A DNA stretch of 64,000 bases from Ignavibacteria bacterium. GTDB lineage: Bacteria; Bacteroidota; Ignavibacteria; Tepidaquicellales; OLB5. Within the stretch, counting starts at the first letter, position 1; each line of letters opens with the position of its first letter. The position numbers and the translations under genes were made by a program. The stretch covers positions 5,345 through 69,344 of the forward strand of contig JBHEKV010000094.1 in the NCBI GenBank assembly GCA_041859235.1. The letters run 5' to 3'. Under the pieces are notes generated by a model. It made no database searches. It was not told the DNA's origin and worked only from the letters and a program-made list of their open reading frames with translations. Positions 1 to 64,000 of this stretch are shown piece after piece.

Positions 1-672
1 TGTCTGCTGGTTGAACATGATATTTTCCATGGTCATTTCCCAGGTCAGTATCCTGCCGGAAGAAGTCATTGCATTTGATTCTTTTACATCAAACGGGAAT
101 TCAATTGTATAAGTAACTCTTTTTGCGGGGTATGTAGGACTGAACACGCTGTTCATAAGCTCATCATCAAAGCTGCGCTCAGCTTTGCGTGTTGTGTGTT
201 TAAAGAAGAGGTCGCCTTCATCATACTGGAACTTCAAGGTGCTGAACTGCACGGGAAGCTGGTTTGACCAGCTGAATGTGCATTCCTTAATTACCTTGAG
301 AAGAACGATCGGTTCATCAAAGTGATACTGAAGGAAAATTTCTTTGGTACCATCAGCATTTGTGGTTACCTTTACTTCTTTTACTGATGTTCCTCCAACC
401 CTGCCCATATCCATTTTGATACGGTTTTCTATCATGCTGTTATCGTTAACACTATCGGCGCGTTTTTTCCATTTACCCGTAGCATCGCTGGTTGCGAGTA
501 TGTTCATGCGTTCAAAAAATTCCTTATCAAGCGTTACATAAAGATTCTCGTCTCCTGATCCGTCCGGGTTCATTTTAATTTCTCTTTTGACATCAAAACA
601 TCCTGATGATATAAAGAGAACTACCGGCAAAAACGAAAGTAAAATAAATTTAGTAAATTTTACCTTTTTCAT
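1..672 (-). CDS. Probable lipoprotein, partial (C-terminus runs off the left window edge)
   Basis: ATG at 670-672 (minus). Hand translation gives MKKVKFTKFILLSFLPVVLFISSGCFDVK..., a signal peptide with a Cys lipobox-like site. The frame stays open to position 1 and is absent from the ORF track, presumably because no stop lies in the window. Confidence 0.6.
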   Translation of the reverse strand, partial: MKKVKFTKFILLSFLPVVLFISSGCFDVKREIKMNPDGSGDENLYVTLDKEFFERMNILATSDATGKWKKRADSVNDNSMIENRIKMDMGRVGGTSVKEVKVTTNADGTKEIFLQYHFDEPIVLLKVIKECTFSWSNQLPVQFSTLKFQYDEGDLFFKHTTRKAERSFDDELMNSVFSPTYPAKRVTYTIEFPFDVKESNAMTSSGRILTWEMTMENIMFNQQT

Positions 673-770
673 GACTTTTCTGATAATTTTTTGGATTAAA
701 AAAATATTACAACTTATAAGAACAGATTCTCTACAATTACAAATATAACCTGCAACCTGTCACCTAAAAC

Positions 771-1685
771 TTAAACAGTAACTTTATTAACCTGTTTCTG
801 TACTAAAAATAAAACTAACATAAGTAAATTTAAAGGCAAAATGCAGATAATAAGAAAAGCTTCCATATTTCCAAGCAGGGCGGTTATTACGCATAATGTA
901 ATGTGAGTTGTTGAGCCAACATAGCTCCACAATCTTAAAAGCAGGCGGTTTTTGGCGTAATAAACCTTTGGATTAGGCTTCTGTTCGTTGTGATTTTCCT
1001 CGTGGTCTTTCTGGATCTTAAGCTGCAAAGCGGAATATTTCAGGTAAATGGATATCAAGAACCGCTGAAAACCATGCGAGCCGTTTTCTTCCAAACGCTG
1101 TCTTTCATCTTCGTATTCCTTTATCTCTTCAATGATATTCTGTGCTCTGCCGTAGACCACTTCAAGGAATTTATTCCGGTAAAAATCGAAGTAAAACGCC
1201 TGAACTGCGGAGGAGATCCCGCCAAGAATTGCCGTTACCCAGATATATACCACGGGGTCCCACTGTAAAAAAGAATTACCCCAAAGATTAACTTCATGCC
1301 AGTGATACTCTCTTGCCAGCCCGATACCAATTCCGAGAAAGATAAAAATACTTACAATGTAATCCACAAAGCCGTCAACTATCCTGCCAACTTTTGTACC
1401 GTTCTTTTTAAGACGGGCAATCTGCCCGTCGGCACAATCAAGCACATTGCTGGTAAAATATAAAATTGCGCCAATGACAAGGAATGTATATCCGCCAAAA
1501 CCGAACATAATTCCGGCAGTTGAGCCAATTGTGAGCGCGGCAACTGAAACCATATCGGGGGTAATATTTACAGAGTAAGTTGCCTTAACAAAAAGGAAGG
1601 CAAGCGGGCGGTAAACAATGAGGTCGAATATTTCTTCGACCTCAATAGCTTTCAGAGATGACTTATATTGGCTGTATAAACTCAA
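771..1685 (-). CDS. CDP-alcohol phosphatidyltransferase family membrane protein
   Basis: Contains the family signature D-x2-DG-x2-AR-x8-G-x3-D-x3-D (LDCADGQIARLKKNGTKVGRIVDGFVDYIV). Multiple hydrophobic helices. Confidence 0.85.
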   Translation of the reverse strand: MSLYSQYKSSLKAIEVEEIFDLIVYRPLAFLFVKATYSVNITPDMVSVAALTIGSTAGIMFGFGGYTFLVIGAILYFTSNVLDCADGQIARLKKNGTKVGRIVDGFVDYIVSIFIFLGIGIGLAREYHWHEVNLWGNSFLQWDPVVYIWVTAILGGISSAVQAFYFDFYRNKFLEVVYGRAQNIIEEIKEYEDERQRLEENGSHGFQRFLISIYLKYSALQLKIQKDHEENHNEQKPNPKVYYAKNRLLLRLWSYVGSTTHITLCVITALLGNMEAFLIICILPLNLLMLVLFLVQKQVNKVTV

Positions 1686-1726
1686 TATTTATTTTTCAGT
1701 TCGTAAATAGCGGTTCCGGCCATATG

Positions 1727-2872
1727 TTATTTCCAGTTTACTTCTTTGCAGTATTTAACAATTGTATCCATAAGCAGTTTGTTTTCCTCTTTTGTACCAA
1801 GAGAAATTCTCGCTTCTGTTCTGAACGCGTCTTCATCAAGGAATTTTATCCTCAAATTGCGGTCATCAAGATATTTCTTAAGTCCCATACGTATTTCAAC
1901 CGGTATATCCACCAGCATGAAGTTCGCAAATGATCTGAATGGTACAAATCCTTTCAGGCTCAGGAATGTTCTGTACATCATTTCCTTATCTTTTTCATAC
2001 TGCTTACCAATTTTCAGATACCACTTGATGTTATCAAGCGCGATCTCGCCTAATTTCTCTGAAACACGGTTATAGCCAAGGTATCTTGTAGTGAAGTTGA
2101 TAAGAACATCAAGATTTTTGCCGGCAAATGCAAAGCCTATGCGGAATCCTGCCAGTGCGAAGAACTTTGAAAAAGTTCTACAGATCACCAGGTTTGGATA
2201 TTCATCAATGTATGGTTTTACGTATTCATTTTCAGTAGAGCCAAATCCCCAGTAAGCTTCATCAATCATGGTAATGGTATCTTTGGTAGCATCAAGGAAT
2301 TTTTTCAGGTCTTTGGAATCAATGCGGTTACCTGTTGGATTGTTTGGTGATGCAATTACAACCACTTTGGGTTTGGTATCATTGTATATCTGTATCATTG
2401 TATCAACATCATACAGGTAATACGGAATTCCGTCCATTGTACCTTTTTTCATAGGGTACTCAACATTTGTACCTCCGCGCTCAGATGCAACTTTCTTGTA
2501 ATACCACCATGCTTCGCGGGGAATAAGTATTTTATCACCCGGATTTACATAACAGTGAATGATCTGTTTCAGCAGATCTTCTGAGCCGTAACTTAAAAGC
2601 ACATGTTTTTCATCGAAGCCAAAATCATCAGCTATCCTTTTTGAGAGCCTTGATTTTATGCCCTGCATAAAATCGCGGGAATACCAGGAAAGGAGCTGCA
2701 TATCCACTTTTTTAAGGAATTTGTAAACTTCAGGCACTGGTCCTGTTTGTGATTCGTTTCTATCAAGAAACAAAGGCTCTTTGGGATACTTGCTGCTTTT
2801 ATCTGCTTTAGTCTTTTTAACAGACTTTTTGGTATTGGATGATTTTTTTGCTTTTTTCTTTTCTTTTGCCAT
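1727..2872 (-). CDS. Class I/II PLP-dependent aminotransferase (HisC/CobD-like) with Lys-rich N-terminal tail
   Basis: Motifs LDRNES..GP, ASPNNPTGN and RTFSKFFALAGFRIGF (PLP-Lys region) are typical of histidinol-phosphate aminotransferase-like enzymes. The first ~33 aa are KKKAKKSSNTKKSVKKTKADK low complexity. Confidence 0.8.
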   Translation of the reverse strand: MAKEKKKAKKSSNTKKSVKKTKADKSSKYPKEPLFLDRNESQTGPVPEVYKFLKKVDMQLLSWYSRDFMQGIKSRLSKRIADDFGFDEKHVLLSYGSEDLLKQIIHCYVNPGDKILIPREAWWYYKKVASERGGTNVEYPMKKGTMDGIPYYLYDVDTMIQIYNDTKPKVVVIASPNNPTGNRIDSKDLKKFLDATKDTITMIDEAYWGFGSTENEYVKPYIDEYPNLVICRTFSKFFALAGFRIGFAFAGKNLDVLINFTTRYLGYNRVSEKLGEIALDNIKWYLKIGKQYEKDKEMMYRTFLSLKGFVPFRSFANFMLVDIPVEIRMGLKKYLDDRNLRIKFLDEDAFRTEARISLGTKEENKLLMDTIVKYCKEVNWK

Positions 2873-2877
2873 AAAAA

Positions 2878-4083
2878 TTAGTTATTAGTTAGTGCCTCAA
2901 CCCCGGGAAGGACTTTTCCTTCAAGGAATTCAAGGCTTGCGCCTCCGCCTGTTGAGACGTGGCTTACATCTTTTTCGAGTCCTGCTTTAGCTATAGCTGC
3001 CGCAGAATCCCCGCCACCTATAACAGTTACAGCGCCCTTTTTGGTTGCTTCGGCAAGCGCCATAGCGACTTCAAATGTTCCTTTTGCAAAGTTATCCATT
3101 TCAAACACACCCATTGGACCGTTCCACACAATTGTTTTGGCTTTTAGGATCTCCTCTTTGAACAATGAAATAGTTTTTGAGCCAATATCCATCCCAATTT
3201 TATCGGCGGGAATATTATCAGCATCAACTGTCGAATAGGCCGCGTCGTTTTCAAACTTATCTGCTGCAACCACATCAACCGGCAGCATTAATTTATTGCC
3301 GGCTTCAGCAATGAGCTCTTTTGCAAGCTCAACCCTGTCTTCTTCAAGAAGTGATTTGCCTATTTCGTATCCCATGGCTTTATAAAATGTGAATATCATT
3401 CCGCCGCCAACAAGTATTTTATCGGCTTTGCCCAGCAGGTTCTTTATCACCTCAATTTTACCTGAAATTTTGCTTCCGCCAAGTATTGCCACATAAGGAT
3501 GCTCCGGGTGGGATACAGCTTTTGAAAGATACTCAAGCTCTTTCTGCATCAGGAAACCTGCAGCGCATTTTGAGATGTATTTTGTGACACCTTCCGTTGA
3601 GGCATGTGCGCGGTGCGCGGTACCGAAGGCATCGTTGATATATATATCACCGTATGAAGCAAGTTTTTTTGCAAATTCAGGGTTATTTTTTTCTTCTTCG
3701 TTATAAAACCGCAGATTTTCAAGCAGCAAAATATCACCATCCTGCAGGTCGTTCACAATTGCTTCAGTGCTTTCGCCAATACAGTCATCCGCGAATAAAA
3801 CAGGTTTATCGAGTAATTCCGAAAGATGCATTGCAATGGGTCTTAAGGAGTATTTCAGATTCTTTTCCCCCTTGGGTCTGCCCATATGACTCATTAAAAT
3901 AAGCTTTCCGCCTTCGGATATTACTTTTGAAATTGTCGGCAAAGATTCAACTATCCTCTTATCATCGGTAATTTTGCCTTCTGTTTCTTTTGACATCGGG
4001 ACATTGAAATCAACCCTTACTAAAACTCGTTTGGATCTTAGTTCACCATTTTTGGAAAGGTCTTCTATTGTTAGTTTGTTCAT
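2878..4083 (-). CDS. pgk: Phosphoglycerate kinase
   Basis: Full-length PGK similarity ([33 protein letters not shown]). Start moved to the internal ATG at 4081-4083 (MNKLTIEDL...) because the upstream 18 codons look non-conserved. Confidence 0.93.
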
Positions 4084-4168
4084 TCGAATTATTAAAAACC
4101 GATTAAACGGTTTACCATTATTAAATAAAATACCCACGACTAAAGTCGTGGGCTAAAATTATTATTTT

Positions 4169-5221
<1,053 letters not shown>

Positions 5222-5321
5222 TTAAACTCCTGTTCTACTTTTTAGTTCTTTGTTTGCTGAATAGAAATTCAGTAAGTAAAACGTAAAAATACCGAAAAAT
5301 GCAGATTTATTCAATGTATAA

Positions 5322-5355
5322 TAAAAAAGCCTGTCCAAAACAGGAGGACAGGCTT
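5322..5355 (-). terminator. Rho-independent terminator downstream of the 5380-5739 ORF
   Basis: The minus strand reads AAGCCTGTCC-tcctgtttt-GGACAGGCTT followed by TTTTTAT. Confidence 0.75.
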
Positions 5356-5379
5356 TGCAAAATCAGAAAATAAGGCAAA

Positions 5380-5739
5380 CTACTCCATAGCAGTATAAGT
5401 GCCATCCGCATTCAGGATCAGGGTATGCAGCTTGCAGGCATCCATACCTGTAAAGGTAATGGAATTACCGGCCAAATCTGTGATTTTCATATCAAACGCA
5501 CAGGTAGCGCCGTAATCAGCGGGAATATCAACCCTAACAGAGGTGCTGTTTTCAAAGAGGTCGTTAGGCAGAATGTCATTTCCCCAGTTGCCGGTCTCTG
5601 CGGGAGTAACATAAATATTATTCAGTGTAACACCGGTATTGTTGGTTACAAAGAAGTAAAGCGCCTGTGACTGAGTACTGCTTTCTGCAAAAAGGAACAT
5701 TACTGCCAACATTGAAGCTGCTACTAGAATTCTTTTCAT
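5380..5739 (-). CDS. Small secreted protein of unknown function
   Basis: N-terminal signal peptide MKRILVAASMLAVMFLFAESS. No recognisable motif. Confidence 0.5.
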   Translation of the reverse strand: MKRILVAASMLAVMFLFAESSTQSQALYFFVTNNTGVTLNNIYVTPAETGNWGNDILPNDLFENSTSVRVDIPADYGATCAFDMKITDLAGNSITFTGMDACKLHTLILNADGTYTAME

Positions 5740-5905
5740 TTTAGTTTGGTTAATTATTAAATGTTACAGCAAAGATAACTAATAAAATATATATCTCCTA
5801 CTTTCTTTACAAACTGTTACAAATAAAGGCTGTTACATGGTTCGCAGTTCAACTGTAACTCCCCAAAATATGATATAGAACATTGATATTAACCCCATAG
5901 ATAGC

Positions 5906-5913
5906 TATATTTG
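5906..5913 (+). promoter_or_regulatory. Candidate FCB-type -7 promoter box (TATATTTG) upstream of efp
   Basis: Exact TATATTTG, matching the Bacteroidetes-type TAnnTTTG consensus. It lies about 130 nt upstream of the efp ATG. The leader contains a GGTATTTT...AAAATACC hairpin. Confidence 0.3.
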
Positions 5914-6042
5914 TGAATATTTTTTAACTGAAATGCGGGTATTTTGAGGTGTTTTTGATAAAAATACCCCTGATTTCGTTCAAAATCGATTAAAAATCAC
6001 TCAAAACCGATAACATTAAAATAAGGAGAATTTGGGCATTTT

Positions 6043-6606
6043 ATGGGTTCAACATCAGATCTGAGAAACGGCTTGGTAATCAAGTATAACGGTGAGCTGC
6101 ACATAGTTATTAAATGGGAACACAGAACCCCGGGCAATCTTAGGGCATTTTATCAGGTTAAGATGAAGAACCTGAAGAATGGCAAAACCATTGAAAATCG
6201 CTTCCGTTCGGGGGAAGAAATTGAAGTAGTAAGAATGGAAACAAGGGAGTATCAGTACCTTTACCATGACGGTTCAGGCTATGTATTTATGGATAACAAC
6301 AATTATGACCAGGTATCAATCCCTGATGACATAGTAGGCGATCAGGCACAGTTCCTTAAGGAAAGTGAGAATTGCCAGATAATGTTTGACGGTGAAAAAC
6401 CGGTTACTGTTGAAATTCCGCCGCATGTAGAACTAAAAGTAATTGAGGCACCGCCCGGCAACAAGGGCGATACCGCAACAGGCGGAACAAAACCCGTCGT
6501 TGTGGAAACAGGGGCAACCGTAAATGCCCCGATGTTTATCAGCGAGGGAGATGTGATCAAAGTTGATACAAGAACCGCCGCTTATCTGGAAAGAGTGAAG
6601 AAGTAA
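6043..6606 (+). CDS. efp: Elongation factor P
   Basis: Full-length EF-P similarity (three OB/KOW-like domains; GDTATGGTKP, IKVDTR). AAGGAG Shine-Dalgarno upstream. Confidence 0.93.
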   Translation: MGSTSDLRNGLVIKYNGELHIVIKWEHRTPGNLRAFYQVKMKNLKNGKTIENRFRSGEEIEVVRMETREYQYLYHDGSGYVFMDNNNYDQVSIPDDIVGDQAQFLKESENCQIMFDGEKPVTVEIPPHVELKVIEAPPGNKGDTATGGTKPVVVETGATVNAPMFISEGDVIKVDTRTAAYLERVKK

Positions 6607-6752
6607 AAAGGCAAAAGCAAAAAAGAGTTCAGAAGCAAAAAAGAAACCAAACATTGTAAAGATTTTTATAAAAGAATAAAAGCAGCAAATATTGAAGACA
6701 AAAATGTCTAACACCCACAATCCATTAATAATGTGAGGATAAAATAAAGCAA

Positions 6753-7262
6753 ATGAAAACTGATCTAAACTACATCAAAAAGCTTTTGAAGATCCTGGAA
6801 TCAGGCGAGATCAACGAGATCGAGATCGAAGAAGAAGGTACCAGGGTTAGAGTTGTTAAATCAAAACCGCAGGAAGCCGTGCAGGCACCGCAGATGATAA
6901 CCTACGCTGCACCGCCAATGCAGCAGGCTCCGCAGGCGGCAGCCCCTGTTGCGGCTGCGCCAAACGCGCCGGCAGCTAAGACTGAGGAGAAAAAAGAGAA
7001 TACTTCGGCCAGCGGTAAAGAACTCATAGAAATTCGTTCACCTATCGTTGGTACTTTCTACCGCGCGCCATCTCCAAATGCAGATCCATATGTCGCAGTA
7101 GGACAGCAGGTATCAAAAGGAAATATATTGTGTATAATTGAAGCAATGAAACTGATGAATGAAATTGAGTGCGAATACGAAGGCAAGATCACCAAGATAC
7201 TCGTTGAAAATGCGCAGCCGGTTGAATACAACCAGGTACTTTTCCTTGTAGAGCCTAATTAA
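6753..7262 (+). CDS. accB: Acetyl-CoA carboxylase biotin carboxyl carrier protein
   Basis: Ala/Pro-rich linker followed by the biotinyl domain with the [10 protein letters not shown] biotin-attachment motif. Confidence 0.92.
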
Positions 7263-7339
7263 TTATTGCTTTTGATAATGCGCAATGGAGCCGAAATTTT
7301 TCCGGCTTTTAAAAAATATTATTAAGACTACCTAAGAAA

Positions 7340-8677
7340 TTGCTAAAGAAAATATTAATTGCCAACAGGGGCGAAATTGCCCTGAGAATAATACGAACCT
7401 GCAGGGATATGGGCATCAAAACAGTTGCGGTGTATTCCGAAGCAGACAAAGAATCTCTGCACGTCAGGTTTGCTGACGAGGCGGTATGCATAGGGCCGCC
7501 GCCATCAAGAGAGAGTTATTTGAGCATTCCCAGAATAATTGCGGCCGCTGAAATTACAAACGCAGACGCAATACATCCTGGGTACGGATTCCTTGCCGAA
7601 AATGCTGAATTTTCGGAGATATGCAGAGAATCAGAGATCAAATTTATCGGGCCATCCGCAGATATGATAAAATCTATGGGTGATAAAGCTTATGCAAAAG
7701 ACACAATGAGAAAATCCGGAGTTCCGGTTGTACCCGGCAGCGATGGCGTAATTTCAAGTGTTGAAGAAGCAAAAAAGATAGCAGCAGAATTCGGTTACCC
7801 GGTACTCATCAAAGCATCTGCCGGAGGCGGAGGCAAGGGTATGAGGATAGTAAACCAGGATAGCGAAATGGAAACAGCCTTCAACATGGCTACCAATGAA
7901 GCGCTTAATGCGTTCGGCAACGGTGAAGTATATGTTGAAAAATTCGTTGAAAATCCAAGGCACATAGAAATTCAGGTATTAGGAGATCAGTTTGGAAATG
8001 TGGTTCATTTGGGCGAACGTGATTGTTCAGTTCAGCGCAGACACCAGAAGCTGATTGAAGAAACCCCTTCACCGTTTATCACTGATGAAATCCGGGAGGC
8101 AATGGGCGCGGCAGCCGTAAAGGGAGCTAAATCAGTTAACTATGAAGGTGCAGGTACAGTTGAGTTCATTGTTGATAAGAATAAAAACTTCTATTTCATG
8201 GAAATGAATACACGCATACAGGTTGAGCATCCTGTAACCGAGCAGGTAACAGGTGTTGATCTTATCCGTGAGCAGATAGCTGTGGCATCAGGGTTAAAGC
8301 TGAAAGTAAAGGATGTAAAACGTTCCGGACACTCAATTGAGTGCAGAATAAACGCCGAGAATCCTGATAAGAATTTCGCACCTTCTCCCGGAAAAATAAC
8401 ATCTTTTCATATGCCCGGCGGAATAGGTGTACGTGTGGATACACATGCATACGCTAATTACTATATACCTCCTTTCTACGATAGTATGATAGCAAAATTA
8501 ATTGTTACAGCAGATGATAGAGATGAAGCTATAAAAAGAATGTACAGAGCGCTTGATGAATTTATAATTGAAGGCGTGCATACTACAATTCCTTTCCACA
8601 AGAAAGTTATGCGCCATGAGAAATTCATAGATGGTGATTTTGATACAAGCTTTATCGAAAAATATGGTTTAGCGTAA
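7340..8677 (+). CDS. accC: Acetyl-CoA carboxylase biotin carboxylase subunit (TTG start)
   Basis: [20 protein letters not shown]-terminus, ATP-grasp core, [14 protein letters not shown] motif. Immediately downstream of accB. Confidence 0.95.
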
Positions 8678-8705
8678 GGATCACGGTTTAGAAACAGCAA
8701 ATTCA

Positions 8706-8735
8706 AAACGGGCTATTAAAGCCCGTTTTTTATTT
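8706..8735 (+). terminator. Rho-independent terminator after accC
   Basis: AAACGGGC-tattaa-GCCCGTTT followed by a T-run. Confidence 0.75.
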
Positions 8736-8759
8736 CTCTCAAAACAGCAGTATAATTAA

Positions 8760-9242
8760 TTATCTTTTGGAAGCAGGTTTACGCTTTGCCGTGGGTTTTT
8801 TAGCGGCAGTTTTTTTCTTTGCGGCTGATTTCTTTTCCGCAGGTTTTTTTACAGCTTTAGGCTTAGCCGGTTTTGAGGAAGGCTTGCCCTGCGGCGCTTC
8901 ATCGGTTACTTCAGTGATCTCAGCATCGCCCCATAGTTTTTCGAGGGAGTAGAAGCTGCGCGTATCCTTCAGGAAAACATGCACCACGACGTCAACAAAA
9001 TCAAGCAGTACCCATGATTTCATGTTGGTGCCTTCTTTGTGCCACACGGTTTCACCGTCTTTTTTCGCGCCTTCAAGTACAGCATCAGCAACAGCTTTTA
9101 CCTGAGGTTCGGAATGCGCCGTACATATCACAAAAAAATCTGCTATAGTAGTGATTTTCCTGAGGTCAAGGATCTTAATATCATCAGCTTTTTTGGTTAA
9201 GGCAAGTTCAGCGAGTTTGAAAGCAAGTGTTTTGGAATCCAA
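8760..9242 (-). CDS. rsfS: Ribosome silencing factor RsfS (iojap-like) with Lys/Ala/Pro-rich C-terminal tail
   Basis: RsfS core (ILDLRKITTIADFFVICTAHSEPQVKAVADAV ... FYSLEKLWGDA). The last ~45 aa are KPSSKPAKPKAVKKPAEKKSAAKKKTAAKKPTAKRKPASKR. Confidence 0.85.
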   Translation of the reverse strand: MDSKTLAFKLAELALTKKADDIKILDLRKITTIADFFVICTAHSEPQVKAVADAVLEGAKKDGETVWHKEGTNMKSWVLLDFVDVVVHVFLKDTRSFYSLEKLWGDAEITEVTDEAPQGKPSSKPAKPKAVKKPAEKKSAAKKKTAAKKPTAKRKPASKR

Positions 9243-9296
9243 GTTTTATAAACTTTCTATATTATTTAAAATTTAATTATAAAAAAAATTTCAGGA

Positions 9297-9316
9297 GCAT
9301 TGACGCAGTCAATGCA
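9297..9316. repeat. Palindromic hairpin element, copy A (GCATTGAC-GCA-GTCAATGCA)
   Basis: Exact reverse complement of the 20-mer at 17946-17965. It lies just 3' of the stop codon of the 9328-9843 gene. Confidence 0.8.
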
Positions 9317-9327
9317 GTCCAAAAAGA

Positions 9328-9843
9328 TCATGGTTTTGTTTGTGTTTCCGTTTGGTGTTTGAACGGAATAAGTTCCTCGTAATCTTTTCCTATCACAACT
9401 GTCGCATCTAAGAAATAATTCTTATTCATCTGCTGAATGACGTATTTATCAGATACACCCAGGGAAAGCGCGACGCGTTTAGCATTTTTCATATTTCCCG
9501 CGCGGTCAATCACCATTGTAGTTTTAATATCCTGAGTTGTGAAGTTACCCATTTCAACCACATCAAAACCTTTAGAGCGCAGGTATTCGGTGAATTTATC
9601 TGCAATGCCCGATACTCCGCAGCCGTTTTGTACATCTATCTGCAGTGTGCCGCCGGATGGCTGCTTGGTAAGATAAGTGGTTGAATCAACCACCTGAGTT
9701 TTCACATCTGTTTGGGGAGTTGTAAGGCGCTTAAAAAGATTATAGAAAAGGTAAATTGTTACAACTGCCAGCAGAACAATTAAAATGTTAATGGAATAAT
9801 TCTTGAACTTACTTACAAATTCACCTGAATTTGCTGGTGGCAT
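9328..9843 (-). CDS. LytR_C (cell-envelope related transcriptional attenuator C-terminal) domain membrane-anchored protein
   Basis: One N-terminal TM helix, then the pattern VQNGCGVSGIADKFTEYLRSKGFDVVEMGN...VIDRAG typical of LytR_C domains. Confidence 0.65.
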   Translation of the reverse strand: MPPANSGEFVSKFKNYSINILIVLLAVVTIYLFYNLFKRLTTPQTDVKTQVVDSTTYLTKQPSGGTLQIDVQNGCGVSGIADKFTEYLRSKGFDVVEMGNFTTQDIKTTMVIDRAGNMKNAKRVALSLGVSDKYVIQQMNKNYFLDATVVIGKDYEELIPFKHQTETQTKP

Positions 9844-9889
9844 TAATAACCGAATTAGTTAAATGAATTTTGAAACCGGCTAAGGCTCT

Positions 9890-10384
9890 TTACCTGCCAA
9901 GCCAGTATGGATTGTAATAGCTGTTATAATAATTATCGTAACCGTAATAACCGCCTTTGGGGTTAAAATAATTTACACTTATATGCATATCCTTTGTCGG
10001 ACTGTAATCAAGTGAAACCCTGCTAAGATTAATACCGTTCAAAGAATTCTGGAAATCTTTATTAATAGCAGGATTATTTGAGCCTATAGAAGCATAAGGC
10101 GAATACTGCATTGTTACATCAGCGCTCAGATTCAGGTTCTTTAAAATTTTATAGTTCATTGTAGCAGTATAAGAAGCAAGACTTACCGAAGTATTTCCGC
10201 CTGTCATAACATTCATACTGAATGAATGAGTAACTGAAAAATTCTTGGGGTTTATAAACCCAAGAAGAAGTCCGTTGCCTGATTTAAGCTTGGTTTTTGT
10301 CTTATTTGGGATCTCTTTAAACTGCGAAAATGAAATACCTGTAACTAGGGCTAAAATAACTGCTATTAATGCTATTTTTTTCAT
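9890..10384 (-). CDS. Secreted protein, possibly small outer-membrane beta-barrel
   Basis: Signal peptide MKKIALIAVILALVTGISFS, alternating-polarity strands, aromatic-rich C-terminus. No specific motif. Confidence 0.45.
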   Translation of the reverse strand: MKKIALIAVILALVTGISFSQFKEIPNKTKTKLKSGNGLLLGFINPKNFSVTHSFSMNVMTGGNTSVSLASYTATMNYKILKNLNLSADVTMQYSPYASIGSNNPAINKDFQNSLNGINLSRVSLDYSPTKDMHISVNYFNPKGGYYGYDNYYNSYYNPYWLGR

Positions 10385-10542
10385 TTTTTGCTATTTTATT
10401 GAATACAGAATAATAATTAATGGTTATTAAATCAATTGATTAATACTACTACAAATGTAAAGAAATGTAATGAAAACCGGGGCAATATAGATGATAATAC
10501 CTGTAATTGAGCAACTGAAATCACTGCAAAAAGCTGTATTTA

Positions 10543-10576
10543 CATAATAAAAGAAGGAACTTCAAAATAAAGTTCC
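10543..10576 (-). terminator. Terminator-like hairpin on the minus strand (3' of the 10723-12555 gene)
   Basis: The minus strand reads GGAACTT-tattttg-AAGTTCC followed by TTCTTTTATT. Confidence 0.5.
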
Positions 10577-10619
10577 CTCCTTTTAGAACCGGGGCGGCCA
10601 TTCCCGCTTCCGGTTTTTT
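10545..10619 (+). ncRNA. Candidate small RNA (two hairpins, CCUCC linker, U-tail); boundaries and strand uncertain
   Basis: Hairpin GGAACTT/AAGTTCC (10556-10576), linker CTCCTTTTAG, then the GC-rich terminator hairpin and T-run. The local GC content is clearly higher than in surrounding intergenic DNA. Confidence 0.25.
10587..10619 (+). terminator. Strong terminator-like hairpin on the plus strand with no upstream plus-strand ORF
   Basis: AACCGG-G-GCGG-ccattc-CCGC-tt-CCGGTT followed by TTTTT. Both flanking genes are on the minus strand. Confidence 0.55.
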
Positions 10620-10722
10620 GTCCTCGCTGCTTCCTCTTCCTTTGTACTACGGGGGTAATATAAAGAAGCTCTTATTCAATTAACATATTTTTCAAGCTGA
10701 TTTGAAGAAGTCAGCGGTTTGA

Positions 10723-12555
10723 TTATTTTACAAGTACCATTTTTTTGGTATCAGTGAAACTTCCTGAGGTCAAAGTATAGAAGTAGATACCGCTTGAAAG
10801 CCGCGAAGCGTCAAAATCAGCGGTATAATTTCCGGCATTCATATTCTGATCCAGAAGCACTGCCGCTACTTTGCCGGTAATATCAAATACGGTCAGTTTA
10901 ACATTTCCGCTTGCGGGAATTGAAAATTTGATATTGGTTACCGGATTGAACGGATTAGGATAATTCTGGCTTAATGAATACAGCTCAGGTACTTCGGTAT
11001 TGTTCTGGTTTATTCCGGTCAGCAAACCCTCCTGGTTTGAGTATACGTTGGTTGGCCCAAAACCGGCATATGAAAACGCGCACAGGCTTGTTACCGGAGC
11101 CGGTGAATATACCATACATGTTGGTGATACAGATGTTGATGCAGTGTTGCTGTTACGTTTATAAACTGTCGAACCCAGGTTACCGATCCTTCCGCCAACT
11201 CTAAGATTGATGGAGTCACCGTCACTTGATACCCAGATGCCGTTGAACGGTTCATTTCCGTTCGGATTGGATGAGCACCATGTAAATGCTTTGTTATTTC
11301 CGTTTGACGTACCTCCCAAAGTAAAGTCCGTACTCCACAACCCGCCGCCATTTACAGTAGGGCAGTAATAAGAAACACCATTTTTTGTAACCGTAAACAT
11401 TGCAGAATCGCATGACCTGTTTTGTTTTACTGTCAGGGATGGTTTTTCGTATTTCACATTAGCGCCGCCGGAAGTAACGAAATAAGTATTGTTAGATGCT
11501 ACCGGAGACCATGGTGTCCTGATTATCCTGATCTCGTAGTTTGTGGAGCTGAAACGTCTTTCTACCGCTATCCAAACTGAATCGGTTGATGAACCTGAAC
11601 CGGGTCTTAATTCGGCGCTTGGATAGAAGTCGTTCCATCCGGAGCTGAATGTAACACCCGTCCAAGTCTGACCCCAGTTAACGCTTCTGTAATACTTGAA
11701 ATTATTGGTGGTAGTAAGTGCATTATTTGATTCTGTGCACATAACACCGATCCATGTAGCCGTTGTATAGAAAGCACCGTCACTTACGGCAGATGCAAAT
11801 GAATACTCCTGCCCGGCCGGCGGAGAAGCAATATTGCCCGCGTACCATGCTGATCCGTTCCTTCTCCAGCTTCCAAAGGACATAGTCGCGTTATCGTTGT
11901 TGCTTGATGATGAAACAGTATAGAAAACAAAAATTCTTGTTGAATCCGGATTTCCGCCTCCGTCTCTTAATTCAACCAGCAAGCTGACTGTTCCAATATA
12001 ATTTGAGGTGTACTGAATACCATTTGTATAAACCCAGCTTGCGCCGCCATTGCTGGAGCGGTATACATCTATCCTTCCGTTGGTTCCTGATACAGGAGCA
12101 CGATTGTACGCAACGTACATGTTTCCGTCTTCACCCATTTTCATATCAATTTGCCTGAAATACGGGTCACCGAATTTAACTGAGCCTGAGTAAACAGTTA
12201 CATCATTGTTATACCAGTCAGAATTAAATGGCGGCTGCACAGATTCGGTTTGCTGCGGAACTTCAAGACCTTCCTTATGCTCCATAGCATTGAATTTATT
12301 CCCGGCGGGAATCTTGCTATCCATCAGGTCCATGATTCTTTTAGCCTCAGTTTCATTTCCTGATTCCTGGGCTGTTTTAAGCTGGTCTTCGAGGTAAGCA
12401 GGATAAAACCTGCCGCCTTCATTGAACTGCCCGCGCTGCTGCTCTATGGCAGTAGGCTGATTGGTGCTCTGCGAGGAGCCGATCTCGTCCTGTGCGGAAA
12501 GAACTCCGCTGAATAAAAATGCAGTCAACACTGCAAGAAGTTTGAATCGTTTCAT
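10723..12555 (-). CDS. Secreted BNR/sialidase-like repeat protein with T9SS C-terminal sorting domain
   Basis: Signal peptide; BNR-like SxxGGxxW motifs (SSNGGASW, NWGQTW); C-terminal YPNPFNP...GIYFYTLTSGSFTDTKKMVLVK typical of Por/T9SS CTDs. Confidence 0.7.
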   Translation of the reverse strand: MKRFKLLAVLTAFLFSGVLSAQDEIGSSQSTNQPTAIEQQRGQFNEGGRFYPAYLEDQLKTAQESGNETEAKRIMDLMDSKIPAGNKFNAMEHKEGLEVPQQTESVQPPFNSDWYNNDVTVYSGSVKFGDPYFRQIDMKMGEDGNMYVAYNRAPVSGTNGRIDVYRSSNGGASWVYTNGIQYTSNYIGTVSLLVELRDGGGNPDSTRIFVFYTVSSSSNNDNATMSFGSWRRNGSAWYAGNIASPPAGQEYSFASAVSDGAFYTTATWIGVMCTESNNALTTTNNFKYYRSVNWGQTWTGVTFSSGWNDFYPSAELRPGSGSSTDSVWIAVERRFSSTNYEIRIIRTPWSPVASNNTYFVTSGGANVKYEKPSLTVKQNRSCDSAMFTVTKNGVSYYCPTVNGGGLWSTDFTLGGTSNGNNKAFTWCSSNPNGNEPFNGIWVSSDGDSINLRVGGRIGNLGSTVYKRNSNTASTSVSPTCMVYSPAPVTSLCAFSYAGFGPTNVYSNQEGLLTGINQNNTEVPELYSLSQNYPNPFNPVTNIKFSIPASGNVKLTVFDITGKVAAVLLDQNMNAGNYTADFDASRLSSGIYFYTLTSGSFTDTKKMVLVK

Positions 12556-12737
12556 TTTGTTCTCCGTTTATATTAGTTTAATTAATTCCCCCTAATTACT
12601 GCAAATATATGTTCAGCATATTTGCTGAAAAAATCATTCTTTTGAATATTTCATAAGTCAATACCGTTATTTACACAGTTAAATGTTCATTTTTTGCATA
12701 TTTTCGTAGAAAACAAGACGGGGGTTTATAGAAGTCG

Positions 12738-14279
12738 ATGAGAACATCAGATGATCTGTTTCAGCTGATCAAGTCAATGAGCAAATCAGAAAAGGGTTAT
12801 TTTAAAAAATTTGCCTCAAAACATACGATCGGTGAAAAAAATACCTACGTAAGGCTTTTTGATGCGATTGATGCCCTTAGCGAGTATGACGAGGCACAGA
12901 TAAAAATGAAATTTAAAGGTGAAAAATTCGCTGAAAAGCTTTATTCCACCAAAAACTACCTTTTTAACCTTATACTTAAAGCCTTAAGTTCTTACCATGC
13001 AGAAAAATTCGCGGTATCAAAACTGAATATGATGATGATAGAGCTTAATGTCCTGTTCGAAAAGGGGCTCTATAAACAATTCAGAACCCTGCTGAACAAG
13101 GCTATATCAATGGCAAGAGAAAATGACAAACCCTTTTATCTGGCGCTGCTTTATAACAAAGCGCTGACAAGCCTTGCGACGGATTATTATGCAAACTTCG
13201 ATGAAATGGACTATGTAAGCCTGAAAAAGGATACATTGGAGAATCTTAAGAACCTGAGCATTAATGAGCAGTACCATATTATTTATAACGATATGTTCAT
13301 GTTCACAAAAGAAACAGGGAACATACGGAATGAAAAAGACCTTGAAAAACTTAACAGCATTGTGAACAATGAGCTGATGCAGAATATTTCCTTCGCGAAG
13401 ACTTTTGATTCAAAATTCAAATTTTATACAGTGCTCGGTCATTATTACAGAATTATCGACGACAGACCGCAGTGGCTGAAATACCGCAAAGAGCTTGTTC
13501 TTTTGATGGAAAGTGACAAGAAGTACATCAGGGAGAACCCGAGAAGTTATGTACTTGCACTGAATAATTATCTGCACGCCTGTGTAATTACAGGTAAAAA
13601 TTCCGAGTTCGAAATTTACATGAAGAAACTGAAGCTGTTTTCAAAACAGTTTGAAAACAAAAAGGAATTCCTTGATATCCAGTCCAGAATATTTTTGCTC
13701 ATAAGCGATCTGGAGCTTAATTACGCCATAAAATCATTAAAAACGGATAACCTGAGAAGCATCACAGGCAGTATTGAAACAGGTTTTGAGAAATATAAAA
13801 AATCAATCAGCGAAAACAGGAAACTTTCAATTTATAACAGGATGGCATATGCATATTTTCTGATGAAAGATTTTGACAAATGCATTTTTTATCTGAACCG
13901 TATACTGAATGTTTCCAATCCTAAAATTGATCCGGAGCAGAACATTTTCGCAAGGATAAGAAGTCTGATAGTACATTTTGAGGCAGGTAATTATGACCTG
14001 CTGGAGTATACCGTCAAATCAACACGGAGATTTCTGGAGAGAACGAACAGAATATTCAAGTTTGAGAAGCTGATACTTGATTTTATTACGCGCGCGATGA
14101 ATTACAGCAGCGATGACCAAAGATATGGATTGTATGAAGAATTGAAATACTCAATAGAAAAGATATCAAATGACAAGTTTGAAAAGAATATTCTTGAACA
14201 GTTTGATTTTGTTTCGTGGATAGAAAGCAAGCTTACTCATACCGGAATGATTTATGTACTGAAGAAAAAAGCCATTTAA
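12738..14279 (+). CDS. All-helical protein of unknown function (paralog family with 44135-45571)
   Basis: The N-terminal ~50 aa (LIKSMSKSEKGYFKKF...KNTYVRLFDAI) align by eye with the N-terminus of the 478-aa protein at 44135-45571. The rest resembles TPR-like helical repeats. Confidence 0.45.
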   Translation: MRTSDDLFQLIKSMSKSEKGYFKKFASKHTIGEKNTYVRLFDAIDALSEYDEAQIKMKFKGEKFAEKLYSTKNYLFNLILKALSSYHAEKFAVSKLNMMMIELNVLFEKGLYKQFRTLLNKAISMARENDKPFYLALLYNKALTSLATDYYANFDEMDYVSLKKDTLENLKNLSINEQYHIIYNDMFMFTKETGNIRNEKDLEKLNSIVNNELMQNISFAKTFDSKFKFYTVLGHYYRIIDDRPQWLKYRKELVLLMESDKKYIRENPRSYVLALNNYLHACVITGKNSEFEIYMKKLKLFSKQFENKKEFLDIQSRIFLLISDLELNYAIKSLKTDNLRSITGSIETGFEKYKKSISENRKLSIYNRMAYAYFLMKDFDKCIFYLNRILNVSNPKIDPEQNIFARIRSLIVHFEAGNYDLLEYTVKSTRRFLERTNRIFKFEKLILDFITRAMNYSSDDQRYGLYEELKYSIEKISNDKFEKNILEQFDFVSWIESKLTHTGMIYVLKKKAI

Positions 14280-14343
14280 TTAATTTTTTAGGACTCACAT
14301 TCATTCCTTTTGTACTGAAATATGTCTTTATTTGCGTCTCATT

Positions 14344-15168
14344 CTATTTAATAATGCTGAGCAGAAATATCCTTACACCAACAATACATAATGCAATTGC
14401 CAAAGCTTTAATGATGAAATTTGCTTTCATTTTTTTAGAAAGTTTTGCACCAAGCTGTGCCCCGGCAATAACGCCAATACCCAGGTAAAGTGTTTTTGAT
14501 GCACTATCCCACGTATAAGAGCCGTCAAGGATGTGTGTCAGTGAACCCGCTAAAGCCATTATTGCGAGAACAAAATGTGACGTTGCTGTTGCTATATGAA
14601 CCGGGAAGTTGAGCATGTTGACCATTGCCGGAACGTGGATAATTCCTCCGCCGATACCAAGGAGGCTTGATACAAATCCAACAAGCACGCTTATGAAGAT
14701 GCCTGTTTTATGCTCAAACGCGTAAGCATATACATTATCTTCGCTGTCAATAATGTGTCTTCTGGAATAATGCCCGGGAACCGGTTTTGATACACCTGAC
14801 TGTTTAACAGACCTAAAAAATAAATAAACTGAAACCACAATAAGTATGATGCCAAATATGATATTAAAAATCTCTCGGTTGATGAATTTGACGGTATAAG
14901 AACCTGCAATAGCTCCGGGTATGGCCGCAATTGAAAAAATTAATCCTGAGCGGTAATCGATCTTTTTCATTCTGGAATATGCAAGAGAGCCTGAGGCCGC
15001 ATTAAAAAAAACAACTGCAAGCGAAATACTGGTAAGGATCTCAGGATCCTGATCAGGGAACATAAGCAAAAGCACAGGCATAAGCACAAATCCCCCTCCT
15101 GCACCAACAAGAGTTCCAAATGTTCCTATAGCGAAGCCGATAATTATAAGGCTAAGCTCAACAAGCAT
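14344..15168 (-). CDS. TauE/SafE family sulfite/anion exporter-like membrane protein
   Basis: About 8 TM helices with internal duplication and Gly-rich motifs (GTLVGAGGGFVLMP, LLGIGGGIIHVP) typical of the TauE/SafE (DUF81) family. Confidence 0.75.
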   Translation of the reverse strand: MLVELSLIIIGFAIGTFGTLVGAGGGFVLMPVLLLMFPDQDPEILTSISLAVVFFNAASGSLAYSRMKKIDYRSGLIFSIAAIPGAIAGSYTVKFINREIFNIIFGIILIVVSVYLFFRSVKQSGVSKPVPGHYSRRHIIDSEDNVYAYAFEHKTGIFISVLVGFVSSLLGIGGGIIHVPAMVNMLNFPVHIATATSHFVLAIMALAGSLTHILDGSYTWDSASKTLYLGIGVIAGAQLGAKLSKKMKANFIIKALAIALCIVGVRIFLLSIIK

Positions 15169-15193
15169 AATTTCACACGTTAATTAATTCCTG

Positions 15194-16354
15194 TTATTCC
15201 GAAAGAATTTCCTCATAGTACTTTTCGTACTCGGGAATAATTTTTTCCGCGGAAAAAAGAGTGGTGGCTCTATCAAGTGCGTTTTCAGAAAAAACCTTGT
15301 ACCTGTTCGGGTCTTCAAGCAGTCTTAAGGCATAATCAGCCATTTTGTCAACATCGCCAATTTCCGCAATGTAGCCGGTTTCACCGTGCAGATTAAGTTC
15401 AGGCAACCCACCGGCATTAGAAGATATAACCGGCAACCCGCAAGCCATTGCCTCAAGGGCCGAAAGGCCGAAACTTTCGGATTGTGAAGGCATAAGGAAT
15501 AAGTCTGAGACTGATAATATTTCAGTAAATGACTCCTGTTCACCATAGAACTTCACATTTTCAACCAGTCCAAGATCTTTAACCAGGTATTCACATTTGC
15601 TTCTTTCCGGCCCATCACCAATAAGCAGCAATTTAGAAGGCAGCTTATCGTTTATCAGCTTGAATGCTCTTATGGCATCATCTACGCGTTTGAGCGGGCG
15701 GAAGTTTGAAGTATGAACAAGTATCTTTTCACCATTCTTTGAAAGCCTTTCTTTAAGGCATTTTGTTTCATTGTTATCAACTTTTTTGTAGATATCCTGG
15801 TTGATAAAATTAGGGATTACCTTAATTTCTTTGGTTATTTCATACTGCGATTGTGTTTTAGTTTTCAGGAACTCCGATACTGCGGTAACACCATCAGATT
15901 TCTGCACAGAAAATTTCATAGTGGGAAGGAAACTTATTTCCAGCCCTGTCAAAGTAATATCCGTTCCGTGAAGAGTAGTGATGATCTTAATATTCCTGTT
16001 ATTCTTTTTCTTTGAAAGCACTTCTTCTTTAATGATCTCTCTTGCAAGATAGGCGCTTGTTGCGTGAGGAATAGCATAATGCGCGTGGACAAGATCCAAT
16101 CCGTTGAATTTTGCCACTTCAACTATTTTGCTTGCCAGCGCAATGCTGTAAAGCGGGAAATCAAACAGCGGGTAAGAAGCCATTTCAACTTTGTGAAAAG
16201 AAATATTATCAGAAAAACCCATATTAAGTCTCATGGGCATACTGTACGAAATAAAATGAACCTGGTGGCCGCGGGCAGCAAGCTCGATGCCAAGTTCTGT
16301 AGCTACCACACCGCTGCCGCCGTATGTAGGATAACAAAGAATGCCTATTCTCAT
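15194..16354 (-). CDS. bshA: N-acetyl-alpha-D-glucosaminyl L-malate synthase (GT4 glycosyltransferase, bacillithiol biosynthesis)
   Basis: Close end-to-end resemblance to Bacillus BshA (MRIGILCYPTYGGSGVVATELG..., TLHGTDIT, SESFGL..LEAMACG.P). Confidence 0.8.
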   Translation of the reverse strand: MRIGILCYPTYGGSGVVATELGIELAARGHQVHFISYSMPMRLNMGFSDNISFHKVEMASYPLFDFPLYSIALASKIVEVAKFNGLDLVHAHYAIPHATSAYLAREIIKEEVLSKKKNNRNIKIITTLHGTDITLTGLEISFLPTMKFSVQKSDGVTAVSEFLKTKTQSQYEITKEIKVIPNFINQDIYKKVDNNETKCLKERLSKNGEKILVHTSNFRPLKRVDDAIRAFKLINDKLPSKLLLIGDGPERSKCEYLVKDLGLVENVKFYGEQESFTEILSVSDLFLMPSQSESFGLSALEAMACGLPVISSNAGGLPELNLHGETGYIAEIGDVDKMADYALRLLEDPNRYKVFSENALDRATTLFSAEKIIPEYEKYYEEILSE

Positions 16355-16474
16355 AAATATTATATATTTAGAATAATTCCTGGATTGCTGATTTATTGAG
16401 AGCAGTAAAATAAGAATTAATGTTTATAGTTACTAACACCCAAGTATAGCCTTTTAAATCAAGACGTTCCAAAC

Positions 16475-17257
16475 TCAAAATTCTTTATTGTCAATTCCAA
16501 TGTGACACAACGCAAAATCGTACTTAACCGGGTCTTGCGGATCAAATTGTTTCAGTTTTTCAGTCAGCTCAAGGGCAAATTTCAGGTCTATTGTTTTCCT
16601 TTCGGTCAATTTAAGCGCTTTGGATATCTTAGCAATATGTGTATCAACCGGCATTATGAGCTTCGAAGTATCTACCACTTTCCACAGCCCTGTATCAATT
16701 TCGTCGCTTCTTACCATCCACCGCAGGTAAAGGTTCATACGTTTGCAGGTGCTCCGGTTTGCCGGATTTGAAAACAAATAATGGTAATACCTATCAGAGG
16801 GGGCGGGAATGTTTTTGTTGAGCTCGCCTGTAAAACCGGTCAAGGCAGGGATTAAACTACTGTCAGTTTGCTTAAAATGTGAAAGGAATAAGTTTTTTAG
16901 CGAACCATATTTCACAAGCGCATTTCTTAATGCACTGAACATATCAAGCAGATCGTTATGAGTATTGAACCTGTAATACAGGCCGGATAAGTATTTTTTA
17001 TCTTTTCGTTTGGAAAAATTAATGGTAAATTCGTATGGTTTATTGCCGGTTTTTTCGAGAAGTAAATTGATAAAGCTGTTTATCTGGTCAACAGAACCAT
17101 AGGCATAAGCCGCAGTGATCAATCCGATAAGCTCAATATCTCTTTCATCACTGAACCTGTGAAGAATCCACACTGGGTCTTTGGATGAGAATTTTTGCCT
17201 GTAACTTTGGTAATGAGCTTCTAATTTTTCTTTTAATTCAGAATAATTCAGATACAA
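16475..17257 (-). CDS. TIGR02757/DUF2400 family protein (TTG start)
   Basis: Size and motifs (DPVWILHRF, AAYAYG, YLRWMVR, PVDTH) recalled from the DUF2400 family. The start codon is TTG at 17255-17257. Confidence 0.55.
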   Translation of the reverse strand: MYLNYSELKEKLEAHYQSYRQKFSSKDPVWILHRFSDERDIELIGLITAAYAYGSVDQINSFINLLLEKTGNKPYEFTINFSKRKDKKYLSGLYYRFNTHNDLLDMFSALRNALVKYGSLKNLFLSHFKQTDSSLIPALTGFTGELNKNIPAPSDRYYHYLFSNPANRSTCKRMNLYLRWMVRSDEIDTGLWKVVDTSKLIMPVDTHIAKISKALKLTERKTIDLKFALELTEKLKQFDPQDPVKYDFALCHIGIDNKEF

Positions 17258-17258
17258 A

Positions 17259-17933
17259 ATGACAAAAGTTTATTTAACCGGTTCAGAAACAATAAATAAC
17301 GAGATCAAAGCACTATTTGACGGCAAAGCCGAATTTATTAATAACATAGAATCTGCTGAGATCATATTCAATACTACCAATTTTCCTTATTCAGAAATTG
17401 AGGAAGAACTGAAATACATAGAGTCTCATTCACCCAAAGGAGTTCCTGTGTATACATCCTCACTTTGTTTCCCGGTATCGCAGCAGTGTACCTGCTGTGA
17501 AGCCCCGGAGAGACTGGTAGGCATTGGCTTATATAACACTTTTTCGAATGCGAAAAGAATTGAAATAGCGCCATCAAAAATAACAGATGCAGCAATACTT
17601 AAAAATGCAGAAAATTTCTTAACAGAAGCAGGCATGAACTACTCAATAGTGCCTGATAGAGTTGGACTCATATTCCCAAGAATAGTATCTATGATAATCA
17701 ACGAAGCTGCGCAGGTATACAGCGAAAAAATAGCATCAAAAGAAGATATTGATACTGCAATGAAGCTGGGTACAAATTATCCGTTTGGTCCATTAGAATG
17801 GGCTGACAGGCTTGGTGTAGAACTGGTTTATAATATACTCACTGCTTTGCAGCGTGATCTTGGAGAAGACCGTTACAGACCGCACCCGCTATTGAAGGAA
17901 ATGGTGAATTTGAATAAGAGGTTTTATCAATAA
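17259..17933 (+). CDS. 3-hydroxyacyl-CoA dehydrogenase-like protein lacking the canonical N-terminal Rossmann GxGxxG
   Basis: The C-terminal two thirds align with Hbd/FadB-type dehydrogenases (IVSMIINEAAQVY...EDIDTAMKLGTNYPFGPLEWADRLG...RYRPHPLL). The N-terminus (MTKVYLTGSETINN) has no dinucleotide-binding glycine motif. Confidence 0.65.
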   Translation: MTKVYLTGSETINNEIKALFDGKAEFINNIESAEIIFNTTNFPYSEIEEELKYIESHSPKGVPVYTSSLCFPVSQQCTCCEAPERLVGIGLYNTFSNAKRIEIAPSKITDAAILKNAENFLTEAGMNYSIVPDRVGLIFPRIVSMIINEAAQVYSEKIASKEDIDTAMKLGTNYPFGPLEWADRLGVELVYNILTALQRDLGEDRYRPHPLLKEMVNLNKRFYQ

Positions 17934-17940
17934 CCTTTTT

Positions 17941-17991
17941 TGGATTGCATTGACTGCGTCAATGCAGCACTGACATAGTCAATGCAATCCA
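17941..17991. repeat. Nested palindromic element, copy B (three GCATTGAC/GTCAATGC arms)
   Basis: TGGATTGCATTGAC (17941-17954) pairs with GTCAATGCAATCCA (17978-17991). The inner perfect hairpin is TGCATTGAC-TGC-GTCAATGCA (17946-17966). The right arm overlaps the last codons and stop of miaA. Confidence 0.8.
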
Positions 17992-18911
17992 ATATGATCA
18001 AATTCCTTTGCTATCCACTTAATATTTTCATCCCTTCTGAACCATGTCAATTGCCGTTTGGCAAAACGGCGGGTATTTTGTTTGATAAGTTCGGTCATTC
18101 TTTCTTTTGAGACTATACCATCAAGGAAATCGAATATTTCTCTTGCACCTACTGTATTCAAAGCATTATGAGTTTTATAATGATACCCTTTCTCTCTTAA
18201 AGCTTTAATTTCTTCCAGCATACCGTTGATTAACATTACATCAGTTCTTTTGTTGATCCTGTCATACAGCTCGCTTCGATCCAATTGAATGCCGTACATT
18301 TCAGCTTCAAAGTTTATTTCTATCTTATTGCTCTGGTGCTGTGAAATTGGAATGCCGGTAACATAAAACACTTCCAGTGCGCGGATAACGCGGCGCTCCT
18401 TAACCTCTTTCATCCTTTCAAAAGTTTCAGGGTCATGAGTTTTAAGTTCATTGAGCAAAAAATCAAATCCTTTTTCGGCTTTAAGTTCATATATCTCTTC
18501 CCGTTTGGTTCTGAACTTATTATCAAGCTCTTTATCATCACTTCCAATTTCAAAAAAACCGTATACAAGTGAATTCACATACAATCCGCTTCCGCCAACT
18601 ACCAAAGGTATTTTCCCTTCACCAAACAATTCATCGATCAGGTTTCTTGCCTGTGAGCCGAACTCACCTGCATTAAATTCTTCGTCCAGCTCCAGTGAGT
18701 TTATGAAATGATGTTTGAATCTGCCCAATTCTTTATCAGTTGGCTGTGCTGTTGTAATTGGAATGTGCTTGTAAACCTGGCGGGAATCTGCCGAAATAAT
18801 CTCGACAATCTTACCTGTTCTTTTCTCAATATTCTGTGCTGTTTGTAAAGCAAGGGATGTTTTTCCTGAAGCAGTTGGGCCGGTAATGACTATTATTTTT
18901 GGCTTTGCCAT
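17979..18911 (-). CDS. miaA: tRNA dimethylallyltransferase
   Basis: P-loop GPTASGKTSLAL, the SADSRQVYK motif, and a C-terminal RRFAKRQLTWFRR motif. Confidence 0.92.
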   Translation of the reverse strand: MAKPKIIVITGPTASGKTSLALQTAQNIEKRTGKIVEIISADSRQVYKHIPITTAQPTDKELGRFKHHFINSLELDEEFNAGEFGSQARNLIDELFGEGKIPLVVGGSGLYVNSLVYGFFEIGSDDKELDNKFRTKREEIYELKAEKGFDFLLNELKTHDPETFERMKEVKERRVIRALEVFYVTGIPISQHQSNKIEINFEAEMYGIQLDRSELYDRINKRTDVMLINGMLEEIKALREKGYHYKTHNALNTVGAREIFDFLDGIVSKERMTELIKQNTRRFAKRQLTWFRRDENIKWIAKEFDHIGLH

Positions 18912-18919
18912 ACAACAGC

Positions 18920-19558
18920 CTATACTTTCCAGCCTTCGGAGCCAATAAGAGGAACAAACTTGAAGTAATCGTAAAACTTCTTTTTAATTCCGGTTTCAGT
19001 TCTGGTAATTTCAACCAGTTTTTGTGTCTGCTGGTCACCAACCGGGATAACGAGTTTACCCCCAACATTCAACTGCTCAATCAGGTGATGTGGGATATCA
19101 GGTGCACCGGCCGTAACAATAATCTTATCATATGGAGCGTATTCTTCCCACCCAAGGGTGCCATCATCAAGCTTCAATTTAACTTCGTATCCTAACTGAG
19201 GAAGAAGGACTGAAGCATTTTCATACAGTTTTTCGATCCGCTCTACTGAATAAACTTCAGCACCAAGTTCACAAAGTACCGCAGCCTGGTAACCGGATCC
19301 GGTGCCAATTTCCAGAATTTTATCACCTGGATTGATTGTAAGGACCTGTGTCATATATGCTACAGTAAAGGGCTGCGATATGGTTTGAGCGCATTCTATG
19401 GGAAGAGCATTATCATCGTAGGCAAATTTCCTTAATGCATCAGAAATAAATTTTTCGCGGGGAATATCGTATATTGCCTTAAGTACTTTTTCATCTTTGA
19501 TCCCTTTATCCCAGAGTCCTTCGACGAGTTTCCGTTTTTCTTCTTCCAGCAAAAGCAT
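18920..19558 (-). CDS. pcm: Protein-L-isoaspartate O-methyltransferase
   Basis: TISQPFTVAYM, SAM-binding ILEIGTGSGYQAAVL, and C-terminal GGKLVIPVG. Confidence 0.9.
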   Translation of the reverse strand: MLLLEEEKRKLVEGLWDKGIKDEKVLKAIYDIPREKFISDALRKFAYDDNALPIECAQTISQPFTVAYMTQVLTINPGDKILEIGTGSGYQAAVLCELGAEVYSVERIEKLYENASVLLPQLGYEVKLKLDDGTLGWEEYAPYDKIIVTAGAPDIPHHLIEQLNVGGKLVIPVGDQQTQKLVEITRTETGIKKKFYDYFKFVPLIGSEGWKV

Positions 19559-19563
19559 AAATA

Positions 19564-20379
19564 CTACTCCTCGTCCATTTCTTCGAAAATTTCCTTCACC
19601 TCTTCCTTAACATCAGTTGATTCCAGTTCTTTCTTCATTTCACGTTTAAGTTCATCCAATGAATTCACAAATTTCAGCTTGCCGTCTTCGGCTATAGAAA
19701 TACCGCCGGTTTCTTCTGAAAGAATTATTACCATTGCGTTTACATCTTCTGACGCTCCAAGTCCTGCCCTGTGACGAGTACCAAGTTTTCGTGTGCCGAT
19801 CTTTTCAGTTGAAGATAATGGCAGAATACATCGCGCCGCCTCAATAATATTGTTGTTTATGATAACTGCACCATCATGCAGGGGAGATTTTGTACTGAAT
19901 ATCGAGATCAGCAGTTCCTTGCTGACTTTTGCCTGAAGCTGTTCACCTGTTTCGACAAAACTTGTGAGCCTATCGCCCATTGAAATTACAATTAATGCCC
20001 CCTGTTTACGATCCTTAAGTTCACTTAGGCCATCCACAATTTCGTTAATAGTTTCGCTGGCATTAATTTTGAGGAAATAACGCGCAATCCTGGTTCTGCC
20101 TATTACAAGAAGCAGTCTTCGGATCTCCGGCTGAAACAGAATGATGAAAGCAATAACCCAGATATCTGTCAAACGGCTGAAGATCCAGCCAAGAGATTTC
20201 ATGTTGAATGTTTGGGCAATCAAAGAAGCAAGTATAATAAGGGTTAACCCAAGAAAGATCTGTGAGGCAATTGTACCGCGCATTACAAGGTAAAGCTTGT
20301 AAAATATATAAGTGACTATAATTATATCAATTATATCAATTAAATTTACGGTAATGAAGCCTATTTTGAACAGTTCCAT
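19564..20379 (-). CDS. cdaA: Diadenylate cyclase (c-di-AMP synthase), membrane-anchored CdaA type
   Basis: Three N-terminal TM helices, then the DAC domain with DGAVII and GTRHRAGLG motifs. Confidence 0.88.
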   Translation of the reverse strand: MELFKIGFITVNLIDIIDIIIVTYIFYKLYLVMRGTIASQIFLGLTLIILASLIAQTFNMKSLGWIFSRLTDIWVIAFIILFQPEIRRLLLVIGRTRIARYFLKINASETINEIVDGLSELKDRKQGALIVISMGDRLTSFVETGEQLQAKVSKELLISIFSTKSPLHDGAVIINNNIIEAARCILPLSSTEKIGTRKLGTRHRAGLGASEDVNAMVIILSEETGGISIAEDGKLKFVNSLDELKREMKKELESTDVKEEVKEIFEEMDEE

Positions 20380-20483
20380 GGTGCTGCAAATTTAATGATT
20401 TGGCTTTTTACATAATAGTTAATAATTTTGAATGATTTATTACAAGTAATGGCTGAATTGCCTTTGAATCATAACAAAAATAT

Positions 20484-21056
20484 ATGCCTAAAGAAATAAA
20501 ACGCTGTGCATGGTGCGGCACTGACCCGCTGTATATGAAATATCACGACGAAGAATGGGGTGTACCACTAAGGGACGACGACAAATTATTTGAATTCCTG
20601 ATATTAGAGGGATTTCAGGCAGGATTGAGCTGGAGGACAATACTTTACAAACGCGAGAATTTCAGGAGAGCGTTTGATGGATTTGATGCGCAAAAAATTG
20701 CGCGGTATTCTGAAAGCAAAATTCAGAAATTGCTGAACGATGCCGGCATCATAAGGAACCGGTTGAAAATTGCCGCAACAATAACAAATGCAAAAGCATA
20801 TCTGGAAATCCAGGATAAAACCGGTTCATTTACAGACTACTTATGGCAATTTACAGACGGAAAAGTTAAAAAAAACGGGTGGAAGTCCTTGAAAGAAATC
20901 CCTGCCAGAACTGCGGAATCTGACGCGATGAGCAAACAACTGATCAAAGACGGATTCAAATTTGTGGGGTCAACTATCTGTTACGCCCACATGCAGGCAA
21001 CCGGGATGGTAAATGACCATTTAGTTAATTGCCACAGGTACAAAAAAGTGAAATGA
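20484..21056 (+). CDS. tag: DNA-3-methyladenine glycosylase I
   Basis: RCAWCGTDPLYMKYHDEEWGVP N-terminus and the FEFLILEGFQAGLSW motif, typical of Tag. Confidence 0.9.
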   Translation: MPKEIKRCAWCGTDPLYMKYHDEEWGVPLRDDDKLFEFLILEGFQAGLSWRTILYKRENFRRAFDGFDAQKIARYSESKIQKLLNDAGIIRNRLKIAATITNAKAYLEIQDKTGSFTDYLWQFTDGKVKKNGWKSLKEIPARTAESDAMSKQLIKDGFKFVGSTICYAHMQATGMVNDHLVNCHRYKKVK

Positions 21057-21063
21057 AAAATCA

Positions 21064-21094
21064 GAAAGCCGGCACAAAAATCATACCGGCTTCC
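21064..21094. terminator. Bidirectional terminator-like hairpin between convergent genes
   Basis: AAGCCGG-13 nt loop-CCGGCTT, flanked by A/T-rich runs on both sides. Confidence 0.5.
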
Positions 21095-21101
21095 TTTACC
21101 T

Positions 21102-22391
21102 TTACTTAACTAAAATGATCTTCATCGTTTTAGCCGTGATGCCATTGTTATTTTGAATTATCATTTTGCAGAAATACATTCCGCTTGAAAGCTTTGTTCC
21201 GTCAAAATTCACCGAATACGAGCCTTTATTCTGAATCTCTTCCAAAATTATATCAAGCTCTTTGCCAAGAATATCATATATTTTAAGAGACACAAAAGAT
21301 AATTCTGAGACTGAATAGCTGATAACAGAATTCGGATTTGAAGGATTGGGAAATACTGATAGCTGCACTCCATGAGAATTTGGTAAACCTAATGATCGCA
21401 GATTATCGCCCTGGGTAAACCAGGTTACGCCGCCATCAGTTGTTTTGAGGATTATTCCTTCTGAACCGCCGGTATATGAGATCTGATCATCTACAACAAA
21501 TAAGCAATTCAGGTTATTTGATATACCGCTTGTTTCATTTACCCAGCTCACACCGCCATCTGTCGTTTTGAGGATTGTACCTTCGGTCCCTACAGAAATG
21601 GCGTTTTGGTCATCAGCGAAGCGGATCCTGTAAAGTGTATTGCTAACTCCTGTAGCTATTGTTTCCCAGCTTTCACCCATATTTGTAGTCTTAATGATCG
21701 TTCCATTGCTGCCGGTTGCAAAGGCTGTGTTTTCATCAACCATAATTGTAAATACATAGTCAACATTCGGAGAGAATGAAGGAGAGCTGTACCATGAAAG
21801 TCCCCCGTTAGATGTAAGCAAAATTACGCCGCTCTGCCCGACAATCAATCCATTGTTTTCACTTCCAAAGGCGACTGAGCGGTAATTGATCTGTTTGGGA
21901 ACATTTACATCCATAATTGCCGGTGCCCAGGATTCACCCTGATCGGTTGTTCTGAGTATTGTACCATTATCACCAACAGCAATACCAACTTCCGAAAGCC
22001 TCCCGCCAAAAGAAACACCATACAGATCGAGATTTACTCCTGCTGTTCTTGGAGACCATGTTGCACCCTGGTCAGTGGTTTTCAGGATCGTACCCCTGGT
22101 ACCAACTACTACAATTTCCTCATCGCTTAAAATTGCGGTTTTCTTCAAAGTGTTGATAGTTCCGCTGGTTCTGTTAATCCAATTCAGACCGCCATCAGAA
22201 GTTTGCCTGATAGTACCGTTTGCGCCGATGGTTATTCCGTTTGCATCATCAATAAACTCCATGCACCACAAATCATTTCCCGCGGGCCTTTGCTGCGAGA
22301 ATACCGGCTGCAGAGCAATTATACTTAAAGAGAAAATTATGTATCTAAAGTTACTGAAGAAAAAATTAATTAGAATATTTAAAGGTTTCAT
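21102..22391 (-). CDS. Ycf48/BNR-like beta-propeller protein with T9SS C-terminal sorting domain
   Basis: About eight repeats of G(T/S)ILKTTDGGxxW. C-terminal FPNPSNPNS...GMYFCKMIIQNNNGITAKTMKIILVK. Confidence 0.7.
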   Translation of the reverse strand: MKPLNILINFFFSNFRYIIFSLSIIALQPVFSQQRPAGNDLWCMEFIDDANGITIGANGTIRQTSDGGLNWINRTSGTINTLKKTAILSDEEIVVVGTRGTILKTTDQGATWSPRTAGVNLDLYGVSFGGRLSEVGIAVGDNGTILRTTDQGESWAPAIMDVNVPKQINYRSVAFGSENNGLIVGQSGVILLTSNGGLSWYSSPSFSPNVDYVFTIMVDENTAFATGSNGTIIKTTNMGESWETIATGVSNTLYRIRFADDQNAISVGTEGTILKTTDGGVSWVNETSGISNNLNCLFVVDDQISYTGGSEGIILKTTDGGVTWFTQGDNLRSLGLPNSHGVQLSVFPNPSNPNSVISYSVSELSFVSLKIYDILGKELDIILEEIQNKGSYSVNFDGTKLSSGMYFCKMIIQNNNGITAKTMKIILVK

Positions 22392-22417
22392 TTAATACTA
22401 CTCCGTTTTTATATTAG

Positions 22418-25400
22418 CTATTTTATCAAAATCAGTTTTAATGTCTTTGAGAAGTTCTCAACGCTAAGCCTGTAGAAATAAATACCGCTGGCAATTTCAG
22501 TACCGTCAAATTCTGCGGTGTAATACCCTGCAGCAAGGTAGCTTGAGATCAAAGTTTTAACTTCCCTTCCCTGGATATCGTATACCTTCAGTGTAACATT
22601 AGCATCTGAAGGAACCTGAAAATTTATTTGTGAACTTGGATTTGATGGATTGGGATAATTTTGTGAAACATCATATTTTGCCGGTTTGCCAACTGTAACA
22701 TCGCTGTTTAGGGCAAAGTATTCAAAACTATTATTATAATTTACCTGTTTCAGCCTGTAGCTATATTTAGCTGTGTTTAAATTTTGATCTATGTAACTGT
22801 AAAAACTTTCACTGTTTTTTGTACCATTGCCCTGAACATATCCTGTTTTTTTCCATTCGGCATCAAATTCAGAGCGCCGTTCAATTTCAAATCCCGCATT
22901 ATTTATTTCAAAACCTGTTTTCCAGTTAAGTGTAACGTTCCTGCCGGAAACTGAAGCATTAAAAGATTCGAGCTGTACAGGCATTGGATAATCATAATCA
23001 TCTATTGCAAAAAGGGTAAGATCAGCAAGCCCTGTTTTATATACAGTCCTTAATGTAATATCAAGTTCGGTATCATAATGAGTCCATTCACTATTTACAT
23101 AATTCGCCATAGATATCCGGTTTTCATCTGAAATTGTTCCCGTAAGCGCGGGATCGTAGTAAAGTTTTATATCAAAAGTATACCCTAAGCCGCCCTGGGG
23201 GGCAAACAAAATATAAGAATTACCGAATTTGCCTGTTGTGGCAAGAGGCGGATTCGCTCCGGAGAAGTACTTTGCCGATACTGATACCGGCAAATTATTA
23301 CCATGCCAGCTTACAGCAGCAACAGTATCACCGGCAAACATAAACAAGGTCGTTCCGCCGTCAGAAATTGAACCCGACTGGATCATAGCATGAGGTTCAG
23401 CTGACGGAGTAAATTCATAAGCACCAATATCAGGGGCTCCCCCGGCCAGAGTGGTACTTCTGACATTACCCGCGTAATCATTGTTTACCGATGTTATCTG
23501 GGTTCCCCTCCCGTTAAGAGACCAGGAGTCTGAATTATTTATATCAGGATTGAGATCTTCGTTTGAAGTAAAACCCGGATTGTAGTTAAGTGAGCTGCGG
23601 TCTTTACCGGTTGCAGTTATCCACTGCTGCAGAGTTAACGAAGCGCTGCCTGAGATCTTTCCGATTGCCTTTACACCGTTTCCAGCGGGGGCAACATAAT
23701 AATTATTGTAATTAATATTCAGGAACTGTGAAGCATCAGACTGTGCGAAAACAGCACAGCTTCCGAAAGCCGAGTCACTGATAACCCCAAGATTATTGAC
23801 AATTGAATTGTTCCTAATATCAGCTATTGTTCCCGATGTCAGGAAAATGCCGCTTGAAAGTGAAGAGACCTTATTTAAGGTATTCCCATACAGGTTTATT
23901 GAGTTGTTAAATATACTTATACCGCTTTGAGGTGTTGATGAATACAGCATTATTCCTGCGGGATTATCAAGAAAATAAGCAGCATCATTGTGATTCCATC
24001 CATCGCCGTAAATACTGTAAATAAGGTTATTCTTAAGAGTCACATCGGCATTCAGATGATTTGAGGAAACGTAAATTCCATGTCCTCCCTGTCCGTTTGA
24101 ACCGGAGTATCCAATATTATAGATCTTGTTTCTTTCCACTGTTACACCGTGTGAACCGTTAGCGACCCAAATAGCTTTATCATCTTCATTTGCTGTATTA
24201 TTCAGGTTTCCCACTTCGTTGCCGCGTATCACTGAGTTATTCACTCCCTGCATATAAATTCCAAGGTAGCCTGTTGCATCTGCTCCTGAAGAGCTTATTA
24301 CATTGTCGTATATATATATATTTGAACCGTTCTGCGGATCAATTCCGCCGTTTAAATATATCCCCTGTCTTCCCTTCTGAATGAAGTTATTAAGTATCAT
24401 GATATCAGAAAAATATCCTGCATTTCCCGCAACAGAACCATCTGAGACCATTATTGAAGATGAACCGAGGCTGCTCTCGCCTGACTTTATATTGCAGTTT
24501 TTGATTGAAACATTAGAGACAGGATTCGTTCCGGATGAACCCACCCAAACGCAGTTTGAAATTCCGGAGTTATTGCTGATTATACTAAGATCCCTGCTGC
24601 TTCCGTTAACAATATTTGAACCATCTATAATGATATTGTTTGAGTTGAATATCCTGAAAACTGCGGTACCTGTACTCATTACGATTTGTGGTGATACCCC
24701 TGATGCTGGCTTAAATGTTACAGTGTTTACACCACTGGTTCCATAAATACTATTCAATGAAATCGGAAATGTTTCTGTGCTGTATAATTCATCAACCAGA
24801 CTGAACAGCACTGGACCCTGAATTCCCCTGCTTCCAAGATCGTTTACAGCAGCTGTAAGGCTGGAATAAATTCCATTGATCTCATCACCCAACAATGATC
24901 TTCCAAATCTGTTTCTTAACTCAGGTGTTATTTCTATATAACCCGGAGAAGTATACTGAACACTGCCATCCATCAGAATAAATGTATCACCTGTTGATGA
25001 AAATTCAGAAGCTGATAAATTTTGGAATATCTCATTTTCATCCAGTTTACTTTGGGTTTTGCCGTTCCTAAAAACATCCCTTGTGTATTTTGTTATTAAT
25101 ACCGGTTTTTCAATCTTTTGATAGTGCAGATTTTTCCCTGAAATCAGATTGAACATTGCAAGACCAACCGAGTACGTACCGGTAAGCGGATTATTCGCGA
25201 TCTTCCTGTTTCCTGAAGGAGCCTGTGTAGAAGGCGTTCTTGAAGAACCGACTGTTACAGAACTGCACTCCCCATCAATTGAGTTTCCGGTTATGGCTGT
25301 AAGGGGAACGTCGTACGTCAGCCAAAAGTAATTTGTTCCGCTGCTTAGTGCGCGGGTATCGTTAAAATTTATTGTTCCGCTTGGATTGGAAATAACATTT

Positions 25401-26395
25401 CCAAACTGATTTGCTGCAGAAAAAACTGAAGAGGTTCCTGTATACCAGATCCTTGCATTTGTTATATCAGATGTATTTGATGTACCGTTAGTTTTACATG
25501 AAATTGAAGTTACAGATAATGGGTTTAACAGACCGTTTACCACAACCTGTATTCTTATAACAGGGTTATTCACAGATCCCTTTTTGACAGAAGAGGTATC
25601 AGCAATGTATGTGTTGCATGAACTGTATGACATATTGCCCGGTGCGAAAGTGTATGTGAGACCGGAAGAGGGTTTTACGCTGGTTGTTAACCGCATTGTA
25701 CTTGTATTTGATGAGCCATTGGAACTTGATGACCAGCTGCTTGTTGTGCTCCTGTTCCTGTAATCGGAATTTGAGAGCCCGCGAATGCCAACCTGTGTTG
25801 GATTGTTAGATGTTGATGTGCTTGTGTTGGCAGTAGTTACATCACCATAAACAAATGTCACGGAAGAGCTGCTTTCATTGAGCCTGATCTGGAAATCATA
25901 GCTCTCGCCCGAGGAAGCATTGTATTTCCTGTAATTGAGCCACTGGATAACCAATACTCTGTTTGGAGAGCTGCCGGTGAGCAGGTAACTAAGCTCAGAG
26001 CCGGTTTGACCCTGCAGGTCACGGCCGAGTGCTGAAAAAATGTTTTCAAATCCGGAAGTACCTGAATAACTTATTGGCGTATAAGTATTCCCAATGGTGA
26101 AAGTACCTGAACCAAGTTTTATCCAGCCGTTGGTATTTACGGCAAACCTGTCGAAGATTGTACCATTATAACTGAAATCAAACCCAATAGGAAATCCAAT
26201 ATCAGTTTGGGTACCTGTTTCACCGGAAGTATTATTATTAAAAACTTCATCATCATTAGCTGTTGTTCCCAAAACAGTACCGCCGCTGATAGCAGTAAAA
26301 GTACCTGATGAACTGCTGAAATTATATGAATTTGATTGAGAAAGCAGCAAAGGAACGCAAAAAGCAGACAGTAAAAGTAATATTGATATTTTCAT
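22418..26395 (-). CDS. Large secreted right-handed beta-helix (PbH1-type repeat) protein with T9SS C-terminal sorting domain
   Basis: Signal peptide. The central region has periodic N/G/I-rich beta-helix-like repeats (NNxI...N..I.Y...). An Ig/FN3-like region follows (VQLESFNASVSGRNVTLNWKT), then the CTD YPNPSNP...GIYFYRLSVENFSKTLKLILIK. Confidence 0.6.
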   Translation of the reverse strand: MKISILLLLSAFCVPLLLSQSNSYNFSSSSGTFTAISGGTVLGTTANDDEVFNNNTSGETGTQTDIGFPIGFDFSYNGTIFDRFAVNTNGWIKLGSGTFTIGNTYTPISYSGTSGFENIFSALGRDLQGQTGSELSYLLTGSSPNRVLVIQWLNYRKYNASSGESYDFQIRLNESSSSVTFVYGDVTTANTSTSTSNNPTQVGIRGLSNSDYRNRSTTSSWSSSSNGSSNTSTMRLTTSVKPSSGLTYTFAPGNMSYSSCNTYIADTSSVKKGSVNNPVIRIQVVVNGLLNPLSVTSISCKTNGTSNTSDITNARIWYTGTSSVFSAANQFGNVISNPSGTINFNDTRALSSGTNYFWLTYDVPLTAITGNSIDGECSSVTVGSSRTPSTQAPSGNRKIANNPLTGTYSVGLAMFNLISGKNLHYQKIEKPVLITKYTRDVFRNGKTQSKLDENEIFQNLSASEFSSTGDTFILMDGSVQYTSPGYIEITPELRNRFGRSLLGDEINGIYSSLTAAVNDLGSRGIQGPVLFSLVDELYSTETFPISLNSIYGTSGVNTVTFKPASGVSPQIVMSTGTAVFRIFNSNNIIIDGSNIVNGSSRDLSIISNNSGISNCVWVGSSGTNPVSNVSIKNCNIKSGESSLGSSSIMVSDGSVAGNAGYFSDIMILNNFIQKGRQGIYLNGGIDPQNGSNIYIYDNVISSSGADATGYLGIYMQGVNNSVIRGNEVGNLNNTANEDDKAIWVANGSHGVTVERNKIYNIGYSGSNGQGGHGIYVSSNHLNADVTLKNNLIYSIYGDGWNHNDAAYFLDNPAGIMLYSSTPQSGISIFNNSINLYGNTLNKVSSLSSGIFLTSGTIADIRNNSIVNNLGVISDSAFGSCAVFAQSDASQFLNINYNNYYVAPAGNGVKAIGKISGSASLTLQQWITATGKDRSSLNYNPGFTSNEDLNPDINNSDSWSLNGRGTQITSVNNDYAGNVRSTTLAGGAPDIGAYEFTPSAEPHAMIQSGSISDGGTTLFMFAGDTVAAVSWHGNNLPVSVSAKYFSGANPPLATTGKFGNSYILFAPQGGLGYTFDIKLYYDPALTGTISDENRISMANYVNSEWTHYDTELDITLRTVYKTGLADLTLFAIDDYDYPMPVQLESFNASVSGRNVTLNWKTGFEINNAGFEIERRSEFDAEWKKTGYVQGNGTKNSESFYSYIDQNLNTAKYSYRLKQVNYNNSFEYFALNSDVTVGKPAKYDVSQNYPNPSNPSSQINFQVPSDANVTLKVYDIQGREVKTLISSYLAAGYYTAEFDGTEIASGIYFYRLSVENFSKTLKLILIK

Positions 26396-26642
26396 AAAAG
26401 TTGAAGCAAAGGTTAAAAATTATCTGATTCAAATATACTTTCCGGATTTGAGATGCAAACTAACCAAAAACAGTTAAATATCAGTTAACGATAAGAATCA
26501 TATTGCAATGTGATATATATCAGTACGGGTTTCCCGGTTAATCAGCAATGCTGGATTTCATAATGTCTCAAGAATTAAAAGGGACAAATATCATTAATTT
26601 TTAAGTTATGATTCATTAAATTGTGCTTTCAATTTCAAGGAA

Positions 26643-27455
26643 ATGAAGAATTTTATATATACTATCATAATAATTTCACTTTCAATATTAAGCTGCGGTG
26701 AATCATCGGATATCATTGTAAATAATCCTCCGGTTGATGTTTATCAAAAAATCATCACCGCTGAAAACGGTAATTTTAAATTTGAGTTATGGACAACAGG
26801 TAATGATACATTAATGACCGGATATAACAAAGTAGGTTTTAAAGTATTTGAATCAGGCAATGAAAAAAATTCCGGCTACGTGAAATTCTACGCGAAGATG
26901 TTTCATTTTACTTCAACAGATTTCCATGCAACCCCGGTGGAGCCCCAATACAATTACGATGCGTCACTTGGGATGTTCACCGGATATATCATAATGCTGA
27001 TGCCTTCGGATTCATCCAGCCGCTGGTACGGATATTACAATTATAATGAGGAATTCAGTGTTGATTCCGCTAATTTTGATGTAGGTTGGGATACAAAAAC
27101 AAAATTCAAGATCTTTACAGATATTGGAGCCCAGCTAAGTTATTTGATCACCATGACATCTCCGGAAGAGCCGGTAAGAGGTATGAATGATTTCACCTGC
27201 CTTTTGCACGAATCTCCTGACTTTATAACTTTTACTCAGGTAAATTCGGCGTCTATGTTTTTAACTGCCAGGCTTGATTCACTGAACCATTCTTCTGAAG
27301 GAAATGAGAATCCGGCTTACACTGGCGGCGGTATCTACAAAGGGAAAGTTAATTTTGATATTCCAGGCGGATGGAAAGTATATGATTCTATATACTACAA
27401 TAACCGCTGCATAACACAAAACGGAACACCCTATATCTATTTTGAGGTAAAATAA
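26643..27455 (+). CDS. Lipoprotein of unknown function
   Basis: Signal peptide with lipobox LSILSCGES. No recognisable domain. Confidence 0.5.
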   Translation: MKNFIYTIIIISLSILSCGESSDIIVNNPPVDVYQKIITAENGNFKFELWTTGNDTLMTGYNKVGFKVFESGNEKNSGYVKFYAKMFHFTSTDFHATPVEPQYNYDASLGMFTGYIIMLMPSDSSSRWYGYYNYNEEFSVDSANFDVGWDTKTKFKIFTDIGAQLSYLITMTSPEEPVRGMNDFTCLLHESPDFITFTQVNSASMFLTARLDSLNHSSEGNENPAYTGGGIYKGKVNFDIPGGWKVYDSIYYNNRCITQNGTPYIYFEVK

Positions 27456-27483
27456 CTTTAAATTCAAAGTGCCAGCGCAAAAA

Positions 27484-27525
27484 TAAAAAACCCGGTTCAG
27501 TATATAGAACCGGGATTAGATTTTA
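27484..27525. terminator. Bidirectional terminator-like hairpin between convergent genes
   Basis: CCCGGTTC-agtatata-GAACCGGG, preceded by an A-run and followed by ATTAGATTTT. Confidence 0.6.
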
Positions 27526-27542
27526 TGCTTAACAACTTATCC

Positions 27543-29780
27543 TTACTTAATAATCACCATCTTTTTGATATCTGAGTAAGAACCGGCGCTCATTTTGTAG
27601 AAATATGTACCGGAAGCCAAGTTTGAAGCATTCAAATTTACCTCGTATGTACCTGCATTCAGAAATTGATCTACAAGTAGCTGAACTTCTCTGCCTAAGA
27701 TATCATACAAAGAAATTTTCACATCAGTGCTTCTTGCTACATCATACTTTATTATAGTAGCAGGATTAAACGGATTTGGATAATTTTGATATAATGAAAA
27801 TTTCGCAGGCACTGTATTTCCAACCTGCTGATTACCCGTTACACCATTATTTATCCTGATACCCCATCCCTGGAGGACGCCAAGATCTCCTGAAGCGACA
27901 TCGCTGACAGTAAGAACCCAGTTTCCCTGTGCAAGTGAATTTCCAAAATTTCCAAAAGTCTGCTCTGAAGCGCAGATATTTGACCAGGGCGGCAAGTAAG
28001 AAGTATTGGTTACACTTGTTTGACCGTCCACAAAGAATGTCAGAATATGATCGCCTGAGCTGCCATTACCTGAAGTAAGCTCTCTAACCTGCCCGTTGGG
28101 TGCAGTTAATGCGATCGTAAGATCAGCAACCCAGGGATGCCTGATAGATATGAACACTTCTACCGAATTAGCGAAAGCGTTTCCACCTAAAGTGATAGTA
28201 TCTTTTATTGTTATAAGATCAGGTATATTCTTGAATGGTGCGCGCACTGCAAATCCGCCCGGGAAAGGGTTCCCTGAAGCCAGTCTGTTCACAACAGTGT
28301 TATGCGCTACATAGGCCGGTCCTAAAGCGCCCGCTGTTGTTTCATTAACAAAGCCGCTAAAGCGGCAATCGTTCACTCCTCCGGTGTTAAATGAGCCGTT
28401 TATTCCTGAAATTGTTGACCTGTTCAGAAGATTGCCGTCGAAGTTCCATGCACCTATCAAACCTGCATTGCTGGTCTTTCCGCGAACTGAACCGAACATG
28501 TTTGCTTTAAGCCAGTCAATTGATTTGATATCGCTCCAATATCTGACTTCATCAATGTATCCATTCCAGGTTTCAAATGTAAAAGCTGCGCTGCTGCCTA
28601 TTGTCATAGGGTCACTGTTAAGATTAAAAGTACCGCCGTTTGAAAGCGGCGTTCCCGAAACCTGCCCGTTTACGTAAAAAGTCACAGAAAATGAACCCGC
28701 ATTCAGAAACCAGGTCCATGCAACATGAACCCATTGATTTAGAGGCAGAGTCACACCGTCATTATTGGTAATTGCTGAAGTACCGAAACGCGCAAAAAGT
28801 TTGCCATTGCTTGCCATTCCAAACAGGTAAGATACATTGCTTGTATTCCCTTTGCTTACAATGATCTTTTGCTGATTGTTTACCGCAGTAAACACCCATG
28901 CCTCCATTGTGCCGTCAGTTGTCTGGTTAAAATTTGAATTATGCGGAATTGTCACAAAAGAGTTATTCCCTGATCCCGGACATCTTAAAGCGAAATTGTA
29001 CGGGATTGGCTGACTTCCTAATGCCTGCTGTGAAAACGCAGAACCGTTGTATGTACCGTTGAGTCCGCTTATATAATCAAACGCCGTTCCGGATGTATTG
29101 AAGCTCCATGAAGCTATCAAACTGGTATAAGAAGATGAACTTGTTAAAGCAAGTGAGCTGTTTGAGTTCACACCATCACCTACTCCGACAAACCGGTTAT
29201 TGCGGATCTCCGCTTCTGTCCTTACTGGATCCCAAAATCTCACTTCATCTATAAAGCCATTATAAAATTGGGTTGTAAATCCGCCTGATGTTCCCCCGAT
29301 CTTCACCGGATCAGTATTTGTGACCCAGGCATTAGAAAGATTTTGAGTCGATCCGCTTAAAGTCCCATTTACATAGAAGCTAATATTGTATGGATTGCTG
29401 CCGCTCCAGGTTACAGCAATATGTGTCCACTGGCTTAAGGTTATAACGCTGCCGCCGGTATTTGAAACAGAAGTGTTCCCTATGCGGAAGAACTGAATGT
29501 TGCCCGTAAGCCCCCAAATAAATTGTACATTTGAAGAAACACCCTTACTGATAAGCTGTTGTGTTCCGGTAATACTTAACGGGTAGATCCACATTTCCAT
29601 GGTACCGCCGGTGTTTTGATTGAATAAGGTGCTGGATGGAATGCTGACAAAATTACTGTTGCTGTTAAGACCGGCAAGATAACCATTGTAACTTAACTCA
29701 CCGAATTCATCTGTTTGAGAAATGCTGTTAAAGGAAACTAAAGAAATTGCAAACAAAAAGATCAATATTTGTGTTTTCAT
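27543..29780 (-). CDS. Secreted protein with two LamG/concanavalin-like domains, a proprotein-convertase P-domain and T9SS C-terminal sorting domain
   Basis: Duplicated W.H.A.TW...FYVNG...IDEVR(F/Y)W pattern (Laminin_G_3 type). P-domain-like HPWVADLTIALTAPNGQVRELTSGNGSSGDH. CTD YPNPFNP...GTYFYKMSAGSYSDIKKMVIIK. Confidence 0.7.
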   Translation of the reverse strand: MKTQILIFLFAISLVSFNSISQTDEFGELSYNGYLAGLNSNSNFVSIPSSTLFNQNTGGTMEMWIYPLSITGTQQLISKGVSSNVQFIWGLTGNIQFFRIGNTSVSNTGGSVITLSQWTHIAVTWSGSNPYNISFYVNGTLSGSTQNLSNAWVTNTDPVKIGGTSGGFTTQFYNGFIDEVRFWDPVRTEAEIRNNRFVGVGDGVNSNSSLALTSSSSYTSLIASWSFNTSGTAFDYISGLNGTYNGSAFSQQALGSQPIPYNFALRCPGSGNNSFVTIPHNSNFNQTTDGTMEAWVFTAVNNQQKIIVSKGNTSNVSYLFGMASNGKLFARFGTSAITNNDGVTLPLNQWVHVAWTWFLNAGSFSVTFYVNGQVSGTPLSNGGTFNLNSDPMTIGSSAAFTFETWNGYIDEVRYWSDIKSIDWLKANMFGSVRGKTSNAGLIGAWNFDGNLLNRSTISGINGSFNTGGVNDCRFSGFVNETTAGALGPAYVAHNTVVNRLASGNPFPGGFAVRAPFKNIPDLITIKDTITLGGNAFANSVEVFISIRHPWVADLTIALTAPNGQVRELTSGNGSSGDHILTFFVDGQTSVTNTSYLPPWSNICASEQTFGNFGNSLAQGNWVLTVSDVASGDLGVLQGWGIRINNGVTGNQQVGNTVPAKFSLYQNYPNPFNPATIIKYDVARSTDVKISLYDILGREVQLLVDQFLNAGTYEVNLNASNLASGTYFYKMSAGSYSDIKKMVIIK

Positions 29781-29980
29781 TTCACTATCCTTCCTTCGGA
29801 TAAATTGAATTTATAGAAACAGCCCTATGGATGAAGGCGGAAATGAGTTACAAATTTTGAATTGTGCTTACTTAAAAGTATCATTTTATAAATGTATATT
29901 CAATTCCATTTTTTGTAAATCAGCTTAAATTACACAGTTTAAGGACGAAAAAGAGGGTTTTACAAAATATAAAAAATAAG

Positions 29981-29988
29981 TATATTTG
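29981..29988 (+). promoter_or_regulatory. Candidate FCB-type -7 promoter box (TATATTTG) for the tRNA-Ser genes
   Basis: Exact TATATTTG ending 18 nt upstream of the first tRNA nucleotide. Confidence 0.45.
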
Positions 29989-30005
29989 CTGATAATCATT
30001 ATAGA

Positions 30006-30087
30006 GGAGAGCTCGCATAATGGTATTGCAGCGGTCTTGAAAACCGCCGGGCGCAAGCCTGTGGGGGTTCGAGTCCCTCGCTCTCCG
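30006..30087 (+). tRNA. tRNA-Ser (anticodon UGA)
   Basis: Hand-folded cloverleaf. Acceptor GGAGAGC/GCTCTCC, anticodon stem GCGGT/ACCGC with loop CTTGAAA, 15-nt variable arm (GGC-GCAA-GCC), T-arm GGGGG-TTCGAGT-CCCTC, discriminator G. No encoded CCA. Confidence 0.85.
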
Positions 30088-30100
30088 CAAACATATTATA

Positions 30101-30124
30101 AACAAGGGGTTGCAACCCCTTGTT
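30101..30124 (+). terminator. Perfect palindromic hairpin between the two tRNA genes
   Basis: AACAAGGGGTTGCAACCCCTTGTT followed by TCATTCTGTT. It could be a terminator or a processing signal. Confidence 0.4.
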
Positions 30125-30136
30125 TCATTCTGTTCA

Positions 30137-30223
30137 GGAGAGGTGCTCGAGTGGTTGAAGAGGCTACCCTGGAAAGGTAGTATACCTGCAAGGGTATCGT
30201 GGGTTCGAATCCCACCTTCTCCG
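30137..30223 (+). tRNA. tRNA-Ser (anticodon GGA)
   Basis: Acceptor GGAGAGG/CTTCTCC (one G-U), D-arm CTC-GAGTGGTTGAA-GAG, anticodon stem CTACC/GGTAG with loop CTGGAAA, long variable arm, T-arm GTGGG-TTCGAAT-CCCAC, discriminator G. Confidence 0.9.
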
Positions 30224-30227
30224 CAAA

Positions 30228-30470
30228 ATGTATTATGCCTATATTCTTAAAAGCCTGATGGATAATAAATATTACTATGGTTCAACCGGTGATATTACAA
30301 GCAGACTGAAACAGCATAATTACGGTAAAGTAAGATCAACCAAAGGCAGGATTCCCCTTGTGTTACATTATTCAGAACAATTTGAAAACAAATCAGAAGC
30401 TTCGAAAAGAGAGTTATTCTTCAAATCATTCAAAGGATATATTTGGTTGAAGAAAAATAATATCATTTAG
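30228..30470 (+). CDS. GIY-YIG nuclease family protein (COG2827/YhbQ-like, 80 aa)
   Basis: YAYILKS...YYYGSTGDITSRLKQHNYGK...STKGRIPLVLHYSEQFENKSEASKRELFFKS matches the GIY...YIG...R...H...E pattern of the URI/GIY-YIG domain. The ATG is 4 nt after the tRNA 3' end. Confidence 0.8.
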   Translation: MYYAYILKSLMDNKYYYGSTGDITSRLKQHNYGKVRSTKGRIPLVLHYSEQFENKSEASKRELFFKSFKGYIWLKKNNII

Positions 30471-30486
30471 ATAATGATATAATGGC

Positions 30487-30553
30487 ATCGTGGGTTCTCC
30501 CGAAGGGACTCCTTCAGGTCCTTCGGACCTTCGGAGGAATCCCACCTTCTCCG
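30487..30553 (+). repeat. Duplicated 3' fragment of tRNA-Ser(GGA) carrying a 41-nt insert in the T-loop
   Basis: ATCGTGGGTT (30487-30496) matches 30196-30205. AATCCCACCTTCTCCG (30538-30553) matches 30208-30223. The two are separated by a 41-nt insert where the intact tRNA has CG. Confidence 0.85.
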
Positions 30554-30558
30554 CAAAA

Positions 30559-30879
30559 ATGATTGAAAAAATATACAGAACCTTTGTAATCTTAGTTTTT
30601 TGCTCTAATATTTACTCAATATTTCTATATGTTTCATTAATTGCAGGATCATATGATCTATTATTTTCCAATATTCCAAATCCTTATTTTTACATTGTAA
30701 ATCCTTTTCTATTATTCCCTTTAAACTTCATATTAGCATTACTTTTATTGATGATTTTATATTTCAGGTCAACGAAAGATATCTATCATAAATTAAATAT
30801 TATAAATTTTTTCATTCCGCTTCTATGGATATTATATATTGTTATCTATGTAATAATTGATCCAACTGTTTTAGAATAG
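30559..30879 (+). CDS. Small hydrophobic membrane protein
   Basis: Start moved to ATG 30559 (MIEKIYRTFVILVF...). The upstream 23 codons of the tracked ORF translate the tRNA-derived repeat. Three predicted TM helices. Confidence 0.5.
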   Translation: MIEKIYRTFVILVFCSNIYSIFLYVSLIAGSYDLLFSNIPNPYFYIVNPFLLFPLNFILALLLLMILYFRSTKDIYHKLNIINFFIPLLWILYIVIYVIIDPTVLE

Positions 30880-30889
30880 TTTGCTGCAT

Positions 30890-30920
30890 AAAAAAAAGCC
30901 CGGCAATTGCCGGGCTTTGA
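30890..30920. terminator. Bidirectional rho-independent terminator
   Basis: AAAGCCCGGC-aatt-GCCGGGCTTT, with an A-run before and a T-rich tract after. It lies between convergent genes. Confidence 0.75.
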
Positions 30921-30936
30921 TCTGCATCAATTTCTA

Positions 30937-33900
30937 TTACTTCAGCAATACAAACTTTTTCACATCACTGAAATCGCCTGATTCCATTCTATAGAAGTAA
31001 ACACCACTTGCCAGATACGAAGCATTAAAATCAACTTCATAATTTCCGGCAGTTCTCATTTCATTTACAAGTGTCTTAACTTCCCTTCCCAAAACGTCAT
31101 ATATCTTAATTGATACAAATGATTGTTTCGGAACAGAATATTTAATCCTGGTAATTGGATTAAACGGGTTTGGATAATTCTGTGCCAGTTCAAATTTAAC
31201 GGGTACCTGCTGATTGTTTACTGCTAAAACAGCGTTGTAAATTATGTTCAGGCAATAACTTTCCACTCTGCCAGTATCGCTTGTCGCCTGGTCATGTACT
31301 TTCAGTATCCAGTTTCCGTGCACATCAAGTCCGTTAAAAACATTCAATGGACTCTCTGGTCTGAATGTACCTGTAAACGGAGCAGTTCCGGTTGAAATAG
31401 AAACTGCTGAAGAATCATCAAACAGTGTATTGATATAGTTATCCCCGCCGGAACCCCGCCTGTTTGAAAGCGAGACTTCAATTCCCGTCGGAGAAATTAT
31501 ACTGAATGATATATCACCATCATACGTATGAAGAAGTGATTCCATTTTGAAATTCAGATCAACTATCGTACCTGACTGCGGTATATACAGAGTATCATAT
31601 GATATCTGATTATCCCTGATAGGAAGATATGTTTGCCTGCAGAAATTCTGTGCAGCCTGAGTAGTTATATTGAATCTGAAGTATCCTGATGCTGGAAGAC
31701 TTCCAATGTTATGGTTGGATGAGTTATCCCTTGCTTTAATTACATAGAAAATAGAATCACCGGGAGTAACTTCGTTATTTGCTGAATTAAAAGTACCTGC
31801 GAATACACTTCCGCCTGTATTGTTGAGCCTGAAAGACTTCACAGGTGAGGGAGTATTTTTATACCACTCAACCCAAACGCTGTCAATACCTATATTATCA
31901 GTTACATTACCTGAAACATTCACTGGCCACATTGGCTGTCCTACATCCGTTATCTGCGTATGAGTGATAACGGGCGGGGTTACATCTGCTGATGCTGTAA
32001 AGCTGAAATAACCTGAAGGCGCATCGGGCGGGAGAACTGTAATTCTGTTGAGCATATCGCATGTTTTAAGATAATACTTATAAACGGATGCTGCCCCATT
32101 ACCAGGTATAGACGCGCTCCAGTTATTTCCGGATGAATTTGTCATCGCGATACTGTCAGTAAATATACTGCCCCGTGTCCAGAAAAGCTTCGTCTTCGCG
32201 GGATCAATGGCTGAGCCTGAAGGAGTTATAACGCAGTTAACAACATAAGGTCCGTTCAGATTCTCAGTGTTGGGTAAACAGTTATGCGCAATAACGGGTC
32301 CGTATGCAGCCTGGTAAATGGAAGGATCTCCAAAGCAGTTGTACATTTCGAGATACCTTCTTATATCACTTGTGATGCTGCCGTAATGCTGCACCAGGTA
32401 ATATTTTGCCATAACAAACATGGGGGCAGTTTTTTTAAGTCCGTCTGTAAACATTGCCCTGTACAGCCTCCGCTCAAGGATATCATCTTCATCCCAGAAT
32501 GAATTTACAGAAGAGCCCCAGAACACTGAACCTGCTTTTGGTCTTCGGATCCATGTCTCGCCAAAACATTCTGCATTCTGATACTGTCCGGTAAGGCATG
32601 CAAATGAATATACAAACGGGAAGTAGCTGTTGTTAAGAGCATTTACCTGAGTTTGATTCAGAGGCGGTCCGTCAGCCCAGCTTGTTGTACTGCCATGCCC
32701 TGAATAAATTGCAAAAACCTGGTTGTTGTTGAGTGCATCTATCAATTGCTGGGTAGTTGCATTATAAGTATGAGTATACAGTTTTACATTTGTGTATGAA
32801 GGCGCCGTAAAAAAACTATCAATTACAAAATTATGGGTGCCTTCGGTAATTGCCCAGTTATCGGTTGATGCCATGAAAACATTCTTCTTTGGCAGCGCAC
32901 CGATATTGCTTTCCATGTAAATAGTCTTGGTGATAATATTGGTCAGTTCTGTGGAATTGGCAACCGGGAATCTGCCTATAAACGCATCTGCAAACGGGTC
33001 ACTGCCTTCAAGCAATGTATAATTGAGATCCGTATGAGGATTATCGGAGCCAATTCCGGTCCATTCCGGAATTTTATCAATATCACCTGCCAAAAGTATA
33101 AATTCAGGACGTGTAGAAATATTATTATACCTGTTCTGAATATAGCTTTGGATAGCCGAAGTAGTTGTACCGGTTATACTGGTATTCACCATTAAAACGC
33201 TGTACCCCATGCTTGATTTATAAGCAGCAAAAGGTCCCATTACAGATTCATATTCAGGGGGTGTTATGATCAAATAGTTATTTGTCCCTGTGTAATCAAC
33301 AGATTCTGAATTCACAGCCAGCGCACTCAAAATTTCTTTGAAAGCAGGGGCAATATCTGAATAGAAAGGCAATCCGGAAGAAAGGTTTATTCTGATGCTG
33401 GCTTTAGTGGTGTAAGAAATTCTGCCCGCCGATGGATCATACCTGAATGGCATAATTGAAACCAAAACAGCTTTAACTCCGCCAATCACTATCGGTTCGG
33501 AAATCTTTATAAGCGGGTCTGAAATGCTCCCGGATGTAGTATAATAATTTCGGTTGATAGTAAACGGACGGTCTTTAAGCTCCCTGGATTTCTCCCATGA
33601 CGCCTGCGAAGGAAATACTTTGTGCTGAAGATATTTTTCCTCAACAGATTGATTTTGTATATAAAATTCCGGAGATGTTTCTGCTTTGTTGATGATGAGG
33701 ATGAAAGTGAGCTGGGGTAACATTGGCAAGCCTTCATTCGGGGTGATACCAAAATTTTCAATATTAATGATATCAAACAACTCACCTTCTCTGGTAACAG
33801 TCTGCGAACTGTAAGCCGGAAGGCTGAATTCCATTTCATATCCGTTATGTGCCTTAAACAGTTTAACACTGTTTATACTCTGCGAATATGAAACAAAACT

Positions 33901-33954
33901 TACTGCCGTGCACAGCAAAATAACAGCAATCACGGCTGCAGTAAAGCGCTTCAT
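30937..33954 (-). CDS. Peptidase C25 (gingipain-like cysteine protease) with P-domain and T9SS C-terminal sorting domain
   Basis: C25 hallmarks: YLIITP...FILLAGD, catalytic His region IYSGHGS, catalytic Cys region YSFACLTGQY. P-domain-like HTYDGDISFSIISPTGIEVSLSNRRGSGGDNY. CTD YPNPFNP...GVYFYRMESGDFSDVKKFVLLK. Confidence 0.8.
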   Translation of the reverse strand: MKRFTAAVIAVILLCTAVSFVSYSQSINSVKLFKAHNGYEMEFSLPAYSSQTVTREGELFDIINIENFGITPNEGLPMLPQLTFILIINKAETSPEFYIQNQSVEEKYLQHKVFPSQASWEKSRELKDRPFTINRNYYTTSGSISDPLIKISEPIVIGGVKAVLVSIMPFRYDPSAGRISYTTKASIRINLSSGLPFYSDIAPAFKEILSALAVNSESVDYTGTNNYLIITPPEYESVMGPFAAYKSSMGYSVLMVNTSITGTTTSAIQSYIQNRYNNISTRPEFILLAGDIDKIPEWTGIGSDNPHTDLNYTLLEGSDPFADAFIGRFPVANSTELTNIITKTIYMESNIGALPKKNVFMASTDNWAITEGTHNFVIDSFFTAPSYTNVKLYTHTYNATTQQLIDALNNNQVFAIYSGHGSTTSWADGPPLNQTQVNALNNSYFPFVYSFACLTGQYQNAECFGETWIRRPKAGSVFWGSSVNSFWDEDDILERRLYRAMFTDGLKKTAPMFVMAKYYLVQHYGSITSDIRRYLEMYNCFGDPSIYQAAYGPVIAHNCLPNTENLNGPYVVNCVITPSGSAIDPAKTKLFWTRGSIFTDSIAMTNSSGNNWSASIPGNGAASVYKYYLKTCDMLNRITVLPPDAPSGYFSFTASADVTPPVITHTQITDVGQPMWPVNVSGNVTDNIGIDSVWVEWYKNTPSPVKSFRLNNTGGSVFAGTFNSANNEVTPGDSIFYVIKARDNSSNHNIGSLPASGYFRFNITTQAAQNFCRQTYLPIRDNQISYDTLYIPQSGTIVDLNFKMESLLHTYDGDISFSIISPTGIEVSLSNRRGSGGDNYINTLFDDSSAVSISTGTAPFTGTFRPESPLNVFNGLDVHGNWILKVHDQATSDTGRVESYCLNIIYNAVLAVNNQQVPVKFELAQNYPNPFNPITRIKYSVPKQSFVSIKIYDVLGREVKTLVNEMRTAGNYEVDFNASYLASGVYFYRMESGDFSDVKKFVLLK

Positions 33955-34101
33955 GTTTTTAGCTCCTGGTGTAAGAATTATTTTTTAGAACGAGTTACAC
34001 CATACAAATATAAGGTGTAAACCGGGGTTTTAATATATAATAATATGTTCCATATAAGCTGCCGGATAAGAAACTATTTTTAAGAATAACAATAATTTAG
34101 T

Positions 34102-35517
34102 TCAATGTTTAATACCATCAAGCCTGTTTTGATAACTTCTTGATGGAAACTTGATAAGATACTCAGTCCCATTGTTAAAATTGTACTCTATTAAACCGTC
34201 AATCTGATCGCAAAGCATTTTTATAAGCGTCATACCCAGGGTTTTGGTTTTACCGGGTAATACATTTTCCGGAAGTCCGCCGCCGTTATCGCCTATCTTG
34301 AGCAAAAAATCAGGACCTGAGCATTTCAGTTCAAAGTACACCTTTCCGGAGCTTTGGTGATCAAATGCGTGCTTAAGCGAATTGGTAAAAACTTCATTTA
34401 TCAGCAATCCCAGTGGAATAGCGGTATCGATGCTGATTCTTATTCCGGATGTATCAATCACCAGCTCGATTTTTTCTTTGCTAACCCCGAAGATCTTAAA
34501 AAGATTAACCGCAAGTCGTCTAACATACAGCGAAAAATCTATTTCAGAAAGACTGTTTGACTGGTAGAAGCTCTGATGGATAAGAGACATCGAAACAACC
34601 CTGTTCTGAATTTCACGGAAAGAATTCAGAACAGACACGTCATCTATTTCGGCTGCCTGCATATTTATCAGGCTTATAATTACCTGCAGGTTATTCTTCA
34701 CACGGTGATGAATTTCCTTAAGCAGAACCTCTTTTTCCTTCAGTGAATTCCTTATAAGCAATTCGGCATTTCTACGCTCGGTAACATTTCTTACTATTCC
34801 AAGTATCTCGCCGTTCACAATACCACGATCCATAAGAGCAGTGAGCACTTCACCATACAAATACTCTCCTTCGGAGTTTATAAATCTCATTTCATAACTT
34901 TGTGTCCTGCTTCCTTCCTTTGTTCCCTTGAACTTTGTCAAAGCCAAACCAAGATCATCAGGATGAATAAGCCCGGAAAAGTCCCTTCCAATCCAGTCTT
35001 CTCTTTTGAGCCCGGTAACACTATCAAATGCTTTGTTCAGAGAGATAATTATTCCCTCCGAGGATAAGGTATAGATAATATCCCTCGCGGATTCTATGAG
35101 CAATCCATATCTGCTTTCCGCAGATTCTCTGCGTCTTTTTTCTTTTGCTTCAATTAATGCCCTGTTTATAGTAGGAAGCAATTTGTAGAGTTTATTCTTC
35201 AGAACATAATCTGTAGCACCCTTTTTCATTGATTCTACCGCAGCATCCTCTCCCATAGTTCCTGAAACAAGGATAAACGGAACTTCCGGACGAATGCTTA
35301 TAGACTTTTCCAGGGCCTTCAGGCCATTGTAAGAAGGCAGGCTGAAATCGCTGAATACGATATCATAATCAGAGTTCATAAGAGACTCAGTAAAATCGAT
35401 TTCGTTATCAACCCGTTTGTAATCAAAATCCAAACCTGCTAACTCAAGCTCGTTGAGCACAAGCTCTGAGTCATTATCGTCATCTTCAAGATGTAAAATA
35501 TTTAGTCTATCCGCCAT
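34102..35517 (-). CDS. Hybrid receiver-PAS-histidine kinase (HisKA_2/HWE-like H-box)
   Basis: N-terminal REC domain (DDDNDSEL...DIVFSDFSLP), a PAS region, H-box EIHHRVKNNLQVIISL, and a C-terminal HATPase_c (GDNGGGLP). Confidence 0.8.
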   Translation of the reverse strand: MADRLNILHLEDDDNDSELVLNELELAGLDFDYKRVDNEIDFTESLMNSDYDIVFSDFSLPSYNGLKALEKSISIRPEVPFILVSGTMGEDAAVESMKKGATDYVLKNKLYKLLPTINRALIEAKEKRRRESAESRYGLLIESARDIIYTLSSEGIIISLNKAFDSVTGLKREDWIGRDFSGLIHPDDLGLALTKFKGTKEGSRTQSYEMRFINSEGEYLYGEVLTALMDRGIVNGEILGIVRNVTERRNAELLIRNSLKEKEVLLKEIHHRVKNNLQVIISLINMQAAEIDDVSVLNSFREIQNRVVSMSLIHQSFYQSNSLSEIDFSLYVRRLAVNLFKIFGVSKEKIELVIDTSGIRISIDTAIPLGLLINEVFTNSLKHAFDHQSSGKVYFELKCSGPDFLLKIGDNGGGLPENVLPGKTKTLGMTLIKMLCDQIDGLIEYNFNNGTEYLIKFPSRSYQNRLDGIKH

Positions 35518-35538
35518 AACATTATTAGTAATATTTTA

Positions 35539-35985
35539 TTAAGACCTCCGGGGCGTTTCATTAATCAAAGCCCAGAAAATTCCAAGATTCTTTACAGCAT
35601 CAACAAAATCATGAAAATCCACCGGCTTTACAACATATGCGTTCACTCCCTTTTGATAGCTTGCGATGAGATCTGATTCTTCTTTTGAAGATGTTAAAAC
35701 AACTACAGGGATCGCCTTGAACTCGAGAGTGCTCTTGATCTCATCAAGGACTTCCTGACCGTTTATCTTTGGTAATTTGAGGTCAAGAAGTATAACCACA
35801 GGATTCCCGTTTGCTCTGGCTGAAAACTTTCCGCGCTTATACAGATAGTCAAGCGCTTCTTCGCCATCCCTCGCAATATCTATAAAATTGGCAAAATTAT
35901 GCTCCGATAACGCATCAATGGTCAATTCCAGATCATTTTCGTTATCTTCAACTATTAATATTCTGTTTAGATTATCAACTGCCAT
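35539..35985 (-). CDS. Single-domain response regulator (receiver only)
   Basis: ILIVEDNENDLEL...ILLDLKLPKINGQEVL...VVVLTSS...K; 148 aa with no output domain. Confidence 0.88.
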   Translation of the reverse strand: MAVDNLNRILIVEDNENDLELTIDALSEHNFANFIDIARDGEEALDYLYKRGKFSARANGNPVVILLDLKLPKINGQEVLDEIKSTLEFKAIPVVVLTSSKEESDLIASYQKGVNAYVVKPVDFHDFVDAVKNLGIFWALINETPRRS

Positions 35986-36021
35986 AGTTTAAATATTTAC
36001 ATTTTGTTAAAAAAAATTCCG

Positions 36022-37953
36022 TTATTTTGGCAAAGAAAAATGAAAAGACGCTCCTTCACCGGCTTTGCTTTCTGCCCAAACAGTACCATTATGCCTGCTT
36101 ATGATCCTCTTTACAGTGGCAAGCCCAATGCCTGTTCCTTCATATTCATCATCCCTGTGCAGCCTTTGAAAAACTCCAAATAACTTATCTGAATAATTCA
36201 TATCAAAACCGCAGCCCGAATCCTTCACGGTATAAACATTCTCGTTTTCTCCTGACTCTCCGGTGATTTCTATTATCCTTTTCAGAGATCTTGAAGTGTA
36301 CTTCACTGCATTAGAGAGAAGATTGTTCAGGACAATTTTCATCTGGAAGGGATCAGCCGTAACCGCGGGCAGTCTTTCTACATTCCATGTTATTTCTCCT
36401 TCATGAGGATCATGATTGTACTCGGAAATAAATTCATCAACAATATTATTCAATTCAATCCTGGAAACAGATAAACCGGTCCTTCCTACTCTGGAAAACA
36501 TAAGCAGATCGTCAATTAATCTTCCCATTTTCGCTGCGCTGGCGTTTATCTTTCCAAGCAGCCTTAGTTCTTCGCTGCTCAAATGATCCTGGGAAATTCG
36601 TTTCAGTTTCTCTCCAAAACCAATTATATGCCTTAGCGGGGCCCTTAGATCGTGTGATACAGAATAACTGAACGATTCAAGTTCGCTGTTGCTCAGCTGC
36701 AGCAATGTATTCAGCTTTGCGGTACGTTCTTCAGATCTCTTTCTCTCGGTAATATCAGTAGAAATTCCGCACATTGCGTATACATTGCCACCGATATCAG
36801 TTAAAGGGAACTTTTGAGAAAGATAAGTGTGGACTCCATCCTGCAAAACGGCAGTCTCCTCAAACTCATGGGGGTTAAGGCTTTCTATGACTATTCGGTC
36901 ATGATCCTCATAAATCTTTACTGCCTCCGGATGCGCCGGAAAGAGGTCTGTCAGGGTTTTGCCCAAAAATTCCTTTTCATTAAGTCCGTGGTTTTGCTGC
37001 GTAGCTTTATTGACCATTATGAACCTTCTGTTAAGATCCTTAAGGTAAATTGCGGAAGTTGAATTATCTATTATAGCTCTTAACTTCCTTTCACTTTCGA
37101 TAATCTCATTTTCATATCTGCCTTTTTCAGCTTCCTGTTTTTTAAGAGCTGCTGTATTATAGATCACCACAATAAATAAGGCGGCTATAACACATATTAC
37201 AAATATAGCCACACCAGTTGAGTAGCCATACAAGCCAGCATTTTCCCCTAAGATCCTCAGCCATCCCAGGAGGACAGGCAGAAGTATTACCAGCGGAATC
37301 ATCCTCCTGCTGATTACCGCGCTTGCCGCGCTTCCGCTAACAAGCTGCATAAAAAAACTCTGTTTATCCGCAAGAGTAATCCCTGCGAAAAATACAAGAA
37401 ACATAGCCGACGTGTTCAAAGCCATGGGTGTATAGTTCCCGACATGATAGAATGATGATATTTTATAAAGGAAACCAAGGGCAGCAAACAGAGAAACGAA
37501 GCCGGCGCCGAACAGAGCAAACTGAACAATATTTCTGATAAGCGGTTTAGTGCTCTTTAGAAAAAGCAATATGAATCCTGCGGTAAACAGAAGTACTGCG
37601 GTATTAGGTGCCATTTTGCTTGAGCTTTGTAATACACGCGGGAGCAAAAGATCCAAGGTAACATATACTCCTGAAATGTAATGCAGCAGAGCCAGGAATG
37701 AATTACCTGTAACAAAAACTGCTATGGCCGCAATCAGATTCCTGTGATGTTTCTTTGAAGAAAGCAGTACTAATGCGGTACCTAGTGAAATAAAACAGAG
37801 GGCTACCACAGAATTCATTGGTACATATCCGGGAAATACATTTTGAAACGGAGCAATATCCAAAACAAGACCTGTAAAGAACAAAATACCGGTTAAGATA
37901 TTTATATATCCGCAAACACGTACAGCCATATCAGAACCAGATATTTCTTTCAT
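36022..37953 (-). CDS. Membrane sensor histidine kinase (multi-TM N-terminus, PAS, HisKA, HATPase_c)
   Basis: About 7 TM helices, a PAS domain, H-box SHDLRAPLRHI, and N/G boxes (LLSNAVKYT, DSGCGFD, GTGIGLA). Confidence 0.85.
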   Translation of the reverse strand: MKEISGSDMAVRVCGYINILTGILFFTGLVLDIAPFQNVFPGYVPMNSVVALCFISLGTALVLLSSKKHHRNLIAAIAVFVTGNSFLALLHYISGVYVTLDLLLPRVLQSSSKMAPNTAVLLFTAGFILLFLKSTKPLIRNIVQFALFGAGFVSLFAALGFLYKISSFYHVGNYTPMALNTSAMFLVFFAGITLADKQSFFMQLVSGSAASAVISRRMIPLVILLPVLLGWLRILGENAGLYGYSTGVAIFVICVIAALFIVVIYNTAALKKQEAEKGRYENEIIESERKLRAIIDNSTSAIYLKDLNRRFIMVNKATQQNHGLNEKEFLGKTLTDLFPAHPEAVKIYEDHDRIVIESLNPHEFEETAVLQDGVHTYLSQKFPLTDIGGNVYAMCGISTDITERKRSEERTAKLNTLLQLSNSELESFSYSVSHDLRAPLRHIIGFGEKLKRISQDHLSSEELRLLGKINASAAKMGRLIDDLLMFSRVGRTGLSVSRIELNNIVDEFISEYNHDPHEGEITWNVERLPAVTADPFQMKIVLNNLLSNAVKYTSRSLKRIIEITGESGENENVYTVKDSGCGFDMNYSDKLFGVFQRLHRDDEYEGTGIGLATVKRIISRHNGTVWAESKAGEGASFHFSLPK

Positions 37954-38221
37954 TAACGTGAACTCTATTTTTCGAAATTAAACAATATAGGGTCTCAGTA
38001 TAATAACTAAAATCAGGGAGCCCCGTTCAAAAGAGCATTTTCAGTATTTTACACAATATTATGTTCTAATCGCAGTACTTCAAGGCAAAAAACAATACAA
38101 ACCCCGGAAACACAAAAAGTACCTGATTCATTACTACCCGAAAATAACGTGAATAATCCACAAAAAGGGTTTTAAATTAACTTATTCTTTACAATATTTG
38201 TAAAAATAACTCTAAAATCAG

Positions 38222-40030
38222 ATGAATCTTCCTTCAGGATATAACGGCAAACTTTATACTTTGCTTGATGAAGTTCATAAGCTGAAATTCAGTGAGCCGC
38301 AGAAGGCGCTTGAACTTGCAAATTTTGTATATGTTCAGGCACTCAAATCTGCCGATGAAGTTCTTGAAGCCAACTGTTTATATGTTCTGGGGGTGTGCCA
38401 TGAGATCAGTTCGAGCTACCCGCAGGCGATGAAATTTCTTTCTGAGGCAATAAAACTTGCCCAGAAGCTTGGTGAAAAGAAGATCATGGGAGACGCGCTG
38501 AATTACGTGGGAGTGATTCATGACAACCTGAATAATTACTCAAACGCGCTTAAAGCGTATTTCAGAGCACTGAAGATATATGAAGATGTAAAAGAGAACA
38601 AAAAGACCGCTATTGTCCTTTCTAATATTGGTTTAATTTATACCAATATTAAAGATTACCGCAATGCCCTGAAGTTCTATTCTCATGCGCTTGATATCGC
38701 TGAAGATGAGAATGACACTGAATCTTTGCTTATCACGAACATAAATATCGGCTTGACGCATTCACAACTTGGCAATTTTGATGAAGCCCTTAAATTCCTG
38801 CATGATGCTTTTGGGCAGGCAACACGTTCAAACGATAAGCGCAGAACATCACTTGCGCTGGATCATATTGCCGATACAAATATAAAACTGAACAAGTTCG
38901 ATGAAGCATTCAGGCTGTTTGAAGAGAGCAGGAAACTTAAGTTGGAGCTCGAAGACAAGCGCGGTCTTGTAAAAGTATACAGTACGATCGGTCACCTGCA
39001 CCTATTGCAGAATAACATGTCAGAAGCAAGAGCCAACCTTGAAAAAGCGCTGGAACTTGCAGCCGAACTGGGAATAAAGAAATCTGTTCATGAACTCCAT
39101 AAACTTCTTGCTGATGCATATGAAAAAATAGATGATTCGGCGAAGGCTCTTTATCATTTGAAAATTGCGTACCGGAAAGAAATGGAGCTTCTGAGAGAAG
39201 AAGCTGAAATAAGGGCAAAGAACATTTCAACTCAGCTTGAAATTGAACAGGCCCAGAAGGAAGCGGAAATACAGCGGCTTAAAAACATAGAACTTGCCCA
39301 GGCATTGGAAGATGTAAAGAAGCTGAATGTAAACCTTAAGGAGCTTAACGATGAAAAAAATGAATTTATGGCAATTGCAGTTCATGACCTGAAGAACCCA
39401 TTGCAGAATATTCTTTCTACCGCAAGGATACTTAAAAGAAGCAGCGAACTTCCAAAATCTGAAATGGATGAATTTACAGGCAACATTATTAACCAAACTG
39501 ACAGGATGTTCAATATTATAAAAAAACTGCTTGACCATAATGCAATTGACCAGGGTGAGCTTAAGCTTAAAATATCAACTTTTGACGTGAACTTGTTAGC
39601 CGGAGAGATTATTTCAAATTTCAAAGAAGAGTCAGAAAGAAAGAAACTAAATCTTGTTCTGCACCAGGCGCCCGAAGAAGTTAATATCAATACTGATAAG
39701 GTTATACTTTATGAGATACTTCAGAACCTGGTTTCGAATGCGATAAAATTTTCGCCCGAAAATAAAAACATTACAGTAAGCGTATTTGCAGATGAGAAAA
39801 ATATAAAAGTGGAAGTCAGCGACGAGGGACCCGGTTTCAGTGATGAAGACAAACGAAAAATGTTCAGCAAGTTTGCAAGGCTAAGCGCTAAGCCGACCGG
39901 AGATGAACACTCAACAGGACTTGGACTTTCTATTGTGAAGAAACTCTGTGAACTTATAGGCGCAACCTTGAAACTGGATAGTAAACAAAATGAAGGGGCA
40001 AAGTTCACCATTTCTCTCAAGAACTGGTAG
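38222..40030 (+). CDS. Cytoplasmic TPR-repeat sensor histidine kinase, paralog 1
   Basis: N-terminal TPR-like repeats (ALNYVGVIH..Y..AL.YF..AL), a coiled coil, H-box AVHDLKNPLQNI, and HATPase_c (LVSNAIKFSP, DEGPGFS, STGLGLSIVKK). No TM segment. Confidence 0.82.
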   Translation: MNLPSGYNGKLYTLLDEVHKLKFSEPQKALELANFVYVQALKSADEVLEANCLYVLGVCHEISSSYPQAMKFLSEAIKLAQKLGEKKIMGDALNYVGVIHDNLNNYSNALKAYFRALKIYEDVKENKKTAIVLSNIGLIYTNIKDYRNALKFYSHALDIAEDENDTESLLITNINIGLTHSQLGNFDEALKFLHDAFGQATRSNDKRRTSLALDHIADTNIKLNKFDEAFRLFEESRKLKLELEDKRGLVKVYSTIGHLHLLQNNMSEARANLEKALELAAELGIKKSVHELHKLLADAYEKIDDSAKALYHLKIAYRKEMELLREEAEIRAKNISTQLEIEQAQKEAEIQRLKNIELAQALEDVKKLNVNLKELNDEKNEFMAIAVHDLKNPLQNILSTARILKRSSELPKSEMDEFTGNIINQTDRMFNIIKKLLDHNAIDQGELKLKISTFDVNLLAGEIISNFKEESERKKLNLVLHQAPEEVNINTDKVILYEILQNLVSNAIKFSPENKNITVSVFADEKNIKVEVSDEGPGFSDEDKRKMFSKFARLSAKPTGDEHSTGLGLSIVKKLCELIGATLKLDSKQNEGAKFTISLKNW

Positions 40031-40113
40031 TTAACTTACATAATAACATATACTTCCGTGTAACTTATTCACGTTATTCCATTTGTTCAAAACCCTTATA
40101 TCTTTACAGCAGA

Positions 40114-41889
40114 ATGAAAGCAGAATTTATCGATTTGCTTGAAAACGGGCAAAACTTACGAGAGACTAATCCGAATGAAGCTTTAAATTTTTTTGAAGAA
40201 GCATATAGAATTGCGTTATCTTCAGGGGATCAAAGCAATCAGCTTGAGGCTCTTTTTGAGCTTGGCGTTACCAAACATGATCTTTCGCTTCATTCAGAGG
40301 CGGTAGATCATTTCAGGAAAGCTCTGGGCAAAGAGTATGTACACGAGGATCTTTTTCTTAAATCCAACATCCTGAGATGCCTTGCTGTACAGTATATAAG
40401 ATTGAACAAAATTGAAGAGGCCATACACTTCCTTTACGAAAGCGAACGTGTAAGCATCAGCTGCGGCTATGATGAAAACCTGCATATGATAGAATCTACA
40501 TTGGGTTCAATTTACATCCAGCTGAAAATGTTTGAAAAAGCTCTGGAGCATGAACAGAGATCACTTGAACTGGCAAAGAAAATGAATTCAGAACCCATGA
40601 CCAATTATTCTTATCTTGGCATTGGTTCATGCTATTACCTGATGGGTGACCTGCATAACGCTGAAATTTATCTGAACAATGCAACAAGGGGCGAACAGAC
40701 CAATTACACAAAAGCTAACACATGTTACTATCTATCTAAGCTGTATTTTGATAAGAAGGATAACATGAATTCCCTGCGTTTTGCCGTTGAAGGAATTGCC
40801 GTTTCTGAAAAATATCTGATCCATGATTATCATGCGTTATGTACCGGAATGAAAGGTTCAATTTTTCTTGAATCCGGAGAAAGTGCTGCGGCAATATCAT
40901 TTCTGGAAGATGCCATAAGAATTTCGGAAAAGATAGAAAACAAAAGGATCTATTTCAGCCTTTACAAGGACCTGATAAGAGCGTACGAAATTACGGGTGA
41001 TTACAGGAAAAAAGCCGAAGCGTACGGGAAATTGTATGAATACCATATAGAGTACCTTGAAAATCAGTCAAAGCTGAAAATTAAGCAATTAAACACTCAG
41101 CACCAGATTGAAAAAGCCAGAGATGAGGCAGAAATTGAAAGACTCAAAAATGTTGAGCTAAGAGAAGCCCTGGATAACGTAAAAAAGCTCAATGGAGAAC
41201 TGGAGCTGCTTAACATGGAAAAGAATGAATTCATGGCGATCGCAGTACACGACCTGAAAAATCCGCTGCAGAACATTCTTTCAACCGCGAAGTTGATAAA
41301 GCGAAGCAGCCCTTCTGAAAGTGTTAGTGATCTTTCAGAAAATATAGTACAGCAAACTGACCGAATGTTTAATCTGATAAGGAAACTGCTTGATCATAAT
41401 ATTGCGGAAGAAGGAAAAATAAAGATTAGTAAAAGCGAATTCAGAGCTGAAACCGTAATGAGAGATATAATGAACGATTATAAGGAAGCAGCAGGACGAA
41501 AGCAGCTGAATTTGAATTTCGTAAATAATTGCAATGGCAATAAGCTGTGCACTGATTATGATATATTATACCAGATAATGTGCAACCTGGTATCAAACGC
41601 GATAAAATTCTCACCCAATAACAAAAACATCTTCCTTGGCCTTGCTTCAGAAAACGGATGGATAGAATATGAAGTCAGGGATGAAGGCCCGGGGTTCAGT
41701 GAAGAAGACAAAAAGAAGATGTACCGGAAATTTTCAAAGCTTAGCGCCCGGCCTACTATGGGTGAAAGTTCCACAGGGCTCGGGTTGGCTATAGCCAAAA
41801 AACTCAGTAAACTCATAAATGCAGAGCTTCAATTGGAAAGTGAGCCCGGTAGAGGGGCAAAATTCAGAATAATTATGAATACTGCATAG
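40114..41889 (+). CDS. Cytoplasmic TPR-repeat sensor histidine kinase, paralog 2
   Basis: Same architecture as paralog 1. The kinase core is near-identical in motifs (EFMAIAVHDLKNPLQNILSTAK, LVSNAIKFSPNNKNI). Confidence 0.82.
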   Translation: MKAEFIDLLENGQNLRETNPNEALNFFEEAYRIALSSGDQSNQLEALFELGVTKHDLSLHSEAVDHFRKALGKEYVHEDLFLKSNILRCLAVQYIRLNKIEEAIHFLYESERVSISCGYDENLHMIESTLGSIYIQLKMFEKALEHEQRSLELAKKMNSEPMTNYSYLGIGSCYYLMGDLHNAEIYLNNATRGEQTNYTKANTCYYLSKLYFDKKDNMNSLRFAVEGIAVSEKYLIHDYHALCTGMKGSIFLESGESAAAISFLEDAIRISEKIENKRIYFSLYKDLIRAYEITGDYRKKAEAYGKLYEYHIEYLENQSKLKIKQLNTQHQIEKARDEAEIERLKNVELREALDNVKKLNGELELLNMEKNEFMAIAVHDLKNPLQNILSTAKLIKRSSPSESVSDLSENIVQQTDRMFNLIRKLLDHNIAEEGKIKISKSEFRAETVMRDIMNDYKEAAGRKQLNLNFVNNCNGNKLCTDYDILYQIMCNLVSNAIKFSPNNKNIFLGLASENGWIEYEVRDEGPGFSEEDKKKMYRKFSKLSARPTMGESSTGLGLAIAKKLSKLINAELQLESEPGRGAKFRIIMNTA

Positions 41890-41987
41890 AATTTTCCGAT
41901 TGACAGAAATACAGAAGATAACTATTTAAAAAAACACTTATAGCCCGCATTACACTGGACGGGAAATCAAAAAAGAAATTATAATAT

Positions 41988-43814
41988 ATGAAAGACCTCT
42001 CAACTCTTATTGATGAAGGAACAAAGATAAGGCAGAACATGCCGGCGGATGCATTGGCAATTTTCAAAGAAGTACTCAGCGAGTCTGAGCTGAACTCTGA
42101 CGAACAATACCGGGCAATATCACTTTTTAACATTGCAATTACATATCTGATACTTACTGATTATGATAAGTCCATTTCATACTTCCATAAAGCGCTTAAG
42201 ACAGAGTATGTAATAAACAATCCGGAATTGAAATCGGAAATTCTGCGCGGAATAGCAGGAAATCATGCAAGAAAATACAATTACAGAGAAGCACTGAAGT
42301 ATTTTTACCTGTCAGAAAGCGCAAGTATACAATCATGGAATATGCCAAACCTGCATATGGTATACCAGGGTATAGCATCCTTGTACACCAAACTTAAACT
42401 TTATGAAAAGGCACTTTCATATACTCAACGATCTCTTGAAATAGCAATACAAAGCGGAGAAGACGATCCGCTGCAGGCATCACTGATGTCAATTGGGGCC
42501 TGTTATTATAAAATGAAGAAGTTTGAAAAGGCAAGAGAGTATCTTTATGAGTCACTGGAACTTTCGAGCAATGATTTCGCGGAAGCAAATGCTCTTCATT
42601 TCATATCACACATAAAGTTTGATGAGGGTAATTATGAAGAAAGTGAAAAGCTGGCATTAAGACAGATTGAGATATGCCATTTGAACAATTACTATGAATT
42701 CGAAGCGCTGGGTTTGAGACAGTTGGGAAGGATAAAATTCAAACATGGTAAATACCATGAAGCTCTGGAATACTTTCAGAAGACGCTGGATCTGGTCAAC
42801 TTTGGTGGTGACAGGACTATCAGGTTTGCTGCGCTGCAGAATATGATTGAAACATATAAAATAACAGGTGATAAAGATAAGATCATAGAACTATATCCTG
42901 TACTGTATAAAGAACACATCCGGCACCTTGAGGATGACATCCAGCTTAAGATAGAACAGATAGATCTTGAAAATGAAGCGGCTGCAATAAAAAGAGAAAT
43001 TGAAATTGAAAAAGAAAATAACACAAATTTAAAAAAAGCACTGCTGGAGGTTAATACGCTTAATGATGAACTTAAATTAATGCACGAAGAGAAAAACAAC
43101 CTTATGAGTATACTTGCACATGATCTCAAGAACCCGCTTCAAAGTATACTTTCTTCAATAAAACTGATGAACCAGGAAAAGGACGATAGTGAATTCCGTA
43201 AAGAGATGGAAAACAATATCAGGCAGCAATCTGTGAGAATGCTGAGCCTTATAAACAGGCTGCTGGATTACAGAGCGATTGAAAGCGGAAGTATTCCGCT
43301 TAATATCACTACTTTCGTTTCTAAAGAACTCTCAGAAAAATTAATGAAAAACGCGAGGATACAGGCTGTAAAAAAGGATATTGAGATAATCAGCGAGTGT
43401 ACCTGCGACGGAATGAAACTTGAAACTGATATGGAAATACTGTATCAGGTACTTGAAAACCTCCTGTCCAATTCCATTAAATTTTCGTCTCCGGGATCCC
43501 ATATCTATCTTCGCTGTTTCAAAGACTCTGAATACGATCTATTTGAAATTGAAGATGAAGGGCCCGGATTTTCAGAAAGCGATTTAAAGAAACTTTATTC
43601 CAACTTTGCAAAATTAAGCGCAAGACCAACAGGTAATGAACACTCTACAGGTCTTGGACTCTCTATTGTCAAAAAGCTGTGCGATCTGTTAGGCGCGGAA
43701 ATCAAGCTTGATTCTATACCTGATAAAGGATCAAAGTTCATAATTAAACTGAAAAGAAAAAATGAAAGAGAGCTACACAGTTCAGAAGTCACCCTTTGTT
43801 GTACCAACAACTGA
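41988..43814 (+). CDS. Cytoplasmic TPR-repeat sensor histidine kinase, paralog 3 (about 17 aa C-terminal extension)
   Basis: Same architecture (LAHDLKNPLQSI, LLSNSIKFSSPGSHI, STGLGLSIVKKLCDLLGA). The tail KNERELHSSEVTLCCTNN is absent from paralogs 1 and 2 and overlaps the next gene. Confidence 0.8.
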   Translation: MKDLSTLIDEGTKIRQNMPADALAIFKEVLSESELNSDEQYRAISLFNIAITYLILTDYDKSISYFHKALKTEYVINNPELKSEILRGIAGNHARKYNYREALKYFYLSESASIQSWNMPNLHMVYQGIASLYTKLKLYEKALSYTQRSLEIAIQSGEDDPLQASLMSIGACYYKMKKFEKAREYLYESLELSSNDFAEANALHFISHIKFDEGNYEESEKLALRQIEICHLNNYYEFEALGLRQLGRIKFKHGKYHEALEYFQKTLDLVNFGGDRTIRFAALQNMIETYKITGDKDKIIELYPVLYKEHIRHLEDDIQLKIEQIDLENEAAAIKREIEIEKENNTNLKKALLEVNTLNDELKLMHEEKNNLMSILAHDLKNPLQSILSSIKLMNQEKDDSEFRKEMENNIRQQSVRMLSLINRLLDYRAIESGSIPLNITTFVSKELSEKLMKNARIQAVKKDIEIISECTCDGMKLETDMEILYQVLENLLSNSIKFSSPGSHIYLRCFKDSEYDLFEIEDEGPGFSESDLKKLYSNFAKLSARPTGNEHSTGLGLSIVKKLCDLLGAEIKLDSIPDKGSKFIIKLKRKNERELHSSEVTLCCTNN

Positions 43815-44133
43815 TAAAAAGCTGATAGAAGAATTTTTCGGGATGGCCAGTATCAGGCCGGGCGATGCTGACCTTAGTTTTGCGCATATGATAGCTCCGC
43901 CGGGGTGGAGCGAGCCTTTCCAGACTCCGGAATTTGATGAGGTAACATATATAATATCCGGAAAGAAAAAATTCGAGACAGCGGGAGAAAGTATTGTATT
44001 GGAAAAGAACCAGGCAATCTGCGTAAACAAAGGTACCCGGATCAGATACTCTAATCCGTTTGATGAGCCTGTTGAATATATTTCTGTATGCATGCCTGCC
44101 TTTTCAGCTGCAAAGGTTCACAGGGAAACATGA
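43762..44133 (+). CDS. Cupin domain protein
   Basis: Small beta-barrel pattern (F.E..YI.SG......GE......A..V..G....Y.N). The start overlaps the kinase paralog 3 by 53 nt in another frame. Confidence 0.6.
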   Translation: MKESYTVQKSPFVVPTTDKKLIEEFFGMASIRPGDADLSFAHMIAPPGWSEPFQTPEFDEVTYIISGKKKFETAGESIVLEKNQAICVNKGTRIRYSNPFDEPVEYISVCMPAFSAAKVHRET

Positions 44134-44134
44134 A

Positions 44135-45571
44135 TCAAAGCTTTCCCATTATCCACTCTTTGTGAAGCAGGTTCTCACAGATTTCCGCTTCAATTTTAAC
44201 ATCACCGGGGTTTACAAGCTTGCCATTCATTTTTCTCAAAACATCTCCCGTGTACTTAAGAAAATTAAGATGTCTTTCTTTCATAAAAGGGGTTATCATT
44301 GAGTTCTTGTTAAGGAAATGTCTGTAAGAATCGATGAATGACTCTGCCTGTTCAATATATCCCAATTCCACATAGTTTTTAAGGCTCCAGCTTTTTATAT
44401 CCATTTTCAGGATTATATAATCGTACTTAACTTTGTTTAGATCGCTCAATGAACCCTCAAAATCTCTCTTCAAAAATTTCAGCAGCGCATTCCCGTAATA
44501 ATACATTGATTCCGAATATTCGCTCTGCACTTTTGGTGAATATTCAGCAATAAACTTTTCAGCCCAGCCGATATTTCCCATATTGACAGCCGCTATGAGA
44601 ATATTTTTGAATCTTTGTGCAGTCATAGTTTCAGATTGGAAAGCATATGCATTTTTTTCCAGCATTTGCTCATACACAAAAAATATTTCCTGCCTGAACT
44701 TTGCGGTATTAAATTTATTGCGCATAAGGCAGCAAGATTCCAGGTAATGCAGAAAATGACAAGTTTCGTCTATGCTGAGTGAATCATTATAACTTCCGTA
44801 AGCTTCACGTAATGTATCATACTTCATATCGTTCTTTTCGTCTGTAAGCGCTTCAAGAAGGCAATAATGAAGGTATAGTATCTTATATTGTTCAGGTCTG
44901 AATTTCCTGAGATTTTCCATAAAACCTTTTAGATCCATTTTACCCATAAAATCCATCAGAAGATCATACTCATATCTTACATTAAAGGTTTTTTCATTTA
45001 TGATAATATCCTGCGCATTATGGATAAGTTCTATGATCATAAAATAAATAAGATTTTCTGACCTGCTCATAAGGTTATCGGCTACCTGCTGCTGCTTATC
45101 TTTCCTTAAATAATATTCCACATTAATTACTTCAAGCTCAAACATAGAAAAAAATCTGTCGCGGGCGTTCGCGAGACCTTCAGTTTTATCCACGGCCTCC
45201 TTAAAGTTGGTCCTGTAAAGGCTGTCTAATCCCCTGTTTCTCAGTTCCTGAAGCAAAGTGTTTATATCAACCGAATTGTCTTCAGTTCTCTTGTGAATTG
45301 ATAAAAATTCCTCCGATAACTTCAGAAGGTCGGAAAGAAGTATCCGTATAACAGTATCATTGAACTTCTTACCGGGGAACATTTTTCTAAAAATCTTTTC
45401 TTTTCCCAACAGCGGCGAGCTGTATTCAGGATGATGTTTCCTGATAATCTCAAAGAACCTAATGACATTTTTGTTCGAATTATGATAAGGCGAATGCACA
45501 AAATCCTTAAAAGATTTAAGTTCATCTTTGGAAAACGTTTTCAATACATCTATAAATTTGCTTTTAAGCAT
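44135..45571 (-). CDS. All-helical protein of unknown function (paralog family with 12738-14279)
   Basis: The N-terminus FIDVLKTFSKDELKSFKDFV...NKNVIRFFEII resembles 12738-14279. The helical-repeat C-terminus also resembles it loosely. Confidence 0.45.
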   Translation of the reverse strand: MLKSKFIDVLKTFSKDELKSFKDFVHSPYHNSNKNVIRFFEIIRKHHPEYSSPLLGKEKIFRKMFPGKKFNDTVIRILLSDLLKLSEEFLSIHKRTEDNSVDINTLLQELRNRGLDSLYRTNFKEAVDKTEGLANARDRFFSMFELEVINVEYYLRKDKQQQVADNLMSRSENLIYFMIIELIHNAQDIIINEKTFNVRYEYDLLMDFMGKMDLKGFMENLRKFRPEQYKILYLHYCLLEALTDEKNDMKYDTLREAYGSYNDSLSIDETCHFLHYLESCCLMRNKFNTAKFRQEIFFVYEQMLEKNAYAFQSETMTAQRFKNILIAAVNMGNIGWAEKFIAEYSPKVQSEYSESMYYYGNALLKFLKRDFEGSLSDLNKVKYDYIILKMDIKSWSLKNYVELGYIEQAESFIDSYRHFLNKNSMITPFMKERHLNFLKYTGDVLRKMNGKLVNPGDVKIEAEICENLLHKEWIMGKL

Positions 45572-45883
45572 TGCATAATTTATAACAAAATTTACTAAAA
45601 AAATAACTAAAAATGTGTAATAAACAGCTATTTTTCTTTAATTTTTGCACAAAGAGTTTTTACATGAATGAAAGAATTTTTATAACAAAAGCTCTTAAAA
45701 TTCCTGCCGTAATATTATTATAACAATTGTACATCCATACACTCAATACAATAGTTCCAATCTGCTTAAAAAAACCGCCTTTTCACAGGTCAACTTTTCA
45801 GAAGGAACTAAGCGGAGTTTGGAAAAGCGTAACAATACCAGATAATATTCTTTGCCGTATTGCTTTACGACAAATATCTTTGC

Positions 45884-45995
45884 AGAAAACCTGAATGACA
45901 CTTGAACAGAATAAAACTTGAACAGAATGAAACTTGAACTGATTGAAACTCAAGCCGAATGAAACATAAAGTGAGTGAAACCCAAGCTGAATGAA
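45884..45995 (+). repeat. Tandem array of seven 16-nt units (consensus ACTTGAACNGAATGAA)
   Basis: Units at 45884, 45900, 45916, 45932, 45948, 45964 and 45980. Units 2-4 are near-identical and the outer units more diverged. The last unit contains ATG 45991. Confidence 0.85.
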
Positions 45996-46188
45996 AGCTA
46001 AAACAAAGAGAATGTATACTGACTGCCAGGAGCATCCCGGGGAATTCAGATGTACGTTGTATATTTCAGGCAGAAGATCAGAAGTGTTGAAAGCAGCGAT
46101 AAGCCATGCGGTCGAGGCTCACGGTCATAAGAACACACCCGAACTTAAAAAACTGCTTAGCAAACAGCTGAAAACTGAAAAGAACTAA
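45991..46188 (+). CDS. DUF1059-like small metal-binding protein (alternative start at 46012)
   Basis: Pattern C-x4-PG-x3-C ... E..L......H....HG recalled from DUF1059. 65 aa from ATG 45991, or 58 aa from ATG 46012. Confidence 0.5.
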   Translation: MKAKTKRMYTDCQEHPGEFRCTLYISGRRSEVLKAAISHAVEAHGHKNTPELKKLLSKQLKTEKN

Positions 46189-46231
46189 GATCAAAAAAAA
46201 TAACCAATCCATTTAAGAAAGGACAAATAGA

Positions 46232-46531
46232 ATGATAGTTGTGAGAGACATTTTTCATCTTAAGTTCGGGAAAGCTAAAGATGCCCGCGAGCTCCTGAAA
46301 GAAGCAAAAGGTATAAACGAAAAATATGGTTTTGCCAATACACGGGCACTAAGTGATCTTGTTACAGGAAAATCCTATACGCTGATCCTGGAAAGCGAAT
46401 GGGAAGATCTGGGTTCGTGGGAAGCAGCAATGAAAAAAGGATTAGGGACAGAAGACTGGCAAAAATGGTACTCTAAATTTATCCCGCTTGTGGATTCTGC
46501 AGGCAGAGAGATACTGAATATTGTAGACTAA
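46232..46531 (+). CDS. Small alpha/beta protein of unknown function (paralogous to 49057-49371)
   Basis: Shares an h-FGK...A..l.KE...GF...TG...E..F.sl..fE.A pattern with the 104-aa protein at 49057-49371. A ferredoxin-like/NIPSNAP-type fold is suspected only. Confidence 0.4.
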   Translation: MIVVRDIFHLKFGKAKDARELLKEAKGINEKYGFANTRALSDLVTGKSYTLILESEWEDLGSWEAAMKKGLGTEDWQKWYSKFIPLVDSAGREILNIVD

Positions 46532-46573
46532 AAAAATCACTAAACCACACAAGGTGTGAAAGGAAAACAAATA

Positions 46574-46939
46574 ATGAGCAGCAAACCTGAAATAAAGAAC
46601 TTCAGCACGGCTGATGAAACCAGAGAATTTCCGCTTGGTAAACTGGAATTATTGAACATTGGCGGAGTGCCGATAGGCAAGGCTGTACTTCAGCCAGGCT
46701 GGAAGTGGTCTGACTCCGTGAAACCGATAGCGCAGACAAAAAGCTGCGAAGCACCGCATTTTCAATATCACATATCGGGAATATTAAGGATCAGAATGGA
46801 TGACGGAATGGAATATGATTGCAAACCGGGTGATATTTCAGTTTTGCCTTCCGGCCATGATGCCTGGGTAGTGGGAAATGATCCGGTAGTTCTTGTGGAC
46901 TTCCAGGGGATGAAAGAATACGCAAAACCTGCAAAATAA
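46574..46939 (+). CDS. Cupin domain protein
   Basis: Cupin beta-barrel pattern (H..Y..SG.........G......GD....P.GH.AW). ATG at 46574 is preceded by AAGGAAAA. The tracked GTG start at 46556 is less likely. Confidence 0.6.
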   Translation: MSSKPEIKNFSTADETREFPLGKLELLNIGGVPIGKAVLQPGWKWSDSVKPIAQTKSCEAPHFQYHISGILRIRMDDGMEYDCKPGDISVLPSGHDAWVVGNDPVVLVDFQGMKEYAKPAK

Positions 46940-46973
46940 TTATTTAAAGTTCACTTAAACTAAAATAAGAAAT

Positions 46974-47234
46974 ATGAACAGATACATGGTTGAAACTTCA
47001 CATAACAGAGAAGATTGTCTGCACATTCTTGATGAATTTGTTATACACGGTCATATCACGCATTTTGACTGGGGCTGCGAAAGCGGAGTCTGCACAGGAT
47101 GGGCGGTAGTTGAGGCAGAAAGCGAAGAGCAGGCATTGTATTCAGTACCGGCATTGATAAGAAAAAAAGCAAGGGTCATCAAACTATCAAAATTTACACC
47201 GGAAAAGATCCAGGAATTCCATGACGAAACATAA
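46974..47234 (+). CDS. Hypothetical protein (86 aa, Cys/His-containing)
   Basis: ORF only. It sits in a co-directional gene string and has no recognised motif. Confidence 0.35.
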   Translation: MNRYMVETSHNREDCLHILDEFVIHGHITHFDWGCESGVCTGWAVVEAESEEQALYSVPALIRKKARVIKLSKFTPEKIQEFHDET

Positions 47235-47245
47235 ATCACACAATA

Positions 47246-47647
47246 ATGAAAATCAATAACATGAAATACTCAACTTTTTTAGTATACATATTTATCATTT
47301 TTTCGGGTTCATCAATTTATTCCCAAAATTGGGAAGATACAGACCCTAAAATGACAAATGTCATTGTAGATACAATGCTAATTAAATCTACGATCGCAGT
47401 AATTGAACCAGGAGAAAAGAGTAAACCTCATACTCATCCGGCGCACTTTTTCTACGCATTAACAGACGGAAAGATAAAAATTCATTATAATGACGGAACA
47501 AGTGTAGTAATGGAATTAAAGTCCGGCGATTACGGATTTTCAAACCCCGAAGGGCTGCATCAAACCGAGAATATTGGAGATAAAACGCTGAGATTCCTAA
47601 TTGTTGAGCTTAAAGAACATCCGTATAATGAATCTGAAAAAAAATAA
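47246..47647 (+). CDS. Secreted cupin domain protein
   Basis: Signal peptide, then the cupin motif (GEKSKPHTHPAHFFYALTDGKIKI...GDYGF...LHQTENIG). Confidence 0.6.
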   Translation: MKINNMKYSTFLVYIFIIFSGSSIYSQNWEDTDPKMTNVIVDTMLIKSTIAVIEPGEKSKPHTHPAHFFYALTDGKIKIHYNDGTSVVMELKSGDYGFSNPEGLHQTENIGDKTLRFLIVELKEHPYNESEKK

Positions 47648-47658
47648 AACTTCTGAAG

Positions 47659-48441
47659 ATGAGAACTTCTGAAATACAGGGCAAGTTGTGGGGAACTTTT
47701 GCAGAAAGTTGGGCAGATCATGGAGAAGCAACATCTAATGATCTGTTCAAAACAGTGCTCGCTAAAATTATACATTCGGGAAGAGGAAAAAAACTGCTCG
47801 ATGCCGGCTGTGGTGCAGGAGGTTTCTGTAAAATGGCTTATGATGAAGGGTTTGATGTAAGAGGATTTGATGCAAGTGAGCCGCTAATCAAAATTGCCCG
47901 CAATAGAATGCCTCGAACAGAATTCCTTACCGGAGATCTGGAAGAACTGCCGTACAACGATAATACTTTTGATACCGTTACCGGATTTAATAGTTATCAG
48001 TATGCAGGAGATATTGTAAACGCTCTAAAGGAAGCGAAACGTGTCACCAAAAAACATGGTAAGGTAATAATTACAGTTTGGGGTAAGCCGGAAGATTGCG
48101 ATGCTACGCAAATATTTTCTGCACTGGCCCAAATTATGCCGCCTCCACAAAATCCAACGGGAAGGCCGCCTTTATACAATAATGGAAGCCTTGACAATTT
48201 TGCATCAGAAGCTGGACTAGCACCTGTAAAAAATGAAGACATAGTATGCTTATGGAAGTTTGAAAATGAAAGTTCTGCTCTTAAGGCTATACTGTCAGCA
48301 GGATTAATAGCAATTGCCATAAACAATGCAGGAGAAGAAAAAGTCAGGGAAACGGTTAGAAACGCTGTAGCGCAATTCAAAGGTCACGCCGGTAATTATA
48401 TACTTAAGAATTCTTTCAAGTGTTTGGAAGCTGAAGCATAA
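47659..48441 (+). CDS. Class I SAM-dependent methyltransferase
   Basis: SAM-binding motif I LLDAGCGAGGF, acidic post-I residue, and the FD.V....S.QY pattern. Confidence 0.8.
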   Translation: MRTSEIQGKLWGTFAESWADHGEATSNDLFKTVLAKIIHSGRGKKLLDAGCGAGGFCKMAYDEGFDVRGFDASEPLIKIARNRMPRTEFLTGDLEELPYNDNTFDTVTGFNSYQYAGDIVNALKEAKRVTKKHGKVIITVWGKPEDCDATQIFSALAQIMPPPQNPTGRPPLYNNGSLDNFASEAGLAPVKNEDIVCLWKFENESSALKAILSAGLIAIAINNAGEEKVRETVRNAVAQFKGHAGNYILKNSFKCLEAEA

Positions 48442-48455
48442 TTCCTCTGTAAATC

Positions 48456-48484
48456 AAAAAGGCGGACCAATGATCCGCCTTTGA
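48456..48484. terminator. Bidirectional terminator-like hairpin
   Basis: AAAGGCGGA-ccaatga-TCCGCCTTT between convergent genes. Confidence 0.65.
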
Positions 48485-48500
48485 TAAAATCTTTTATTTT

Positions 48501-48968
48501 TCAGTTAAGTCTTTTCGCCGGATTTGTCCACGCAGTAATATTTCTGAACTTACCTTCATAATTAGGATACTCGAGCAGCTTATAGTTTGTACAGTTCACA
48601 GCTGTATCGCATCCAAGTGTTCCCAATACTATTGGTATTTCATTTGCTACCCTGGGAAAGCTGGACCATGTTGCCGCAAGATAATACCTCCCAGAAGGGA
48701 TACCCTCCATTGAGTAAGGCGTCTCATAAAGCCAGTCTCTTGTTTTTAAGTTCAGCGAATCTGTTCTCACCGGTACACGATTGAACGGATTAACGCTATC
48801 GGCATTGAATAATGATATTGAATAATATCCCCCTGACATATAGAGGACAGAATCATAATGTGTTACGTAGCCGGTAAGCTTATCCCCCGATCTGCCGGGA
48901 TCTACCGGACCATCACACGAAACGAAGACAGCAAGAAAAAGTACAAATATGGTTGTTATAGTTCTCAT
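48501..48968 (-). CDS. Lipoprotein of unknown function
   Basis: Signal peptide with lipobox AVFVSCDG. Confidence 0.5.
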   Translation of the reverse strand: MRTITTIFVLFLAVFVSCDGPVDPGRSGDKLTGYVTHYDSVLYMSGGYYSISLFNADSVNPFNRVPVRTDSLNLKTRDWLYETPYSMEGIPSGRYYLAATWSSFPRVANEIPIVLGTLGCDTAVNCTNYKLLEYPNYEGKFRNITAWTNPAKRLN

Positions 48969-49056
48969 ATTTCACCCCCATCGAATATGCAAATTGGATC
49001 ATCTATATACCATAACCATATTAGCTATTTTACGGTAGTAGCAAGAAGCTACTACA

Positions 49057-49371
49057 TTATTTAACTATCTTGTAAATTTTCCACTTCTGCGTCCCGGGAA
49101 TAATAACTTTCGCCATCTGTTCTGCGTATTGTTTGAATTGAGGCTTAGACATATCAGCAAGCGCTTTTTCAAATTCATCTAATGATGTAAATACATATTC
49201 ATCAACAATATGCGCGGCTGATTCGCCAATATATCCTGTATAGACTCTGCATTCAGCAGCCTTAGAAAAACCTGAACTGCGCATCTTTTCTGCACCCCAT
49301 TCCTTAATTATGTTTAGGGCCTCACCCAGCTTTCCGAAATGAATATCCAGCGACCATTGACAAAGATACAT
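49057..49371 (-). CDS. Small alpha/beta protein of unknown function (paralogous to 46232-46531)
   Basis: See 46232-46531. Confidence 0.4.
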   Translation of the reverse strand: MYLCQWSLDIHFGKLGEALNIIKEWGAEKMRSSGFSKAAECRVYTGYIGESAAHIVDEYVFTSLDEFEKALADMSKPQFKQYAEQMAKVIIPGTQKWKIYKIVK

Positions 49372-49388
49372 AGTTTAACTCCTTTCGT

Positions 49389-49898
49389 TTATTTCTTTAC
49401 TATCATGTCACTATATGATGAACTCAGGACATCTGAATTCTTTATCTTGAAGATCTCCTTAAGGTATTTCATTTTGTTCAATGATTCATTTTCCTGCAGA
49501 ATTGTGTTGCAGATAATTTCAAATTCCATGAACTTTCCCAAAGAATAAACATTATCTATATGTATTCTTACGTTCTGCCAAAAATATAATCTTCTGCTTT
49601 TTGAAACAATGGTTCTTACGCTGTAAATATCACTCAAGATCTCTTCGACATTTTTTGGATGGCTTATTTCAGAAATATAGTAATTGCTGTACTTAGCCGT
49701 TGCCCTGTTATTGCGCTTATAATAAATTAATTGATGAATTGTGTTATTGATAGATCTCAACTTAAGCCTGCCGGGCGTAATATCAAAATATACATCTCGC
49801 TGATGAAGGATACCTTTATACTCTGCATTGAGCTTCTTCAAGGCATTAAATACTCTTTTGCGGTCACAGTACCTTACCTTTAGTTCAAGATTCTTCAA
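49389..49898 (-). CDS. CYTH domain protein (class IV adenylate cyclase/triphosphate tunnel metalloenzyme-like), TTG start
   Basis: N-terminal NLELKVRY (ExExK-type strand), then QRDVYFD...GRLKLR, typical of CyaB/CYTH proteins. Confidence 0.65.
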   Translation of the reverse strand: MKNLELKVRYCDRKRVFNALKKLNAEYKGILHQRDVYFDITPGRLKLRSINNTIHQLIYYKRNNRATAKYSNYYISEISHPKNVEEILSDIYSVRTIVSKSRRLYFWQNVRIHIDNVYSLGKFMEFEIICNTILQENESLNKMKYLKEIFKIKNSDVLSSSYSDMIVKK

Positions 49899-50395
49899 TT
49901 TGCACCTTTGGTTTCATCCCCTGAGAGTGAACGGTAATAATGTACCATCAAAACAAATATTATTAACGGTATAACAATATCGCCGGCGTAAAGAAAAATA
50001 CCTGTATTATATGGTGAGGTATCCCCCTTCATTATTTGAACATAATGACCGTATGCTGCTCCCCACAGAAAAATACAATTACCAATCACAACGGCCATCC
50101 AGAATTTCCCCCTGAAAAAGATGCATAAGAAACCAAGCAAGCCATATGAAAGATTAGCAACTGCAATTTCAAACTGGAAGGGGCTGCCGGTTGGCCAGCC
50201 GATCTGCTCGGCTACCTGATTAGGTAAAAACGCATGTCCCATAAACGCGTATAACCCTGCCGCGCCAATATTCAGAACAATGAGATATAAAAGAAAAACC
50301 CCGGCTTTTTCCCGGCGGGATAATTTCTTACGCGAAACTGACAATCTTATTAATGCGGAAACAACTGCTATTGCAAATAAAATTAAGGGATACAC
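49895..50395 (-). CDS. Integral membrane protein of unknown function (4-5 TM)
   Basis: Hydrophobic helices throughout. Its TGA stop overlaps the TTG start of the CYTH gene (TTGA). Confidence 0.5.
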   Translation of the reverse strand: MYPLILFAIAVVSALIRLSVSRKKLSRREKAGVFLLYLIVLNIGAAGLYAFMGHAFLPNQVAEQIGWPTGSPFQFEIAVANLSYGLLGFLCIFFRGKFWMAVVIGNCIFLWGAAYGHYVQIMKGDTSPYNTGIFLYAGDIVIPLIIFVLMVHYYRSLSGDETKGAN

Positions 50396-50425
50396 TCTGT
50401 ACCTCCTTTTTGAAATTCGGTTTTT

Positions 50426-52540
50426 TTAATTTGGCTGATCTTTGAGTAACTCCAAAAGATCTTTTACATTTTTAACAGGAAGCCTGCATGCAAAATTTTC
50501 ACACACATACGCAGTAGGTTCAGCGGAACCTTGTATCACTTTTGAGGCAAAAGTAATGCTGTTTGAAGCATTATTCGGGTCGATTTTTACAACCACCTTA
50601 TCCGGAATATATCTTGCTAAAACTTCACGCATCATTCTGAATGCTGTTTCATCATTATTGCTTCCGGCTATAATTATCTGTTTAGGCTTGTATAATAATG
50701 AGTCCAGGGCTACAAGCATTTGCGGCATTGCATAGGGCATTTTTTCAAGCTTACCGCTGAATGCCAGTACAGACTTATAAGCCATATCATACCAATTGGT
50801 ATTGCCCGTTAAAGCTGAAAGCCTTAATAAATTATTTATGGCAACGGAGTTGCCGGTAGGTTCAGCTGAATCATAATCTTCCTTTGTTCTTACAAGAATA
50901 CTCGTATCCTTGCCTGATGTATCAAAGAATCCTCCTTCGGTTTCATCATAAAAATCATTTACCATTACTTCACATAGCTCAACTGCAAGTTTAAGATATT
51001 TTTCATCAAATGACGCTTCATAGAGGTCAATTAGTCCCTGCGAGAAGAACGAAAAATCTTCAAGGGTTGCATCAATATTGGCTTCACCATCACGCCAGCG
51101 GTGAAGCAATTTTTTATCCCGGGGATTGTATAAGTTCTCAAGAATAAAATCAGCAGCCATTTGCGCTTTTTCAAGATAAAGCGTCTCATCAAACACCTGG
51201 TAAGTTTTGGCAAAGGCCGAAATCATCAAACCATTCCATGAAGTAAGTATTTTATCATCTTTGTGAGGTAATGGCCGTTTTTCGCGCTCATTGAATAATA
51301 TCTTTTTGCACTCCTCTATCAGTTCGTTTATTTCATCCGTTGAACGCTCAAACTTATTTGATGTTTCTGAAAGTGTATGTTTTTTATACAATATGTTTTT
51401 TTCTACAAACACGCTGTGCGGGTCGCTGCCCTGCGGTGCATTGCCGTAGTCATTCACACCGAAAAAGTAATTAAATATTTCTGAATCTTCACCAAGCAAA
51501 GAATCAATTTCGCTTTTGCTCCATACGTAAAACGCGCCTTCTTCTTTTTCATGCGGCTCGGCGGGATCAATCACTGACTCCGCATCTTCGGCTGAAAAGA
51601 ACCCACCTTCTGCATCAGTCATCACCCTGCTTACATACGCAAGCACGTCACGGGTTATATCGCCAAAATACTTATCACCGGTTATCTGGTACGTTTCAAG
51701 ATAGTTAACTGCAAGCTGCGCCTGGTCATACAGCATTTTTTCAAAATGCGGCACACGCCAGTAGCGGTCAACACTGTACCTGTGGAATCCCCCGCCCAGG
51801 TGGTCATACATTCCTCCTTTTGCCATTTGCAGCAGTGTGCGGATAACCATTTGCAAAGATTCAGAATCTTCAAACCTGTAATAAGCCCTCAATAAAAAAT
51901 TAATTCCGGGCGGTCTTGGGAATTTCGGTGCGCCGCCAAATCCGCCGTACTCCTCATCAAATCCGTTTTTGAATTGCTGCGCTCCTTTGAGCAGCATTTC
52001 CTTATTAAGTTCATTTTCAGAAGATGTGTTCTGTGAAGCTTCCCGGATATGTTCAATAATTTTACCCCCTGATTCCAGCACTTCATCACGCCTGTTCATC
52101 CATGCATCAAAAAGCTGTGTGATTAGGTCTTCAAATCCGGGCAGGCCGTACTTTGATTTTGGCGGCACATAGGTTGCGCCGTAAAACGGCTTAAGTTCAG
52201 GGGTTAAGAACATGCTCATTGGCCAGCCGCCGGAGCCTGTCATTGCCTGCAGAGCTGACATATATACGCGGTCAACATCGGGACGTTCTTCCCTATCGAC
52301 CTTTATGTTCACAAAAAGCTTATTCATTTCATTTGCTATATGTTCATTTTCGAACACTTCGCGCTCCATAACGTGGCACCAGTAGCAGGTTGAGTATCCT
52401 ATGGAAAGAAATATAGGTTTATCTTCATCCCTGGCTTTTTGAAAGGCTTCCTCGCCCCACGGGTACCACTCCACAGGATTATACGCATGCTGAATAAGGT
52501 AAGGCGATTTTTCGTTAATTAATTTGTTTGGTTTAGGCAT
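50426..52540 (-). CDS. Thioredoxin-domain protein of the YyaL/DUF255 (SPATA20-like) family
   Basis: N-terminal [13 protein letters not shown]...[20 protein letters not shown], followed by a long six-hairpin glycosidase-like helical region. Confidence 0.85.
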
Positions 52541-52546
52541 AGTAGT

Positions 52547-53734
52547 TTATTCGAATAATACATTAATATCTAATTTTATGAAATCTTTCCAGCTGATAGT
52601 ATCATTGCTTATTACAATATTTTTAAATGTTTTAAATTTACTTGCAAATTCAGTCTGACCTTTATTATTTCTCATATTACCTGATTTTACTTCCAGTGAA
52701 ATCAATTTACTGCCTTTTTTTAAAATAAAATCAACTTCATTGTTTCCTTCCCGCCAGTAAAATAAATTAATATTATTAACTCTGCATTGATTTAACAAAT
52801 AACCTCCAATTGCCGATTCTATCAACCTGCCATAGATCGCATTTCCTGGTTCAAGATCTTTTTGACTCATGTTAGAATAAACATTAAAAAATGCGTTATT
52901 GTAAACATTCCATTTAGGAATTGAATTTCTTAAGTTAATTCTAGAACCAGAATATTTTTGCAGACCTGATATAAACCAAATTTTATCAAGCAGATACTGA
53001 TATTGAACCAGAGTAATTGTATTTCCTTTATCACTTAAATTTCCAATTATTTTAGTATAAGATAGTATTTGCGATGAATATAAACATCCAACTTCAAATA
53101 AATTTTTCAATAAGGCAGGCTTTTTGATATTAGTCAGCATTACAATATCTTTTGAAATAGTAGTTTCAATAATTGAATTCAGGATGTAGTCTTTCCATCT
53201 TTTTTCATCATTGATAAGAACCGCGGAACCCGGATAGCTGCCGAAGTAAACATACTGATCTTCAGTGAAACCGAATGCCTCATGCATTTCGTTATAATCC
53301 CAATGAGGCAGATATATTATTTCAAATCTTCCGGTAAGCGATTCCGTCAGACCTTTATCGATTAATAGAGCTGAAGAACCGAGTAAAATAACTTTAACAT
53401 TCAAATTATTTCTTCTATCTTCATCCCATTCTTTCTTAACAGCATCACTCCATTTATCAATTTTCTGGACTTCATCTATTACGAATAAAACGGTCTCAGC
53501 CCCAGTTGTTTTCAGTTTTATTCTTGCAGCTTCCCATTGGGAAGCGATCCAGTTGGAATCACTTGATGGAACATTATCTGCAGTTGAAAATTGGAAAGGA
53601 AAATCAACATATTTCAACAATTGTTCTACCAAAGTAGTTTTACCAACCTGCCGTGTACCGGAAAGAATTTGAATATGATTGGTCTTTTCTTCTATGCGAT
53701 TTCTTAATATCTTAAGCTGTTTTCTTTCAAACAT
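52547..53734 (-). CDS. AAA-family ATPase (AAA_14 + DUF4143-like architecture)
   Basis: Walker A GTRQVGKTTL, Walker B VLFVIDEVQ, and a C-terminal EVDFIL...ISLEVK nuclease-like tail, typical of this family. Confidence 0.7.
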   Translation of the reverse strand: MFERKQLKILRNRIEEKTNHIQILSGTRQVGKTTLVEQLLKYVDFPFQFSTADNVPSSDSNWIASQWEAARIKLKTTGAETVLFVIDEVQKIDKWSDAVKKEWDEDRRNNLNVKVILLGSSALLIDKGLTESLTGRFEIIYLPHWDYNEMHEAFGFTEDQYVYFGSYPGSAVLINDEKRWKDYILNSIIETTISKDIVMLTNIKKPALLKNLFEVGCLYSSQILSYTKIIGNLSDKGNTITLVQYQYLLDKIWFISGLQKYSGSRINLRNSIPKWNVYNNAFFNVYSNMSQKDLEPGNAIYGRLIESAIGGYLLNQCRVNNINLFYWREGNNEVDFILKKGSKLISLEVKSGNMRNNKGQTEFASKFKTFKNIVISNDTISWKDFIKLDINVLFE

Positions 53735-53871
53735 TTAAGTTAGTATATTTTACTAAGTCTAATGAGTAAAATTACTAATTCTAATGAGTAAAATCAAGCT
53801 ATTGACCATAACTTATTGATTTTTCGTTATTGATACTAATATAATCTCTTAGTAAACAAACATAATTTAAT

Positions 53872-54681
53872 ATGGTACCGAAAGATTATTCGGAAGATTC
53901 AAAGAATTTCTATTTGAATGAACAGAACAAAAAAATTCAAAAAGAACTTGAAGAAAAATATGGAATGCAGGGTTCCGGTGTTTCTGATGATGCATCCCCG
54001 GAAATAATGAATAATTTCCTGAATTATGTTCAACAATTTGAGGAACAGTGGGAAAAGGCTCAAAGAAAAAAGATCAGAGAAATACTCGGCAATCCAATAT
54101 TCAGGAAAATAGAAGACATCAAACCGGATAAAATTGAAGATGAAATCAATTTTGTTTTACAAAAGTATGCAGAAAAGAACTTCAATATTGATATTATTGA
54201 AAAAGATGATGTTAAACCAGGAGACTTCTATATATTCCTAACCGAAGAATTAATGGAACATGAAACTGATTTTATCAGTATCCCGGGCATGAATACAAAT
54301 TTCATTTATGAGGAATTTCACCCCAGCCCAAAACTTAACATTAAGGATTGCGTGGAATATTTTCACTGGGGTTTGAAGAACAAAGATAAAGAACAAACTT
54401 TATTATGGTCAGCAAAAGAAAACATTGCGCTTAATAACATTAGTTATGATAGAGATGAATTTGCTCTTAATTTGTTTAAATTATTCCCGGATAATATAGA
54501 AGAAACCAAAATAAATTTTAAAGAAATCAATATAAATGATCTGAAAGCACAAATTGAGCTTATCATTAATTTTAAATCCGGAGATAAAGACAGATCTGAA
54601 ATATACAATATCATATTTGAGTTTAATAAAGTTGATGCGGATTATATGGAAGTAAGATCCGTCGAAATTATTAATATATAA
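53872..54681 (+). CDS. Hypothetical protein (269 aa, acidic/Lys-rich)
   Basis: ORF only; no recognised motif. Confidence 0.35.
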   Translation: MVPKDYSEDSKNFYLNEQNKKIQKELEEKYGMQGSGVSDDASPEIMNNFLNYVQQFEEQWEKAQRKKIREILGNPIFRKIEDIKPDKIEDEINFVLQKYAEKNFNIDIIEKDDVKPGDFYIFLTEELMEHETDFISIPGMNTNFIYEEFHPSPKLNIKDCVEYFHWGLKNKDKEQTLLWSAKENIALNNISYDRDEFALNLFKLFPDNIEETKINFKEININDLKAQIELIINFKSGDKDRSEIYNIIFEFNKVDADYMEVRSVEIINI

Positions 54682-54682
54682 T

Positions 54683-55309
54683 TTGAAAAATTTAAAGAAT
54701 AATATACTCCCTCAGCTCTTCATTATCTACACACGTTATCTAATAGGCGCTGCGTTTGTATTTGCCAGTGTTGTTAAGCTGCAGGGCAAGCGATTTACAA
54801 CAATTGACGGCATCAATGAGCCTATTAATTCCGCGTGGCATATGTTTGAAACGCTGTACCAGTCAGGGTTGTGGTGGAAGGTTATGGGGCTGGGTCAGTT
54901 GATAGCGGGTCTGCTGCTTATGACTCAGCGCTACGCAAAGCTTGGCGCGCTGATGTTTCTGCCAATTATTTCAAACGTATTTGTGATAACTTTATCGTAT
55001 GATTTCCGGGGTACTCCGGTTATTACCGGCTTAATGCTGTTAGCCAACATTATGCTTGTATTTTGGGATTGGGATGAATTAAAGGTTCTTGTAAACAAAA
55101 CTCCTGCAGCACCTGCGCCTAACAGATTTGAAAACATGCGTATTTGGGAAATTACCGGTCTGATCCTATTTCTATTTACGGCTATTTACAGAGCAGGTGT
55201 ATCCGGTTATAATATTTTAGTTTGGGTTGCTGTATGTTTCGTAATTGGATTAACAGGTTTAATTATAGGACTATATAAATATAAAAAAACACTAAATGCA
55301 CAAATTTGA
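54683..55309 (+). CDS. Membrane protein, DoxX-like (TTG start)
   Basis: Four to five TM helices. The N-terminal RYLIGAAFVFASVVKLQG resembles DoxX-like families. Confidence 0.4.
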   Translation: MKNLKNNILPQLFIIYTRYLIGAAFVFASVVKLQGKRFTTIDGINEPINSAWHMFETLYQSGLWWKVMGLGQLIAGLLLMTQRYAKLGALMFLPIISNVFVITLSYDFRGTPVITGLMLLANIMLVFWDWDELKVLVNKTPAAPAPNRFENMRIWEITGLILFLFTAIYRAGVSGYNILVWVAVCFVIGLTGLIIGLYKYKKTLNAQI

Positions 55310-56198
55310 TATAACCCTTCTCACATCCTCAAAGTACATGACCACAGATCCCGGTGATGAGTTTGTGGATAACATTCTGGAAGAAGACAGGCTGCTAATA
55401 GGCGCACTTGAAAAGCGCGGTCTGAAGGCAACCCGTACTTACTGGGATGACCCCGAATTCAACTGGGCAGATACAAAGTGTGTGCTGTTCAGGACGCCAT
55501 GGGATTACTTTAACCGCTATGATGAATTTGAGCCATGGCTTAAGAAAGCAGGTAAGGTCACAAAATTTATTAATCCGCTTGATGTTATTTACTGGAATAT
55601 TGATAAGCATTATATGCTTGATCTTGAAAAAGCCGGTATAAATATTCCCCCAACAATTTTTATAGAGCCGGGTGATAAACGTTCGCTAACAAAAATAACC
55701 ACTGAGTTGAATTGGGAAGAGTTTATTTTAAAGCCGGCAATATCTGGCGGCGCATGGCATACCTATAGAATGAACAGAGAAAATATTTCAGAACATGAAT
55801 CTGTATTTACTGAGCTTATCATGGATAGATCAATGCTTGTGCAGGAATATCAGAAGAGCATGTTGAGCCGGGGTGAGGTTTCATACATGGTATTTGGCGG
55901 TAAGTTCACACACGCTGTTTTAAAAAAAGGAAAGGGTGAAGATTTCAGGGTGCAGGAGAATTTTGGCGGTACCGTTCATGATTACTCACCCACCAGAGAA
56001 GAAATTGAATTTGCGCAATTGGTAGTCGAAAAGGCAAAACCGGGGATAATTTATGCAAGAGTTGATGTGATGAAGGATAACAAAAGTAAATTAACGCTGG
56101 GTGAGCTGGAAGTATTTGAGCCTGCATTATGGCTGCGCAAACACCCGCCTGCTGCTGATTTGCTTGCAGATTTAATTGCCGGAGTGGTCAGGAAATAA
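55296..56198 (+). CDS. ATP-grasp fold protein (RimK/GshB-like), substrate unknown
   Basis: Pattern FILKPAISGGAWHTY ... MLVQEYQ ... GEVSYMVFGGKF ... FRVQENFGG ... YARVDV...LGELEVFEPAL is consistent with the ATP-grasp nucleotide-binding core. Confidence 0.55.
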   Translation: MHKFDITLLTSSKYMTTDPGDEFVDNILEEDRLLIGALEKRGLKATRTYWDDPEFNWADTKCVLFRTPWDYFNRYDEFEPWLKKAGKVTKFINPLDVIYWNIDKHYMLDLEKAGINIPPTIFIEPGDKRSLTKITTELNWEEFILKPAISGGAWHTYRMNRENISEHESVFTELIMDRSMLVQEYQKSMLSRGEVSYMVFGGKFTHAVLKKGKGEDFRVQENFGGTVHDYSPTREEIEFAQLVVEKAKPGIIYARVDVMKDNKSKLTLGELEVFEPALWLRKHPPAADLLADLIAGVVRK

Positions 56199-56279
56199 AC
56201 TCCCGGATTGGATAATATACAAGAACCCGTGCGGCTGTTTAAAGTGTTAAATGAATAAACAGCGGAAGGAGAGCATAAT

Positions 56280-56669
56280 ATGTTGGATACAGGTAAAGCA
56301 TTCAGTAGTTTCTCAGTCAGTGATATTTCAAAAGCAAAAGAGTTTTACGGCGGCAAATTAGGAATGAAAATACGCGATGGCGAAATGGGTACATTGGAAT
56401 TGATCATAGCAAACAACTCTGTTGTTATAATCTACCCAAAGCCAAATCAGGTGCCTGCTGAGTTTACAATACTTAACATTCCAACAGATAATATTGATGA
56501 AGCCGTTGATGAACTTAAGGAAAAGTGCATAGAATTTTTACAATATAATAACGAATCGATAAAGACTGACCATAAAGGCGTAATGCGCGGCAACGGTCCT
56601 AATATAGCCTGGTTTAAAGATCCGGCTGGGAATATTTTGAGTGTAATTGAAGCTGTTCCGATTTTGTAG
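56280..56669 (+). CDS. VOC (glyoxalase/bleomycin resistance/dioxygenase) family protein
   Basis: Size and pattern (FSVSDISKAKEFYGGKLGM ... WFKDPAGNILSVIE). Confidence 0.65.
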   Translation: MLDTGKAFSSFSVSDISKAKEFYGGKLGMKIRDGEMGTLELIIANNSVVIIYPKPNQVPAEFTILNIPTDNIDEAVDELKEKCIEFLQYNNESIKTDHKGVMRGNGPNIAWFKDPAGNILSVIEAVPIL

Positions 56670-56745
56670 ACTCACAATACTGATTTAAAATTGATATATA
56701 TTCAAATATCTTTATTATTTCTGCAGGTATTTGTAATTTACCTTT

Positions 56746-57201
56746 ATGAGTGAATGTTTATCATGTTTATCCAACAGCGGTGAAAAAAGAATAAGTCCCG
56801 CATCAACAATTTACGAAGGCGTATACTGGCTTGTCGAACACGTCAATCCAACAGGTTTGTTAGGCTGGGTTGTTATTGTACTTAAACGCCATAGTGAAAG
56901 ACTTCACGAGCTTACCCGGGATGAATGGCTTGAGCTAAGCGAAATTAATTTCAGGCTGACTGGCGCTCTTCATAATATCCTGGAATCTGAAAAGGAATAC
57001 TCATGCTGCTTTGCAGAAATGGAAGGTTTCAGGCATATTCATTTCCATTTGATACCTAAGACGAGTAAATTTAATGAACATTATACCGGCTCAAAAGTAT
57101 TTGACTATTTGCGGATACCTGAAAATGAAGCAGTTAGCAAGGATGAGATCATTAACTTCTGCAATAAATTAAGCCAGGAAATGAGTAAAAAGTGGGAATA
57201 A
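56746..57201 (+). CDS. HIT family protein
   Basis: N-terminal Cys pair and the histidine triad FRHIHFHLIP. Confidence 0.75.
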   Translation: MSECLSCLSNSGEKRISPASTIYEGVYWLVEHVNPTGLLGWVVIVLKRHSERLHELTRDEWLELSEINFRLTGALHNILESEKEYSCCFAEMEGFRHIHFHLIPKTSKFNEHYTGSKVFDYLRIPENEAVSKDEIINFCNKLSQEMSKKWE

Positions 57202-57758
57202 CTATACATTATCAAGGCAAGATAAATGAACTTTCATTGATCGATAATTTTATTGATGAATTGACAGATATATCAAATGAGTTGGAATGGAAAAATCATA
57301 TTATTGATGACAACGAGCTAAATATAAAAGGAATTATGATTTCACCACCTCCCGAGTGTGAACTGCTTACATTTCTATTTGATAAAACCACTGGCATCAT
57401 AAAGGACAGAATAATTCTTGCTTTTGATGATATGGGCGATGACCATTACAAATACAACCATACCAAAACACAGTTTGCGCCAATAAATGTACATATTACA
57501 ATTATAAAACTGCTAAAATATCTACAGGGCAAATATATTTCAGACCTCGCCGTTACTGATGAAGGAGAGTATTGGGAAACAAATAATGCCGAACTTTTGC
57601 AGACTAAGTTTGATTTTCTGGATGAGATGATCAACCTGATAACTGATTCACTAAATAAAACACAAAAAAAACCCGGCGAATCTGTTGAATCTTTAGCCGA
57701 AAGAATAGAAAAAATTCTGGCTGAAATACACGAAAGAAACAGAAATAAATATGGCTAA
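57192..57758 (+). CDS. Hypothetical protein (GTG start overlapping the HIT gene)
   Basis: ORF only, with a 10-nt overlap with the upstream gene. Confidence 0.35.
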   Translation: MGITIHYQGKINELSLIDNFIDELTDISNELEWKNHIIDDNELNIKGIMISPPPECELLTFLFDKTTGIIKDRIILAFDDMGDDHYKYNHTKTQFAPINVHITIIKLLKYLQGKYISDLAVTDEGEYWETNNAELLQTKFDFLDEMINLITDSLNKTQKKPGESVESLAERIEKILAEIHERNRNKYG

Positions 57759-57839
57759 TATTCCCATTTAGTTATATAATTAACAGATAAATAAGAAGAT
57801 ATTTCTGCAAAACCCCTTGCGAAACTAAATGGTTTCATG

Positions 57840-57847
57840 TATATTTG
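57840..57847 (+). promoter_or_regulatory. Candidate FCB-type -7 promoter box (TATATTTG) for the ArsR operon
   Basis: Exact TATATTTG 38 nt upstream of ATG 57885. A TTG lies 20 nt further upstream. Confidence 0.4.
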
Positions 57848-57884
57848 CAACCATAAGGTTTCATATTAAACAAACTCAAATAAT

Positions 57885-58229
57885 ATGCAAAGAGATGTAT
57901 TTCAGGCGATTGCCGATCCAACCAGGCGCGAAATACTGGGTATGATAGCTTACCGCTCACTGAACGTAAATGCAGTTTCAGGGCATTTCGATATCACACG
58001 CGCAGCGATTTATAAACATTTAAAGATCTTACGCGAAGCCGGTCTTGTTGAAGTAAGACAGGCTGGGCGTGAACGTTTCTGCCACGCGAAAATGGAGAAA
58101 CTTGAAGTTGTTTCAGAGTGGGTTGCGCAGTACCGCAAACTGTGGAATCAAAAGCTTGATTCACTTGAAGCATACCTTGATAAAATACAGAATGGTGCAA
58201 ATCCAAAAGGAGGAATCAATGACAAATAA
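57885..58229 (+). CDS. ArsR/SmtB family transcriptional regulator
   Basis: FQAIADPTRREILGMI ... wHTH ... HLKILREAGLV. Confidence 0.85.
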   Translation: MQRDVFQAIADPTRREILGMIAYRSLNVNAVSGHFDITRAAIYKHLKILREAGLVEVRQAGRERFCHAKMEKLEVVSEWVAQYRKLWNQKLDSLEAYLDKIQNGANPKGGINDK

Positions 58230-58566
58230 AGAGATCATTAGAAAAGTAAATGAAGGCTTTAATACGGGAGATACTGAAGCTATAATAAAATTCGTTGCTG
58301 ATGATGTCACCTGGGAATGCCCCGGATTTTTTTCACACAAAGGAATAGATGCTTTCCGTAATGAAATACACAATTAAGCATTCACCGGTCTGCCGGTGAT
58401 AACAGTTACTAATGAGCTGGAAGATGGCGATCTGGTAGCTGTTGAAGGTAACGTTAAAGCCAAAAAGAAGGACGGCAGCGATTTTTCGTGCAGGTTCTTT
58501 GATTTTTACAGGCTCGCAGGAGGCAAGATCAAAGAAATGCGTTCATACCTTGTTGATATAAAATAA
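58219..58566 (+). pseudogene. SnoaL-like (NTF2 superfamily) gene interrupted by one in-frame TAA at 58375-58377
   Basis: AGGAGG SD followed by ATG 58219. Translation is MTNKEIIRKVNEGFNTGDTEAIIKFVADDVTWECPGFFSHKGIDAFRNEIHN-stop-AFTGLPVITVTNELEDGDLVAVEGNVKAKKKDGSDFSCRFFDFYRLAGGKIKEMRSYLVDIK. Both halves are in the same frame and together form one typical ~115-aa SnoaL-like domain. Confidence 0.7.
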
Positions 58567-58590
58567 TTTAACAACCAATAAATTTACATT

Positions 58591-59061
58591 ATGAATAAAC
58601 AAAATGAATTAGTTATAGTACGTACATTCAATGCAGCAAAAGAAAAAGTATGGCATGCATGGAGCGATGCTGAACATTTCAAAAAATGGTGGGGACCCAA
58701 AGAATTCACCTGCCCTGACTGCACCATTGATTTTAAAGTTGGCGGAAAATGGCTTGCAAGTATGATGGATGATAAAGGGAATAAGATATGGGCGACGGGA
58801 GTTTACAAAGAAATTATTCCATTTGAAAAAATAATTTTTACAGATTGTTTTGCAGATGAAAAAGGGAATGTAGTCTCATCTGAAATATACGGCATGAAAG
58901 ACGTTCCCATGGAAATGCTGGTAACTGTACTCTTCAACGAGATCAACGGGAAAACGGAAATGACAATTATCCATAAAGGATTGCCCGAAGGCGAGCTTAG
59001 CAAGGGCGCAAATATCGGCTGGAATACTTCAATTGATAAAATGGAAGAAAGCTTTAATTAA
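58591..59061 (+). CDS. SRPBCC superfamily protein (AHSA1/START-like)
   Basis: VWHAWSDAEHFKKWWGPKEF motif typical of the AHSA1 family. Confidence 0.8.
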   Translation: MNKQNELVIVRTFNAAKEKVWHAWSDAEHFKKWWGPKEFTCPDCTIDFKVGGKWLASMMDDKGNKIWATGVYKEIIPFEKIIFTDCFADEKGNVVSSEIYGMKDVPMEMLVTVLFNEINGKTEMTIIHKGLPEGELSKGANIGWNTSIDKMEESFN

Positions 59062-59086
59062 ATCAATAATACAGAATTAAGAGAAC

Positions 59087-59533
59087 ATGATAGAGAATTT
59101 TCTTCAAAAATACTCGAATGCGGGAATTCTGTTTATCCGTATCGGAATAGGAATACCGTTTGCTTTTGTTTACGGAATTATGAAAATGGAGGGCGGACCT
59201 GAAATGTGGCAGATGGTTGGCAGCGCAATGTCAAATATAAAAATAAACATTGCGCCGGTTTTCTGGGGATTTTTGGCATCGGCAAGCGAGTTTTTTGGAG
59301 GAATTTTGATTCTGCTTGGACTCTTCACACGCACTGCATCAGCATTTCTGGCATTTACAATGCTTATGGCATTTGTGACACATTTATCCGCAATGGATCC
59401 ATGGCATATGGCTATGCACCCGATGGAGCTTTTCGGGGTGTTCATGGGGCTTATCTTTGTAGGCGCAGGCAAATACAGTCTTGATAACTTATTATTCAAA
59501 AAAAACAGACAGATCACTTCATCCAATAACTAA
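59087..59533 (+). CDS. DoxX family membrane protein
   Basis: Four TM helices; SEFFGGILILLGLFTR and the GAGKYSLD motif. Confidence 0.8.
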   Translation: MIENFLQKYSNAGILFIRIGIGIPFAFVYGIMKMEGGPEMWQMVGSAMSNIKINIAPVFWGFLASASEFFGGILILLGLFTRTASAFLAFTMLMAFVTHLSAMDPWHMAMHPMELFGVFMGLIFVGAGKYSLDNLLFKKNRQITSSNN

Positions 59534-59541
59534 AATTCATT

Positions 59542-60018
59542 ATGAAAGCAGAACAAAGTATAAAGACCGAAAAGGAAATGATATTTTCGCGCATTGTAAA
59601 TGCGCCGCGTGAGCTTGTATTTGAGGTATGGACAATCCGGGAACATCTGGAAAAATGGTGGGGTCCTGATGGTTTCACAACCAGCAGCAAGCAGTTTGAG
59701 CTGAAACCTGAAGGAGTATGGCTATTTACAATGCATGGACCAGACGGAAGAGACTACCCTAACAAAATAATTTTCACCGAAATCAACCGCCCTTCAAAAC
59801 TTGTATACAGACATTCAGATGACGAAGGAGTTGAGCCGGTAAGGTTTCAAGCAGAAGTCACATTCGAAGAAGAAAACGGTAAAACACTGATAACAATGCA
59901 TATGATAATGGAAACAGCTGAGATGCTAACAAAGGTTGTTGAAGAATACGGCGCGTATGAGGGCGCAATTCAGCATTTAGCAAGACTGAAAGATTATCTC
60001 ATTTCGTTGAAGTCTTAA
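59542..60018 (+). CDS. SRPBCC superfamily protein (AHSA1/START-like), second copy
   Basis: VFEVWTIREHLEKWWGPDGF motif. Confidence 0.8.
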   Translation: MKAEQSIKTEKEMIFSRIVNAPRELVFEVWTIREHLEKWWGPDGFTTSSKQFELKPEGVWLFTMHGPDGRDYPNKIIFTEINRPSKLVYRHSDDEGVEPVRFQAEVTFEEENGKTLITMHMIMETAEMLTKVVEEYGAYEGAIQHLARLKDYLISLKS

Positions 60019-60047
60019 AAACTGATTTACTTTGTGTTTTATATAAA

Positions 60048-60079
60048 ACTGCCAGGTCATAAGCTGTGGCAGTTTTTTT
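60048..60079 (+). terminator. Rho-independent terminator after the ArsR-SRPBCC-DoxX string
   Basis: CTGCCA-ggtcataagctg-TGGCAG followed by TTTTTTT. Confidence 0.7.
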
Positions 60080-60131
60080 ATATACCGGATTATAACTTGA
60101 TAATTCATACATAAAAATTGATTTTGCGGAA

Positions 60132-60443
60132 ATGAGCAAAGAAGAAAACAAAAGTTACACATTATCCGATAACCCGGATCGAAAACAATTTGAGCTTGTT
60201 GTAAGCGGGCATACTGCCAGAATTGAGTATATGATCATGGCGAATAAGATATTCCTTACTCACACAGAAGTACCTGCTGCACTTGAAGGAAAAGGAATTG
60301 GTTCTGAAATTGTTAAACTTGTCCTTGAAGAAATTGAACGTAGAGGATTGAAGCTTATACCGCTTTGTCCTTTTGTCGGCAAATACATAACACATCATCC
60401 TGAATGGAAAAGAGTTCTTGCGGAGGATGTAAACATTAAATGA
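60132..60443 (+). CDS. GNAT-like small N-acetyltransferase domain protein (YjdJ type)
   Basis: FELVVSGHTARIEY...FLTHTEVPAALEGKGIGSEIV...IPLCPFV pattern of the short GNAT-like family. Confidence 0.7.
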   Translation: MSKEENKSYTLSDNPDRKQFELVVSGHTARIEYMIMANKIFLTHTEVPAALEGKGIGSEIVKLVLEEIERRGLKLIPLCPFVGKYITHHPEWKRVLAEDVNIK

Positions 60444-60446
60444 ATC

Positions 60447-60956
60447 ATGAATAGACCTGAAACAGAAGAATACAATCCATATTTCTCTCGATACATCTCA
60501 TTAGTTCCCCAAGGCAATTATATACAATTGTTGCAAGCTAATACAATTGAGATATTGGATTTTTTCAGCGGTATTCCCGCAGAAAAACATAACCACCGTT
60601 ATGCCGAAGGTAAATGGAGTATCAAGGATATAATGATGCATATAACAGATACCGAGCGCGTTATGATGTACCGGGCGCTTGCTGCAGCTAGAAGAGATAA
60701 CAGTATAGTACTTTGCAACATGAATGAAAATGCTTATGCTTCAAATGCCGATGTAACCAACAGGACCTTAAAAAGTATTATTATGGAATTCAGTTCACTA
60801 AGAGCTTCATCAGAAGTTTTTTTTGAGAATTTGGGTGAAAACGAATCAAAATTCATGGCAAGAACAGAAACTCATCCCATTACGGCAAGAGCCATAGGTT
60901 ACATAATCATCGGTCATCCGATGCACCATATTCAAATTGTAAAACAAAGGTATTAG
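60447..60956 (+). CDS. DinB family protein
   Basis: Four-helix bundle pattern with His triad positions (W.IKDIMMHITDTERV ... GHPMHHIQ). Confidence 0.7.
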   Translation: MNRPETEEYNPYFSRYISLVPQGNYIQLLQANTIEILDFFSGIPAEKHNHRYAEGKWSIKDIMMHITDTERVMMYRALAAARRDNSIVLCNMNENAYASNADVTNRTLKSIIMEFSSLRASSEVFFENLGENESKFMARTETHPITARAIGYIIIGHPMHHIQIVKQRY

Positions 60957-61061
60957 TAGTCAGCTCTAACTACTACAAATGCTAAAAATACCCGATTTTA
61001 AGCCTTTTCGAACTTATAAGAGTGTAAAAATTTATATAGAAAAAAAATTGTTTAAAATTGG

Positions 61062-61069
61062 TATATTTG
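61062..61069 (+). promoter_or_regulatory. Candidate FCB-type -7 promoter box (TATATTTG)
   Basis: Exact TATATTTG 67 nt upstream of ATG 61136. Confidence 0.35.
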
Positions 61070-61135
61070 CACCGACTTACCGATAATATGTGCATATTCT
61101 ATTTTTAACGAAATTATACTATAAGGTCAATTAAC

Positions 61136-61708
61136 ATGAAGGAAATTATTCAGCATTTCTTTAAATATTTTTCTCAATCCCCTTTTGAACTGTACAACGA
61201 ATCAGGTTTTAGGCACGAACTTGGTATTTTTCTTAAAAAATACTACCCGGAGCTCAACGTGAAACTTGATTACCCTGTATCACGTATGTTCAATCCAATA
61301 CCCAAGCTTGCAAATAAGGAAGCTGATATTTTCATAATTGAAAGCGGCGTTCAGAAGCACGTTATTGAACTGAAAATGCCTAAAGATGAAAATGCCAGTC
61401 ACGTAGATCTTTATCGTGTAATCCAGGATCTTAAATTCCTTGAACAGCTTAAAGGACAGGGTTATGATACATGCACTGAAGTTTTCATTACTAAACGCAA
61501 GAATATATGGGAATCAATAAACGGCGGCATATATAAGCTGTTTGCCGGTGATTCCGTAAACCTACGTTCTGTTACAAAAGATGAGATCCAGCCTTATCTA
61601 ATTCACGGCGGCCCTATTGAGCTCAGCGGGACCTATAAAGCTAAATGGGAAGTTCTGCATGATGCCAAGGGTGATGAGTACAGGTATTTCATGATCAGTG
61701 TAAAATAA
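61136..61708 (+). CDS. Hypothetical protein with PD-(D/E)xK nuclease-like motif
   Basis: E(26)..HELG helix, then EADIFII (Asp) and VIELKM (ExK) with spacing typical of the restriction-endonuclease-like fold. Motif-level inference only. Confidence 0.4.
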   Translation: MKEIIQHFFKYFSQSPFELYNESGFRHELGIFLKKYYPELNVKLDYPVSRMFNPIPKLANKEADIFIIESGVQKHVIELKMPKDENASHVDLYRVIQDLKFLEQLKGQGYDTCTEVFITKRKNIWESINGGIYKLFAGDSVNLRSVTKDEIQPYLIHGGPIELSGTYKAKWEVLHDAKGDEYRYFMISVK

Positions 61709-61723
61709 ACAATACTTTTCAGG

Positions 61724-62062
61724 GTGATAATAACCGTAACTTCAATAAGGCTCAGAAGTGTATGGTATTTTTTCAGGTTAAGCCTGTTTGGATATAAGAT
61801 CCAGAAACAGGCCGCATCTGAGAAAGGATTTATTAAGATGAAAAATACCGGGTTTGGGTATGAGCATTTTACGCTTTCAGCCTGGCAAAGCGAAGGGGAC
61901 TTGAAACGATTTGCGCGCAGCGGCGAACACTCCGCTGCGATGAAGCGAACAAGGGAACTTGCCACCGAAGTCCGCACTTATACCTATTCAGCAGATAAAC
62001 TGCCTGACTGGCCATCGGCTAAACAGCTTCTTAAGGATAAAGCGAAAGTTCTGAAGTTCTGA
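61724..62062 (+). CDS. Hypothetical protein (GTG start), possible ferredoxin-like/ABM-type fold
   Basis: ORF. The pattern FTLSAWQSEGDLKRFARSGEHSAAM is reminiscent of small monooxygenase-like domains. Low certainty. Confidence 0.3.
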   Translation: MIITVTSIRLRSVWYFFRLSLFGYKIQKQAASEKGFIKMKNTGFGYEHFTLSAWQSEGDLKRFARSGEHSAAMKRTRELATEVRTYTYSADKLPDWPSAKQLLKDKAKVLKF

Positions 62063-62088
62063 CAGCTGATAACTTTAACTTCCATATC

Positions 62089-62613
62089 ATGAACACTTAC
62101 ATAATTGAAACCGAACGTTTAAGATTAAGAGAATTCGATCACTCTGATAGTGACCTGATTTTTGAATTGCTCAATTCACCGGGCTGGCTCAAATATATCG
62201 GCAATCGTTCTATAGCTGATATTGAAGATGCTGCGAACTATATTGAAGCTAAGCTTCAGAAAGGTTACAGGGATTCGGGTTTTGGCTTCTACCTTGTTGA
62301 ATTAAAAGCAACCGGAGAAAAAACCGGAATGTGCGGAATTGTAAAAAGAGAAGGACTTGATGACATTGACCTGGGTTTCGCATTATTACCCAAATTTGAG
62401 AACAAAGGTTATGCGTTTGAGTCATCGATGGCTGTCATCCAATATGCGAAAAATGTACTGAATATTAAGAAACTTGCCGCTATTACTCTGCCGTCTAATA
62501 TAGCATCTATCAGAGTCCTTGAAAAAATTGGAATGAAATTTGAAAAGAGGATATATATACCGGGCGACCCCGAAGAACTTCTTCTATATTCAATGCAGCT
62601 GAGTAACTTATGA
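62089..62613 (+). CDS. GNAT family N-acetyltransferase (RimJ/RimL-like)
   Basis: ETERLRLREF N-terminus and the acetyl-CoA motif ENKGYAFES....I.YA. Confidence 0.8.
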   Translation: MNTYIIETERLRLREFDHSDSDLIFELLNSPGWLKYIGNRSIADIEDAANYIEAKLQKGYRDSGFGFYLVELKATGEKTGMCGIVKREGLDDIDLGFALLPKFENKGYAFESSMAVIQYAKNVLNIKKLAAITLPSNIASIRVLEKIGMKFEKRIYIPGDPEELLLYSMQLSNL

Positions 62614-62969
62614 AAAAAATTGCAGTATTCGAAAAACTTGATTTGATAAATGATCATTGGGATCCAAAGATCGCCGGCGAGTTAAACGGACAGCACATTA
62701 AACTTGTCAAATTCAAAGGTGAGTTCGTGTGGCATAAACATGAACATGAGGATGAAATTTTCTATGTCGTAAAAGGCAGTTTTACAATGAAACTGCGTGA
62801 TGGGGACATAGTTATTAATGAAAATGAATTTATCATAATTCCTAAGGGAGTTGAACATTGTCCATATGCTGAAGAAGAAGTTTCGGTGATGCTTTTTGAG
62901 CCTGCGGGTACGCTGAATACCGGAAACACAAAGAACAATTTTACCAAAGATGACCCGGAAGTAATCTAA
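62610..62969 (+). CDS. Cupin domain protein
   Basis: WHKHEHEDEIFYVVKGSF ... IIPKGVEHCP two-motif cupin signature. Confidence 0.75.
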   Translation: MKKIAVFEKLDLINDHWDPKIAGELNGQHIKLVKFKGEFVWHKHEHEDEIFYVVKGSFTMKLRDGDIVINENEFIIIPKGVEHCPYAEEEVSVMLFEPAGTLNTGNTKNNFTKDDPEVI

Positions 62970-62996
62970 ATTACCTGAAATAAAAAAATTATTATC

Positions 62997-63371
62997 ATGC
63001 CTTTTAAGATAGAAGCAGGAACTGCCCCCGATAAAATTGAAGTCACTTACTCAGGTACAATAACTGATATTGAATTCAGAAATGCCATCGCTGAATTCAT
63101 AAGATTCAACGCAGAAAAGAAATGCCTGCTTGTATTGACTGACCTTCGAGAAATGACAGTTACACCATCAATATTAAACGTATATGATTCCATTAATATG
63201 TTCGAAAAAATGGGAATTGACAACAGGACATCAGAAGCCCTGATATTGCCGGAAAACAAATTCGTTGAGAAAAACATTAGATTCTATGAAAATGCGTGTC
63301 AGAACAGGGGTTATAACGTAAGAATATTTTACAACAGAGAAGATGCGCTACAATGGCTGAAATCGCAGTAG
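62997..63371 (+). CDS. Hypothetical protein (124 aa)
   Basis: ORF only. A loose resemblance to STAS-like small alpha/beta domains is not supportable further. Confidence 0.3.
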   Translation: MPFKIEAGTAPDKIEVTYSGTITDIEFRNAIAEFIRFNAEKKCLLVLTDLREMTVTPSILNVYDSINMFEKMGIDNRTSEALILPENKFVEKNIRFYENACQNRGYNVRIFYNREDALQWLKSQ

Positions 63372-63434
63372 TGAAGTTAGAAATATTGAAATTTCATCTG
63401 AGTGCTGCTTTTATGGAACTACTGTAAATTGCTG

Positions 63435-63983
63435 TTACAATTCAAACTTCACCGGCGTTTTGGTTTCGTTTTGCCAATCCTGCCTCAGAATCGCATAGCC
63501 GGTACAATCGTACATGTTTCCATTTTCGTCCGGCCAGGCCAAGCGGTAATGTGCTTCCTTTACAAAACCGCAATGCTCAAATACTTTACGCATTGCATTG
63601 TTATCAATTCTGGTTGTTGCTTCAAAACGCTGTTTGTTTGGATATTCAGTAAACACTAGATCAGTAAGCCATTTCAAAGCATGTTTCCCTATCCCTTTAC
63701 CGCGGAATTCTTCTTTAATTTTAATATCAAACAAAGGAGTTTCATCATCATCAGGACCGGAACCGAGATCAAATAATCGTATTACTCCAATAATCTCCTG
63801 ATCACTTTCCAGGATCAAAAAAGTTCTTTTACCCTCTCCGTTGAAATACCCATCACTGAATTGTTTTTCGAGTTTCTCTTTCGATATTTTAGGAGTGCTG
63901 TGAAACGGCCAGTAACCCGATGAAAGGAATTCGAGCAACCGGTCTTTTTCAGAAGACTCAAATTCTGATATTTTGATTTCCAT
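63435..63983 (-). CDS. GNAT family N-acetyltransferase
   Basis: EFRGKGIGKHALKWL acetyl-CoA binding motif and the NNAMRKVFEHCGF pattern. Confidence 0.8.
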   Translation of the reverse strand: MEIKISEFESSEKDRLLEFLSSGYWPFHSTPKISKEKLEKQFSDGYFNGEGKRTFLILESDQEIIGVIRLFDLGSGPDDDETPLFDIKIKEEFRGKGIGKHALKWLTDLVFTEYPNKQRFEATTRIDNNAMRKVFEHCGFVKEAHYRLAWPDENGNMYDCTGYAILRQDWQNETKTPVKFEL

Positions 63984-64000
63984 AGGGTAATTTACTTTCA

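Follow-up and report, generated by a model that had tools for sequence, protein, structure and literature searches.

A tandem array of start-like 16-nt units forms the predicted leader of a DUF1059-type gene in an Ignavibacteria bacterium

The window, by which we mean the whole 64-kb stretch of Ignavibacteria bacterium DNA that was analyzed (64,000 nt), contains a gene for a 65-aa protein at 45991..46188 on the forward strand. The gene was assigned to the DUF1059 family using a family alignment and Pfam. Taken alone, the window protein scores 18.9 bits against DUF1059 (PF06348), which is below the Pfam cut-off of 21.1, and 24 out of 24 aligned homologues match the family at an E-value of 0.01 or better (best 1.7e-9). 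Judging from these matches, DUF1059 membership of the gene holds at the family level. The label ‘DUF1059-like’, given to the gene by an earlier annotation made from the letters alone (the sequence-only reading), is therefore a fair one. Arg7, Asp11, Cys12, Pro16, Cys21, Gly27, His39 and His44 are invariant in the family. Since Arg7 is invariant and an in-frame TGA (45988-45990) lies immediately upstream, ATG 45991 is the true start codon, in agreement with the start proposed earlier. The gene is followed on the same strand by four small co-oriented genes (46232..47647) coding for a 99-aa unknown protein, a cupin-like protein of ~121 aa, an 86-aa unknown protein and a cupin. As the spacers are short, these genes probably share the transcript of the DUF1059-type gene.

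The surroundings of the locus have several features of their own. Three consecutive co-oriented sensor histidine kinases of ~600 aa are encoded just upstream (38222-43814); the third one has TPR repeats, and no adjacent response regulator was recognized. A divergent gene (44135-45571, reverse strand) codes for a 478-aa protein for which neither Pfam nor NCBIfam gave a match even at E = 5 and whose exact sequence is absent from a collection of 15 billion proteins. Just upstream of the start of this gene there is an AT-rich tandem repeat with a 12-13-nt unit (AATTTACTAAAAA, three copies, 45577-45613). The divergent intergenic region also includes a 10-mer, TGAATGAAAG (45665-45674), identical to the start region of the DUF1059-type gene (45988-45997); this copy, located 323 nt upstream, opens a 19-codon ORF. 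Farther away, a 22-nt tandem repeat (TTACTAAGTCTAATGAGTAAAA, two copies with 95% matches, 53750-53794) sits between the divergent genes 52547-53734 (reverse strand) and 53872-54681 (forward strand).

The start of the DUF1059-type gene is embedded in an array of seven head-to-tail 16-nt units (45893..46004, forward strand). We describe the array in the register GAATGAAACTTGAACA, in which every unit consists of a GAnTGAAAC core and a variable 7-nt tail; the 16-nt period is strict and indels are absent. The array occupies the entire predicted leader and extends into codons 1-5 of the gene. Its first unit (GAATGACACTTGAACA, 45893..45908, forward strand) is polymorphic and is missing in strains L005-L009. 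It is followed on the same strand by unit 2 (GAATAAAACTTGAACA, starting at 45909), unit 3 (GAATGAAACTTGAACT, 45925), unit 4 (GATTGAAACTCAAGCC, 45941), unit 5 (GAATGAAACATAAAGT, 45957), unit 6 (GAGTGAAACCCAAGCT, 45973) and unit 7 (GAATGAAAGCTAAAAC, 45989), the last of which holds the real start codon, ATG 45991, together with codons 1-5. The sequence-only reading had placed the beginning of the array at 45884. Its seven-unit, 16-nt period was right, but the first ‘unit’ in that register is only half a unit.

That the tandem repeats are real is evident both from the strict period in the sequence and from the results of Tandem Repeats Finder. The program reported a row with period 16 (45893-45965, 82% matches, score 90), a row with period 32 (45925-45996, 85% matches, score 102) and a second, weaker period-16 row over the 3′ part of the array (69% matches). 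TGAAAC at the exact 16-nt spacing occurs five times in the array compared with 0.66 occurrences expected from shuffles. The sequence-only reading had proposed a search for the 16-mer at other places; neither the spaced TGAAAC core nor further copies of the unit were found elsewhere in the 64-kb window. The core GAnTGAAAC taken singly has five other copies in the window versus 2.9 expected overall, which is approximately the chance level, and these copies are never arrayed. An assembly artefact was rejected as the source of the repeats, since the array is identical in two further assemblies and is present with six units in five others. A coding repeat was rejected as well, given that the unit length of 16 is not divisible by 3 and that none of the three frames is open. 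A CRISPR-like reading, suggested by the resemblance of ATTGAAAC to a crRNA handle, was discarded because the 16-nt period is far too short for a repeat plus a spacer. Finally, an ORF on the minus strand (45865-46035) was taken to be a by-product of the repeat.

The units have not diverged uniformly. Units 1-3 are nearly identical, and units 4-7 have mainly the 9-nt core GAnTGAAAC in common. Two post hoc comparisons, the cells of which are not independent because the units share ancestry, describe this pattern: in units 3-7, mismatches occur at 3 of 45 core positions (positions 1-9) versus 12 of 35 tail positions (Fisher p = 0.003), and three of the five core substitutions fall in the start codons of out-of-phase units, with none in the in-phase ATGs (p about 0.02). 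The start-codon changes are T and G at position 3 (units 4 and 6, respectively) and A for G at position 5 (unit 2). By comparison, the similarity of the tails has fallen to a near-random level (2-5 of 7 positions identical). Conservation of the core, taken together with the weakening of out-of-phase starts, is suggestive of ribosomes ‘seeing’ the array.

A Bacteroidota-type promoter with the pattern TTTG-N20-TAnnTTTG was mapped on the forward strand directly before the array. It consists of a -33-like TTTG (45851..45854) and a -7 element TATCTTTG (TAnnTTTG, 45875..45882), so that TTTG-N20-TATCTTTG spans 45851-45882. We take TAnnTTTG to be the Bacteroidota -7 promoter element, in keeping with established knowledge of Bacteroides and Flavobacterium promoters. 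In the window it precedes many genes, often in the form of TATATTTG, as well as the tRNA at 30006. Both promoter elements are invariant in related strains, and the spacer has a substitution. Since the promoter ends 10 nt upstream of the array, the repeats very probably lie within the transcript. The predicted transcription start is at approximately 45886-45889, corresponding to a leader of ~100 nt. There is no other TAnnTTTG between 45883 and the gene, either inside or after the array. Matches to sigma-70-type promoters inside the array were disregarded, as the promoters of the organism are of the TAnnTTTG type.

The leader is A-rich (47% A), and its folding (MFE -12.4 kcal/mol, z = -0.57) is no better than that of shuffled sequences, for which reason a riboswitch, a thermometer and an attenuator were all rejected. 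No Rfam family matched anywhere in the window at the gathering threshold, and a search of the 45550-46300 region up to E = 10 produced only noise. No terminator-like site was found between the array and the gene.

The arrangement of start and stop codons in the array is highly regular. The in-phase units (1, 3, 5 and 7) retain ATG, whereas the out-of-phase units 2, 4 and 6 have ATA, TTG and GTG, respectively. Unit 3 opens uORF-a (MKLELIETQAE*, 45927..45962, forward strand), which is in phase with the gene and the stop TGA of which overlaps the ATG of uORF-b. In turn, uORF-b (MKHKVSETQAE*, 45959..45994, forward strand) ends with a TGA overlapping the ATG of the gene. The resulting ATGA stop/start overlaps at 45959-45962 and 45991-45994 represent the 4-nt overlap of coupled uORFs, and the -1 frame step between the successive ORFs is exact (frames 0, 2, 1). 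The sequence-only reading had this layout exactly right. Its list of mini-ORFs was correct for both uORFs but missed three others on the forward strand. The first of these (MTLEQNKT*, 45895..45921, 8 codons) starts with an ATG and is present only in the seven-unit lineage; ATG 45895, ~6-9 nt away from the predicted 5′ end, is in a poor context and scores -0.8 with the position weight matrix (PWM) introduced below. The other two begin at out-of-phase unit starts weakened to TTG (45943..45969, 8 codons, ending at TAA) and to GTG (45975..46001, 8 codons, ending 8 nt inside the gene).

Because the unit carries ATGA and 16 = 1 mod 3, this staircase of ORFs is largely a matter of arithmetic. The TGA two units on begins 33 nt after the A of an ATG and hence is always in frame. 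More generally, any ATGA-containing repeat with a period of 1 mod 3 will give rise to ATGA-linked ORFs unless a stop codon intervenes. The staircase by itself thus cannot be taken as independent evidence of design. Of the five ORFs that begin at upstream unit starts, only two reach an ATGA junction, and the probability that by chance these two would be the well-placed ATG ORFs is about 0.1. The weakening of the out-of-phase ATGs makes sense, because ribosomes starting at them would run past the real start in the wrong frame.

The contexts of these start codons were compared with those of other genes. The 41 gene starts in the window have no G-rich Shine-Dalgarno (SD) peak and instead show peaks of A at -3, -6, -12 and -13. 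This profile matches the determinants measured in Flavobacterium johnsoniae, in which the A-rich SD-less start pattern has been shown experimentally to promote initiation (PMC6847099). In the array, NTG corresponds to unit positions 3-5, and AAA at positions 6-8 and A at position 13 are invariant. Relative to the NTG of the next unit, the AAA and A13 of each unit occupy positions -13 to -11 and -6, respectively. In this respect every unit has the appearance of a complete initiation region of the SD-less type used by the organism. We scored the contexts with a PWM derived from only the window's own 41 starts. The best initiation context of the locus belongs to ATG 45927 (5.7, the 99.4th percentile of non-start ATGs). 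It is followed by the out-of-phase TTG 45943 and GTG 45975 (3.6 each), the real start ATG 45991 (2.8) and the in-phase ATG 45959 (1.5), compared with a mean of -4.2 for other ATGs. By this 41-gene PWM the upstream ATG contexts score like genuine starts of the organism, and initiation at them is a prediction. Bacteroidetes starts normally have fewer AUG triplets around them than expected (PMC6847099), and it is therefore unlikely that three well-placed upstream AUGs would be silent to ribosomes.

Variation among related strains provides another view of the array. Repeat-number polymorphism, which the sequence-only reading had suggested looking for in such strains, does exist. Seven units are present in the window and in two further assemblies, L001 and L002 (3 of 3 assemblies, the array being identical in all), and six units in L005-L009 (5 of 5 assemblies, representing five samples). 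At the level of assemblies, therefore, copy number is constant within each lineage. The six-unit strains are ~97% identical to the window over 2.4-4.7 kb. The two forms differ by a clean 16-nt indel corresponding to the 5′-most unit (window 45893-45908). Both uORF-a and uORF-b, as well as the ATGA junctions, are intact in both lineages; a His-to-Tyr change in uORF-b of the related strains leaves the ORF open. Gain or loss of a single unit had been expected to break the relay of ORFs. The natural indel removes the 5′-most unit and does not do so, and breakage is expected only for internal units. Variable sites between the lineages number 4 of 82 in the array versus 8 of 113 in flanking intergenic DNA; from these counts the array is not clearly less polymorphic than its flanks.

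One more genome of the same species, a MAG labeled Chitinophagaceae bacterium (L003, DASZPW010000443.1), lacks the repeat region because its contig ends 18 nt into the gene. The strains also differ at the end of the gene cluster. The window lineage has a gene for a 260-aa SAM-dependent methyltransferase (47659-48441), which in L003 and L005-L009 is replaced by ~19 nt, amounting to an indel of ~830 bp (window 47626-48455).

Beyond the species, the array was not detected. A word-indexed search for homologues returned members of the same species only, while an exhaustive search yielded 420 relatives, the nearest of which beyond the species is 59% identical. Neither a tandem repeat nor a comparable staircase of upstream ORFs was present in any of 80 homologous metagenome loci (at most 58% identity), and the repeats are likewise absent from the nearest low-GC relatives and from one GC-rich genome homologue. 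All of these homologues have ordinary leaders, most of them with GGAGG and at most one upstream ATG. As far as these comparisons reach, the array is young, local and confined to one species. Its absence from the 80 homologous loci and from the nearest low-GC relatives means that long-term selection cannot be demonstrated.

Two other sequence patterns were recorded in the course of these searches. At the gene start, the low-GC homologues L043 (2470-2510) and L048 (2480-2515), with ~47-55% identity, carry ATGAAATGA, a two-codon mini-ORF (M-K-stop) with its TGA overlapping the real ATG, which is a one-step miniature of the array geometry. A scan of viral contigs for spaced TGAAAC returned 50 loci, approximately half of them with several matches 40 or 48 nt apart. 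These matches are parts of longer tandem repeats, many of them in giant-virus bins; the repeats with spaced TGAAAC on giant-virus and phage contigs (L092, L102, L104, L116, L131 and L137, among others) are unrelated to the locus.

The explanation that we favor, at about even chances, is that the leader represents a reiterated initiation region in which in-phase upstream starts would hand ribosomes to the real start. The simplest origin suggested by the sequence is tandem duplication around the gene's own start. According to this scenario, the SD-less initiation region of the gene (16 nt from -2 to +14) would have undergone serial tandem duplication, and the 16-nt module would later have been copied as a 32-nt pair and then again as 16-nt units at the 5′ end. 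The array would be transcribed as the entire unstructured leader. With each unit providing the start codon of the next one with the upstream adenines described above (-13 to -11 and -6), ribosomes could potentially enter at every unit. The presence of AUGA in the unit and the period of 16 (= 1 mod 3) mean that a ribosome initiating at an in-phase upstream AUG would terminate exactly on the next in-phase AUG. Hand-over could then proceed by termination-reinitiation from 45927 to 45959 and on to 45991. We infer the use of the upstream AUGs and the reinitiation from this geometry; how strongly, and in which direction, expression would be affected is likewise conjectural.

A termination-reinitiation relay had already been considered in the sequence-only reading. 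What stands of it is the classic ATGA geometry, to which start-like contexts and an upstream promoter can now be added; the staircase itself, as discussed above, does not count as separate evidence of design. To our knowledge, SD-less reinitiation is undemonstrated in Bacteroidota. The array may be tolerated and may work as an extended ribosome-loading and relay leader, and the relay could possibly make the duplication harmless or mildly beneficial. Nothing in the sequences compared shows that the array is a conserved regulatory switch.

The main alternative, which we consider distinctly less probable, is that the array is a neutral product of slippage. It would then be a recent tandem duplication with no effect on expression, its upstream starts being unused or irrelevant and its conservation reflecting shared ancestry and chance. 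Restriction of the array to one species is consistent with such an origin, and so is the polymorphism of six versus seven units, which affects precisely the stretch of nearly identical units, as would be predicted for replication slippage. The array shows no significant reduction in polymorphism, and the staircase follows arithmetically from ATGA and the period of 16. The neutral explanation, however, is at odds with the uneven divergence of the units: the tails have become near-random while the 9-nt core is almost invariant, and the core substitutions concentrate on out-of-phase start codons. In addition, ribosomes of an organism that does not use SD-directed initiation are unlikely to pass over unstructured, A-rich AUG contexts whose scores resemble those of real starts. 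AUG is normally under-represented near Bacteroidetes starts (PMC6847099).

The same features may also be given a stronger interpretation, namely, that of a selected modular ‘multi-start relay leader’. The repeats would enlarge the capture area for ribosomes, the combination of 1 mod 3 and AUGA would funnel in-phase entries to the real start, out-of-phase starts would be selectively weakened and unit number would set the expression level. We regard this version as doubtful.

Somewhat more doubtful still is the possibility that the array serves as a set of binding sites, with GAnTGAAAC being recognized either in the DNA, just downstream of the promoter, by a repressor or activator, or in the leader RNA by a protein of the S1, Csp or CsrA kind. 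The array does have a core conserved at fixed spacing with varying spacers, and operators and translational repressor sites are typically located as it is, directly after the promoter and across the start codon. The helical geometry can be read both ways. The 32-nt super-period equals ~3.05 helical turns and thereby puts alternate units on the same side, whereas 16 bp corresponds to 1.52 turns, so that neighboring sites are on opposite faces. The remark of the sequence-only reading that the period does not fit simple helical phasing thus remains valid, with only alternate units in phase. Other observations speak against binding sites. Outside the array the core is at about the chance level and never forms another array in the 64 kb; no recognizable DNA- or RNA-binding gene, and no DNA-binding domain, adjoins the locus; the repeat unit has no dyad symmetry; and the array is absent upstream of all homologues examined. 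Binding sites would also leave unexplained why A is kept at position 3 in the in-phase units while the out-of-phase start codons are disrupted.

Least probable is a contingency locus or rheostat, in which frequent gain and loss of units would switch or tune expression as in Haemophilus or Neisseria repeats: strains of one species do differ by one unit and units 1-3 are similar enough to slip, but copy number is identical across the assemblies of each lineage (three with seven units, five with six), contrary to the repeat-number-dependent switch put forward earlier, the units are not the near-perfect repeats of phase-variable loci (69-82% matches, only units 1-3 being nearly identical) and such imperfection suppresses slippage, and the observed indel leaves both the in-phase relay and the start context of the gene untouched.

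We also compared the array with known systems, from each of which it differs in unit, structure, copy-number behavior or distribution. The closest mechanistic parallel to the proposed reiterated initiation region is ATGA translational coupling (PMC6728339, PMC12548453). Experiments in E. coli and Haloferax volcanii have demonstrated termination-reinitiation at 4-nt overlaps, and SD motifs are generally absent from overlapping gene pairs of Bacteroidetes (PMC6728339). A short coupled uORF ‘delivering’ ribosomes has been proposed as a route of initiation (PMC12548453). The array has in common with these cases the 4-nt overlap, a short upstream ORF ending on the next start and, as in Bacteroidetes overlaps, no SD requirement. 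Unlike the coupling of adjacent genes, it is predicted to involve two or three consecutive hand-overs and is built of tandem copies of one 16-nt initiation module inside a leader.

Two kinds of short repeats near start codons are also similar in part. The (ATCTTTC)n repeats of H. influenzae hmw1A/hmw2A (PMC12721329) represent a 5′-UTR tandem repeat that, like the array, lies between promoter and start and varies in copy number among strains. However, they are perfect 7-mers in at least 11 copies, are hypervariable and form a long RNA hairpin cut by RNase III. In contrast, the array consists of imperfect 16-mers in six to seven copies, is predicted to give unstructured RNA, includes start and stop codons and is stable within lineages. 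The TAACTGA heptamers of Beggiatoaceae, Cyanobacteria and some Bacteroidetes (PMC4679880) are likewise short direct repeats located directly 5′ of start codons. Both they and the array contain stop codons, have a period of 1 mod 3, lack canonical ribosome-binding sites and are suspected of a role in translation. The heptamers, however, occur genome-wide at many genes and contain no start codon, whereas the array is found at a single locus, and its 16-nt unit probably derives from the start of the gene itself. No TAACTGA repeat was found in the window.

Finally, the leader resembles the ‘Kozak-like’ initiation regions of Bacteroidia (PMC6847099) in being unstructured and A-rich, with A at -6, -12 and -13. 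Normal initiation regions of this type are depleted of extra AUGs, whereas the array leader has three upstream AUGs as well as UUG and GUG in good context. Our literature search, the coverage of which was incomplete, turned up no bacterial leader described as consisting of repeated start regions.

Should ribosomes make no use of the relay, the array would be an ordinary minisatellite that varies among strains. If they do use it, the locus would be a natural case in which termination-reinitiation proceeds serially across two or three uORFs, and this in a bacterium lacking SD-directed initiation. It would mean that slippage duplicating a start region that contains AUGA and has a length of 1 mod 3 can add upstream starts harmlessly, and a compact, tunable leader design would be conceivable. 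Use of the relay would also bear on the choice of start sites in Bacteroidota, in which selection normally acts against extra AUGs near starts.
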